NCBI GenBank assembly: GCA_958009085.1
Contig: OY253689.1
Coordinates: forward strand, 62,001-126,000
Length of the DNA stretch: 64,000 bases
Origin: Protoeuglena noctilucae
Lineage: Eukaryota
Direction: 5' to 3'
Shown: piece after piece, positions 1-64,000 of the stretch
Layout of the letters: every line of letters starts with the position of its first letter
Numbering within the stretch: the first letter of the stretch is position 1
Notes under the pieces: generated by a model
Database searches by the model: none
What the model saw: only the letters and a program-made list of their open reading frames with translations
Told to the model about the DNA's origin: nothing
Made by a program: the position numbers and the translations under genes

Positions 1-1806
1 CAAGGACAAGGAGTTTGAGAAACCGGACGCCAAGCGCCTCCTGTCCATGACTGAGCTGGACGAGCTCGATGAGAAGGACCGGGAGACGCGGTTTGGGGCG
101 GCCATGTGCGCCCTCAGCATCTTCAGGTGTGACCTGACTCAGGGGAGCGCTGCAGAGGCCGCAGTTGATTCGTAAGCTTGGACTTCGACTACTCTCCGCC
201 CTTCCCTCGGTGCTTGGCAGGTACGTGACGGACAACGCGGCACGCCTGTCCCTGGGCACCGTGTCGCGCATCCAGTCAACCCACGACATGCCCTTGGCGC
301 TGCTGGCGATGCTGGACAACCCGCCGTGGGAGCGGCGCCGGGACGGGGTCCTCGAGGCGAGGGCGGCGCAGGCACTGGCAGTGCTGCGGAGGGTACAGGG
401 ATGACGCGCCGTGTGCCAAACCTCGACCCTCGGTGCCCCGCAGCGCCTGGTGGAGAACAAGTGGACGGAGGTGGCGGGCGCGGAGCGCGTGCGTCTCTGC
501 CAGAACGCCGCGCAGGTGTGGCTGGCCCTCAACAACCTGGTGGTGGACGACCGCTTCCGTCAGCGGTACCAGTGGGACGGGTTCCGCAAGGAGTCGCTGC
601 AGAAGGTGAGGGGCAGTCGCACTGGGTGCCACTCTTGCAATAGCAGGCAATGTTGCCAATACCTGTCTGCCAGGCCCTCCTTGCTCCTATACCCCGCAGG
701 CCAAGCGCCACATGAACGAGGTGCTGTTCGACCAGCTCCCGCCGCTCAAGGACCTGCAGCGGGTGGTGGAGGAAATCAACCTGGGGGCGCAGGCGGCCGC
801 GGGTGCTGAGCCGGCCGGGCGTGGTCTGCTGATCCTGGAGCAGGTCCCGCACATCCGGGAGGGGATGCTGGCGTGCAAGGACTGGGACGCGGCAGCGCAG
901 GTGGGGAGGGGTGGCAGCAGTGGCGGTTGTCACCATTTACTGACTCGCAAAGGCAGTTGCGACCCTCGTCATGTCGATGCCTAGTACACGACCAACTGCG
1001 TTCATCGGTCCGTGTGCCGCAGTCGATGGTGAACCGGGTTTTCCGTGCGGGGAAGAAGGAGCGTGACCAGTACACGCGGCAGCGCGTGGATGACATGGTG
1101 AAGGCATTTGAGATGATGATGGAGATGGAGGGGACGGGGGAGGGGGTGGCGCCGGGGAGGGGGGAGGAGGACGTCGTGTACTTCGAGAGCAAGCGCAAGG
1201 CAGCCGGGGGTGGGTGGGTCGTGCACGACCACTTCAGGCGAGAGATAGAAGGATCAAACGCGTCAGTCAAGGCCATTCAGAGGTGTGACGTCCAATGCTG
1301 AGTTGTGACCACTGAACACCGCCTCCCCCGCAGCTGCCCCGTGGACCGCGGGCGTGACCCGGAGGCGGTGGAGTTGACGGGGGAGGACGGGACGGTGGTG
1401 CGGGGGACGCGGATGCGGCTGGCACCCCCGGCCAGCAGCGGCGTGGTGCCCATGCCCAGCGCGGGCAAGGTGGTGGTGCGCCACCGGGGCATGCAATGCG
1501 AGGCGCTAATCGACCTCCCCGCGCCCCACACCAAGGACGCCATCGCGACGGGTGAGGGTCGCCGATGCACAGGGGGGCGCGCTTCATCACGAATCTCGCC
1601 ATGACTGTGACTCACCGCCACTCCCTCAACCCCTTGCAGTGCCTGGGGTGGTGTGGCTGACGATCGGCATCCTGGCCACGGACGGCTTTGCCCTCCAGCT
1701 GAAGCTCAAGCGCGACGCCGGCGCGGCGGTCAGGGACAAGGAGGCGGGGGTGTACTGCGCGTACGTGCCCGTGGGGGGTGCCGTGACGGTGCGGGACACG
1801 AGCTGA
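1..1806 (+). CDS. ZMYND10: ZMYND10/BLU-like axonemal dynein assembly factor (5' partial, multi-exon), lacking the MYND finger
   Basis: Spliced exons give THDMPLALLAMLDNPPWERR, QVWLALNNL, NEVLFDQLPPLKDLQR and LILEQVPHIRE, matching the ZMYND10 N-terminal body. Stop at 1804-1806. Confidence 0.8.
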
Positions 1807-1927
1807 CACGCGTGTGACTTGCGAGAGTCCTGGCGTGACGCAACCATGGAATCGCACGATTAAATAAGTGGAAGACGGTTTGACGAGAAAGGGCTGGTCA
1901 CATGGGAAGCACTTGCTAAGCGGAACG

Positions 1928-3366
1928 TCAGGCGAGCGTGGCCGTCACGTCGTCATAGGCCGCGGCGCAGGCGGCGACACCGAGGATGGCGCCCAGGGTA
2001 TCTAGGAAGGGCGAGGGGGGGCGGTCCTGCAGGGGGATGGCGAGGGCGTCGATGCCCAGGGACACCACGGCCGCCAGGTTGAGGGCCAGCGGGAGGTGGG
2101 GCTTGACGGATGCCATGGAGGGTCCCGTGGCCGCCACGTGGAAGAAGAGAGCACTGCGGGCGGGATATGCACGCAGCATGGAGAGGCCTGCTTATAGAGT
2201 TTCCATGACTGTTGGTCCTCCTCAATGACTGCCACCCCACCCCCGCCTCGCCTGGCCGAGCTCGCCGCGAATGCCACGGCCGACACGATGGCTGCCGTGG
2301 CTGTGCCCACGTGCGCCCCCGACCGCAGCTCCCCCAGGGCCGCGCTCGCCACGGCCAGCACCGGCAGAGGGGCCGCGTTCTCATAAAGCACCGCGTTGAA
2401 GGGGGACACGTCGCCCTGCCCAGCCAGGACCGGTCGCAGGTACGCCTGGGCCCACTCGGGGAGGCTGCCACGCTCCAGGGCACCCGCCCCGCCCAGCCGG
2501 ATCTGCGGATGCGGTGTTGTTGCTGCGTTCCGCTAACCACGCCATTTCCTCACACCAGTCCCACGGCGCGCTGCTTGCGTCGCTCGCACCTTGTGCCAGG
2601 CAGTGTGCGCGGCTGTGCTGGCCACCAGCAGCCCCGCCTCCACCGCGGTCCCCACGGACAGGCCTGCACCCGACCCCAGGAGGGACATCAGCAGGCCCCC
2701 TGATGCCACCGCCACAGCCGCCGTCGCGAGGGGCGCTGCCTCGGCCCCCACAGCTGCCGCTGCCAGCGCCGGCCCCGCCACTCGCCCCACCGCCGTTGCC
2801 GCCACGCCCGTCGCCAGGGATGTGCGCCCGAGGACGCGGGCGAGCAGCACCACACGCAATCCCTGGGCCAGGGCGCCCGGGTGGGACGAGTACAGGGCCT
2901 GCCAGGTGGGCCGCGACAGCTGGAGGGGAAAAACGGCCACGCGGTCGAGGACGACGAGCAGAGCGAGGGCCAGGGCCAGGTGCAGGGTGGCGAGGAGGGC
3001 GGGGGCCTGGGTGTAGAGCGCGGCCTCATGCAGGAGGGCGGACCCCAGCGCAGCCGCAGCGACCCAGATGACGGCCCCGGCGAACGGGCCCGCCACCCGC
3101 ACCATCGCCTCCATCGCCTCCAGGTCCCGCTGAGTCCGCAGCTCTGAGGGCACACTTCTACCGTATTCGGGCAGGGTCCGCCACCGCAATGCGCTGGGCT
3201 CTAAGCAGTCGACAGCCAATGCGCAAAGACGGTGAAGGTACAACTGCGACATGTTGCATACGACCAATAACCATTCCCGACCTTGCGCGCTGAACGACGG
3301 CGGCGGAGCGTTGCCAGGTGCTTGCGAAGCGCTTCGAGCATCCTGGCCTGAAGACGTCGACGGCAC
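1928..3366 (-). CDS. Multi-pass membrane protein, possibly a divergent nucleotide-sugar/DMT-family transporter
   Basis: Several hydrophobic segments in ORFs 2533-3366, 2002-2409 and 1928-2179. SPFNAVLYENAAPLPVL resembles the GONST-type 'xLYNNxxxLP' segment. The start is uncertain and may lie upstream near 3535. Confidence 0.4.
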
Positions 3367-4082
3367 CGCCTCCTGACGACCTCGCCCCCTGGACTTGGCG
3401 AGAACTGCGTCATGAAAAGCCCGGGTGGGTTATCGCGATCAGCAAGCGAATGCACGAGCGTGCACAAGCATCGCAACTTGCCCTCCTCAAAGTAGGCCCG
3501 CCCCGCCTCCTGCAGCGCCTGTCTGTCCTGCGTCATCGCTTGCTGTGTTTGCTGGCGCCCTCCGTGGGTGGGAGCTCTCAGGCAGGTCGACAGGTTGGAC
3601 GCGCCAGGGCCCACATCACGTCCAGCTCAGTGCAGGCCGTGCGAAGCCGTGACCGGACCGCGCTGCCCCAACACGCAGGCAGTGCGCAAATTGGATGTGC
3701 AGGTGGGACAGCGACGCGAAGCGGGCTCTACAACTGCGTGAAACTCTGTGCCCTGGCGCGGAGTCGGTGCGACCGACCTGGCCAGTCTCCCCAAACCCGA
3801 TCACGACGTGCGTGCGGGGCGCTGTGCTTGAAGAGAATCAGCTTGGCGTTGCCTATCCTGCGCTTGACCTTGCATTCTCTACCTTGCGCCCTCTTTCCAA
3901 CGCAGCGGGCGCTGTGCGCATCATCGGACCGTAACCCGCACTGGCGTCGCCGGGTCATTCGGAACTTACGCTCGTGCGCGTCGCTGGGAGGGAGGCGGGT
4001 CCCCAGCGCGCTCGCGCGGGCCTGAGGGAGGGGCCTCTGTGCACTCCATGCGGGCTTCCCCGCGGTAGCGCAGGCGCGGGAG

Positions 4083-7000
4083 ATGGGGATCCAGGACGCA
4101 GCTAACATCGCGCAGCTGGCCATCGAGGCCCGCGCCAAGGCGGTGGAGCTGCTCGTCTCGGAGCTACAGGCGAGCGCACGATGGTGCAAAGGGTTACGCC
4201 CTGGCTCCGACGCTCGCGGCCCCTGCAACCGGCTTCTCGCGTGCTCTCACAGGCGCATGAGGACCTGGCGCGCATCCCTCAGCTCCGCGCTCGCCTGGAG
4301 CGTAAGCTGGGCGACACGCAGCAGTGGCTGTCAAGCACGGTGTACAGCCAGGTGCAGGAGATGAAGGAGGGCCTGGACCTCATCACTGCGATGGGGACGA
4401 CCCTCGCGGACCTGCACGCGACCTTCCGCCGCATCGAGGAGCTGTGCGGGGAGTCGTCCGAGCTGATGGACGAGCACGAGCGGCTGGAGCTCCTCAGCGT
4501 GACGCGCGAGAACCTCCAGAAGCTGCAGGCGGACGTGCAGGGGATCTTATCCATACCCTTCGAGGCAGCCGCCGTCGAGGCCGCGCTTGGTAAGCAGGAG
4601 GGGGATTTGCTCATGGGGCTGCTCAGCGCGGCACCCGCGGCACAGTGCAAGCTGTGTGCGTTCAGCAAGCTGCTGTGGGCGTTCGCCAAGCTGCGTGCGT
4701 CCGTCTCTCCCCGCAGAAGTGCGCCCGATGGATCTCATGCCCGCATTTTGGGCCGTGGCCCGGCTGGAGGGCGCCTGCGCGGCACGTCGGGCAGAGTTGG
4801 ACGGGCCCTCGTCCACCCTGTCCCCGGCAGAGAAGCAGACCCTGGCGAGTGCCCCAGCACGAGAGCCCATGTTGACAGCAACCTGGCCAGCTCGTGTTAC
4901 AGACAGATGCTGTTGTTGCACATGGCGCACTGCGCGGGCATCGAGGGCGTTGAGGGCATTAACCTTCCCACCCCCGCTTCCCCCCACCCCAGGTCGCGTA
5001 CTTCCGCCAGGTCGAGGCTCTGTCGCGCAAGATGCAGCAGTCGCTGACGGAGCCCTTCCGAGACGTGCTGCGGCTGAGCGTCAAGGAGCCCCAGCGCCTC
5101 ATCGCGGCCGTGCGGGTGGTGGAGGTGCAGGAGCGGGCGCGGGTGCTGGTGGGGGCGGCCGGCAGGGGGGACGGGGCGGAGGCGCTGGCGGGGCCGGAGG
5201 CGTACGCGGCGGCGGGGCAGATGGAGTCCTTCTGGTACCTCGTGTGCCAGGGCATGCGCGCGTGGGTGCAGCAGCGCATGGGCGTCGCCATCGACATGTG
5301 CCAGAAGTACTGCAAGAAGGTCCTCGCCGAGGCAGAGAGGCGAGAGATGGGGATGTATGTGGGAGATGTACAAGATCACTAGCCAGGTCTGACTCACAGC
5401 TTCCTGTCCCCCTCTCCCCCGCAGCTCCAAGCCCCCGCCCCCCGTGACGCCCGACCCGAAGCAGAAGCGGGCAGCCGCCAAGGCATCCGCCAAGAAGGAG
5501 AAGGACAAGGGATCTACGGCGTCGGCCCCTGCAGCCCCCGTGGTCGAGGACCAGGTGGTGGTGGTGGGGGGGGGCCCAGGGGAGGGCGACGCCTCGACGC
5601 CGTCCACGGCGCCGGCCCCCGCCCCCCCCGAGCCCGAGCAGGACCCCGTGCTGGCCTTGCTGGACGCCATGGACGAGGGCTGTGGGGACCTCATCGCGGT
5701 GTTCGACAACGTGACCCTCTGCTTCCCCCCCGAGCGCAACGTGTTTAAGGTGCTGTGGGGCTTCTTCCACGAGGCCTTCAGCGAGTGCATCGGGTCCCTG
5801 TGCCACGTGGCGGGGTTCACCTCCAACAGCGACATCCTGGCCGTGCTGGGGTGGTCCATCGACTACTACAGCCGCATGGCGGCCCTGGGGCTGGAAGACG
5901 AGGGTGAGGGGACGCGAGATGGGGGGCGGGAGATGGATGGTGGCGTGTCCGGTGCAATGCAGTGGAGCAAGCAGCGTGGGGCAAGCAGGCATGCTGGCAC
6001 GACACAACTGCACAGTGCTTTATGGAGTGCGTGATGTGCTCACCCTGTCTTCCCTTGCAGAGACGGACTTCCTGCGCGTGCCTGGCGTCGGTGGCGGCAT
6101 CCAGCACATGATTGAGCAGTACACTGGGCGGTTGGAGGCGTCAGTGCTCAAGGCAAGTACGCACACCTACTGAGAGAGGGTACCGTATGGGGACGAGTGA
6201 TGGGAACGCTGCGTGCATCTCTGATATATCCACCCTCGTCACGTGCTTGCAGTGGACCAAGAACATCGTGGCTGCGGACATCAACCCCGAGATGAACTCG
6301 ATCGAGGAGATGCCCGACGGCCGCCTGTACACCAAGGGCCCCACGGACGTCTTCCGCATCCTGCACGAGCAGCTGCCGCTGGCGGCCAAGATCAAGATGC
6401 CGCTGCTGCACAGCCGCGTGGCCATGGCGCTGCTGCGGTGCGTGGCGGCCTTCCAGACCATGGAGAGGGAGGTGGTGGCCAGCGGGAAGGCACACTTCGA
6501 ACTGCTGGTGAGGCACTCGTGTGGTTCACAGCAGCAGGGTTGACCATGCCATGCTATGTACACAACAAGGCAGCAAGGCAGCGGCAGGGGCAGTTATTGT
6601 CATGATCCAGATCAGGGCCACGCTGCTGCTGAGTACACTACCGCTATGGTTGTCGCAGTGTGCGTTGGCCAACAACTGCTTCCGTTGCTACGACTTGACG
6701 GACACCTTCATGGAGGCCATGGCGCGGCAGCTGGCGGCGTTCGAGGCGGCGGGGGACGACCTGGACCTGGACGACCTGGGGGGCGGGGGGGCGTTAACCA
6801 CGAGTGCCACGGGGAGACTGGACCGGCGCATGGTGGCGGCAGAGGTCGACCGCATCAAGGAGGGGTTCGCCAAGGTAAGCATACGAGACACAGCTGTTGC
6901 ATTCACACTCCCTGCTCCTGCCAAGCTCCTCACATAGTGCATCTACCTGTGTCCCTTCTGTGTCTCTCCAGGCCGCCCGTGACGCGGCGTCCTTACTCCC

Positions 7001-8001
7001 CGGCATGGTCCTCGGGGACCCAGGGACCCAGGGGGTGCTGGACCAGCTGTGCCGCACGGCGGACCCCTGGCTGACCGGAGAGACTATCGCTGTGCTGGAC
7101 AAGACGGTGCGGGACTACTTGGAGGACTTGCAACGGTTCCTGGAGCCACCACTGTACAGGTGAGGGCAGCGTGTGGCATGGCATGAATGGTGCAGTCTCG
7201 TCAACTGGGTTGTACCTGCCAATGCATGCGGGGGCATTTCCAGCACTGTATGCGAATTGAGCGGGTCAACCAATACCCCGCTCTCCTGCATGCGTGTGGT
7301 GCTCGCCCCCTCACCAACTACACACGTGGTGACATGCATGGTCTGTCCCCTGCTCTCAGTTCCACGATCGAGGAGCTTGCCAATGCGGTGGCCGGCACCT
7401 ACTTCGACCTGGTGCTGCTGCGTGTGCCGGAGATCTCAGAGCCGGTGGTGGAGCGCATGCAGCAGGACGAGGGGGTGCTGCGGGAGATGTTTGAGTCGAT
7501 GGGGGCGAAGAAGAAGGCAGTGGAGAAGGCGCTGAGGAGACTCAGGTGCGGAGGGAGGGAGTGGGGTGGGCGTGCGGGTAGAGAGCGATGTGGGTGACAC
7601 GACGCGACTGGCACGGCACTGCCGTCACTGTGATGGCGTCACTTGCCGAGCTGTCTGTCCCGCCTTCTCGCAGGTCCCTCCAGAGTCTCGTGAGCTGCAG
7701 CAGCGTGGAGGACTGCAACTTCTGGTACTCGTCGATCCTCAAGGCCCCTGAGACGTCGTGGGTGACGCCGTCCGCCATCGACAAGCTGCTGGCCACGCGC
7801 AAGGGGCTCAGCAAGGGGGACCTGAAGGAGATATCGCAGAGCCTGCACGCACTCTTCAAACAGCTGCGGGAGGCGGGGGAGCTGAGGCAGGACACCTCGC
7901 AGCACGCAACAGCGACGGGGAGGCCCACGCCGGGGGACAGAAAGGCGGCGCACCGCAAGACCAACACGATTCTGGGACTGTTTGGGGGGAAGCGCGAGTG
8001 A
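4083..8001 (+). CDS. SEC6: Exocyst complex component SEC6/EXOC3 (multi-exon)
   Basis: The N-terminus LAIEARAKAVELL...LSSTVYSQVQEMKEGL...IEELCGESSELM...LLSVTRENL...VQGILSIPFEAAAVEAAL and the later WTKNIVAAD...DGRLYTKGPTDVFRILHEQ and CALANNCFRCYDL align with plant SEC6 as recalled. Confidence 0.9.
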
Positions 8002-8283
8002 AGAGATGCGCGCGCAAGACTGCTGCGTTGTCTATTGAAAAAGGCGTGGGCGTGACTGTCACTGGAAGGGCTGGCGCTTGCTCTGGGCCTCCCTCTTGCT
8101 CCGCACGAACGTCGCACGCAGCCGGTCGTACTCGTCCGGCCGCTGGTAGAGGGGGCAGTTGGTGCAGCAGTGGCGGACGGCCTCGGGCCCCGAGTCCGCA
8201 GCCACGCCCTGCGTGCATGCCGACGCCTCGCATCTGTCACATGGAACACTGCCGCACCCCGACTTGCATCGAACACAGCGTGT

Positions 8284-9994
8284 CTAGCAATGAGAGGCGC
8301 AGCAGTGTCTCACCCATGGGCACGCGCACAGCCTGGGCACTGCCACGCCGTCCGCCGGTGCCTCTTTGGCGGGGCTCCCAGCGCGGGGCTGCGGCGCCGA
8401 CCGGCCCCGCGCGCCCATCTCGCCCTGCGCCATGTTCTGCGGCAGGGGCGGCGAGGGCGCATTTGTAGCATGGCCCATGGTGTGTGCAGCGGCACCTCCC
8501 ATGTGCAATGCATGCCAGTCACCTTGGTTAAGGTCACGTACGCCTCCACGGCCTCCCTACGCCGCTCCTCCCTCGTCCGCGCCGACGTCGATGCCCCCGC
8601 CGTCGACGCCTCCCCGCCCCAACCGTCCCCCGGCACAGACGGCTCCAACCCCGCCAGCGCCCTCCTGCAAACACGTACGTGAGGCATCGAGTCATCACAA
8701 GCAAAAAGACACGGTCTTGAAAACTGGGTGGTTGTCATATGACGACACAACACAGCCCCCGCCGCAATCACAAACCGCCCTCACACCTCCGCTCCCTCCT
8801 CTCCGCCAGCTCCCGGTTCATCTCCGCCACCAGGGCATCCGCCGGGGCCATGCCCTCCGACGCAGACAGCGCGTCCTCCTCCTCCTCCTTCGCAGGGCCC
8901 GACTTGGCCATCTGCTCCAGCAAATTCCTCCTGCGTTGGTGACGGAGGTGACAGTTGCACAGTTGCCCAGTTACCACGACCACGCCTATCGTGACTGTAA
9001 GCCACGGATCGCCATGGCCCCTGCCAAGCGACGCAACACTTCCTCGCCACGCACCGTGCCGTGTCGGCATGATCCAGGTCCGCGGGGGCCGCCTCTGCCC
9101 CCACCGCGGTCGACTCCGACGACGACGACGACCCCAGCAGCGACGAACCCTGCCGGGACATCCGCTTCTGCATGGCGAGGGCACGAGGGGGCACCTTGAC
9201 GCCGACACAGGTGGTCAGCCCTTCCAAACAGCACTCATGCCACCACAGTGCTTTCTCCACGCCAATGGCACGCCTCACCTGCTCCTCCAGTCGCTCCTGG
9301 GTCTGTTTCTCACGGAGACGCCCCAAGAACGCCTCGTACCTCGCTTGGATTGCCTTCCTGTCCACCCCTGCGCCCACCGAGGATGCACAGGGTGCGTTGA
9401 CCCACGCCCAGCCCTTCCCTGTGCCCGGATACGGGCCCCGTCGCCAGCCACTCACCCCCGGAGCTCGAGAGCCCCATTCCATCGGTCTTCGCCACTCGGT
9501 GCTTGTGCGGCGAGGGCCTCGGCGCTCTGGGGCGCGCCTCTTCCTCCTTGGACGCCTGCTCCACCACCATGCTGGCCCCTGCAGGATGGGAGACGGGGCG
9601 GATGAGCGACGGGCGTGGCTCTTGCAACTCCGTGTTACACACGTGTTACAGTGACAAGCCGCCAGCGCTCTCTCACGCGTCCGCGCGTCGACCGTGGGCT
9701 CCTGGTGGCGAGCAACGCGCACGCGAATCAGGTCGAGCGACGTGTTCACTTCCATGTTGATGAACGCCCCCGACTGCCCATTGAACACTTTCTCCACGTA
9801 AGGGATGCCAAGGTCGACGCTGCGAGCGGGCGCGAGAGATGCAGGCTCGCTCGCGGGGCTCGTTCCCGCTTCGCCAGCCCTCGTGGCCTGGCCGACGTAG
9901 GCAGCGCGGCGACCCACCCTTGTCCCTCCGCCTGCCTCCCCAACAGCCGCATGCGTGTGACCACCGTGTCCCCGACTTTGACGTGCGCCGTCAT
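8284..9994 (-). CDS. Hypothetical multi-exon protein with coiled-coil-like segments
   Basis: Frame-consistent GT-AG splicing links MTAHVKVGD..., VDLGIPYVEKVFNG..., IQARYEAFLGRLREKQ and LVAEMNRELAERRERR. No family recognised; the 3' end is uncertain. Confidence 0.5.
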
Positions 9995-10289
9995 TTTCGC
10001 GCCCTCCGAGGTGTGTGCGCCCTAAATGGCGGATCGCGCGCGACGACTCCGGCTACAACGATCCCTCTGAAGCAATCCAAAACTATCGCTCGACAAAGCG
10101 ACGGCATCGTTGGCATTGACGCGGCTCCCAAAGAGCGGCACTTTTGAACTTTGCCCTGCCAGCTGACGGCGGCACTTGCAGCGGGGGTCCCTGCTTGCGC
10201 TCCCTGAGCGCGTGGCCCATGCAGACTTCCTCACGCCTCGCGACCCCGCCTACCCAGGCGACACACCGCTCGACCGGGCCCGCGCAGGC

Positions 10290-10979
10290 ATGGCGTCCGG
10301 GCAGAGGCGGGCGCCCCGCCCGTCTCTGCCGCTGGCGGTGCTCCTCTTCTTCGGCTCGTACTGGAGCTTGCTTTTCTTCATCATCTTGTGCATCGAGCTC
10401 ATCTGGAAAGGTGAGCGTGGCTCTTTGCAAAGCGTCGCGGGCCTGCCGTGGGTTGCATGCAAACCCGACGCTTCTGCTTTTCGCGCGGCAGGCTCTAACC
10501 TTCCCTACACGAACACCGGGTTCGGCCTTGACGTCGCGATCATCCTGCTATGGGCCATCATCGAGCCCATCCGCCTGCACCTCGCCAAGCAGGGCAACAA
10601 GTCGGGCATCGCCATGGCCCTTGTATGGCAGGTGTGCCCCTCGATGCCGGGCCGCCATCAAAGTGGCCGGCGCTCTTCTCTGACCCGGCGTTGCCCCCGC
10701 TGCAGGTCCTCCTGTCCCTGCCCCTCGCGGTCTTCTACGCGTACCAGCTCGCCCTGCAGACGTACGTCCTGCGCCTTGACCTCATCATCAGCAGGTGCGG
10801 GTCTGACGTCATCGCAGCAGCGGCAGTCGTAGCGTCGCGCAGTGGGCGCAATGGCGCCTCAACTACAGTGTCATCAATTGCTTTCAATGCGTGTCCTCCC
10901 CCACAGCATCTCCCTCATATTCCTGGGGTCCCAGCTCCTCTTCTCGACTCTCATGATAGCCGGCATCTCCATCCGATAA
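10290..10979 (+). CDS. TMEM216: Ciliary transition-zone protein, TMEM216/TMEM17/TMEM80 family (4 exons)
   Basis: SLPLAVLLFFGSYW...KG|SNLPY...IEPIRLHLAKQGN...YQLALQTYVLRLDLIIS|SISLIFLGSQLL. The LQTYVLRL motif and four TM helices are typical of the family. Confidence 0.8.
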
Positions 10980-11090
10980 GGGCGGCAAGGGGCGCCAATA
11001 GGCAAGCCGCGCCCCTGCAAGCTCAGCCGGGCGGGGTGGAGAGACACAAGCGCCCCTCCCCACGCCAATGCCGGTGCCATGCGCTGTGCA

Positions 11091-13444
11091 TCAGTCATCC
11101 CACGACACCATGAGCATGGCGCCCGCGACGCGGCAGGTGTCGAGCGCCGCGTCTGTCTCGGGCAGCGGGGGTGCACCTGGCAAGCCCTCCCGGACCACGA
11201 AGGCACGGCCGGTCGCTGCCTCGGGTACCACCGACCGGCAGAAGGCGTAGAGCGCCTGCAACGGTGATCAAGAAGAGCGTTGTTGTTGCTAACCAGCGAT
11301 TTTGGCGCCGCTGTGACCCGCCACGTGCATCCCCGCCATGCACGCGTGCCGTCCCCCTCACCTTGAGCGTGTCGCTCCCCTTGAACCTCCGGACCTCCCG
11401 CTTCCCCGACGGCAGCTTAATGGCCACGCGCACGGCCCCGGGGTCGTCGGCCGGTGGCTCAGGCGGCACGTCCCTCGCGTGCCGTGCCATGGCCTCCCCG
11501 GGGGACTCGCGCGGGGTCTCCACGATCTGAGAAGAGAGTGCCATAGACGGCAGATGGACACACGCAGGCGATCTGCATCTTACGACATGCGCTGCCGACG
11601 CCAGCTCTGCATTGGAAACACACAAATGCCACGCATATTCCCCACGCACCTCCACATCGTTGTCCTGGGCCCCAGCACCTGACCCTGACCCTGCCCCTGC
11701 CTTGGCCGCGGCGTCCTGCTCAGACATGGCGATGGCTTGGGCCAGGTCGTCGTCCTGCAGGGATCAGAGCACGACACGACGGCTGTCAAAGGAACCGATA
11801 GGTGTGAGCGCATCATGCAAGCACCACATAGCACGTTCCCACTCCCGCTTGCCTCGTCCACGTCGATGACGCCGACCGGTGCCGAGCGCCCCGCAGCGCC
11901 GGACGTCCCCATGCCGCTCGCCACGGGCGCCGACCTGGTCCCGCGGCCGCTGGCGATGCGCCGGGCCTTGGCCGCCAGCGTCGAGGCTCCTGTGTCCTCC
12001 GGGCCATTCTCGATGAAGTCCACCAGGGTCTCCATGAACGCCGACGGGTCCAGGAGCGCCGCGCCCTGGGTGCGGGCGCAGGGGCATGCCCGTCATCGAC
12101 ACGCCCCCCACCGATGTACCAAGCAGCAAGCCCTTGGCCCGCAGAGCTAGCGGCTGACCTTGATCGTCTTCATGAGCTGTCCCGTGGCCGGCTCGATCAC
12201 CAGCACCACCGGGAAGTCCTCCACGCGGTAATAGGACGTGACCATGCGGCCCTCCTCCGTGCGCGCGTCCACTGCAGCCACGGGGCAGGTGTAAGGGAGC
12301 CTCAGGGCATGGGCGCATATCATGCAGAGTTGGTCGTGGAGGGACGCTCCTGGCTGTGGGACAGCTGTCAGCGCTTCAGTGCATGTGACGCAATGGCCAC
12401 AAATCAAGCGACGTCGCACCCTGGAAGACGGAGAAGTTGGCCCGGACGACCTCCTTCACGTGGTCGTTGGTCCAGATGTTGCGGTTGAGGACGTGGCTCG
12501 CGAAGTCGTCGCCACGCTGCAGATTCGCCAGCAGCCACTTGCCTTCACGCTCCGCACGCATCTTGGCTGCGACGGGGGGGTGTCGACATGCATGTAGGAG
12601 TCGCAGCACTGCACCACGGACAGTCACCCCGCTGGACAGGGCAGGCCACGCCCGCCACCTTGGTCAAAGGAGCCGGGAGTGAGCAGGTCGGTCGGGGGAG
12701 CGAACATGCGGTTCATGGCGGAAGGCGGCAGGCCCATGGCCTCGGCGTCCAGGATGTGCTGTGCTCCCCGAAAGGCACGCGGCCCCATGAAAGGCGGGGC
12801 GTGGTCCACCAGGCGCTCTGCGACTTGGCAACAGTGCAAGGGCGGTGAGGCGAGCACCAAAGCGAGGTGTGTGTAACAGGCTGTGGCGACGCGGGGCTCA
12901 CCGATCCGCTGCGGCAACGCAGCGCGCATGCCGTCGTCTTCCGGTAACGACGGCGGCTCGTAGGTCGGGATGGGCATGGCCGAGGGAGCGTGCACGGGGG
13001 CCGACTCTCCAGACGCCCTGCCTACCCCGTACTCGGCTGCGGCGGAACCAAACGCGATACTTGTTATTTGAGAAATCATGTCACGACACAATCAAGCGGC
13101 GAAACGCCGCCTGGGCGCTTGAGCTTCAAGCTGCAAGCGCTCCGCACCTTCAGCAATCCTTCGTGCGACCTCGGCGTCGTCGGCCCCGCCAGCGCCTCCT
13201 GCCATGTGTATATCTACGGCCGACTCCAGATCCCATCCACAAGCCTGCGAGGCGACATCGGGGACGCTCTCGGGAGCGACACGACACCTCCCGAGGAAGA
13301 CGCTGAAGCACGCGCCCGCTGCCGCACCTCCAGCAGGTGACGCGCGACCTGCTCTTCATCTCCCGTGATCGCCAGGAACTGCGCGAGAGCCTCCTGCTGC
13401 TCTGTTGACAGCGGCGGGAGGTCGTCGTGTCCCTGCCCCGACAT
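11091..13444 (-). CDS. UBX-domain protein of the UBXN7/PUX7 type (UBA-like, UAS thioredoxin-like, UIM, UBX)
   Basis: ALAQFLAITG...ARHLLE (UBA-like); MFAPPTDLLTPGSFDQAK...KWLLANLQ...FASHVLNRNIW (UAS); DDDLAQAIAMS (UIM); VAIKLPSGKREVRRFKGSDTLK (UBX). Confidence 0.88.
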
Positions 13445-13912
13445 GACAGCAGATGGCCGGCCTGGACACCCCGCGCGTGGCAGCGACACGTCGACGACAC
13501 CGAGAGAGGGGTGTGGCTTTCGCAAAGGGACGGTGCGACGCACGAGGCTCGAAGCTCCACAAAACCAAAGGGCCCGCTACAGCTCCGTCCCGCGATGACC
13601 AGATCGATGCTGCTATCGTGTGGTTGGGCGACTTCGCTGAAAGCTGGCGATGACGCGTCGAGGTGCGGCTGAAAGTTGAGTGCCAATTCCTGCATTGCTG
13701 CGCCAGCGACACGCGGCTTGAATGTCCTGTCAAGGCTGCAGATCTTGACCAACACCCTGAAGTGCGCTGTCAACGTTCACATCAGCTCCTGTGCGCGCAA
13801 TCAGGCACTCGCAAAGACAGACTCGGCGACGCGGGAGGGCCACAACTGTGAGCCCCGCTTTGCAAGCCCCGCACGCGGCCTGCGGGCGCGCAGATGCCAT
13901 CGTGTCCTCACG

Positions 13913-16900
13913 ATGTTCGACCTCAGCACCATCGTTAGGCTTCCCGTCGATCTCATCCGCCTCCCTGTGTCCCTCTTGATCCGCCCGGTCCAGTGGCTGA
14001 GGAGTCATGTCGCACAGCGCGGTGAGGGCGCGTCAGCTGTACTTGAAGCGCACACTGCCCAAGACCGGTCACGATGCGTTTGCTGATGACCACAACGCCG
14101 CCCGATGAGCCCGCAGGGGTGCGCGACCAGCGCGTGGGCAAGGTCGAGGGCGTCGCACCGCTCGACGTGGGAGGGATCGACCAGGTCCGAGCCCACACGA
14201 TCCTCTCGTCCCTGAAGCAAGCGGGGGACACGGCAGACGACGACATGGTCGCCGAGGTCTGGCTCTCGGCCCTCGTCGCTGCGCAGGCTGCGGCTGACTT
14301 CCTCTTGGAGGGGTGAGGCGCTTTAGCAAGCGAGGGCGATGGTGCATCAGGTGCATACTGCAAATGACCGCGGTGCGCTTAGAAACAGCTGTTAGTGCTA
14401 GAAGTCGCCATCTGCCCCGCATGCCCAGGCTTTGCCGTGTGGATGACGACCTGGCCTTCTGGAGGGAGAAGATGACCCAGGGGGGCACGTGGTGGTTCAT
14501 GGTGGTGCAGCGGGGTCCCAAGGCGTTCGCCAAGCAATTGCTCAAGGTGGGCGCTGCACCCATGGTCGTCAGACCAGGCGCGCTCGTAGCCAGCGCTGTG
14601 GGCGCAATCGGCAACGCCACCTTCCCTATCTCCCAGGCCCTCCGCCTGCCCATCGGCTCCCGGTCCCGGCGCGAGAGGGCGACGGCCTTCGGCGCCATCG
14701 AGCGCCGCGTGGTGCTGCTGCGCGCCCTGCGCCTGCAGCTGTCCCTGGCCCTCGACGCCGTGCACCGGTCTGCCGAGGTGCTCCTGCTCCGGCTGGCGAG
14801 GGGGGTGGCTGCCGGGCAGCCGCAGACGAGGGCCTCGATGGACTCGACCAAGCGCAACGACACGAGCTTCCCTGGGTTCCGCGCCAGCCCCCACAGCACG
14901 CGCGTCCTCGAGGCCTCCTTCAGTCAGCGGGGTTACGCCAACGGGGACGCTTCGGCCGGGCACGGGGGGCTGCTGGGCGCAGCGAAGGCCGCCGCCGTGC
15001 AGTGCAGCCGGGCCGTCAGCGAGGCCCTGCAGCAGCTGGAGCTGGAGATGGCCAAGCTGGTCGACGAGGGCAGGTGAAACGCGGCAGGTGGCAATCTGTG
15101 CTCTGCATGCTCTACTTGCCTCGACAAATGTACAGATAGAGGAATATCTGGAACGATTTGCCAAGGGCAACCCCCCCGCAGTGAGGACGGGGCATCGGTG
15201 GAGTCGGGGCAGGGAGGGGAGCTGGCACGGTATGCGAGCGTGCACATTTGCGGGGACTTTGTGCCGGAGCGGGGGGACGGCTACGTGCGAGACAGCGGCA
15301 GCATGGACCGGGGCAGGACGGCCGGGTAAGCTGGCTGGGCAAGACGTTGCATCGGCGTTTGTTGTGCTCTGCCACCTCTCTTGCTCCGTGCCAGTGTCCG
15401 TCGCATCTACTTACACTCTGCCCGCTCAGGCCTGGCTCGGACGTGGGAGGGGAGGCGTCGCTGGATGACGCGCACAAGAGCGTGCTGGCGGCGCTGGCCA
15501 TGGTGCACGTGACCTTCACGGCCGTGCCTGGTCGATCGGCGGGGGAGGCTCTGGTGGCCATGAGGGCGGCGCTGCGGGGGCAGTCACGGGTGAGAGAGAA
15601 GGCAGGGTGTATGCCGGAGCAAGCGACGCGAGCTGAGGGGCTGTGGTGCCCGACCCTGGCTAGCAACCTGGGAGCGTTACTGTCGAGTGACTGCAGGGTG
15701 CCAATCTCCCCATCCCCGGGTGGTGTCGGAAACCCACGGCGTTCCAGCGTCACTGGCTGCGGTACACCGCGATTGGGGTGGCGGCCTTCTTAGCCTCCCG
15801 GTGGGTCGTGAGGAACTCCCGCATCTCTGGGAGCGACAACCTGGACCGCTGGGTCAATCGGCTGCTCCAGGCGAGATTGGTGGCAAAGATGTGATGGCTG
15901 TGTCGACCCTGAGCTGGCCGAGTAGTGCCTTGCAATGACGATAAGTGTGCGTGGCTGCAGGACGTCCGGGCAGGGTACAAGAGCAACATCGAGCGTCCCC
16001 TGGAGCGTCTTGCCAAGGAGGCGACGAAGCAGTTCAAGCACCGCAAGGGGACGGTCACCACAGCCGACGTGGCCCTCAACAAGCGCAGCCTCAGCCGGTG
16101 GGTGATGGAGGCGCATGCTGGGCCACCTGCGAGTGGCTACTGTGTACTCATCTCAAATCACCAAATGGCATACCCCGCCCACTCTCAGGATGCTGGCGGA
16201 GTTTGAGCGGGACTTCAAGGACAAGGGCCTGACGGACAAGACGCCGCAGATTGGGGCCACACCCGACTCGATGCTCATGGCCAAGGGCAACCTGAAGGCA
16301 GACGACGTCCGGAGGATGGGTGAGGGCACACGGCCTGGGGGCTGAAAGGCACAGCGAACGGTCACACCCCCCGGCACGGTCTGCTGACCACACTCAACGT
16401 CCCTTCGCAGAGATGGTCATGACGGCGTACGAACACGGCCTCACCAAGCCCTTCCGCGGCGTCCTCAGCGGCGTGCTGGTCCGCTCCCTGCTCATCCAGG
16501 TGCAGAAGCTCAAGGTGGACGCCGGCATCGCCATGCTGGAGCTGGACACGGTGCTGCGGTCCCAGGAGCTGACGCTGGCCCTCATCGCGGCCCTCCCTGC
16601 CCTGGCGCTCGTCGGGTCCGTGGCCAGCGGCGTGCGGCTAATGGTCTCCCCCAGCGCCCCCGACCGCAAGCGCATGGCCCGCCCCGCGCGGCTGGCCGCC
16701 GTGTCGCTGGAGAAGGGGCTCCTGTCCGCCGTACAGCTCGAGGGACAGGCCAGCGACGTCACCATTGCCGAGGCCAGGGGACTGGCGCTCCTCCTGGCAT
16801 CCAGGTAAGCGCTTGGTTGGCGGGGATGTACATGCTGCCCTCGCGCCGTGCGCGACTCATCGCGAGTCATCTGCCACCTCGCTTCTGCCCACGCAGGCTC

Positions 16901-17071
16901 CAGTTCGAGCTGGACCGCCTGGTGTCGGGCCCCATGGCCTTCACGCGCCATGACGAGGAGTGGCAGATGCTGCGCGCGGAGGTGCAGGAGCTGGGGCAGC
17001 ACGGCGACATCAGTGACCGTCTCACCACCCTGCAGCGCATCATGCGCTCCTATTCGGTCTTCACAGTGTAG
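13913..17071 (+). CDS. DGS1: DGS1/NCA2-family mitochondrial outer-membrane protein (multi-exon)
   Basis: MTAYEHGLTKPFRGVLSGVLVRSLLIQVQKLKVDAGIAMLELDTVLRSQELTLALIAALPAL is the NCA2 domain signature. Also DDLAFW near the N-terminus. Confidence 0.85.
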
Positions 17072-17166
17072 CCAGTGCCTCTACGGTCATATCTTGCTAG
17101 GGAAGTCAAGTCTCTCTGGCCGCGCACGGGCCCGCCAACTCTCGGGGGCCCGACATGCTGCGGCGC

Positions 17167-18378
17167 TTACATGAAGGCGGCGGGCGTGGAGCTCTGCGCT
17201 AACTTGACATACATGACCTTGCGGGGCCGCACGGGCATCCGCCCCTTGTCCACGCTCTCCAGCCAGTCCAGGTCCTCATACTCCTCCACGAGCTCGTACC
17301 CCTCCTGCTCGTACAGCTCTCGGGCTCCCTCGTTGTCCTTGTACATGTACAGCACGATGGGAGCTGCGGCCGGGGCCTCGGGAGCGCCCTCGGGTGGGAG
17401 CAGGCCCTGGCGGTCGATGGAGAGCCGCACGCACTCCTCCGCCTGGCGAATCAGGGCTCTGCCGTGCCCCTGGCGCCTGCGGGAGCGGGTGCGGGCGGGT
17501 GATGCGGGGATCTGCACGACCCAGCGTGCAGCATTTCGCGCATTTTGCAGCATTTTGCAGCAGCCGGCCGCATCACCTGTACTGCGGGAGAACCGCGAGA
17601 TTGGATATTTCGAAGTATGAACCCGAGCTGCACGCCTCCGGACCGAATCGGCGGTCGAGGGACGCCGCGATCCACGGCTGGGCGCTCCGCTGACGCACGT
17701 CCACCACCCCCACGATGCGATCCCCCGCGGACGCGTCCCTCGCCACAATCACCGAATACTTCTGCAAAGGCGGGCGCCGGGAGCGCGCGGTGAAATCGGA
17801 TCGCCGCGGCCCGCGGAACCGTCCGGCGTACCTGCTGCCAGCGTCATCCCAATCCAAACGCTCACCGCTCCCCGGAACGCCTGGCAGGCCATCGCCTTCG
17901 CCACCCTCGTTCTATACATCGTGACTGGCAGGAAGTACTTTGGCCCTGCCTCGAACTGCGGTCGGGGCACGACGGTACCCTGTCCGTCCATCGTCCGTTC
18001 ATGTGGGGACGAGATCTGTCGCGGCCGCCGCCGCGGGCAGAGCACATCTCGCCCCGCAAGGCCACCACGGAACGAGGCAATCACTCATGAGAGGTTCTCG
18101 ATGGGGTCGGGACGCGGATGTGGGGCGGCGCGGGGCGCGGGGCGGGAGTGACATTCCGCACTCGCCTGGACGTCAGTTAGCACGTCCGCTGCGAGGGCGA
18201 CGCTCTCGAGGAACTGCTCGCTCCGGTTATTGATGACTCGGTATTCCGAAGGCGTGCTGACCGCGGATACCGGCCGAGAGCGAGCGGTAGGCACCCTGGG
18301 AGCTGCCCACCCGCCGCATGGCTCCCTCCCCGCCAGGCGCACGCTGGGCGCCGCAGCCTGCACCATGGCATGCGCCAT
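17167..18378 (-). CDS. GNAT-family N-acetyltransferase, probably plastid-targeted
   Basis: ISNLAVLPQYR|RQGHGRALI (acetyl-CoA motif A) and LYMYKDNEGARELYEQEGY (motif B). The N-terminus is Ala/Arg/Ser-rich, like a transit peptide. Confidence 0.85.
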
Positions 18379-18775
18379 GGCTATTCGCTAGCAACTGCGC
18401 AAGGCTCGGCCGATTATATGTCCCGAGAGGGGGTGCGCGGGGCCTCCAGCGTGGCACGGAGAGGAAAAGGACCACACCAGACAGCACGTCGGAACTACGT
18501 GAAAGCCGGCCATAAACGCATTCCAGGTTGGGGACGAGGCGGGCGAGGGGCGCGGCTATAACGGTCCGACCGCCTGACTCGGGCCCACTTTGAAGCAAAA
18601 GGGCAGCCTCGCTTAATACATCCTTTCTTCTTTGTGTTCGCGTTGCAAGGAAATCAGCGCATGGCCTTGTGGTGTTGAAGACCGGCTGCTCCTTCACATT
18701 CGCAGCAACAGCCCCCCAAACAAGTCCCCTGTGTCTCGTGGCACTAAGGGTGTGGCGGCGAACCCCGCATCGACG
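18379..18775. promoter_or_regulatory. Short intergenic region between divergent GNAT and MraY genes (putative bidirectional promoter)
   Basis: Head-to-head start codons about 400 bp apart. No specific element proven. Confidence 0.35.
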
Positions 18776-21235
18776 ATGGCGGCAGCAGCGAGAGCGTGTG
18801 CTGCGCCCTGCACTTCAAAACCCGTCGCGCGGTACGCTTGGGTTGCGGGAGCTTACACGTGGTCGATGCCGCATGTATCGGCTGAAAAATACATGGCGCG
18901 ACCCTCGCGGCGCCATGAGATGGCTCTGCGGTGGCGCAGGATCCCGGGGGAGATGCCGCGCAAAAGGGCGATCTCCCTTTCCGCAGGGCGAGTTCCTGTC
19001 GGGCAGGTGCCGTCGCTCGTGCGTATGGGAAGCCGGTGAGCATCAGGGGTGGTTTGGGGAGGGCGCTGCGGCTTCACGCTGACTAGTCGGGGACACGGTT
19101 GATCATGCCTGCTTTCGCAGAGGAAAGGGCGGGGCGGGGAGCTTATCTTCACCGATGGCGATCAGAAGACCATTCTGCTTCCTTACGAGAGCACCATCCA
19201 CGACTCTTTGGAGTCCATGGAGGTCCGTGGCAAGCACGACGGCCGATGTGCTGTGCGGCACCCAGACGCCTTCCGATTGGCAGCCCCTGCCGCCATGCCC
19301 GCCGCAGGACTACCGGCCTCAGAGGGTGGTCGTGGCGGACACCGCCAGCGAAGCGTCCGCAGCACCAGCACCGGCCCCCGTGCCTGCGTCTGTACCGACC
19401 CCAGCCCCTGCGCAGGCAGTGCCCGACCGTCCCGGCAGCCTCGCGGGCCCATCCTCTGCAGGGGAGCTTGCGACTGCAGTGACTTCCCATGCTGTTGCTG
19501 TTATGACTCCGCTCCTGAACCCGGACAAGGCGAGCGCCAGGCGCCTGGTGGAGGCGTGGAAGCAGCGGCGGATGGCGTCCTCCACCAAGGCGTCCTCCAC
19601 CGGTGCCACGCGGACATCGAGTGCCACGGAATCCACCAAGCCACCTTTGAGAAGCAGACCCCAGGTGCGTGGCGTGTGCGGGCGCAACCTGCTGTGGCGC
19701 CGCTTTGTGACGTGCCATGTGTAACCTGGCCTCGGACCCTTGCAGACGGTCCCTACCATCCCGATCGTGCGCACCGCTCGGGCCGTTGTGACAGCTGAGA
19801 CGAGAGAGGCATGGCGCGCGGTGATCAAGGGGGGTGCGGCCAGGGCCCATGCCGAGGCGGAAGGGTCCGCGGGGGGTGGCGCCAGCGCAGTGGGCAAGGG
19901 GTCTCCGCTGCCGGGGGGCACTCTGCTGCCGCTCGCGGCGCTGTGTGTTGCAGAGGCGATGGCCGTCCTGGCCATGGACTTTGGGTACCTCAGGGTCTCT
20001 GACCCGTTCGCCGGCTCCCTGAGCCTCCTCCTGGCCACGTCCGGCCTCGCGTCGCTGGTCTGGACGCAGCTGGGGTCGCCCCTCCTGCGGCGCATGGGTG
20101 AGCGGTCGTTCTGGCGCGTGGTGCGCGCACGCCAAGGGGCGCTCCTTTCAAGCCCTCTGCTGACGCACGTGCGACCCCGAACTCGCAGGGCTACGGCAGC
20201 GGGTGCGGGAGGACGGGCCGGCCGCCCACCTCAGCAAGGGCGGCACCACCACGGCGGGCGGTCTGCTCTTCGTGCCCATCGGCGTCCTCCTGGGCCTCTG
20301 GGCCGCCAACGCCAGCCCGGAGACCCTCGCGGTGGCCACGGCAGCAGCCGCCTTTGGCGCCGTGGGCCTCGTTGACGACTTCTTCACCGTCTGGGGTGCC
20401 ACGCGCCGCCTGGTCTGGGCCAAGCTGGCCGTGCAGTGCCTGGCTGCCTCGGCCCTGTGTGTCGCCGCGCACCGCCTCGTCCCCGGCGCCGCGCTCTTCT
20501 CCTCCCTGCCCCTCTGGCCCGCGCCCCAGGGCCACGTCCTCTTAGCCGTGGGGCCCACCCTGTACTGGCTCCTGTCCGGCGCCACCATCGTCGCCGAGGC
20601 CAACGGCGTCAACCTCACCGACGGCATGGACGGCCTCGCCGCGGGGGTCTGCTCCGCGGCCTTCCTGGCCACGGCCGTGGGGGCCTCCGCGTCCGCGCCC
20701 TCCCTGGCGCCCCTCCTGGTGGCCGTCGCGGGGTCCTGCCTGGGGTTCGCCTTCCTCAACCGCTTCCCCGCCTCGGTGTTCATGGGCAACGCGGGGTCCC
20801 TGGCCCTGGGCGCCATGCTGGGCACCGCGGCGGCCGTCACGCGCCAGTTCGGCCCTGTCCTCCTCGCCACCCTGGTGCCGGCCGTCGAGGCCGCCAGCGT
20901 GCTAGTGCAGGTGCTCGGCTACAAGGCGACTAAGCGCGGGGCGCAGGTGAGAGTGTTGCGAAGGGAGGGCTGATGCAGTGTTGACTTATCTCATGTCACG
21001 GCTGGCCCAGATGGCAGAGCGCCTGCTCGGCTGCAGTGGGGAGGCACAGCCTGCCAACCGTGCCATGCCCTGGTCGTCAACGCAGGGCGTAAGGGTCTTC
21101 CGCATGGCCCCTCTCCACCACCACTTCGAGCTCGGGGGCACGCACGAGACCCGCGTCACCTCCCTCTTCTGGGCAGCCTCGGTGCTCTGCGGGGCAGCAT
21201 CCGTGGCCCTGGCGGCCGGCACTAGGCTGAGCTAG
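18776..21235 (+). CDS. mraY: Phospho-N-acetylmuramoyl-pentapeptide transferase (MraY) homologue with a long N-terminal extension (multi-exon)
   Basis: [66 protein letters not shown] and [12 protein letters not shown] are MraY motifs in the expected order. The start at 18776 is inferred. Confidence 0.92.
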
Positions 21236-21350
21236 GCGTGCCTGAGGCGGGATGCGCTTCGCTCTTCGTTGAACACATGACTCGTGGTGGTTGCGCCGGG
21301 GGGGGCAAGGCGGGAGCGGGCGCAAATGCAGCCAAGTCTTAGGCCCCTCG

Positions 21351-22661
21351 CTACACCCCGCCGCCGCCCTCGAGGCGTGTTCTTGCCATGCGGCGGTAGG
21401 TGTAGAGCATGAGGCCCAGGACCGACACTCCCAGGAAGACGATGATGAGGTTGCGTAAGTCCCAGATGCCCATGCGGATGGGCCGACGCCTGCGCACCCT
21501 GCAGCGGGGCACCGGCAGTGTGCGTCAGTAAACGACAATCTGCCTTCTTCCTTTCTGGCACCCGCTGTGTGCAGCAACTGTCAATGCCATTTCCACATCG
21601 CGCATGCCGTCACCTCCGCGACCCAATGGGGGAGTGTCCCCCACGCTCCAGGAGACGCTCGGAGTCCTTCTGGACGAGCGGCAGGGAGGGCTCGAACCCC
21701 AAAACATGCTGCAGCCGCTTGAGGAACAACGAGAACCTGGGGGGATGTGACGTGGGGAGGCGTGGCTTGAGCTCATGTGCGGGGGTTGCATGGCACGCTC
21801 CCCATCGCGTGGCAGGTGGGCCGTCACCTGGTCGTCCTCCGTTGGTACTTGCCATCCATGTCGTCTTCCGACGCCCCTGCAGAAGACAACACGCCAGGCA
21901 CCATTGGTGCAACAACAGCACCTGCGTTGCAACCCACAACACTCCTGCCCCTGCCAGCCCCGCACCTGGCCCGTCCACGGCTTCCCGCACCGCAGCCACC
22001 CGCGCCGAGCCCACGCGCGCCACCGGCGACCCGAAACCCATCGCGGCGGGTGCGGAGTCGGTCGCCGTCCCTGCTCCCGACTGCTGCGCCAGGGGTCCCC
22101 CACTCGGGCTGCAGGGGCACAGGTAGGTGGGAGGTCGGATGGGGCACAGAATGCACTAAATGCGCTCACGCGGTGCGTCGCTCGCCTGGGTCCCGGCTGG
22201 ATCTCATCCCGCGTCGCGGAGGGCTTGGGAGGGGCCGACGAAGCGGACGAGGGGTCCACGATGAGCTCGTCAATGTCCTCCAGGGTCGCCAGGCTCGTCA
22301 CGGGCGCTCCTGTAGAAGCGAGGTTGATCGCACCCACGGCATCGACCTGCAGTTTGGCCTTGATCTGCGCGCAGGGAGGGAGAGGTCGGCAAACCGCAGT
22401 GTCCCCCGCCCCGTGCAGCCGTACAAGAGAGCCTAAGCACGCCCCGCACCTGCTGCACGAACGCGTCCCATGTCATTTTGTCCGGGATGGAGATCGCGAC
22501 TTTTCGCCGGGGCCGGGCCCCCCGGACGGACACGAACACGAGCTTGGGCTCCTCCTGCAGGACCGGAGCCGGGTCTCGCTCAGCTCACCGCAGCAGTGAG
22601 CACGACTGCATGCGCTCCGCTGGCCACGCACCACATCGCCGTTCGGAGCCTCCCCCGCCAT
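21351..22661 (-). CDS. Hypothetical protein with an N-terminal ubiquitin-like/KHA-like segment and a C-terminal transmembrane helix
   Basis: KLVFVSVRGARPRRKVAISIPDKMTWDAFVQQ|IKAKLQVDAVGAINLASTGAPVTSLATLEDIDELIV has a beta-grasp-like pattern. The last exon encodes LRNLIIVFLGVSVLGLMLYTY, followed by a stop at 21351. Confidence 0.55.
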
Positions 22662-23078
22662 CGCCCCCCCGCTTCCTGTCCGGGCCCGCGAGCTCCCCAG
22701 CGGAGAACGACACCTGCAGCAAGACCGAGCTTTGAGACACGGCGTCACAAGCTCACTGGCCACGGAATGGGTATGGACTGTGCCTGATTGCTGGGACGCT
22801 TCGTTGGCGAATGCTTTTTAACCAACTATCCTAGGCAGAGGCCGGAGCTAGGCATGCACTTGCGATAGTAGATCAGCAGGGCACCAGGATGCGTCCATTG
22901 CACCGCCTCAGAGCGCGCCAGATGCTTGCAATCGATGCCAGAGCTTGTGCCGTGCCATCCTTGTTCGGTGAGCGCGATCGCTTTGCTCATTCAGTCACCG
23001 CACCGACTCCCTCTGGCACGCGAGGCCTTGGAAGGGTCGCCCCGTGTTACGCGAGCTCGTCTGCACCACGGTTCTGGG

Positions 23079-24666
23079 ATGAGTAGCAGCCAGGACAGGG
23101 ACGATGAACTGGAGGGCCTCATGTGTGTGTACGGTGACTCCGTCCAGGTGCGTGGGCGGGTGCCACAGCCACAGCCGACGTGAGCCATGCACAACAGAGC
23201 GGCCGGACGAGCACGGCCGGAAACCTGCATATCTCTCGTGCGTCCCGCCTTCCCCTGCAGGTCACTGAGAGCCGTGAGATACGTGTGCTCCTGCGTCCCC
23301 ACGAGGTGGACCTGGGAGGCCCCGCGTTTGTGCAGGCGACGGTGCGGTTGACGCGGCCCCCCGGGTACCCATCCGTGCCAGCCGAGGTGCACCTGGCCGA
23401 AGAGCGAGGGCTGGGGGAGGTCCGGGCCGCGAGGCTGCAGTCCGCGGTCGCTGCCGAGTCCTCGTCCCTCGCGGGCACCGAGTCTCTCGTGCTGCTGTGC
23501 GAGGCGGTGCGGGAGCTGCTGGCCCAGGACAACTGGCCCTTGGGCCCGTGCCCCATCTGCCTGCACGCGCTGTGCCCAGAGGAGACGACCGCAGCCGCGG
23601 TGGCGAGTGCCAACACGGTGTGCCTGCCCTGTTTCCACTCCTTCCACAAGTGAGGGGCGAGAGACGCGCGTGGGGTGCCTCCTTGCCACAGCAGCCGCCG
23701 GTTACGTGTCTCACACCCATCGCGCAGGGACTGCTTCGCACAACACTGGGCCAGGACTGCGGGGTTTGAGTTTGTGCCCGCTGCCCCGCGACAGGCGGGG
23801 AGCGACGATGACGACGACGATGGGCCAGGTGCGCTGGCTGTGCCTGGCGAGCCGTTGTCTATATTGTGTCACTATCTCGTACATAGTCCTCCTGCTCCGC
23901 TCTGTTCTCTGCCACAGGGTCGCTCCCTGCGCCACCCATGCTGGTGCCGGGAGGGGAGAGCACATGCCCCGTCTGCCGGAGCTCTCTTGCTCTGGGGGAC
24001 CTGGAGGGGCAGGGGATGCGTGCGGCCATCGAGGTCGCCGCGATGGGCATGCGAGGAGCGGACGCAGCTGCAACGGAGTGGGCCTCTGGGAGTGGGGAAG
24101 GGGAGGCAACAGAGGGGGCGTCTGGGGGTCTCACGAAGGCTGAGCTGGAGCACGTCCGGGCGCTCGCGGCTCGCTTTGAGAGCATCCTGGAGGGCCAGCG
24201 TGCACGGGGCGGCACATACAAGAGGGAAGAGGAGGGGGACGTGGTGGTGCGGAACGTGAGGGGCTGGGCCGCGCCTGTTGTCGTGGAGGCCGCGACTGTG
24301 ACTTTGGCTGAGTCACTGACAAGGGGTGGGGATGAGTGTGGGATGGCGGGGGTCGAGGTTGCTCAAGAGGAACGGGGTAGGGGGCGGGGGCGGGGGCGAG
24401 GGCAGAGACAGGGCAGGGGGAGAGAGGGGGGGCGTGGGGTCAGGGTGGGTGGCGAGGGGGATGGGGAGGAAGGAGTGGGGATACCAAGTGGTAGAGAGGG
24501 CTTCAGGAAAAGGCGTGGGGAGCGAGGTGGTAGACATGAGGGCGGCGGTGGGAGAGGGGAGGGCCACGGGAGGCGTGGTAGGCGGGGCAATCAGGACGGG
24601 ACGGGAGGAGATCGGCCGAGGACGGCGGGGTCTGTCTCTGGGCAGAGGGAGGCATCCTGTGAATGA
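23079..24666 (+). CDS. RNF25: RWD + RING-H2 E3 ubiquitin ligase, RNF25-like, with an RG-rich tail
   Basis: DELEGLMCVYGD and PPGYPSVPA (RWD); CPICL...CFHSFHK|DCF...CPVCR (RING-H2); ILEGQRARGG. Confidence 0.8.
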
Positions 24667-24809
24667 TAACTGGCGTTGCAGCACGTGCCATTGCGGCCCT
24701 CTGTCATCGGCGAAAGAGACGGGGCGCAGCTTACAGAGCCAATCCAGTGCCTCAGTATCCGGGCTTCACAAGAGGGCCCCGTGAGCAACGGAGAGGAAGC
24801 AACGCAGCA

Positions 24810-25526
24810 ATGGCAGCCTCGGCCGCCTCTTTGGTCGCCGTGGCGGGCCGTCCTTCGCATGTTAGCCAAGCGAAACTGCGATCGCGACCTCTGTCTCTTG
24901 TACTCAATAGGGCGGAGGATTGCCGCGGGCCATCGGCACCGCGCGCGCTGCCCGCGGAGCCGCTTGTGGCTGCCGCACAGATGTTATCCGTGAACTGCGT
25001 TGGCGATGTCAGCGCGCTCGATGCGGGTGCCGCGGCCGCCATCCAGGTGGCTGCTTGCGGGCCACGCCGCGTCCGTCATTCGCAAGCCCCCGGGACCGCT
25101 GTGCGGTCGACCAATGAGCAAGCGTCGACGACCGTGGCGAAACGCGTGGTGCTCTGCAGGCTTTCTTCCGCCCGGTGGTGAGCGTTTACTCCCTGTTCTT
25201 CATCGCACGCATTGTCATGACGTGGTACCCCGAGATCGACGGCACCAAGGCCCCCTGGTCGCTGGCCTACAACCCGACCGAGTTCATCCTCAAGCCGACG
25301 AGGTGCGGGGCATCCATGGGCCGCCAGTGGTTACATATGGCGTGAACAAAGCGCAGGGTGCTGACCCCTCGGACCCTGACCGTCTGCACGCAGGGCGGTG
25401 GTCCCCCCCTTGGCCGGCGTGGACATTTCCCCCATCGTGTGGGTGGGGCTGCTGTCCTTCATCAATGAAACCGTCCTGGGGCCCCAGGGGATCCTCTCCA
25501 TTATTCAGAGGGAGGGAGGCTTGTAA
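24810..25526 (+). CDS. CCB3: YGGT-family cytochrome b6 heme ci assembly factor CCB3
   Basis: LFIARIVMTWYPEIDGTKAPWSLAYNPTEFILKPTR|AVVPPLAGVDISPIVWVGLLSFINETVLGPQGILS closely matches plant and algal CCB3. Confidence 0.88.
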
Positions 25527-25815
25527 GGTTACGGTTGCTATAGCTGAGAGGGCACTACACCAGCTGTACACGGCATGTGACGTCGTCAGTCCGGCCATCG
25601 ACGGCCCACATGGTGACTGATGTAGGGGGTCAAAACGTGTTCGCCGGGTCCCATAAAACCTGATCAGCAGCTGACCTTGACATAGCGCAAGTCTCCTTGG
25701 ATACTGCTGGCAAGGCCACTGGCATCCACATGACTGAAATTCAACAGCAGCCTGTCACATCTAAGGATAGACTGGAATTCCAGAATCAACAACCCATGCG
25801 TCAAGCATGGGCTCG

Positions 25816-27280
25816 TCATGCGAACATGTCCTTGACAGACCGGACGCGGGGCTTGGGGTGCAGGCGGGCGGTGAGGCGCAGGGGCTGGTCGTCGTGGGCG
25901 TGCGCCTGGGTGACGGGGGACTTGAGGCTTTCGGAGAAGCGGCGGCTGGCCAGAGGGCGACCCTCCCCGATGCCCTCTCCCTTGGGGGGTGACAGACCCA
26001 CGGGGCCCTGATGCGACGGCTGGGTGCTCAGCCCCAGGGACGCCTGGCTGACTTCGCCCTCCCTGATCCCGCTTTGCGTCCGCAACCTGCGAATGTGTAT
26101 TAAACACAGATGATATTGCAGCAACGGTGCGTGGTGTTATCTGCCACTGTGTCTCAGCATCCGCACGCACCTTCGGATGTGCATCTGTAGAATGAACTCC
26201 CTCTCTGCCCGGGACACCTCGCTGCCATCCAGCAGTCGTAGCTGCGAGGACAACGCGCGCCACAGCTCACGGGAAATGGCATGCTTGGCATGCATCTCGA
26301 ATACCTAAGGCTCCCTGCCTGTAAACCTCACCCGGTCCCCTGCCACCACCAGCTTGTCCCTGTACTTGGCGTCCGTCGTCACAAATGGATTGCCCTCCAC
26401 CCGCAGCTCCTCCAGCTGCTTCAGCTCATCCAACACCGACGCCAAGTCGTCCGCCGACTGCGGGCAAGACGAGACGTGGTCAAGCAAGTGTCATTAAAGC
26501 CCAGCCAAACCTGCTGAGAACCACGCTATCCATACCTCCCTTTCCCGTGCGTGCCAGAGTCGCACCTGGATGGCGTTGCGGGAGAGGTCGAGCACTCGCA
26601 GGCGCTTCAGGCAACGCAGGGCCCCCAGGCTGGCACCGTCGAGACCGTTGCCAGCGAGATTGAGGACGCGCAGGGACGGGGCGAGGGCCGCCAGGCACCC
26701 AGGGTCCAGTGCTAGCGCCTGCCCCTCTCCCAGGCGCTGGTCCACTGCGTGCAGCTCTTCCAGCTCACCACACCCGGCCAGCCCCGTCAGCGCACCCACG
26801 CGGTTGCCATCCACATACAGCTTCTGCAGGTGTCGCAGGCTCCCGGCCCCCTCCAGGTCCGTCAGGTCGTTCTTCTGGAGGTACAGGCTTCGCACCCGTC
26901 CGATGGAGGACGGCAGCGAGCCCAGGCTCGTGAGCTGGTTCTCGTACAGGTACACTGCCATCGCCTCGGGGCACGCGAGGAGCTCGTTGCCGACCTGCCC
27001 TAGGGAAAGATTGTTCAGATACAGATGCGTTTGTCGTCGTAGGAAGGCCGAGTCGTCCTCCGTGGTCATCTTCTTGCTCTGGGAGCGCGACAACGCGCGC
27101 TGCGGAGGACAGGGGTGAAGGCGGGCCGTTCAAACACGCGCTCATTCCCTGCGCAGCTCCACATTAGCAGCGTCATGACCTCGCCTTGAGGAGCGCATCG
27201 CGCGTCAAACGGTTGCTCGTCGAGCACGGCTCGTCCGTTTTGGGGGGCACATGCGCGACGCGAGGAGCTTCGGTGCTCAT
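25816..27280 (-). CDS. PPP1R42: Leucine-rich-repeat protein PPP1R42/LRRC67 (cilia-associated)
   Basis: RLTRDALL...FLRRQTHLYL...VYLYENQL...SLYLQKNDL...KLYVDGNRV...EELHAVDQRLGEGQALALDPGCLAALAPSLRVLNLAGN...GNPF...KYRDKLVV follows PPP1R42 colinearly. Confidence 0.85.
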
Positions 27281-27633
27281 GGCGCCAGCGCAAACCTGCA
27301 GTCGCCAAGGCGTTTTTGGGGACAAAGTGCGGCGGCGGAGGGTCCAGACGAGTCGCAGGAGCGGGCCTGGCAGTGGCGCGTCACCAGAAACATGGCTCCT
27401 GCGCGCCTCTTCCCGGCCCGTTCCCCGGCCGTGGGTGCGAGAGCTCACGGGCACTCCAAACACTCAGGCTGCCCGCTCCACCTTCACCGGCTCGCTGTAC
27501 ACGCGATTCTGCCTGCGCTCGTTGCAGCTGAGGGCCGCTAGGCTGCGGAACGCCACGCGCTCGGGGTCAAGGGGGGATCAGGGGTACGGGTGCGCTTGAG
27601 GCTCGGTGCCCTCGCGAGGACGGGGTCGGGAGG

Positions 27634-30002
27634 ATGGTGGGGACGGAGGACCCACCCGGGAACGGCCCGATGGACATCGTCGCGGCCGGCCCCGCGAGCA
27701 GCGCGGTCCCGGACCTTCGGAAGCTGAAGATTTCCACGGTTGAGAGCCACACGAAGGCCGTGGGGATCATCGTGCCGCCCCCGGACATCCGGTGAGGGCG
27801 GGGTTGGCGGGAGGCGATCTCCGCGCGACCCTGCCGCGGTGCCTCGCCGTGCGCCGACAGCCGGGTCCGAGAGCGCGCACGATGGCTTCCGGCATGCCGA
27901 AGCTCGGAGTCCGCGGCCTCGCAGGGCCATCCTGGAGAAGACGGCCCAGTTCGTCGCCAAGAACGGTGTGGCGTTCGAGCAGAAGATCCTTGCGAACGAG
28001 GAGAAGAACAACAAGTTCCAGGTGACGGAAGGGGCGCGGCGACCGGGCGCAGCGGCCCCCAGCGCGCCCCGCGTGCGCGAGAGGGCGGGCACGGTTGCAC
28101 ACGGGCTCTCTTTCCGTCTCGCGACCGCAGTTCCTCATCCCGACGAACCCCTACCACACCTTCTATCGAAAGAAGGTCGAAGACTTCAAGGAAGGGGGCG
28201 GGGAGGCCGCAGAAGGCAAGGCCGCGGCGCCGGCCAAGGAGCCCGAACCAGAGCCGGAGGTGGTCAAGGTCATCAGGTGCGCTGGACCTGCTTCGTGCTT
28301 TTCTGCATCCTTGGTGTCCCCGTGCATTCGCAGAAAGCACCGTTTGCCTGCGCTTGCGTGCTCGCCTGCTGTCGTGCATGCGCTTGTCAGCACACGGTCC
28401 CTTGCTGTTTGTCTCCTTTGCAGGACCAAGGACTTGGAGAAGCCAGATCCGGAGAAGTACACGGTGCACGTGCCCGAGGGCCTTTCCGCCATGGACATCG
28501 ACGTGATCAAGCTCACCTCGCAGTTTGTGGCGCGCAATGGCCGCAGCTTCCTGCAGGACCTCTCGGCCAAGGAGACCAAGAACCCCCTGTTCAGCTTCCT
28601 GCGCCCGACGCACTCGCTGCACGGTTTCTTTACCGCCCTGGCCGACGCCTACGCCCGGGTGCTGATGCCGCCCAAGTCGGTCATCGCGCGGCTGGAGGCC
28701 GACATGGCCGACCGCACCAAGATCATGGAGAGGTGCCTGAAGAGGCTGGAATACGACAAGGCGCTGGACAGGCGAGTGGGGGGCAGTGGATGGCTTGTAG
28801 CGCACGGGTGGTCAGGAACGCGCCTCTCTCCTTGCACTTGTTCACATGCCTGCCGTCGTCCGCGTCTGCCTTGGTTCACGCCATCCCTCGCGCCTGCTCT
28901 TGCCTGCTTCTACTAACATCCTGCCCTCAATTGCATCTGCGATCGCCCCCTCTCTGTGTGTGCAGGGAGCGCCAGGAGGCGGCGGAGGAGCAGGAGCGGG
29001 AGCGCTCGGAGATGCAGCAGATCGACTGGCACGACTTCGTGGTCGTGGAGACGATCGACTTCTTCGACGACGAGGACCTGCCGCCTCCCCTGACCCTCCA
29101 GGACCTGCTGACGCTGCGGAAGGCGCAGGAGGTGGGGGAGGCGGAGGCGGCGGCAGAGAAGCCCCGGGAGGTGGCGGGGGCGGGGGCGGGGGTGCGGATG
29201 GACGCGGAAGAGGCGGCGATGGTGCGGGAGGCGAGCGGGGCGGGCCGCAGCGCGGGGGTCACGGGCGGCACAGGCGGGGTGGTGGTGGTCGACGACGCCG
29301 CGCCTCTGCGGGTGGTGCGGGACTACCAGCGGGAGATCCGCGGGCGGGGCATGGACCCGACGCAGTACGTGGTGTCCCCCCTGACCGGGGAGATCGTGGC
29401 GGTGCGGGACATGGAGGAGCACATGCGCGTGTCTCTGATCGACCCGCGATGGCGGCAGCAGAAGGAGGCGATGCTGTCGAAGCTGCGGGACACGACGCGG
29501 GCGAACGACGAGGAGATCACCAGCAACCTCATGACGCTGGCCAAGGTGAGGGGTGCACGGGATGACGCTGGCCAAGGTGAGGGGTGCACGGGATGTGGGA
29601 GTGTAGCAGTAACTAGGGGGAGCGACAGGGCAACTGAGCACATGGCAAAGTACTGCGTTGTGTTATGGTAGATTGCAGTAATTGCATTGGATGTTGAGGT
29701 TCCCTTGGACATCTGCCCGCCCTCAGACGCGCCCCGACATCTTCGCGACGACGGAGGAGGAGCTGCAGGGCGTGCTTGCCAACGCCATAGAGGAGCGCAA
29801 GACGACGGGGACGGGGCGGCCGGTGGCGTGGGACGGGTTCACGAAGGGCAAGGGTGCCGCGGAGCAGCAGCGGCAGGCGGAGGAGCAGCGGGCGGGGGGG
29901 CAGGTCAAGGCGTTCCCTCGGGTGCAGAACCCTCCCCTGCCGCAGCAGGGGCCGCAGGGGGAGTCGGGCGAGCAGCCCACCAAGCGGCAGCGCACCGAGT
30001 GA
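27634..30002 (+). CDS. SF3A1: Splicing factor 3A subunit 1 (SF3a120/Prp21): two SURP domains plus PRP21-like domain, no C-terminal UBL
   Basis: GIIVPPPDIR|AILEKTAQFVAKNG; DIDVIKLTSQFVARNGRSFL; MQQIDWHDFVVVETIDF; MEEHMRVSLIDPRW; TRPDIF. Confidence 0.95.
29531..29592 (+). repeat. Perfect 31-nt tandem duplication spanning an SF3A1 exon-intron junction
   Basis: atgacgctggccaaggtgaggggtgcacggg occurs at 29531-29561 and 29562-29592. Confidence 0.95.
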
Positions 30003-30084
30003 AGCGCTTAGGAGGCTTAGGGCGTGCGCTGTTCGCGGTTGAAGCCACGTGGCAGGCGCTCTATGACACATTGATCACAACTAG

Positions 30085-31017
30085 CTACCAGATGCCAGGG
30101 GCCTTGAGGAATCGCTGTGCGAATGCCGGGGCGGTGCATGCGGGATGGTCCGGCGCCATGCTTCCCCGGGACGTCCACCACTGCACCAGCCGCTCCTCCA
30201 CCTGCCGACTGACGCGTACGGTGAAGGGCTCGCCCGCCGTTGTCAGGGGCGCCACCCGCACCGTCAGCATGCCGTGGCGGTTGCCGTACGCCACATCCGT
30301 GAAGTACCTGCAGCGTTGGTGCATATACAGCGGATCCCTCAACAGTCACCTTTCTAGCGAGCGCCAACCACTGACCCCCTCCTACCCCTCACCTGTCCCC
30401 GACCATGACCATCTCCGACGCTGCGCATTGGAAGTACTCCTCCAGCTCGCTGCATCCCCCCGCGGGCTTCTTCTCCTTGTGCCGCAGCACGGGCACCCCC
30501 AGCCGGGCCTCCAGGGTCGCTGCCTGCCGCCCCTCGGGGTCGAACTGAGTCAGGCCCGCCGAGTTGGAGTACAGCACCACCTTGCCGTCAAAGGCCGCCT
30601 TGCAGCTCTGCGGCAGAGAGGACGGTTACCGCCTTGGCCAACGCACCGCGCTGCGGCGGGGCAGCTGTCAGGGCTGTCAAGACTTGCCTGGAGGGACTCC
30701 ACCAGCAGTGGATGCACTTCCAGGACATATGGCAAGGTGAGGGTGTTGTCCTTGTCGAAGATGCACGCCTTGATCCCCGCAGCCCTCATCGCGCCCCAAT
30801 CGACGTAGCGGATGTCCGGCACCGCCGCCTGCGCCAGGGACGCACCGTCTTTACATGCACAATTTACCAGGCAATGCGTCTGGCAGTTAGTTTAGCGATC
30901 TCGTCGCCCCGGCGCAGAGGACGGGCCTCGTCTCACGTGAGGGAGGGCCAGGCGCTCATGGCCAAGGACCATCTTGAAGAAGAGGGCCGTGCCGGCCAAG
31001 TTTATGCTCTGACCCAT
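30085..31017 (-). CDS. Phosphatidylglycerophosphate phosphatase, HAD IIIA YqeG/GEP4/PGPP1 family
   Basis: MGQSINLAG..., IFDKDNTLTLPY (HAD motif I), YSNSAG, HKEKKP, MVGDR|YFTDVAYGNRHGMLT. Confidence 0.9.
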
Positions 31018-31416
31018 CCCGTCCCTCTGATTCCCCTAGCCCACGGGCGCAGCGCATGACGCGCCCGCGCAGGGCGCAGCCGCAGTGTGCGCCTTCCTCT
31101 CTCTCCCTGTGCACTAGCGGGGCTTGCGTGAGAACATGTGCAGCCACACCGCGATATGAACGTGTCAATCGCTCAGACACATGCGTTTGGACGCGCTCAG
31201 GTGGACGGGGAAGCCAAATGGGGGCCAAGAGTGTCTGGCGTGTTCACTGGCAGCCGCCGACGCACCCTTTGCTCGCGGGGTTGCGCATGATGTGTCTAAT
31301 CATCGGCCCAGAGTGCGGGAGGATGCCTGCCTGAGGCGGTCCTGGGACCCAGCGATTCGTGACGCCCAACACTCGGTGTCTCGCGTGGCAGAAGCTGCAT
31401 TTGGGGCGAGAAGGGA

Positions 31417-32687
31417 ATGGCGACGGCTCTCGGGGGGCAAGCGTGCGTGGCCGGCATCATCCCGCAGGGGGTCAACCGTAGGCCTCGCACGCGCTCGCGG
31501 GGGGGCCCGCACTCCGCGGCGCTGCGCCAGTTCGACGCGCGCTGGAGATGGGGCGACCTCGTCCGCGAATCTGACGCGCGGGCCAAGCGGGGGGCGCGCC
31601 TGGTGCGGGGGAGTTTGGCGGACGAGGAGAAGGACGACCTCCTCGGGCGAATCCAGCTCATTCGCAAGCAGCTCGCGGTCGCGGTGTCTGAGGAGGACTA
31701 CAAGAATGGTGAGCGCACCATGCTCGGCATCGTTTGCTGATCGCCGGCGCTGGCACGTCGTGCCCTAGGTCCAGCGTTAAAACGGCCCCGCGGCGCCCGC
31801 AGCGGCCTCCCTGCGGGACCAGATGAAGACCCTGACCGAGGAGCTCTCGCCGTTGTTACGTCTGACGGTCGACAGCGTCCAGAAACTCGGCGGGAAGGAC
31901 GAGGAGGAGCGCTTGCGGGCCATCCGGTGCGCCTGCGTTCCGCCCCTCGCTGCGCCCTCGCAGGGACGCGGTTTGCAAGCGTACTTTCCTCCGCCATGAA
32001 TGACAGCTCGCCATGCGCATCTACGCGTCACTCGCGCAGGATTCTGGGCGAAGTTGGCGACCTGCGCGTGGTTCCCGACCTGGCCCGGGAGCTGCACGGG
32101 GGCCCGGCGTGCATGGAGGCTGCGGCGGACGCCATGTGGGCAATTTTCATGCGGGTCAAGAGCCCCGGGTGCCAGGAGCCCTTCTACGAGGGCTGCCACC
32201 TCATGAACGACAGGCGAGTGATAGTTTGCTGATGGGTGGAATGAGCCGCATGGCAGACGCGTCCGCTGCCGTCCGGTGTGCTGTACGGTGTGTTGCTCTT
32301 CATGACACTGAGCGAATTCATGCTTGGAAACCCTATCACACCCTACCACCCCCACTCTCGCCCCGCAGCAAGACGTGGCCGGCTGCCGAGGCGTGCTTCA
32401 CGCGTGTGATTGAGACGGATCCCGCGGTGATGGAGGCATGGAACAAGCGCGCCACGCTTTACTACCTCCAGCTGCGGTACCAGGAGGCGATTCACGACTG
32501 CGAGAGGGTGCTGAGCCTGTGCCCGTACCACTTTGGGGCGCTCTCGGGTCTCGGCCTCATCTACCGCGCCCTCAACCGACCCAAGGACGCCCTGCACTGG
32601 TGCCAGAGGGCCCTTCAGGTGCACCCAGGGCTGGACGCCATCCGAGTGCTGGCAGACTCATGCGAAAGGCAACTCAACGAGCCATGA
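31417..32687 (+). CDS. UVR (UvrB/C coiled coil) + HEAT-like + TPR protein, probably organelle-targeted
   Basis: IRKQLAVAVSEEDYKN|AASLRDQM (UVR motif); AMWAIFMR; EAWNKRATLYYL...DCERVLSLCPYHFGALSGLGLIY (TPR block). Confidence 0.75.
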
Positions 32688-32960
32688 ACGAGAGATGGGC
32701 CATGCATATGTGCACGACACGGTGGGGTCAATACCACGCTGGCGACTCACTGCATGCAACGCCTATGGCATCCCTCTAACGGCATTTGGGAGCTGCTCGC
32801 CCTTACTAGCGCGTGCCGTCGAATCTGTCGCGTGTCTTCTCTTGTCTAGGTAGCGCAGATGATCTAGGCACCAGCCACCCCACGTGACGGCGCCAGGCAG
32901 TTTTGCCGGCAGCGCAGCGATTCAAGGCCGGGCCCTTTAGGCATGCATTAGATGCTATCC

Positions 32961-35866
32961 TCAGCTCAGCGCTGGCCCCTCCCCGCCACCCTCGCTTCCC
33001 CGCTCCTCCACCCCACGCCCCTTGCTCTCCGGCAGGCGCCACCCTCCCCCCACGCTCCTCGCCACCCTCTCCAACGCCTTCCTCAGCTTCCACCCGCCCC
33101 TCCGCCGCCCCATGGCGCCCCCAGGCCTCTTCGCCAGCTCTCCCTCGATCTTCACATACAGAGCCTTGAGCGCCCGTGCAGCTGCTGTGCTTCCCAGGTC
33201 CTCCTCGACCCCCGCCCAGGCCGCGAGGGCCGGGAGGTGCACGGGCGACAGCAGGCACGCCCTCGCCAGCCACTCCCGCGCCTCTGCCACGTCCCCACAC
33301 CGGGCCTCCAGCAGTCCGCCCTCCATCCACAGAGGGGCGCTGTCGGGGCAGGCACCCGTGCCACGCCGGAACACCGCCCGCGCCGCCTCGATCCCCGCTG
33401 TCTCAGCTTGCATCATTGCGTAGCTGACCCAAAGGCTGGCTTCCCTGGGCTGCCGCGCAATGCCCTTCTCGAAGCTCTGGGCCGCCGCTGCGTACATGTG
33501 GAGGCGACGCTCCAGGACGCCCCTGGGAGCGAGACAGGCAAGTGTATGGCGTCAGACATTGTTTATGCATGGTGATTGTGTGTATGTGCATGTGTACGTG
33601 GTTGCCACCAGCATCTACGAACTCTGGTTCCATGCCACACACCCTCGCATGCTTCTCTGATAATAACAATAACATACAAACACAACTCACCTTAACAGCC
33701 ACGCCGTGGCGTCCTGGGGCGCCAGGTCCGTGGCGGCCGTCAGCAGCGCCCGTGCCTCCTCCATGCGACCCCGGCGCTTCTCCAGGGCACTCCACGCTTT
33801 CAGATAACTGCATAGATGTGGACATGGGCGATGTAGGCGACTGTTGGCACCACCTGGTGACTTGGAGACGGCCACTGCACCGACCTGCACGCACCGCACA
33901 TGCGACAACACCCCCCCCTGGCCTGCCCCTCACCGTGCGTTGATGTAGGGCTTCGTGGCCGCTGCGCCCTCCTCGTAGACGCGGTGCGCCCCCGTCCGGT
34001 CCCCCGACGCCGACACCGCCTCGGCCAATGCCTCGTAGCACAGCAGGACGTGCTCCGGCACGTCACCCCTGCATCCGTCAGGGCAAACGTGATACGTCAT
34101 AATACATAGGTAAGTAATGTATGAGTAAAGTCTATATCGCACAGAAAATGGACATACCATCTTCATTTGCACCCATACATGCATAACAGTGCTACACCCT
34201 CTCACCCCTTGCCACGCTCGAAGCACTCCCGCGCCTGGGCCGACTCCCCCCTCCCCAGCTCCAGCGTCCCCAGCTCATACCACGCCTTGCTGCAGCGAGG
34301 GTGGTCCCTCACCACCTCCCGCAGAAGACGCTCTGCCTCATCCCTCTCCCCTGTGAACGGACAGCGACGTGGACAAGCTTTCTAGCAACTACGAACAAAC
34401 GCTGCCCTGCATGACTGGGTTTACCATCCCATCCGATCCCATCATATCCCATCCCCCCCAAAGCCCTCACCTCGTGACTTGTGCAGGTGCTGCGCCATGG
34501 CCACCCTCAGCTGCGTGTTGCGGGGGTCGACGGCCAGCCCCATCCGCAGCAGCTCCCTCGCGCGGTCCAGGTCCCCACACAGGTCCTCCAGGAGAGCCCA
34601 GCCGAGGAGAGTGGGGACGTGGGAGGCATTCAGGGAGTGCGCGCGAGAGAAGAGATCCCTGCATGTGAGGGGGCATGCGGAGAGATGCGAGCGTTCACAG
34701 ATGAGCCCCCACTCATGCACTGCACTTGTCATGCCACGTGGCCATCGCCATGACACAGCAAGCTCATCCGCGTTATTACACCGACCACCATTCCATGTAC
34801 CACCCTAAGTAACCCATAACCCCCCCCCTCTCAGCCTCTCACCGTGCGCGCCCCACGTCCCCCCCCTCGCCCTCCATCGCCGCCCACGCCGCCAGCGCCG
34901 CCGCATCTTCCCCGCCCTCCAATGCCTGCCCAAACAGCTCCCTCGCCGCCCCCACGTCCCCTTTCCTCGACTCCAGCATCGCCAATCGGTGCAGGGCGTG
35001 CCGGTCACTGGGGCGCTGCTCCAGTACCGCCCGCACCGCCCGCGCCGCCCCCTCTGCGTTGCCCGCCGCCTCCTCCATCCGCGAGAGAAGCATCAGCGAC
35101 TGCGCATGGCCCGGATCCGCCCCCAGCGCCCGAGACAGCAGCCGCCGCGCCTCTTCCCCTTCCCCCGCCTCCCACGCCGCGCGCGCCCAGGCACTCCACG
35201 CAGGGGCACTGCATGGCAAGAGAACGATGAGTGTCACTATCTCTAACCAGTCGCAATAACTATACATGTTCTTCGTAAATTGCATCGCGCGAGACACTCA
35301 CCAGTTGGGGTCAGCTTCCGTGGCTGCCTGGAAGCACTGCCGCGCCACGGCTGGTGACCCATGCCTAGCCTCGAGCACCCCGCGCAGCTGCCAGGTGACG
35401 GCATGCGGGGAAGCTTTCGTCGCGCGCTCCGCATAGGCCAGGCAGTCGCGCACGTTACCCAGCCTGGCGTGGGCCCTGGGGAGAGGAGCAGGTGTGTGTG
35501 TGTGTGCTAGCCTGTGCAAGCCACGGAAGGGATGATGTCGCCATCAGCTCTCGCCAAGCGCATTTACCTCGCTCCGAGACACAGAAAATAGGAGTTCCCG
35601 GCGTCCTCGCGCAGCGCGTCCTCCACAATGCGCAGGCACTCGCGGGCACGGCCCCCATGCAGCAGCTCGCGCGCGCGCCGGTGGAGCGCTGCGCTGCTTT
35701 CTGTCACTGCTTGTTGCGTTTGCGAGTCACGCGTCCGCGTCCTCGGCGGGACCACGCGGCCCTCCGGGCGTCGCCCGCCATCGCCCCACGGAGCCGCGCG
35801 CACGCGGAGGGCGAGCAAGAGCCGGGGCGCGTGCGCCACGGCATGCAGACACAGCGACGCGCTCAT
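32961..35866 (-). CDS. HAT/TPR-repeat protein, HCF107/Mbb1/Nac2-like plastid RNA-stability factor
   Basis: Repeated W/L-x-x-L-E...G...AR-x-x-F/L units, e.g. WSALEKRRGRMEEARALL, LGWALLEDLCGDLDRARELL, WVSYAMMQAETAGIEAARAVFRRG. Transit-peptide-like N-terminus. Confidence 0.7.
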
Positions 35867-36193
35867 CGACACCGTCAATCAACGTCCGGCCATGTCGGGG
35901 GCCGTCCACCGGTCGCGGCCGGGCCTCGCGGTGCCGATATCGTCTGCTTCACCCCTGCAAGCTCCGTCCTCTCTTGTGGCGAGCTAAGAAGGTTGTGATG
36001 GCTCGCGAGTACCACCACGCACCGCAACGCTTGGTAGATTACGCTGAATGAGGCGCATCTGAAAGCGCATCGGCAGAAGTTCTGGCTCCTCGTCAGAACT
36101 TCGGGGACAGGTTCCAAATTCTAGCAAGTCACGAAGCGGTTTGAGACAACGCGTTCGATGACTGAAGCGCATGGCTTTTGCTTGACAGCGGAG

Positions 36194-39100
36194 ATGCCGC
36201 GGCCTCACCAGCGGCTTCCGCCGTCCAGCATGCGCCCGCTGCTCGGCCGAGCTTCGCTCCCCGCCCTGCCGCGATGTCTGCATGGGTCCCTCGCCCGCCC
36301 GATGTGCACTTCGGGATGGAATCCATGTTCACAGCTGGGCCGCGCGAACCGTGGCAGGTCGCCCGCTCCGCACGCGACCCCGCAGTCAGCGGAGCCCACT
36401 GCAGCCCCGGCCCTGCCGCGTCTCCCGATCCGGGACGTCGCCGATGCGGTCCTCGAGGCGTTGTCCACGTATGCGGGTGTCGTGGTGGAGGCTCCGCCGG
36501 GCGCGGGCAAAACGACGCTCCTTCCGCTGTTGCTGCTGGCCCGGGACCCCGCCTGGTTGCACGGTGAGGGGCAGGGCGACCTCCGGCACCTCGCAGCGAC
36601 GGGCGGGGGCGTGCCAGTCCGCCCAATAATCCTTCTCACTGCCTCGCTCGCCGTGCAGGGAAGCGCATCGTCGTGCTGCAGCCGCGCCGGGAAGCGCATC
36701 GTCGTGCTGCAGCCGCGCCGGCTGGCAGCCATCAGCACCGCGCGTCGCATGGCGGCCTTGCTGGGGGAGAGGGTGGGCGAGACGGTGGGAAACCGGGTGC
36801 GCGGACAGTGCCGCGTCTCCCGTCGAACGCGGATCGAGGTTGTGACGGACGGAGTGCTGCTGCGGTGGCTGACGGGGGAGGCTGTCGCTGAGGGGTCGAC
36901 GTCACGAGTGGATAATGACAAGACATCGAGCATCGGCGCGGTGTTCCTCGACGAGTTTCACGAGCGAGGGGTCACGAGTGATCTGTGCCTGACGCTGTTA
37001 CTGCATAGGATGGCACGACAGGGTGCGCTCAAGGGCGCCAGTGAGGGTGCAGGCGGGGACGGGAATGAGGGCTCTCTGCAGCACTCCGAAGCAACCACCA
37101 AGCATCCTGCATCCTCGCCTCGCCTGTGCGTGATGAGCGCCACTCTGGGCCGCGGGCTGAGCGCCCGGGTGGCCGCGATGGTGGGAGAGGCGGCGGGGGC
37201 GGGCCCAGTGCCCGTTGTAACCAGCGAGGGGCGGCCATTCCCGGTGCGGGTGCGCTACGCCGGGAGCCCCGGCCAGGGCCGCGGGGACTTGGAGCGGGCG
37301 GTGGCGGCTGCGGTGACGGAGGTGTTGAGGGAGACGGGCAGAGGGGACGTGCTGGTCTTTCTGCCGGGCGTGGGCGAGATCCGAAGGGTGGCAACTGCGC
37401 TAGGGTCCCTGGGTCAAAGCGTGGCGGTGGTATTGCTGCACGGTGACCTGAGCCCGGGTGCCCAGGAGGCAGCGATTGCGCCAGACGAGAGTGGTGAGAC
37501 GGTGTGATCGGTGTGCTGAGTTTTATGGGGCATGTGCGGATGGTACGTGATTGAACTAATGCATATTACCAATAGAAGCAGCACCCGCTTTGTATCTCCC
37601 CCAGGTCGCCGCAAGGTCATTCTGAGCACGGCGGTGGCAGAGACGTCAGTGACAGTGGAGGGGGTCACTGCGGTGGTGGACGCGGGGCTCTCGAGGGGCG
37701 CGTGGTACGATGCGGACCAGGGGATGAGCGTGCTGCGGACGGGGCGGGTCAGCGGGGCGTCGGCGGAGCAGCGGGCGGGGCGGGCGGGGCGCGTGCAGCC
37801 GGGGACGTGCGTGCGGCTGTGGAGCGAGAAGGCACACAAGTAAGTGACGGAGCGGAATGGACAGGAGATGGTACAAACACTATGATTAACTCTGCATGCG
37901 AATGCCACCCTGCATGCAAGCGTGTCATGTGCCTCACCGCCCGCAGAGACCTTGCGGAGGAGGAGGTGCCAGAGATGCTGCGGTCGGACCTGACTCAGGT
38001 CGCCCTGGCTCTGGCCGCGGCGGGCGACCCCACCGGTGCCTCTCTGTCTTGGGTCGATGCGCCCCCATGGCCATCGCTGCAGAGAGACCTGGGCCTCCTG
38101 GCATCCCTGGGGGCAGTCGAGCTGCAAAGACACAGTGCTGCAGCAACCTCTGCATCTGAGGGGAGCGAGGCGGTGGCTTCGGACATCACGGGCGTGCGTG
38201 TGACGTGGGTGGGGCGCGGGATGCAGGGCGTGGGGCTGCACCCGCGCCACGCGCGGATGCTGCTGGACGGGTTGCTGGTCGGCATGGCCATGGAAGAGCA
38301 AGTCAGTCGTATTGACGGAGGAGAGAAAGGACAACAGGGAGGTGGTGGTGGCAGTGAGCTCGAGCGGGGAAGGGGAACACGAGCCGTGGATGCTGCGCTG
38401 CACCCAGCGCGGGTGGCGTGTGCGCTGGTGGCGGCGCTGTCAGACCGGGACGTGGTCATTGGCACTGGGAGGGGCCCCACCTCCCTCAGACCTGGTGCCG
38501 CGGGTGGCGGCGCTGCTGGGGAGGCCAGAGGTGGTGTCGAGCGCAGCGGCAAAGTCGCTGGCAGGGGCGGTGGATGCGGGGAGGGCGAAGCGGGCATGGA
38601 GGGACGCCGTGGCTGCGTGGCGACAGCTGGTGGCGGCAGTGGGGGTGGCATCTGGTGGGCGTGGGTGGGAGGAGGGCGAGGGAGTGGCTGTGGATGTTGG
38701 TGGAGAGGGCGAGAGTGGAGATGCCGCCGAGCCTGATGAGTCGTGGTTGGGGCAACATGCACAGGAAAAGGAGGCAGCATGCACTGAGATCCCGCCAGGC
38801 CTCATGCGAGGTGAGGGAGCCGCAGCCGCTGCAGCTTGGCACGACGCGCCAGTGTGCCTGCCTCTCTTAGCCACGAATGCCATTCTTCCTCCCACTCTAC
38901 CACAGGCCCACGCTTGTTGGCACAGCTTACAACAGGCACACAGGCCGACGAGGACCAACTGCGGCTGCTGGTGGGGTACCTGGCAGCAGTGGGCTGCCCG
39001 GACCGGGTGATGGCGCAGCGGGGGCGGGCACCTCACACGGGGGCCTTCACGACGGCGCTGGGTGCGGCCGTGTCGGTGCCGCCGCGGGAGGACTGGGTGG

Positions 39101-39429
39101 GGCAGGCGAGGGTGGCAGTGGCGCCGCAGTTGGGGGGGTCGCGGGCGGGGGGGCGGAACGTGCGGGCGCGGCTGGCGGCGGTGTTGGACGCGCGGCTGCT
39201 GGAGGGGCCGCTTCTGGGGCTGGTGCGGGAGGAGGGGGTCGCGTACTGGGCCCCGTCGCAGCGCGTGGTGCGCGCGCGGGTGCGGCGGTGGGTGGGGCGG
39301 GCGGCGGTGGGGGAGCGCGAGGTGGAGGCGGGGCGGGTGCCCGAGGGCGCGAGGCGGCGGGCCGAGGAGACGAAGGGGGAGGTGGCGTTTGAGATGACGA
39401 GGGATGACATGTTGATGGACCTGCAGTGA
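36194..39429 (+). CDS. hrpB: HrpB-like DEAH-box RNA helicase, apparently lesioned and C-terminally truncated (possible pseudogene)
   Basis: LPI...VVVEAPPGAGKTT, QPRRLAA, DEFHER, MSATL, VLVFLPGVGEI, LHGDL, STAVAETSVTVEGV and SAEQRAGRAGRVQPG are present. There is a 31-nt duplication, an apparent frame switch near 38470, and no HrpB C-terminal domain. Confidence 0.8.
36658..36719 (+). repeat. Perfect 31-nt tandem duplication at the start of hrpB exon 2
   Basis: gggaagcgcatcgtcgtgctgcagccgcgcc occurs at 36658-36688 and 36689-36719. Confidence 0.95.
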
Positions 39430-40203
39430 TGGGTCGGAAGCCTTTTGAAAAGCGTAGACGATGGTACGCGCATGGTACGCGGCAGGAATGACCTCTTCCT
39501 GCCAGCGCCGTGTCGCGCCCCTGGCCCGGGATGCGACGTTGATGCCATGTCACCCTTTGACATACGTTGCTGGCAGCGGTTCTTCAGCCTGTACTCAGCG
39601 AAGGACGCATCCAGTCACCGGTGATAATGTCGAATCGCGTGCTCACGCGGGACGTCCGATCGGAGTCCGAGAGCTGTGTAGGCGAGGCACCGTGCGTTGG
39701 CAATCTGCCGAGGACGTGTGGACGCTCTAGAGTCCCTCGGCGCCGAGGGAGCAGGATCTGGGCAGATTCGTTAACGTGTAGTGGCGAGAGAGGCCCGGTG
39801 GCAGGTGAACCGCGGCGGACACGCGCAGGGGTCTATCCAAAGCTGCCTGTTGATGGGGAGTTACAGCACTTGCGGCTGTGGATGGTGCGGGGCGTTTCAG
39901 GCTGATATTGGTGCTACGTGCTTGCGAATGCCCTGCCACGGCGCGTTCTCGCTCTTGTAACGCGTTCCGGAACCTGCATGCAGGCGTGATGGCAAGGTTG
40001 AGTGTTTCTTTGCCACCGCGCGTCGATCTCGAACGGGTCGCGGCCTTTTGGTACATGTCCGCGTATCGCAGATGTCGGGGTAGCTGGGCGCGCCCGCCAC
40101 CGCTCGGGGGCGGGGCGCAGGCCCAATCTGCCCTCTCTTTCGCATGCATGCAGGCCGTCGGAGTGGACCCGCGCCGGGGCTTCGACAGGAAGGGATGCGT
40201 TAG

Positions 40204-42737
40204 ATGAGCGAGAAGCAAGAATGGAGAGGCGGACATGCAGGAGGGCGGGGCAGGGGCAGAGGCAGGGGCAGGGGTCGGAGTGGAGGGAACCCAGGCCCGA
40301 GCACGTCGGCGCGAGGTGGCCCCGTTTCCGTCCAGCCGCAGCCCGCACCGAGAGGGCCGCGGGCCCAGGGCCGCGAAGGGGCACGTCAGACGAGCGGTAA
40401 TCAAGGGCAGGAGGGTGGGCGAGCGACAGGGGGCGCAGGGAGTGGGAGTGGAGTGAACGGAGGGGCGAGCACGTCGGCACGAGGGGGCCCTCCCGTTTCC
40501 GTCCAAACGCACTGCAACCACTGCGATCAGATGTGGGTCCGAAAGCCCGACGCACTGGGTTCCCGTACTTGGAGCAAGGGCCTCTGGCACCAGCAGCCCG
40601 CTCCGACGGGTGCCTTTGACGAGAGAAGCCGTGTGACGATCCTGTGGGACATGGACCAGGTGATATTTAGGGTCTGTTCTTAATGCCACTATATGATGCA
40701 GTGGATTATAGCACCAAATAAGATGACATGATAAATGTTTGCCTGCTTGACCTGCATGCAGGTGCCCATTCTGTGCGACGAAACGTCTATTCTAAAAGAA
40801 CATAAATTAAGGGTGAGTATCTGGCATATTTATGGCATGAAATTTACTGTGCTGACACTTTAGGAGACATGCGCTTTACGCTGCTCGCATTCTGCAGGGT
40901 CAACCATCCATGACCCACTCTGATGTCCACAATGCTCGTCAGCTGTGGTCCACCACCCGGTACGGGATTCTTCTGGAAGCTTTTGGCTCGAGTTTGGGGG
41001 TCGGTGTACAAGTGGAGCTGAAAGGTGTGAAGAAAATTACTCCAAACACTTCTACGGACCCAGACCCAGACATCAAGATTCGCAACCACGTGGACGTGGT
41101 GCAAGTTTTGCAAGTCGAAGATGTCAAAAGTGAGTAAGATGTTTGTGTTAATTTCTTGATTTCCAATTTTCATCTTTTTTAACTATAAATTGCTTCGCAC
41201 AAACTCGCAGAAAAAACGGAGAACTGGATCAAGGCTGTCCTTCAAGATGCTAACCGGGGTGACGCCCTTGTTCTCATAAGCAGCAATCACAAAGACTACA
41301 AGACTAGCCTTGAAGAAGCCAGAGACGAGAAAGGTACGTGCGCCTCACAGCCTTGGTACGCCGTTTTATGTGCGATTGTTTTCCCCCCTTTCCACCCCGC
41401 GTTGTTTTATGTGTACAAAAGTGAAAATATTACTGATATTACTGATATTTAATTACATGTTACTACAATAATACTTTGCCAACATTATATCATGCAAGCG
41501 TCCTTTGCAATAAATGCGGATGTTAAAGCACATTGGGTACCAGTGGCGATTATTTCTCCACGCAGGGATGAACATCTACCTTCTCGGCACGGATGACGGT
41601 GTGGGCGATGAGCTGCGCGACGTCGCCCATTGGTATCAGGTGCGCAAGCACATGCACTTGAATTCATTGCTTATACTTGTTCATCTTTCAGCTTCTGATG
41701 GCAAATGTGGCGCGTATTGGTTGCTGCAGAAGTTTACTGCTTTACTGGGAATTCGAGGTCAAAATTGGACGCCACGGTCTCAGCGGGAGGCAGCTTGGGA
41801 AATCAGCAGTGAGAAGAAGGACCGGAGGTGGGCTGTGGACAATATGAAGGAGGTGCAGTTAGAGGGGCAAGAGGGGCAGGGAAAGGGGCAGGGGCAGGGG
41901 CAAGAGGGGGGAATGCAACTAACAAAATCCTCAGAGACACGTTCTTACACCACGGTTGTCAAAGACCGCACCCTAGAAATATCAGACACCAATATTTCAC
42001 TGAACCTTTCTTCCAGCCGGTATGCTTTTCATGTCCAAGGCAAGGGAGTGCTTAAGCTCAAGAATGTGGACCTTCAGAAAAGCGGAATTTGGTGCGAAAG
42101 GGGGGGTGAGGTTATTTTAGAAGACGTGAGTGTGTTTGATGCCCCGGACAGCGGGATTTACGTCGATGGGTATGGCAAAGTCACTTTCACACGTGGCGAA
42201 ATCAAGGGGACCGTCAGGCACAACGGGGTCACTTGCAGGGATGGCGGCAAGGTAGAGCTAGAAGACGTCGCAATCTCTGACTGCAGTGTGCATGGCGTTC
42301 TATGTGTCGGCATGGGCAGCGAAATGAGGGTAGAGGGGACGGATATAAGCAGCTCGAGAACTTTCAACGGGGTGTACTGTGGCAATGACGGAAAGGTGAT
42401 CTTGACCAACGTCCATGTCCGTGACTGCAAGAGATCTGCGGTGTACTGCACAGGCGAAAAGGCCAATGTGGAAATCAGTGGTGGGTCTCTTTCTAGTTCC
42501 AAGTCGGAACACGGGGTGTGGTGCAAGTACAAAGGGTCCAAGGCTACTGTTAGGAATGTAAATATTAATAACTGTATGGGCTATGGTCTGTTCACCGAGG
42601 ATGATGGCAGCGCCATCATAGTGGAGGAGGGCTGCACGTTTGCTGAGTGCGCCAAAGGGAACATATACATTTGTGGTCAGATATACGAGACGCGCCCCGC
42701 ACCGCCAGCTGGCAGAAATGGTGGTGCTTTGCATTAG
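40204..42737 (+). CDS. 6-exon gene: RGG/low-complexity N-terminus, NYN (LabA/DUF88-type PIN-like) domain, right-handed parallel beta-helix
   Basis: Exons 40204-40659, 40762-40812, 40898-41129, 41211-41333, 41566-41639 and 41730-42737 join in frame through GT-AG introns (phases 0,0,1,1,0). Motifs: VTILWDMDQ...DALVLISSNHKDYKTSLEEARDEKGMNIYLLG...DELRDVAHWY, then about 8 G-[IV]-x-C repeats of 23-25 aa. Confidence 0.75.
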
Positions 42738-43354
42738 TGTGCCTCCAGCAGGCTGCGTGCCTATGACACGTGCCTGCAGCGCTGCCAGTATCGCCTCGGA
42801 CGCTGCCGTGGATGCCATCTGTGTTCGCCCAGACTGCGCATCCCAGCAAGGTATGCTGTGTTGAGTCAGCAAGGCGGCAACTTGGCTTTGCACAGGAGAG
42901 CGTGCCCTGCCACACGTGTCCACGACCCTAATGTACATGTGTTGCAGTGCTGTCGACTGGGGCGGCAGGCTTTTAAACAGCATAGGACATTAGGTGCTTG
43001 CCTCCTTTTCTCAGTCTTAATCCTAGGGTACGCACTTGGTCAGGGGCCGACATGAACAGCTGCCGAGGGGCGGCAAGCTGGTTTGTTTGGGGCATTGTTA
43101 CTGGTGTTTGGCCGGCATAGCCATGGCGCGCAACATCAAAGGGCACCGGGGCTAAAGGAGTCAACAACACGGGCGGTGCCAGCGCTGCGACTGCGCTACG
43201 CTAGGAAGCCCAACTGCTATGCCGCTTTTGTGACCTGATATTGCTAGAGCCTTGTATAGACGTGGTCCCTTTCGTCTAGCAGCGCCTAAAGTGAAAGCGA
43301 ACCCATGTATCCTATCACTCAAAAATGCGTGAACGTGGCTAGTGACCAAGTCTA

Positions 43355-45725
43355 TCAAGCAGCCACCTGGCGGACAGCGCGTGCCAGTGCCTCCTCAGCC
43401 TGGGGCCATCCCTTGAGGGATGGCAAGTAGTTGACGTCGATCACGTGGTGGGTGCCATCTCGGGCATCCACAATGATGTCAATGCCCAGCACGGGGAGCG
43501 ACAGGGACCTGGGACGGACGAGGGGTGGAAGAGAGCTGTGATTGGAGTGCGCTTTTGGACCGAGAATCGAACCAACAAAGACTTAGCTGTTCGCCAAAGC
43601 GCCTTAAATCAGGTATCACCTGTGCAGTGCCTCCGCAATGGCTGCGACCGCCTCCTCCCTCAACGCACACCCCGCCGCAGTCGTTGACTGCCCTTGATCC
43701 ACATCATGCCTCTCGTCTCTCTCATGTTCCTGCAACACCCCATGCTCCTGGCCGCCCCTGTGCTCTCCCGCCCACGGCCCCAGCAACCCCGCCACGTCCC
43801 TTGCATTGTCGCGGAGGCTATCGAAGACCACCCCCTCGCAGTGCCAGGACCCCAGGCGCACCGTGAAAGGTCCCTTGCCCGCAATGGTGAGCGGTTGAGC
43901 TGACGTCGATGCGGCACCTGGGCACCAGTGGAGGTGAGGTGATGCATAGCTATCAGCTGCACCCAGTGTAACGACTCGCTCCCACCGCCCACTCGCCTTT
44001 TGCACCAACACCCCCGCCCCGCCCCGGCCCGGGAACCAGGTCGGGAATCGAATCCTTGTCCTTGACGTGCAACAGCCCCCCCGCGCTGTACACCTTGAAC
44101 AGCCTGGCCCCGTGCGGCACGTACGCCTGCAGCAGCACAGGGCCCTCCACCAGAGACGCAGGCAGCACCGTGGTCGAAGCGACTGTGGATGCTCTGACAG
44201 TCGATGTCATCGAACCAGCACCACGGTTGGTATCCCTAGTGTCACTGGCGTCGCCAGCGCTGCCCCCCGCAGTGTCTGCTTCCCATGCGCCGCAAACCGC
44301 CGCCATTTCGTGGGCCTCCCGGGCCCAGCAGGCCACCCGGGACTTTGCCAGAAACGGGGCCCTCATCCCAGCCGCCATGGCCTCCGTCAGGGCATCGCCG
44401 TCCATCGCACGCGCAGCCACGGATGCAGGTACGCCCACTGCCACCTCACTGGCATTACATGCCTGGCAACCCAACGCTGCCCCAGCCCCTGCACCCGTCT
44501 CAGCCCTCGGTTCGCCACCGCTGCCACTCACACCGCCCCTTGCCATCGGCACACGCATGTCCGCCAGTGCCGCACCCAAGGTCTCTGCCATGTCTAGGCG
44601 ATCCGCGACCTTCCGTAACTGACTCAGGGGACCCACCACCGCCACGCCTGCAGCTTCGGCAGCCCTGCGTTGCGGGCAATGGCAGCGATGTGAGAGATGG
44701 GTACATTGGCAAGTCGCAAGTGGCTGCTCTGTGGACCCATGGACAGAGTTTGCTGCCGGGTTGCCAACCCATCTCCACCACCTCACCGGCACCACTGCGT
44801 GATGCGGGGGGCAAAGTCATAGCGTCCCCCGATGGGTCCATGGGGAGGGTGAACTGCTACCAAGTCATCTGTGGCCTTGTGCAGCAGCGCGTCGATGCGT
44901 TGGGAGAAGGGGAGCGAGAAGGGGGAACCAGAGGGGCACGACTGCGGGTGTGGGTGAGGGGACGAGAGGCATGATGTGGGGCTAGCATACTAACAAATCC
45001 TCAGTGAGCCCAACATCGTTACTAGCATCCCCTCACCTCCCAGAGAGGCACGAAGGACACCCTGTGGCTCCCCAGGAGGGGCACCAGGCCCCGGGTCGTG
45101 AGCTCCCGGGTGCGGTGGGCAGACAGCACGTACGCGCACACCCGCACGGCCAGGGACGAGCGGAGCGAGGCAGCTGCGGCGTAACTCTGCGGGGCGACGA
45201 GAGCGGCGGTGTGGATCGATGTGGCCACGCCACCCGAGGGGCAGGTCAACCATACCGCATGCATCAGCCCATGCACGGCCCGCCACTCGCCAGGAAGTGA
45301 GCCAGTGCATCTGCGTCGCACGGCAGCTGGACCTCCTCAGACCCGTTCCCTCTCGCGTCCCGGCATCGGGCCACGGCGTCGACCCTCCCCGTGGCTGCAT
45401 CCCACTGCAGCGACACGTCGCACACTGCGCCCTCCCCTCCCGGCCCGTGGAACCGGACGAGGCTCGACGTCATCGACGGCACCTCCGACGCAGCATCCGA
45501 GTCGCACGTAAGCGGTTCCGCTCGCACATTGGCGCCGGCGCTTTCGATCGCGGACAGCGCCGCGAGGAGTGCGCGATGAAAGTCCCCTAGCAGCGCAGGA
45601 GGGCTCCCTGCAATTTCGAGCAGCGACCGACCCGGTTCATGAGCTTCATCAGGACCGCGTGGGAACACATCTACATTCATCGCGGCCCTATGTTGCTCGC
45701 ACGGCTCGGGCGCGGCGATAGGCAT
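43355..45725 (-). CDS. ITPK: Inositol 1,3,4-trisphosphate 5/6-kinase (ATP-grasp), ITPK4-like with an N-terminal extension
   Basis: VCAYVL...RGLVP...SFVPL, DALLHKATDDL, FLAKSRVACWAREAHEMAAV, LLQAYVPHGARLFKVY, GIDIIVD...HVIDVNYLPS. Confidence 0.85.
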
Positions 45726-46181
45726 GGCGGCCGCGCGCAGTTGATAGCGCGGCCACAAATGCAGACATCGGCTGCGGCGACGTGAACAGACTATTTATCT
45801 ATCTGTGCTTTGAGCCTTTCGTCAGACGCAGCAAACGCACCGCTGGCGTATCGCTTCGCCGTCAGAGAGGCTGTTCACTGGCAGCGCTCGAGCTACACGC
45901 CCACGCTCGATGTCTGCATCGTGCATTTCTCACCCCTCGCAGCGGGGCACCCACGGGCTCCCTCGTCCGGCTCTCAAACAGCGGCGCCCGCCCTCTGCCT
46001 GTGCAACGCGCTGGCTTTCGCGCCGCTCCCGCGCATGACTGCGGCTGTTCTGCCGCCAACAGAACCCTAGCAAGATCAGCAGCCTCTAGTGTACGCCGGC
46101 TGTCCCCCCAGTCTCAACGCGGAGCGGGCGGGTCCCATCTCCCGTCCGCTCCCTGCCCAGACCCGCGTTGGGCGCTTAGAG

Positions 46182-49100
46182 ATGAGCGAGGCCCCGCTGC
46201 TGTCGGAGGCGAGGTCCTCTGCGATCCCCATCCAGGTCGCGTCCACGGTGAGGCGCAACGTGTGCGGCGCGCTCTGCCCTAGGGAGGCAGCCATCCCGGT
46301 CGAGCCCCCGACAGCGCTGGTGGCGTTTCCGCGACTGGACTGCCATCGCCGTCCGTTGCTGTTCTTCACGCGAGTGCTGTGCAGAGCCTTAGACGCATCG
46401 CGGCCCACCCACGCAGGTGGACCCGCCCTGCCCTACCGCCGTCTCTCCCCTGGTCTCCCCGCTCACCCACGGAGACATCGACAAGGTGCGTGCGTGTGCT
46501 TGCGAATGTACGTGACTCTGCAAGTCGCATGGTCTGCCAATCGCCGCTGCTCGACTCGCGAATCCGCCCAATGACGGTTGTGTTGATTGCTGTTAAAAGC
46601 TCCGCGCCGCCGCCCACTCTCCCCGCAGTTGATGCACAAGCGGCCCCGGTCTGCTCCGAACGGTGCGTTCCCGCCCCCGACCGTCGACGGCGCGGAGAGC
46701 GCCGCGCGCACCCACCGATCCTTCGCGTCACGCATCCAGGCGCGCCCCGCCCGCGCCACGCGACGCGCCTCGCCCCGCTTAGCATTGCGCCTTTCTTATA
46801 CGCATTACACCTCCACGCAGGAGGCGCTGGGAGAGGGCAACTGGGGCTTCCAGCCCCGCCGTTCGTACCACAATGCGGCGGCCCCCAAGCCCCTGGCCAT
46901 CCTCCCCCTCGTCGCCCTCATCTTCTATGAGGTGTCGGGTGGCCCCTTCGGCACTGAGGATGCGGTCCGCGCGGGGTCGCCCTTCGTGGCACTCCTAGGT
47001 GAGAGTGGCGAGTTACTTCGCATTGCTAGGCATACGCATGCACTGCGCCAGCCGCGGCCATGTCCTGAGAATAAGCAAACTTGCTCCGAATTGCCTTCGC
47101 CTTCCTCTCGCTCACTGTCACCCCTTATATCACTCCGCATCGCTCACCCCAACCGCCGGACGTCACCGCCGCACCCCACCTTCCGCGCGCCCCACCGCCC
47201 TCCCCAAGACTCGTTCCCCTACCCCCCCACCCCCGCAGCCTTCGCGATCTTCCCTTTGATCTGGTCCATCCCCGAGGCCCTGGTCTGCGCTGAGATGGCC
47301 ACCATATTCCCAGAGAACTCCGGATATGTGGCGTGGGTCACGGCGGCCTTTGGTCCCTTCTGGGGCTGGATGGAGGGGTTTTGGAGCTGGGTCTCGGGGG
47401 TCACGGACAACAGCGTGTACCCCGTCCTGTTCATGTCCTACCTGGGTGAGTTTCGAGATGGGTGGTGATATGTTTAGTGGGCGACACTGCTGCTGTTGCA
47501 TTGGCAGTAAGGTCGTTCGTACCCCGCTCTCCTTATGGATTTGCACAAACAACAAAGCCCTTCAAATATTTCTGTATCAATACGCTGACATCGCCGTCTC
47601 ACGCTTCTCATCGTTGCTACCCGCAGAGACGGCCTTCCCCGCCCTCCAGTCCGGCCCCTGGCGCATCGCAGCCCTGGTGTCCTTCAACGTCGCCCTCACC
47701 TACATGAACTGGCGGGGACTGACACTCGTGGGGCGCACCGCCATACTCCTCACCGCCTTCACCATCGCGCCCTTCCTCGTCATGGGTGAGAGAGATGAGG
47801 GGGTGATGAGGACTTAGATAGTATGTAGACATACACAAATACACCCTTTTTCGTGATAAGTGAGAAAGACAAGGGGAGTTGATGGGTGCTTACGAGAGTG
47901 GATGTGGCATGAGCGCATGCACGCGTGCCTAACTCCAACCTGCAGATGGAGATATGTCCGGGCACATTTGATGATGTAATGAACCACCTCTCTACCTCAC
48001 CCCCCCCCCAGGCCTGCTGGCCCTCCCCCGCATCTCTCCCGCCAACTGGCTCCGCGCCGACTGGGCCCACGTGGACTGGCCCGACATGCTCAACATCGTC
48101 TTCTGGAACCTCAACTACTGGGACTCTGCCAGTACCCTGGCCGGGGAGGTGCAGAACCCGGGAGTGACGTTCCCCAGGGCCATCGGTGGGGCGGTGGTGC
48201 TGGTGGTGGCCATGTACCTGCTGCCCATGCTCGTGGGGCTGGGGCTGCCCACGAGGCAACAGGACTGGACGGAGGGGTACTATGCGGTGGTGGCAGGGAC
48301 TGTGGGGGGGCAGTGGCTGGCCGGGTGGGTGATCGCGGCCGCTGCCGTCAGCAACGTCGGTCAGTTTCAAGCGGAGATGTCGTCAGATTCGTTCCAGCTG
48401 CTGGGCATGGCCGAGAGGGGGTTCCTGCCCGCCGTGTTCGCCAAGGTGAGGGTACTGGGCGGGTGACGTGAGATGCAATGGGGTGCCCAACCATACTGTG
48501 TGTCTTCCTAGTCACCCCATCGCAACTGCTAGTATGTATAGTAGTAGTACTATGTATCGTGTCTGCCATCACACACCACACCACACACCCCACTCCTACC
48601 ACCCCCAGCGTTCCTGCCACGGCACCCCCACCCTTGACACCCTCCCACCGACCCCACATCTCTCACCTAGCTGCCACCAAACACCCACCCACCCCATCCC
48701 ACCCCACCCCCAGCGTTCCCGCCACGGCACCCCCACCCTGGGCGTCCTGCTCTCCTCCCTGGGCATCGTGGCCATGCTCACCCTCGACTTCACGGCCATC
48801 GTGGAGCTGCTCAACGCCATCTACTGCTTCGCGGAACTACTGGAATTCGCGGCGTTCGTGCACCTCAGATACAAGGCGAGGAGTGGGGCTTCAGTAATGG
48901 TGGTGATGTGGGTTGGCATTCGTGCATTAGGGATGCAAGGTGAGAGAAGAGGTGGGGCAGCGTTGGTCACAAGGAAGAGCAAGCGCTGTGCTTCCATCCC
49001 TGCTCATCGCCTATGCCGCCCCTGCGTCACTCCCACCCCATCTTCACCCCCGGAGCACCCCCACCTTCATCGTCCCTCTCACCCCCACCCCACCCTCATC

Positions 49101-49888
49101 CCCGCAGCACCCCCCCCTTCATCGCCCACTCTCACATCCACCCCATCCTCACCCCCGCAGCACCCCCACCTCCATCGCCCCTACCGCGTCCCCCTCCCCA
49201 ACTGGGCCGTCGTGCTGCTCCTCCTCCCCGCCTCTGCCCTCCTCTGCTTTATCATCGGTGATGCGACTGCTGCGCATTCATGCATCCATTGTTGTCGCTG
49301 TGTGCCACGATACCCCAGTCATGCGATTGCACCCACAACGGGCCCCATTCCACACCCTCGCTCCACATCTCCCCTTCCCTTCCAATCCGCCCGCTGTCCC
49401 ACTCCCTCCCCACCCTTCCATCCCCCCCAGCCCTTCCCATTTGGAACGGCCGCTGGCGCGTCATCCTCTACTGTAGCATCGCCACCGCCATCGGCGCTGT
49501 GCTCTACCCACTGGGGCAATACGCCAAGCGAAAGGGGTGGGTCACGTACCTGGCAGACCCGCCCAGGGGAGTGGAGGACCTGGTGGGGGCAGCGCCCACG
49601 CACTTTGAGGATGTCTATGATGACGAGTGGGCGACGTCCACGGTCACGACTGAGGACGGCGCGGGAGGTGACCTGGAGGGGCAGGGGTTGCTGGGGCATG
49701 CCAGGGGTGGCGTGCGGAATGGGGGGGCGGGGTTGGCGGGTGCCGGGAGGGGCGGAGGGGAGGGGGAGGCCGGGGGCAGCGGGGAGAGCCGGGGGTCGTT
49801 ATCGGTGGAGGGGTTTGCGTTCGGATCGCTGCTGGGGTCGACGGCGCCGGGGCATCGACGGGGGGTGCGGGTGCAGGACGAGGGATGA
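46182..49888 (+). CDS. APC-superfamily polyamine uptake transporter (PUT/RMV1/LAT family)
   Basis: [85 protein letters not shown]. Confidence 0.92.
48600..48740 (+). repeat. Intronic copy of the downstream 3' splice site and exon start (105-nt offset)
   Basis: ccccag|cgttcctgccacggcacccccaccct (48603-48634) versus the true ccccag|cgttcccgccacggcacccccaccct (48708-48739). Confidence 0.85.
49030..49190 (+). repeat. Three imperfect ~53-nt tandem units spanning an intron-exon junction
   Basis: The unit ccaccccatcctcacccccgcagcacccccacctccatcgccc recurs with AG ending at 49055, 49107 and 49160. Confidence 0.85.
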
Positions 49889-50033
49889 GGGGCGGCGGTG
49901 GGTGATGGCATGTGCATGTATGGGAGATTGCGTATGAGCGTGCGGCAGTGCGAGTGCCGACGCTGTGAGATACGTGACTGCTCGAGGTTGAAGCGGCGCA
50001 CTTAGAGCAAGTTGCTGAAAGCCAGTCGTCGCC

Positions 50034-50642
50034 TCAGCTGCTGGGTTTGCTGCCCTGCTCCCGGAGAAGCTTGTTCAGCAGCAGCCTGCAGGCGAGACGG
50101 AGGATGAGGCATTGCTAAAATGTGCAATAATTCCGAAATTGAGAAACTGAGCATCGAAATGGTAACTCAAAGCTGATAAGAAGTAGCCACGCACCTGCTC
50201 TGCATCTGCCGCGGGTCGAGGTTGACGAACAAATTCGCGAGAGCGTCTGTGTTCCCATCTGCTGGGTCCGAATCTCTGTCGACCGCGTCCGGTTGAGGGC
50301 CCATGCGATGGTCACGGGCACTTTGCTCGATCTGCACGGCGCGTCGGGCAGCGTGCGTGGATGAATGGCGCGGCGCGGCTCTCGCACTTGCAAATATGCG
50401 CTGTTTTCACGCCCCACCTGCTCCTGGATCGCAGAGGAGCACGGCGCGACCTCCCCGGGACGTTCTTCATCATCCGAGTCTACGCCCTGGGGCTCCGCCG
50501 CATCGCCATGTCGGGAAACGGCTTGCGCAGGGATGCTTTGTGGCACGGACTCCCGTTGCTGCCCTCCCAGCGTCCCCTGGCTCGCCCCGGCATCCCCCAG
50601 CACGACGCCCTTCTTCGCCAGCAACGACTCGTACTTGTTCAT
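50034..50642 (-). CDS. Small hypothetical spliced protein (5' end uncertain)
   Basis: In-frame GT-AG joins give MNKYESLLAKKG...ENSAYLQ|IEQSARD...LANLFVNLDPRQMQSR|LLLNKLLREQGSKPSS*. No family recognised. Confidence 0.45.
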
Positions 50643-51504
50643 CGCTCGGGTAGAGCCACTGCCCAGGGGTCAGACAGCAAATGCGCCTCGAGTTGAGTGC
50701 CTGTGCTGATACAGTGCCTGGGGATGACGAATGCCTGCAGGTGCACACCAATCGCATGAGTGGTTGCGTCGCTCAACTGTGCGACGCCACGGCGGCCGGC
50801 AGGGTCTCTGCCCTCCCCACTTTCGCGGCTGGCGATGCGCCAGAGCGTGCCGTGCCGGCAGCATCTCGCCGGGAGAGCGAGCTGCCGCACGCAATCGCTA
50901 TCCACGGATAGTGGAACACCACACCGCCTTCCTTGTTGCCCGTGACCCTCTCTCCTGCGCTTGTTGCCTTGGCGCAAGCCACGCTTGAACGGACCCATCA
51001 CAGGAGGCGCAGTCCCGGCCCTCCCAGCTCCCAGACAGCCCGGCATCGCTTTCCATGACGGGTCAGGAAGAAACGGTGAGCGGCGGCGTGGTGCGGGGGG
51101 GTCGCGGGAGACGGCCGAGTGAGGCCCGCAGTTGTCGCAACCCTGGAACTTGATTTCTGCGGCATGTTAGACGCATCCGCGCATCTTCTCACAATGAATA
51201 TATGTATCTAAAACGCTCGTCGATGTGTGGAGGGGATCTGATATGCGTAGTTTGAAATCGGACCCCAGACAGCTTAGCGATGCATGGCCCTCCCCTGCGC
51301 TGCGCAACTGCTTTGGAGAGTCAGTCATAATGTACGCGTTTTCTGTTCTACTCAAATATTCCATTTCCGGCTGCCTCTTCCCCTCCCGCTGCCTCGGCGC
51401 GCTCCCAGTGTTACTCGTGTTCGTATTTGATTGCAGGTCCCCGGAACGCGCCGAGCGGAGAGCCTCGCGCTTAGTGAGCCTGCCCTCCCTGACCGCAGAA
51501 ACCA

Positions 51505-54500
51505 ATGACACCTTCAGCTCCTCCGGCTGCGTCGGGGACCCCTCCGCCCGCGCGCGCGGCCCCTGCCGAGCCGCCCACGTCGGCGACCCCCCACCCTGCG
51601 CCGCGCCAGCCCGAGCCGGCGCCGGACGCGGCCTGGTCGATCCGCTCGCCGCTGCCTTTCTTGGGGAAGGTGCCGGTGCGGGTCAGGACCGGCCGGGAGG
51701 GCGCCGTCACTGCGACCAAGGCCCCCGCACCTGAGCCACCGGCAGAGGTGAGGACCCTGTGCCTGTCACATGCGCTGCTGGTATGAGCGAAACAGCGTGT
51801 CAGATGTGCGAGGTATTCATCGTCGATGACGCATAGGAAGTTATGGGCTATATGCTGACAATTGCGAGAGCGAGTGCGTTGCACCAAGCGAGCGTGCATA
51901 CGACACTGAGGTTGTTGTCAGTGAGGCAAACAAAAGGCATCGAATTCCCCGACTTCCCTGTCGCAGGCGGAGGCCCCGAAGAGCGCCATGCGTGCTTTGG
52001 ACACTCCCTATGCCGCCCGCGTCCTGCACCTGTTAGGAGGGACGTCCCCCCGCACGGCCCAGACGCCCGCCCCGCCCCAGGTGCGTCACCTGACGACCCA
52101 GCGACCACTCGTAGACAGGCAACTGGATATCACTGTCAATCATAGCATATAGCATTCAAACAAGCGACCACTTCACACCTCACAGGTGGACGCGTCAGGG
52201 CCGAGGGAGGCGGCTGCGACCACGCCCCTCGCTGTGGAGGCACTGGCAGCACTGCTGGCCGAGGCCCCAGCCAAGCACGCCCCCGCAGACGCCGCACCGG
52301 TTGCACTCGACGCCGCCGCCGCGGTCCCCGTCGCCCCCCTGGGCGTCTTGCAGCCCCGGGATTCGAACGCGGGACCTGCGGCAGGCATGGCGGGGGCGGT
52401 GGGCGAGGCGCCGCAGAGGCACGGCCCGGTGGGGCCGGGGAGTAAGGGGAAGGGGAAGGGGCAGGCATCGGCGCAGGTGAGGGAAGGTATCTGGGGTCCT
52501 GTCATGCGTCAACCATACGCGTATCGCAGCACTGCCCTGGGCGCAGGCCACCTGTCCTGCTGTCACCCACGCACCCACTGGTCCACACCCTTCCCCTCAG
52601 CCCCTCAGCCCCACAAACCTCTTATTGCAGCCATGAGCGTGCACCACCCACATGCTTGCACCCCTCCACCCCTCCTCAGTGCGTGGACTCTGCGTCCGCC
52701 AGGGCCAGCCAGGCCGAGCAACGGGACGGCCCCCGCGGCTGCCACTGCAAGCGGTCCCGTTGCCTGAAGCTCTACTGCGACTGCTTCGCCCAGGGCGTCT
52801 ACTGCCACGACCTCTGCCAGTGCGCCTCCTGCCTCAACGACCCCGCCAACGCGGCGGCGGTGTACGACGCCCGCGTGGCCATCATGAAGAGGACACCGGA
52901 GGCATTCACGCCCAAGGCGAGTGGGGTCGAGGGGATGGGGGGTGGGGTCGAGACACATCGCATGTACTGCGTAGTCTTTTACTGTGCACTGCAGCATGTA
53001 CAAGCATGTACAAGAGTGACCCAGTTACTCTGCGTCGGTGCTGTCAGTTATCAATGACATGACTAGCAACGCTCGCCCCGCTTTGGCTTCCCAAACCCAG
53101 GTGTCCTACGAGGCCGAGGCGCACCGCCGCGGGTGCAAGTGCCGTCGGTCCAAGTGCCTCAAGAAGTACTGCGAGTGCTTCCAGAACGGGGTGGCGTGCA
53201 CGGACCTCTGCAAGTGCACGGGGTGCGCCAACCGGGGAGGGGCGGGGAAGGGACCCGACGCACCGGCGCCGAAGCAGGTCAGGGTTGGAGGGGGGGGGGT
53301 AGCACAGCTGGATGTGCGTGGGAGGGGCGGTCGGAGCGAAGTGCAGTCGTGCGTGTGATCAAGGTCGTGACGAAAACTGTCTAATTGCGATGTCTAGTGG
53401 CGGTGACATGACGTGTAGCTGCCATGCGCGGTGCCGTGACAGCTCGTAAGATGCCTTCGCCCGTCGCAGAAGGGCGGCGTGCAGAAGGCAAAGGCCAAGG
53501 TGGTGCACCGCGTGGTAGCTGCGGAGAGAGTGGTGGCTTCGGAGAGGGTGAAGGGAGCTGAGGTGGCGGCGGTGAAGAGGGCTCCGGAGGTGGCGGCGGT
53601 GCGGGGGGCGACGGCGGCGGCGGTGGCGAACGGTGAGGGGCGAGGGTCCGATGCTAAGAGCTCGTGAGATTGTATCTGACCATGTCCTGTTCTTGTCACG
53701 AAAGCACAGAGCACACGTAGGCATTACATGCGGTCTCCACATCTGACGCTATCCCGCTCTTTGCCACCGCAGTGCCGCCCGCCGGCCCAGCGCCGCAGCC
53801 GCGGTCCCACGGCCGCCACGGCACGCGCGCAGCGGTGGCGCGGGAGACGGCGGGGCGCGAGTGCGGCGTTCGCGGTTCGGCAGACGCCCCAGAGGGACCC
53901 GCCACGTGGTCACGCGCCAGCCCCACCCTGCCCCCGGCAGCGGCGGCTGGGGCGACTGTCATGGGCGCAGCGTCCGTCGATGTTGGGGCGGCCCTTAGGG
54001 GCTCTGGCGCTTCCCAGGGACGCCGGGGGCGGCGTGGCAGCGCGAGGGGCAGCGACGTGGGCAGCGATAGGGGCAGTGGTGGTTGGGGGAGTGAGGGGCG
54101 CAAGGGCGGTGCGTTGGGTGCGGAGGGGCCGATGGGACCTGTTGATGCGGCGAGGCGCCTGGTGGGCTTTGCTGACGACGACAGCGACAGCGACAGCGAG
54201 GGCGGTGGTGGTGGTGGTGGTGGTGGTGGCGGGGCTGTTGCGGTGGGGGCGGCTGGGGCGGAGGTGGCGATGGGTGTGGATGTCGAGAGCAACAGTGCGG
54301 TGGTCCAGATGCCGCTTGTGGGTGTCAATGTCGATGCCAAGGCCGGGGCTGCAGAGGCGTGGGCCGTTCCGCCGATGCTGGCACCGATGCTGGCGCCAGA
54401 GTCGACGGTGTCGCTGCCCTTGGGCGTGGGGCAGGGCCTCGGTACTGCGGTCGGTGGCATGAAGGGAGCAGGCATTGGGGTGGCGGGCATGACTGGAGCC

Positions 54501-55301
54501 GGCGTGAGTGGGGCAGGCTTGGGCGGGGCAGGATTGGGCAGCGTGAAGGGTGAGGGGCTGGTCGTGGGTGCTGGTGGTGGCGAGGGTGTGGGTGGGGAAA
54601 TGGAATCGAGTTTGGCGGTGGGTGGGGAGATGCCCGGGGTTGCGGGTGTCAGCAGCGGGGTGGTAAAGCAGGATGGTGCGGGGATGACCGGGGCTGGTGC
54701 CGCAGTCGTCGCAACAGGCGGTGTTGACACGGCAAACGAAGGTGGTGCTGTGGCCGATGCACCGGTCGCGGGCCCTGCAGCCCAAGAGGGCCCGCAGGGC
54801 GACGACATGGGTGTGATCGATGCCGAAGCGGCTCTCATGTGCACTGAGGAGCTGCCAGGGGCCGGCGCCAGTGCCACGGTTGATGCCGATGTGGCGCTGA
54901 CATGCAGCGAGGAGCTGCCGGGTGAAGACGGGGCGTTGCAGGGCAAGACGATGCGTCGGCTGTGGCCGGGGACCCTGGGCCGGCGCCGGACGCGTGAACG
55001 GGCGGCGGGGGAGGGTGGTGGCGATGGGTCCGTCGAGGTCGGTGGGGGCGATGGTGGGGTGGGTGAGCTGGCTGGTGGTGACGAGGGGGCGGTGGCTGGG
55101 GCCATGGTGGCTGAGCCTCCGGCTGGCACTGTGGTTTGTGCGGTGGCTGAGCCAATGACCGGTGCAGTGGCTGGCACTGTGGCTGAGCCCATGGCAGTCT
55201 CTGCTGAGCGTACGGCCAAGCGTGCTCGCGTGGTGCCGGGCCCTGCTAAGGGAGCGCTGCGGGAAGTGACAAACCTGGTCCCGCAGAACGGGGGGCGGTA
55301 A
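51505..55301 (+). CDS. Tesmin/TSO1/LIN54-like protein with two CXC (CRC) domains and a long Gly/Ala/Val-rich tail
   Basis: GCHCKRSRCLKLYCDCFAQGVYCHDLCQCASCLN, linker RTPEAFTPK, then HRRGCKCRRSKCLKKYCECFQNGVACTDLCKCTGCAN. Confidence 0.9.
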
Positions 55302-55934
55302 CTGTGGCTGTGGCGGTGCACTGATCACGGTGCTGTCAGTGTGGGTGGCGGTAGCAGTTGCACTTGCCGCTTCATTAATTGGTTTTGAAAGCTGTGGGGA
55401 GAAATGGCAGTGGGCATTAAGTCCCTCTGCGTTTGTCCGAGTGAAAGCGCTGAGAGACCGAGCCGAAAGACTCCCTTGGCTCTTCCAATCGCTGTCAGTC
55501 CCCCTGTCGAGTTTCAAGCCACCTCTACGCATACTGCCGGTCGCACCGAACGATGCTTAAGATGTGGTCTCTTTCACAACAGCATTAACCCCCCCGGCAA
55601 CTGAAGGAGCACGGCCACACACGGGTGCAAATGCAAATGCATGGCAGGACTAAGGTTGCTGTGCTTTTTGTGCTATGAGACACCGAGCAGCAATCCAAAA
55701 CGGCACAGCATCCAGAAAGGCAGGTCTGGTATGGGCATCACACCCAGGCAGCGCAAGGCACTTGCGGCGAGTGCAGTGGCAGTGACAGCTTCACCGGACC
55801 ATGGTGAAGCATAAGAGCAGGAGACCGAGACGGCGTGAAAAGGAACGCCAGACGCGCGCGTGACTCGAACCTGGGACACCACAGGTCGCGTGTCTCCTGC
55901 CCCGCCCCCGCTGCCCTGCCACATCCACCAGCCA

Positions 55935-56190
55935 CCCCTCCCTCCTCCCTCTCCCCTTGCTACGCTTCCCACACCTCCCCCCTGCACCCCCTTATCCTCC
56001 TTACACCCCAACCCCTGCCCCCCCACCCCCCTCATCCCATCAACCCGCCCACCATTACCCAAAACACCCCACCACCTCCCACCCCACACTCTCCACCCCC
56101 GCACCCCAACACCGCCCACCCACTCCCTCACCCCCCCACCCCCACCCCCTCCCACACACACCCACACACCCCATCAACCCCCCGCCCCTC
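55935..56190. repeat. Low-complexity C-rich tract (G-rich on the minus strand) just after the DDM1 stop codon
   Basis: Many C3-C7 runs separated by short A/T-containing spacers over about 250 nt. Confidence 0.7.
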
Positions 56191-59100
56191 ATGCCCCGTC
56201 GCGCACCGTCCCCAGCCCCCCCTGCTGCGCGGACCCGACCTGCCGCGTCAGCTCGTACCCTGGCCCCTGTAAGGGGAAGGGCGGCTCGGTGCCGTCCGAG
56301 ATGTGCCTTCTGTCCAATAGCTTCTCGAGCATTTCCTCCGATATCTCCGCCGACTGGGCGCTGCTGGACATCGCTGCCCCTGATTCGAGTAGCTGACTCA
56401 GCTCCTCGAAACTGAATCCCCCCGTGGACCGCGACGCCGCTAACTTGTCCACGTCCTTGAAGGTCCCCTTCTTGAGCACCAGCTGCTCCAGCTGCATCTT
56501 GGACCCGGCTCGCTTGAGCATCTTGCCGTCGACGGAGTGGGCGGTCACCAGGCGAAGGACGAGCACCGGGCGCGTCTGGCCGATGCGGTGGCAGCGGTCC
56601 ATGGCCTGCATGTCCTGGTGCGGGTTCCAGTCCTGGGGTTAAGAGAGGGAGTGTGAGTGAGTGAGTGAGAGTAAGTGAGGGAGTGCGGGAGTGAGTGGGT
56701 GAGTGAGTGAGTCAGTGAGAGTTTGCATGCCCGGTGGTGCTGGTGCAAGTGACCCTCACCGAGTCGTAGAAGATGACCGTGTCCATTCATATACACTCAT
56801 CCACTACCTCCATCACCCCTCACCGAGTCGTAGAAGATGACTGTGTCTGATAGATATATCATAACTCTTAGTAGATTGCTCTAACAACTCAACCCACCCA
56901 TCGCATCCACTCACCGAGTCGTAGAAGATGACCGTGTCGGCGCCCGTCAGGTTGATCCCCAGCCCCCCCGCGCGCGTGGACAGCAGGAAGACCTTGATGT
57001 CCCCCCTCTCATTAAAAGCCTTCATCGCGTCCCTCCTCTCCTGCCACGTCGTGCTGCCGTCCAAACGACAGGATGGCACGCGCGACTGGGACAGGTACAC
57101 CTCGATCAGGTCCAGCATCCGCACCATCTGGCTGAAGATGAGGACCTTGTGGCCGCGGGCCAGGAGCTTGGTGAGCAGGCTGGGGGGGAGAGGGGGGGGA
57201 GTGATGTTGTGGTGGCGTGGGTGTGGGTTGAAAAACTGGCTGGGTTGTAGTGCATATCCATCCATGAATCATCATCAATCCACTCTCATCACCACCACCC
57301 CTCATTAATTTCCCATCTCACCGGTCCATGAGCTGCATCTTCCCCGACTGGCTGACGAGCTCGTGGCGCGTGGGCAGCCCCCCGTTGTCCCGCAGCGCCC
57401 CCGTGATGAGCTCCGGGTGATTGGCCACCTTGCGCATCTGCATGATGATGTTGTTAAGGGAGGTGGAGGCCATGCTGGTGACGCCCTCGCGCCTCGCCAG
57501 GGCGCGGAGCTCGTGCTGCAGCTCCCCGGACAGCAGCTTCTGCGTCATGTCGATCTGCAATGGGTGGGGAGGGGTGATGAGGGGTGGGAATGGGGGGTTG
57601 GGATATGATTGGGTCAATTTGATGGGGTTGGGCAAGCACCAAGCACCCCTGACATCGACACCAACCCCATGCCTTCACAAGCACCCCTCCCCATCTCCTC
57701 GCCTGCTTGTCCTTCATCTGCGCGAACAGGATGACCTCCCTTTTCCCCGGCACCTCGTAGTCGACGTCGGACTTGAGCCGCCGCAGCAGGAAGGGCTGCA
57801 GGATGCGGTGCAGCTTCCCAATCACCTCCGCGCGCTGCTCGTCCTTCGTCTGCTCGGACCTCTGGGGGGTTTCAGAGGGAGGGGCTAGTGTTGAAATCAA
57901 TCATGGATTTGTCTGCTCGGACCTCTGTTACGAGGAGGGGGGGGTGGGAGGGGCAGAGTTGGTGTGGGCAAGGATGTGTCATTCGCTCAGCCTGCTACTA
58001 GTACATACACAATCGTGAGATGGTTACCACACTCAACACCCACCACACAACCACCCCCACCAACCCCCTCACCGCCTCCCCGTTCTCGTCCACCATGTCC
58101 GCAAAGTCGAACCACTCCTCGAACTGCTCCAGCTTGTCAAACACGTCGGGCAGCAGGAAATTGAGCAGCGACCACAGCTCGCTCAGGTTGTTCTGGAGCG
58201 GCGTGCCGGTGAGCAGCAGCTTGTTGTCGACCGGGATCTGACGCAGCTCTCGGATCAGGCGGCAGTTGAAGTTCTTGAGGCGGTGGCCCTCGTCCACCAC
58301 CAGGTACTTCCAGTGGTACCGCTGCAGGAACTTGCGATCCGCAATGACGATCTCGTAAGAAGATACCACCACGGGGAAGTCGCGCGTGTTGGGGCTGCGG
58401 AGCTCGGTCGCACGCAGCGCCTGACGCTCCTCCTTCGTGCCGTGGTACAGCAGGGCCTTGAGGGACGGGCACCAGTTCTCGATCTCGTGGACCCAGTTGG
58501 CCAGCGTGGAGAGGGGGCCCACGACCAGGAAGGGGCCGTAGATGCCCTTGTGCACCAGGTGACTGCGGGGGTGAATGGGGGTGGTGGTGGTGTTGGGTGT
58601 TGGGTAAGTGAGACTTGAAACATGAGGCGATTTGGCACAGCGAGTGGTGCATGGTGCGCCTGCTTTACAGACGCCGCTGGCTGTTTCAGGTCTCACCTGA
58701 AGAGGCCGATCGTCTGCACGGTCTTGCCCAGACCCATCTGCGAGCGCGAAGCCAAGCCACCTGTCGCTGTGAGCCGCTGCCGGGCGACAAGCTCGCGTCA
58801 CTTTGATATGCATGAGAACAGTGAATCCGCAATCATATGTACACCGCCGTTCGAAGGACTCACCTCGTCCGCCAGGATGCCGCTGAGGCCGTTGTGCCAC
58901 AGCGACGTCAGCCACGCGATGCCCTTGAGCTGGTAGTCCTTGAGCACGCCCCCCTCCAGCAGCGGCGTGAACTCCTTCTGCACCACCTCCAGCCCCTGCG
59001 GTCGCAAATGGCGTGCCAAAGCGCCTCAGCCGCGCGCATCCGCACGCACATCGCGCATCCAGCCCTCGCAGTCCCACTCGCGAAAACCCCTCCCGGCGCT

Positions 59101-59802
59101 CCCGATCCATCCCATCCTCCGCAGTGATATTATGTAGCTCTAATTACCCCTAACCGCTGCCCTCGCCTTCTCCCGCAGGTCTTTCTCGACCTGCATGGTC
59201 GCGTCGAGCGGCCGCGGCTCCTTCGACTTGCCATTCTTCGCGCCCCCGCCCTCCGTCTTGGCGTACAGCTGCTCCGTCAGGAAGCTCGAGTACATCTCCG
59301 TGCGCTCCAGCAGCTTCTGCAGTAAGTTGTACTTCTGACCCTCCAGCTTGGCCATCGCCTTGGCCTTCTTGGCGCGGCGCCGCTCCTCCTCCTCCCGCTC
59401 CCGCTCCTGCGAGATGTCGAGAAGGCATGACTCGAGGTCGCGCACCGGCCGCGCGGGGCGATGCGGGCGCAGGGACGCGTCCCGCACGCACAGCCTCGCT
59501 CCACACGTGCCTTGCGCAGCGCCTCCTCCTCGTCGTCGATGTGGCCGTCGTCCAGCGCATCGCGCGTGTGCGCCGCGTCGTGCGGCTCGTCATGGCCATG
59601 GTGGAAGTCGCCGTTCTCCCCCAGGCGCGCCCGCTTCACCATCGGGCCATTGTCCGCGACCTCCGCCTCGTCCAGCGCGGGGACGGCCGCCCCCTGCGAT
59701 GCGGGGAAAAAAGAGAGGTCTTCGAAGCCGCAGTCTCTCGGGCGCAGGGACGGCCGCGACCGCCGCCTGCCGCTGCCGTACCGGGTAGTACGTGTACGCC
59801 AT
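56189..59802 (-). CDS. DDM1: SNF2-family chromatin remodeller DDM1/LSH (HELLS)
   Basis: [136 protein letters not shown]. Confidence 0.95.
56643..56722. repeat. Imperfect (GAGT)n/(ACTC)n microsatellite inside a DDM1 intron
   Basis: gagtgtgagtgagtgagtgagagtaagtgagggagtgcgggagtgagtgggtgagtgagtgagtcagtgagagt. Confidence 0.85.
56755..56938 (-). repeat. Three copies of a 29-nt DDM1 exon end plus 5' splice site
   Basis: ctcaccgagtcgtagaagatgaccgtgtc at 56755-56783, 56819-56847 (one mismatch) and 56910-56938 (true junction). Confidence 0.92.
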
Positions 59803-60915
59803 GGCCAGAGCGCGGCCTGGTCCCGACCCCGCCCGCGCGAGGGCGCCACCCCGTCGCAGTCCCTAGCGAGCCTTCCGACTGTCCGGTCCGCGGATCCTGC
59901 GCGGGGAAGGGCGCCGAGATCCCCGCCTGATACATCGCCAGCTGCCGCACCACCCCGCTGCGCGGCGCGGGGGTACCGCGGGCGGCGCTGCTTCGCGGCT
60001 CAGGAGATCGACACGCGATGGCACCATCGCTGATCGGCAAGCCGGCCCAGCAGCGCCGCAGACCGGCACAGAGGGGGTGAGGGCGGCAGCGTGCAGGCCG
60101 TCACTGCCGCATCGCCTCGAGGCGATCGAACCTCCCCCCATCCGAGCAACAGAACGAAGATGTCCCAAGCAATCGCTTGCAGCCATCGCTGGGCCGGCCG
60201 GGTCTGCCTGGCGAAGCGGACCGCGAGGTCCCTGGGGGTGGGCCCCTGGCGTCCCCGGCGATCGGCCGCGGGCCCGCGCCGATCCCACGGAGCACAAAAT
60301 GTCCGATGAGATCGACAGAAATGGGAGGGGCGGCCCGGAGGCCTCGGCGCGGCGCAGGGCGGTTCCCGGGGCGCCACGCCGGGTTCCGGGGCGGCGGGAG
60401 CGGTCCTGCCGTCTCCGCGAGATGGAAATGCCTCACCTCACAACGGCGCTCAATGCCTCCCTCCAAGACCCGGCAGGAAAGCGGGAGCTAGTGCGCGGGC
60501 ATCGATGGCGGGCCGGGAAGGGGCAGAAGGGCAGCGGCGCGTTCACGAGAGCTATGAAATAACAAATGTAGGCATATGGCGATGACACGGGCGGCGCGGG
60601 GGGGCAGGCAAGGCAGTCGGGCTCGGTCAAGCGTCCCGTCTGTCTGTCTGTCTTGCGGGAACTTTGAACGGAGTGCGCGCCTCGTCCATGTCGGCCAGAG
60701 AGGTGGTTGTCTGGACGCGATATCTCCCTTCCACGCGGTCGCCGGGTGTTTCGGATCGCCCCTAGCCCACCCTTGCTTTGGCAAGCGCTCTGCGTGTGGC
60801 AGCGCAGAGGCTGGCGCGACCGCGCGTCTCCCGGGGCTGAGGTCGCTTGATGCATCGGAGGGTAACTCAAGGCAGAACCTGAGGAGGCTGTCGTCGCCCG
60901 AGCACCTCGCGGCCG

Positions 60916-62877
60916 ATGCCGGGCCCCGTTGACGCGCTCATCGAGGACCTGGCGGGCCTGCTGCGGGAGCTCGGGTCCATCTACGAGCACCTTCGCAAAG
61001 CACTCGCGGTGCACGAGGAGACCAACCGGTGAGGATCCCCTGGGAGCGGCGCAGACCGTGGCACGTCCCATCTCGGAACCCAGCGACCGCAGCCGGCGCC
61101 GAGCGCGACACTGGAACCGTCTCTCTGATTGTCCGCGTCACTCTCAGGATCGTGAGGAAGGACCTGGAATGGGCGCGAGCGCAGGCCGAGCGCCAGGGTA
61201 GCGGCGCAGCGGCAGGGCCCTCTGCTGGGGCGCCACCCGCTGCGCCGCAGCCATCCTCCAGCCGGTCGACGGGGGCGCGAGGGCAGGCTGGCCCGGAGCG
61301 TCAGGCATCTCGGGGTCTACAGAAGGCAGCGGGTGGTGCAGCGCGGGGCTCGAGAGAGGCCGTTTCAGAGGGCGGTGGGCGCTCGGCCCCTCGCGGCCTG
61401 GATGATGTGATACGGCTGGGTCGACGCTTCCATGAACTGCGCGAGACCTTCTACCGAGCGTGCGAGGAGCGCGCGAGCGTGGCGAGGGAGCTGGAGGGGT
61501 GAGGGCGTAGTTGGGGTGGCGGTGCAGGGCTGATGGCTGGCGGCGGGGTGACACTGTCTGCGTTCGCCTGGTGTGCAGGGACGCGACGGGGGCGGCCTGG
61601 GAGCGTCCCGGCGTGGACGCTGCGCAGGGCTCGTGGCTCAGCTACGGGGGAGCCGCCACGGGGTTCCTACGGTCGCTACGCGCCAGAACGGGCGCCAGAG
61701 AGGGAGAGGGAGGAGCGAGGGTCACGGCCGCGGACCTGATCGCGGCTCGGTACGTGGCGGCGCGGGAGGCGTGCGCTGCGGTGGTGGATGCTATCGACGC
61801 TGCCGAGGCGGGGGTGCTCAGTCACGAAGCGCTGCAGGCGGCAACGCAGGTGAGGGCGATGAGGTATTTCTGGGTTAGCTAACGTGCATGACTTGCTCTG
61901 ATGCTGCTATCCATCCCCTCGCCTCGCCTATCCTCCCCTTTGGCACCGCAGACGCTTTGGACCGAGGCAGCCGCAGCCCGGGAGCTCTGCGATGAGGGCG
62001 ACCGCCTCGTCGCCAACACTATAGCGGGACCCGACGAACTCTTCTGGCGCAACCGGGCCCTGCGATTCGTCTTGGCAGACCGTGACCGCACACGCACAGA
62101 GAGGGACAGCACGGGTGCTATTGCCACCCAGGGCTCTGGGGTACCACCCAGGGGGGGACACGGCACCCTCGATACCGCTACCACGCAACCACCACCACCC
62201 AACCACCTACCAGCTTCGTCATCTGTGTCACCCGCTGCGGCTCTGGCCCAGCGCAGGGCAGAGTCCGAGCGCCTGGCGAACCGGTGGCTGCCTGAAACGG
62301 TGGCCCTGCCCGCCTCGCCCATGCAAGTCGCCATGTCGGTTGCCCACGACAGCACCGCACATGCATCCCACGTGACACCGAGCCACGCACGCCAACCGCC
62401 ACCACACCCTACGTCCCTGCCTCCTCTACTGTGCTTGGATGTCCGTGACTGGGCCACGGTGCCTGTGTTCTTCAAAGCATCACATCAGCTGCAGGCCGCG
62501 GCTCTCGGTGCCCACATCCAGGCCCTGGCATTGCGGCTGTCCACGCCCGCATGGGCCGACACCGTGGCGGCCAGGCTGGGGGTTGGTGCGGGCGGCCAGG
62601 GGAGTGACGACCAGGTGAGGGAGGGCGGGGCATGCATGCGGGCTGTGGAGTTGTTACAAGGAGGTGATTCGCATCATGATGGGTGTTGGGTGTCATCTGG
62701 GTCACCCACGTGATTATATTTACTGTACCTGCTATATCCACCTCTTCGCAGGACCTGGTCAATGAGATGGAGGACCTGGTGGCGTGGCTGCGGGTGGTGG
62801 TGGGGTGCGCGGGGACGGGGCGGGGGGCGCCCCTCACGGCCGTGGTGCCCGTGGACACCGTCGATGTGGGGATATGA
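60916..62877 (+). CDS. Hypothetical multi-exon, largely alpha-helical protein
   Basis: In-frame GT-AG joins give MPGPVDALIEDLAGLLRELGSIYEHLRKAL...|IVRKDLEWARAQ...|...|TLWTEAAAARELCDEGDRLV...|DLVNEMEDLVAWLRVVV. No family recognised. Confidence 0.55.
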
Positions 62878-63136
62878 TATATGATGAGGATTAGTGACTA
62901 TTCTGTGAGTTGCTGTGGATGTGTGGGGCAGTGAGAGGGATGCAGAGTAGCAGGTGTTGATGCACGTTGGATAGTTGTATCTGGGTCTTAGCATTCCAGC
63001 AATTGCTTGTAATTGGCAATCGTGTCTTTGCTTGATGCCCAATCCGTGATTCAAGCAGCACTAGCACTCTCGCTGCTTTCAGCTCCCACTGGCCGCCATG
63101 CACGATATGTCAACGATTGCACAATGCTGAGCACTA

Positions 63137-64000
63137 TTATGGCTGCACCAGGTACACCCGCTGCCCCTCCACCCGCACCAGCGCTGATTGCCTCAGCCCC
63201 TGCATGGCCGCCTCCTCGGCACCCGCGACCCCCTGCATGCCCTGCCGCCTGCGAGTGACAAGAGGTGAAAAGCGATTCATAGTTGCCATCAAGCAGCTCT
63301 GACATGGTGTGTGAGATTGTTACCGAGCAAGGCAGAGTATGGGTGACAGCAACCACCCGTCCCACACCTGAGTATCTTGGACACCAGTTTGTCCAGGCTG
63401 ACGTCCTCACGGCCGTGCGACCGCATCGCCGACGCAGCCACGGCGCCCCAGTCCACGCCCGTGGCATTTTGCACATGGTCCCCGCGATGGTCCTTGTGAC
63501 CATCCGCATGACCCTTGCTGTGCCCGTCACCACCATGAGTGTCCTTGTGACCATCGGCGTGACCGTTGCTGCCATCAGCCTCACTGACGGGTCGGCCGCT
63601 TTCAGCACCCGTGCCACCCCCATGCGTACTAGGCACGCGCACGTCCCCCTCCGCAGCACCAGCACCACCACCACTCACATCTCCCTCGCCACCCATATGC
63701 TGGTCCACCACCCCACCGCTCGCACCCAAACCCTCGGTCCCTTCCCTGCGCCTCTTGCTCTCATCCCCATCCTCTCCTTTCTTCCTATCCCCCTTATCCC
63801 TCTTCCGCTTCTTTTCCCTTTTTGCCCCATCCCCTACCTCTCCCCTCTCCCTTCCCTTCTTATCCCTTGCTCTATCCTTCTTGCCCCCCCTCTCAGCCCG
63901 ACCACCAGCCCCCTCTTCCCCTCCCACCTCCCCCGACACCCCCACCTGTTCCCCAACCACCCTGCCACCCTTATCCACCTTATCCCCTCCCTCTGCAGCC
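63137..64000 (-). CDS. 3' part of a Lys/Arg-rich protein ending in a LYAR-like C-terminal domain (5' end outside the window)
   Basis: A basic KREKKRKRDK region, then VDWGAVAASAMRSHGREDVSLDKLVSKILR|RQG...GLRQSALVRVEGQRVYLVQP*. This resembles the LYAR C-terminal pattern (W...L...I/L-x-KL...VEG-x-RV-x-L). Confidence 0.5.

Follow-up and report, generated by a model that had tools for sequence, protein, structure and literature searches.

A GC-poor, multi-exon gene of Protoeuglena noctilucae with an RG-rich tail, a putative NYN-like domain and a predicted C-terminal beta-helix

Gene structure, transcription and composition

The window, a stretch of 64,000 nucleotides of contig OY253689.1, contains on its plus strand (40204-42737) six exons bounded by GT..AG that join in frame, as the earlier note had read them, into a coding sequence of 1944 nt for a protein of 647 residues plus a stop codon. 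An in-frame TAG lies directly 5' of the ATG. Coding exon 1 (40204-40659, 152 codons) carries an RG-rich low-complexity region, a CNHC motif and the putative first strand VTILWDMDQ, and is followed by intron 1 (40660-40761, 102 nt, 39% GC), exon 2 (40762-40812, 17 codons), intron 2 (40813-40897, 85 nt, predicted from GT..AG and frame only), exon 3 (40898-41129, 232 nt), intron 3 (41130-41210, 81 nt, 31% GC) and exon 4 (41211-41333), which encodes LVLISSNHKDY. Two further introns predicted from GT..AG and frame, intron 4 (41334-41565, 232 nt) and the stop-free, frame-keeping intron 5 (41640-41729, 90 nt), enclose exon 5 (41566-41639), which encodes MNIYLLGTDDGVGDELRDVAHWYQ and lies in the frame of exon 6. 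The latter (41730-42737, including the stop codon) codes for a helix, a Q/G-rich linker and a beta-helix. All five introns of the coding region are of the GT..AG type. No stop interrupts the 160 codons of exons 2 to 5, whose GC content is about 50%, and we estimate the chance probability of this at about (61/64)^160 = 5e-4.

All the motifs listed in the earlier note, i.e. the RG-rich N-terminus, CNHC, VTILWDMDQ, LVLISSNHKDY, MNIYLLG, DELRDVAHWY and the Q/G linker, are found in the spliced translation. The first 100 residues are rich in G, R, P, A, S and Q and of low complexity, with GGRGRGRGRGRGRSGG at residues 13-28 and six consecutive RG dipeptides at residues 15-25/26 (40246-40278). Such clustered repeats in a low-complexity stretch correspond to an RG/RGG region, and the tail is thus a putative RNA-binding segment. 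Exon 1 also contains an internal duplication (40271-40340 resembles 40439-40511), and the cysteines of CNHC are C104 and C107. The linker of the spliced protein, QEGQGKGQGQGQEGG (41841-41945), is predicted to be disordered, with an AlphaFold2 pLDDT below 50 over exon-6 residues 37-61 and 65-69.

RNA contigs from one marine metatranscriptome study (runs X1, X2 and X3) match the locus. They cover 40287-40405 and 40493-40656 in exon 1, 40943-41129 in exon 3, and 41923-43400, i.e. exon 6 and beyond. In exon 2, RNA reaches as far as 40786. One contig leaves out 40657-40758 (40656|40759), which is equal to intron 1 once the cut is moved by 3, and has a flank of 28 nt; another joins 41129 to 41211 across intron 3 with a flank of 19 nt. 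Two of the five proposed introns are therefore skipped by RNA at their predicted borders. Introns 2 and 5 are not covered by the contigs, and the acceptor of intron 4 is crossed unspliced by one spanning 41423-41586. Runs X2 and X3 provide only partial exon cover, together with matches to a simple (GGGGCA)n-like repeat. Upstream, a contig of run X1 (39658-39805) defines a putative 5'-UTR exon (39658-39804) whose true upstream end may lie further out. The 9-letter loose end of this contig, CCGTCGGAG, equals 40155-40163, reaching only 9-10 nt past the joint, which hints weakly at an additional GT..AG intron of 349 nt (39805-40153).

Could the gene model be wrong, either because each half is a gene of its own, or because exons 2 to 5 do not code and translation is confined to the beta-helix ORF? 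The unspliced contig across the intron 4 acceptor would agree with this, as would one extra A in an A-run of the contig over the exon 3/4 joint, which would break the frame, and the lack of RNA cover in run X1 over the exon 5/6 region (41632-41885). Moreover, a word-index search with the exon 5-6 ORF recovered only itself, the called protein of the database (P0001, P0088) being precisely this ORF. However, such database entries are presumably the product of intron-blind gene calling, the RNA joints for introns 1 and 3 lie where the borders had been predicted, and removal of the five GT..AG introns yields one frame of 647 codons. In addition, ORF 41514-42737 takes in exons 5 and 6 without interruption whether intron 5 is removed or retained, so that the two halves belong to one gene. 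We consider an erroneous gene model hardly probable at all: the locus is a single genuine nuclear gene that is transcribed in a marine eukaryote rich in GC, and it has no fewer than seven exons, of which six are coding.

Introns included, the gene forms a low-GC island in a chromosome of 65% GC, and its neighbours are ordinary housekeeping genes. A search of Rfam over 39400-43800 gave only one sub-threshold chance match. The marine metatranscriptome contigs show that it is expressed in the sea.

The C-terminal beta-helix and its relatives

Exon 6 matches the Pfam family Beta_helix (PF13229) in three stretches, scoring 77.7 bits where the cut-off is 25.9 (E 9.9e-22), as well as NosD (E 1.1e-6). 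AlphaFold2 models exon-6 residues 75-320 (41952-42689) as a right-handed parallel beta-helix with a pLDDT of 95-98 and a pTM of 0.79 for the exon-6 model. Most of the matches listed by Foldseek against the PDB are right-handed beta-helix proteins (best E 2.4e-4, about 10% identity). A phmmer search of the PDB with exon 6 gave no match at E<=1, and the ESM Atlas returned only generic Beta_helix clusters, below 0.9. Profile and model thus agree with the C-terminal beta-helix of the earlier note, and we regard it as genuine, although the model has about 10 coils, repeating every 24 residues or so, and not about 8 as initially counted.

The fold and repeat profile agree with those of AlgG, AlgE4, phage tailspikes and adenovirus LH3 (PF13229; NosD, PF05048), with an identity of about 10% to solved beta-helix structures. 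The usual function of PbH1 repeats is carbohydrate binding or the provision of a carbohydrate-active site. No signal peptide is visible by eye, and the protein is therefore probably intracellular and not a secreted carbohydrate enzyme.

Among 1.84 billion proteins, we identified 87 relatives of the beta-helix at E<=1e-3, the best being 35-38% identical. The beta-helix is thus a member of a small family that has no name. The closest members (P0002, P0004/P0092 and P0006-P0009; E 3e-50 to 2e-24 over the helix) come from metagenome and Logan contigs of up to 492 kb. They share with our gene a repeating coil of some 24 residues (GV.C ... GG ... V ... DC), but differ in their N-terminal parts and in composition: they abound in G, A, R and V, in line with GC-rich coding, whereas the present gene is GC-poor. 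Besides Beta_helix/NosD, no Pfam family reaches its curated cut-off in these proteins, even with the E limit raised to 5. No close relatives of exon 6 were found in the viral contigs, JGI metagenome contigs or prokaryote genomes searched.

Three suspected features were not supported: an 'AAWE...WA.V' helix upstream of the beta-helix that our protein seemed to have in common with relatives; an RBR/IBR-like zinc module perceived by eye in P0004/P0009, with no PDB matches; and an F-box perceived by eye in P0013, with an F-box-like E of 0.24 and no PDB matches.

The N-terminal 330 residues of our protein resemble the corresponding parts of none of the 87 relatives. We scanned these parts in 28 of the relatives, and they contained either no Pfam family, or AAA, caspase plus SH3, or kinase domains; none of the 28 carries a NYN domain. 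The same holds for 20 long relatives (1247-3560 aa) with precomputed Pfam annotation, all of them giant bacterial beta-helix proteins, a search range that says nothing on relatives of 600-1200 aa. We also found no literature report of a NYN domain together with a beta-helix or PbH1 repeats in one protein. Among the scanned relatives and in the literature found, the architecture proposed in the earlier note was thus not encountered.

The middle domain and its resemblance to NYN ribonucleases

Between the RG-rich tail and the linker lies a region that may form an alpha/beta domain (spliced residues about 137-322; 40612-41759), and which is NYN-like at the level of motifs only. The earlier note had named a NYN/PIN match for exons 1 to 5 as a check that would support its reading. 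Pfam searches with the separate exon pieces gave no NYN at E<=10, and nothing useful for pieces 1, 3, 4 and 5. We compared the spliced domain with a NYN profile built for this analysis from 84 bacterial sequences, an earlier version of which contained 55. The score was 9.9 bits (E 3.9e-5 for one comparison), up from 8.3 bits with the narrower profile, which at the scale of the Pfam library corresponds to about E = 1 (3.9e-5 x 24,736). It exceeded the scores of 2001 shuffles; in a global test, one of 337 shuffles attained the score of the real sequence. NYN was also the best of eight alpha/beta profiles: PIN, NYN_YacP, HAD_2, TIR_2, Response_reg and HGTP_anticodon gave E>=0.06 or no match, and Mur_ligase_C gave 6.1 bits (E 5.6e-4) on the same exon-4 motif that NYN matches. 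Because NYN had been picked in the first place from these very motifs, the profile test is not independent of the hypothesis.

In a global hhalign comparison, the alignment with NYN is colinear: the R and D of strand 1, D29, D90 and the S of SGD all align. Profile positions 97-151 (strand 4, helix, strand 5, helix), i.e. the last third of the bacterial LabA-like NYN family (PF01936, COG1432; structure 2qip), correspond to spliced residues 256-312, while the N-terminal two thirds align with low confidence only, and the match to this family is not significant at library scale. The likeness extends to eukaryotic NYN endoribonucleases such as MARF1/limkain-b1 and plant DNE1, to which the proposed layout, a NYN-type domain beside an RNA-binding region, is similar, and with which the order of motifs agrees (strand-1 h-h-h-D-x-x-N/Q, LxSxx-DF/Y, G-x-x-V/I-x-h-h-G). 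However, LOTUS/OST-HTH or RRM domains are absent here, their place being taken by the RG-rich tail and the beta-helix. When the bacterial profile is reduced to 40 of its sequences, true MARF1 NYN domains match it over the full length of the profile with 25.7-26.6 bits, about 26 bits against the about 10 bits that our domain reaches with the 84-sequence version, and the same subset gives 20 bits to a designed Rossmann protein. The middle domain is therefore not a typical NYN.

Several other matches were discarded. DUF7944 (Pfam, exon pieces) had an E of 0.16 and was taken as chance. A HAD-phosphatase reading of WDMDQ / LISS / GTDDGVGD gave an E of 0.14 with HAD_2 and a hhalign P of 0.3. In PDB sequence searches with exon 4 alone, the NCOA5 match (E 0.059) was added up from three weak repeats of a single segment, the match to MurE had an E of 1.5, and both were judged to be chance. 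With exon 3 there was no match in PDB sequences and no usable one in the ESM Atlas, and an exact 30-mer of exon 4 is absent from the metagenome contigs searched. The word-index and metagenome contig searches revealed neither a relative of the spliced protein nor a copy free of introns.

A quite possible reading is that the middle domain is not related to NYN, being either a lineage-specific orphan or another Rossmann-like fold, so that the gene would be a beta-helix with a young N-terminal extension. WD..Q / LISS..DY / G..I.LLG would then be generic strand-loop patterns of Rossmann-like folds. Scores of 8-10 bits are close to noise at the scale of the library, and both the Mur_ligase_C match and the score of the designed protein point in the same direction, as does the uniqueness of the N-terminal part among the beta-helix relatives. 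Exon 3 shares words with no protein of 136-2000 aa in an index of 5.8 billion clusters. This reading would also account for the absence of the invariant Asp of SGD. Against it, NYN outscores the seven other profiles and the shuffles, its score rose with the broader profile, the order and spacing of its motifs agree over the whole domain, and an RG-rich tail would suit an RNA-related domain. The NYN/PIN assignment of the earlier note is thus only weakly supported by these comparisons: it is the best and a colinear match, but one with a score expected about once in a search of the whole library.

The residues at key positions bear on a second claim, that of an RNA-cleaving effector. The strand-1 Asp is present (WDMDQ), and S111 of the NYN profile, the counterpart of MARF1 S270, aligns with a Ser, whereas N16, an Asn in 53 of the 55 bacterial sequences, aligns with a Gln (the equivalent of MARF1 N181), and D90 aligns, with low confidence only, with the D of HVD. 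D113, the Asp of SGD and invariant in all 55 bacterial domains, aligns with the Asn of SSNHKDY, the protein having S-S-N in place of SGD. In the MARF1 study (PMC6217404), the aspartates D178, D215, D246 and D272 are each needed for cleavage, and D272, at the end of strand 4 and two residues after S270, is indispensable. The set of four aspartates therefore appears incomplete here, since the equivalent of D272 is Asn, making RNA cleavage less likely than was supposed.

Possible function and origin

An active NYN ribonuclease, aided by the RG tail and fused to a ligand-sensing beta-helix for defence or RNA surveillance, along the lines of the earlier note, is an unlikely reading. It would draw on the weak but colinear profile match and on the strand-1 Asp, and the Asp three residues past the Asn of SSNHKDY, which HMMER aligns with the second Asp of SGDxDF, might substitute for the one lost from SGD. 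Other beta-helix relatives do bear effector-like caspase, kinase and AAA domains at their N-termini. Nevertheless, besides the substitutions at the D272 and N181 positions, no tie to defence emerges from the housekeeping neighbours or the search for viral relatives of exon 6, and a role in defence or RNA surveillance is pure speculation.

A broader proposal, which we hold to be very unlikely, is that of a eukaryotic modular sensor-effector family in which a Cys-laddered beta-helix would recognize and the N-terminal effector would be swappable. The effector would here be the RG tail plus a NYN-derived RNA-targeting domain, and elsewhere Cys-rich or other unplaced modules, with caspase, kinase or AAA domains carried by more distant, probably bacterial, relatives. 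The low-GC body and AT-rich introns would then be the mark of a recent arrival or of a fast-evolving conflict gene that is active in the ocean.

The reading that we tentatively prefer to all of these is an expressed, intracellular modular protein acting as an RNA-associated adaptor or scaffold. It would consist of three parts. The first would be the RG-rich tail at the N-terminus, disordered and about 100 residues long. The second, an alpha/beta domain of about 185 residues, would be restricted to the lineage, and its sole detectable resemblance, weak and colinear, is to NYN domains of the LabA/MARF1 type (PIN fold). The third, after the Q/G linker, would be the right-handed beta-helix with its about 10 coils, the other members of its small unnamed family having different N-terminal parts. 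The tail and the middle domain would engage RNA, which may be bound rather than cut because a key acidic residue is missing, and the beta-helix could be the rigid platform to which a protein or a ligand binds.

Neither answer on the middle domain would alone open a long-standing question. A sharply GC-poor gene in a chromosome of 65% GC bears on the origin of compositional outliers. Should the middle domain not derive from NYN, the gene would be a clean case of a lineage-restricted beta-helix family gaining orphan N-terminal domains. Should it do so, the combination of domains would be one found nowhere else among the 28 and 20 relatives and the literature consulted, and would connect RNA metabolism with recognition by a solenoid module in a microbial eukaryote of the sea.

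Gene model and transcripts

Rebuilt from coordinates on the forward strand, the gene consists of six coding exons (40204–40659, 40762–40812, 40898–41129, 41211–41333, 41566–41639 and 41730–42737), which confirms the observation in the earlier note that six exons splice in frame into one protein. All five introns start with GT and end with AG, and the joined coding sequence of 1944 nt is a multiple of three, giving 647 residues and a stop, with an in-frame TAG immediately 5' of the ATG at 40204. Every motif quoted in the note is present in the spliced protein, which carries six consecutive RG dipeptides (residues 15–26), CNHC (C104/C107), VTILWDMDQ, LVLISSNHKDY, MNIYLLG, DELRDVAHWY and a Q/G linker. 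The frame stays open across exons 2–5 for 160 codons at ~50% GC, which is unlikely by chance ((61/64)^160 ~ 5e-4, our own estimate). Exons 5 and 6 lie within one stop-free frame (ORF 41514–42737) and intron 5 (90 nt) contains no stop, so that the end of the middle domain is joined to the beta-helix whether this intron is spliced or kept. This common frame speaks against two separate genes, and the middle domain and beta-helix are very likely a single-gene fusion.

Exon 1 also contains an internal direct duplication of ~70 nt (40271–40340 and 40439–40511, 83–90% identical, spacing 168–171 nt), which repeats the peptide ...STSARGGP.VSVQ.... A GGGGCA-type simple repeat encodes both RGRGRG in exon 1 (40247–40283) and QGQGQG in the exon 6 linker (41873–41909); since its words are very abundant in one DNA run (X4) and one RNA run (X3; bins 41759–42012), it is probably a genome-wide microsatellite.

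The gene stretch is complete in DNA runs of one organism and partial in three RNA runs of a single marine metatranscriptome study, and all records over 39600–43400 are contigs. Of the five introns, two are skipped in RNA at the predicted joints: one contig joins 40656 to 40759 across intron 1 (102 nt, GT..AG, cut at +3; shorter side 28 nt), and another joins 41129 to 41211 across intron 3 (short side 19 nt), with one extra A. Introns 2 and 5 are without RNA cover, and a contig from an RNA library (41423–41586) crosses the border between the intron 4 acceptor and exon 5 unspliced. Intron retention, pre-mRNA or DNA carry-over could each account for the latter, and no Rfam family matched there. 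The exon 3/4 joint (41125–41129 plus 41211–41216) forms a run of ten A in the spliced coding sequence (V-K-K-K-T), and the only RNA contig over it has eleven; the eleventh would shift the frame, and may stem from slippage, from faulty assembly or from a difference between strains. Upstream, the contig 39658–39805 ends in loose letters, CCGTCGGAG, that match 40155–40163 just past an AG, so that a 5'-UTR intron at 39805–40153 is likely, on short support. RNA contigs extend over 41923–43400 and further.

A 1287-nt RNA-library contig starts inside exon 6 (42431) and passes 43400, which suggests that the 3' UTR is long or that it overlaps the convergent gene downstream at that gene's 3' end. The motif TGCATGCAG occurs three times within 800 nt (39975–39983, 40145–40153 and 40753–40761), and the second and third of these stop precisely at the acceptor sites of the likely 5'-UTR intron and intron 1, respectively. 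It extends to the palindrome CTGCATGCAG at 39974–39983 and 40752–40761, not at 40145. In the window there are seven strand-matches against 1.6 expected, a number reached by no shuffle.

The beta-helix half and its relatives

The C-terminal half is certainly a right-handed beta-helix, as indicated jointly by Pfam, AlphaFold2 and Foldseek. Exon 6, 335 aa long, scores 77.7 bits against Pfam Beta_helix (E 9.9e-22, cut-off 25.9), as the earlier note had anticipated, and also matches NosD (E 1.1e-6). An AlphaFold2 model from a 37-row alignment has a mean pLDDT of 83 (95–98 at exon-6 residues 75–320) and a pTM of 0.79; it shows a helix (exon-6 residues 15–37), a disordered Q/G linker and then ~10 coils with a period near 24, rather than the eight or so first counted. 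Among the PDB matches listed by Foldseek, most are right-handed beta-helix proteins (best E 2.4e-4, identity ~10%), including GH87 glucanase, tailspikes, AlgG/AlgE4, adenovirus LH3 and NosD, and phmmer of exon 6 against PDB sequences gave none at E<=1.

An exhaustive phmmer search of exon 6 against 1.84 billion representative proteins identified 87 relatives at E<=1e-3, of which 20 reach E<=1e-10 and 6 reach E<=1e-30, the gene's own ORF counted. The best (P0002, P0004 and P0006–P0008) share the same coil unit at 35–38% identity, are unnamed proteins with a high content of G, A, R and V, and come from ENA, Logan or JGI contigs of up to 492 kb. Pfam found Beta_helix in 27 of 28 top relatives and NYN in none; other partner domains were AAA (P0020), caspase with SH3_3 (P0025) and protein kinase (P0032). 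Residues 100–330 of the spliced protein matched none of the 87 besides the gene's own ORF, and word-index searches returned only itself for the exon 5–6 ORF and no relative among longer proteins for exon 3. The N-terminal 330 residues therefore appear to be an orphan within reach of these searches.

The closest relatives (P0004/P0092, P0009, P0002, P0007 and P0008) have conserved, unplaced N-terminal parts of their own, for which Pfam gave Beta_helix/NosD alone above cut-off and PDB no sequence match. P0004 and P0009 each have a Cys/His-rich stretch, and P0002, P0007 and P0008 share a motif like ...LGQPSE..R.AAWEAV...GAGL.WAEVEA.... Two further relatives, P0091 and P0006, both have a longest contig of 291,994 nt and thus may lie in one genome.

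The middle domain compared with NYN nucleases

Profiles were built from prokaryote-genome loci matching PF01936 (55, then 84 domains). The middle domain scores 8–10 bits over one third of them, positions 97–151 (strand 4, helix, strand 5, helix) pairing with residues 256–312, and hhalign gives P 0.0022, then 8.7e-4 (probability 13–23%). Global hhalign is colinear over the whole profile, pairing RVTILWDMDQV with R-v-a-v-f-i-D-a-a-N-l, CDETSIL with the conserved D29, HVD with D90 and LVLISSN with vvlvSGD, at a score reached by 1 of 337 shuffles. Rival alpha/beta profiles of the same construction fared less well: PIN, NYN_YacP, HAD_2, TIR_2, Response_reg and HGTP_anticodon gave E 0.06–0.16 or no match (hhalign P 0.15–0.41), and Mur_ligase_C reached 6.1 bits (E 5.6e-4) on the exon-4 motif alone, equalled by 2 of 2001 shuffles (hhalign P 0.0099). 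However, the NYN E-value of 3.9e-5 amounts to ~1 across 24,736 Pfam models, and the test is not independent because the motifs that led the note to NYN are also those behind the score.

As calibration, a 40-sequence bacterial NYN subset (A3) searched against all PDB sequences gave 157.7 bits for 2qip, 26.6 and 25.7 bits over the full profile length for the MARF1 NYN domains 5yaa and 6fdl, and 20 bits for a designed 'Rossmann 2x3 fold' protein. Set against these ~26 bits, obtained with A3, the 8–10 bits over one third of the 55- and 84-domain profiles indicate that the middle domain resembles NYN much less closely than genuine eukaryotic NYN domains do.

In the NYN alignment, D13, N16, D90, D113 and D115 are conserved in 53–55 of 55 sequences. 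A PIN-superfamily review names three almost invariant positions: the Asp that follows strand 1, and acidic residues at the helix 4 N-terminus and behind strand 4. In MARF1 none of D178, D215, D246 and D272 can be dispensed with, conservation extends to N181 and S270, and the D272A mutation reproduces the null phenotype (PMC6217404). Where NYN has S-G-D at strand 4 and Asn after strand 1, the middle domain has S-S-N and Gln; an Asp does follow three residues past S-S-N (KDY), and HMMER pairs it with the second Asp of SGDxDF. As aligned, the catalytic set is incomplete. The NYN assignment is thus a reasonable but unproven lead: a domain derived from or structurally like NYN, as distinct from PF01936 membership, seems possible, if somewhat less probable than the contrary. 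If NYN-derived, it would more likely have degenerated into a form that only binds than be an active RNase.

Genomic setting and standing of the gene

Across 114 long ORFs in the window, the Pfam matches correspond to ordinary eukaryotic nuclear genes (Sec6, TMEM17-like, GT4, LRR, PRP21/Surp, TPR, amino-acid permease, CXC domain, SNF2), with a DEAD-like ORF upstream and, downstream on the minus strand, an inositol-trisphosphate kinase-like ORF; they show no sign of a mobile or defence island. As to the organism, the data indicate no more than a eukaryote that is GC-rich, marine and cilium-bearing. The gene is nevertheless the window's compositional outlier, a sharp low-GC island that includes its introns. 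In 200-nt windows, GC falls below 50% at 40601–42200 (minimum 36.5%) and 42381–42680, and elsewhere at five isolated spots only, none under 46% or longer than 300 nt. Introns have 31–46% GC and exons 2–6 39–60%, against a window mean of 65%; GC3 is 0.57–0.59 in exons 2–6 versus 0.68–0.94 in six neighbouring Pfam-supported ORFs. No flanking repeats suggesting a transposon surround the gene, and exon 6 has no relatives in the viral contigs searched. A perfect 19-nt inverted repeat (43699–43717 and 44961–44979, arms 1243 nt apart) flanks the inositol-trisphosphate-kinase-like ORF on both sides.

No paper in the open-access library searched combines an NYN domain with a beta-helix, or NYN with PbH1, and the combination of RG tail, NYN-like domain and beta-helix is absent among the relatives searched. 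A role in defence or RNA surveillance is speculation.
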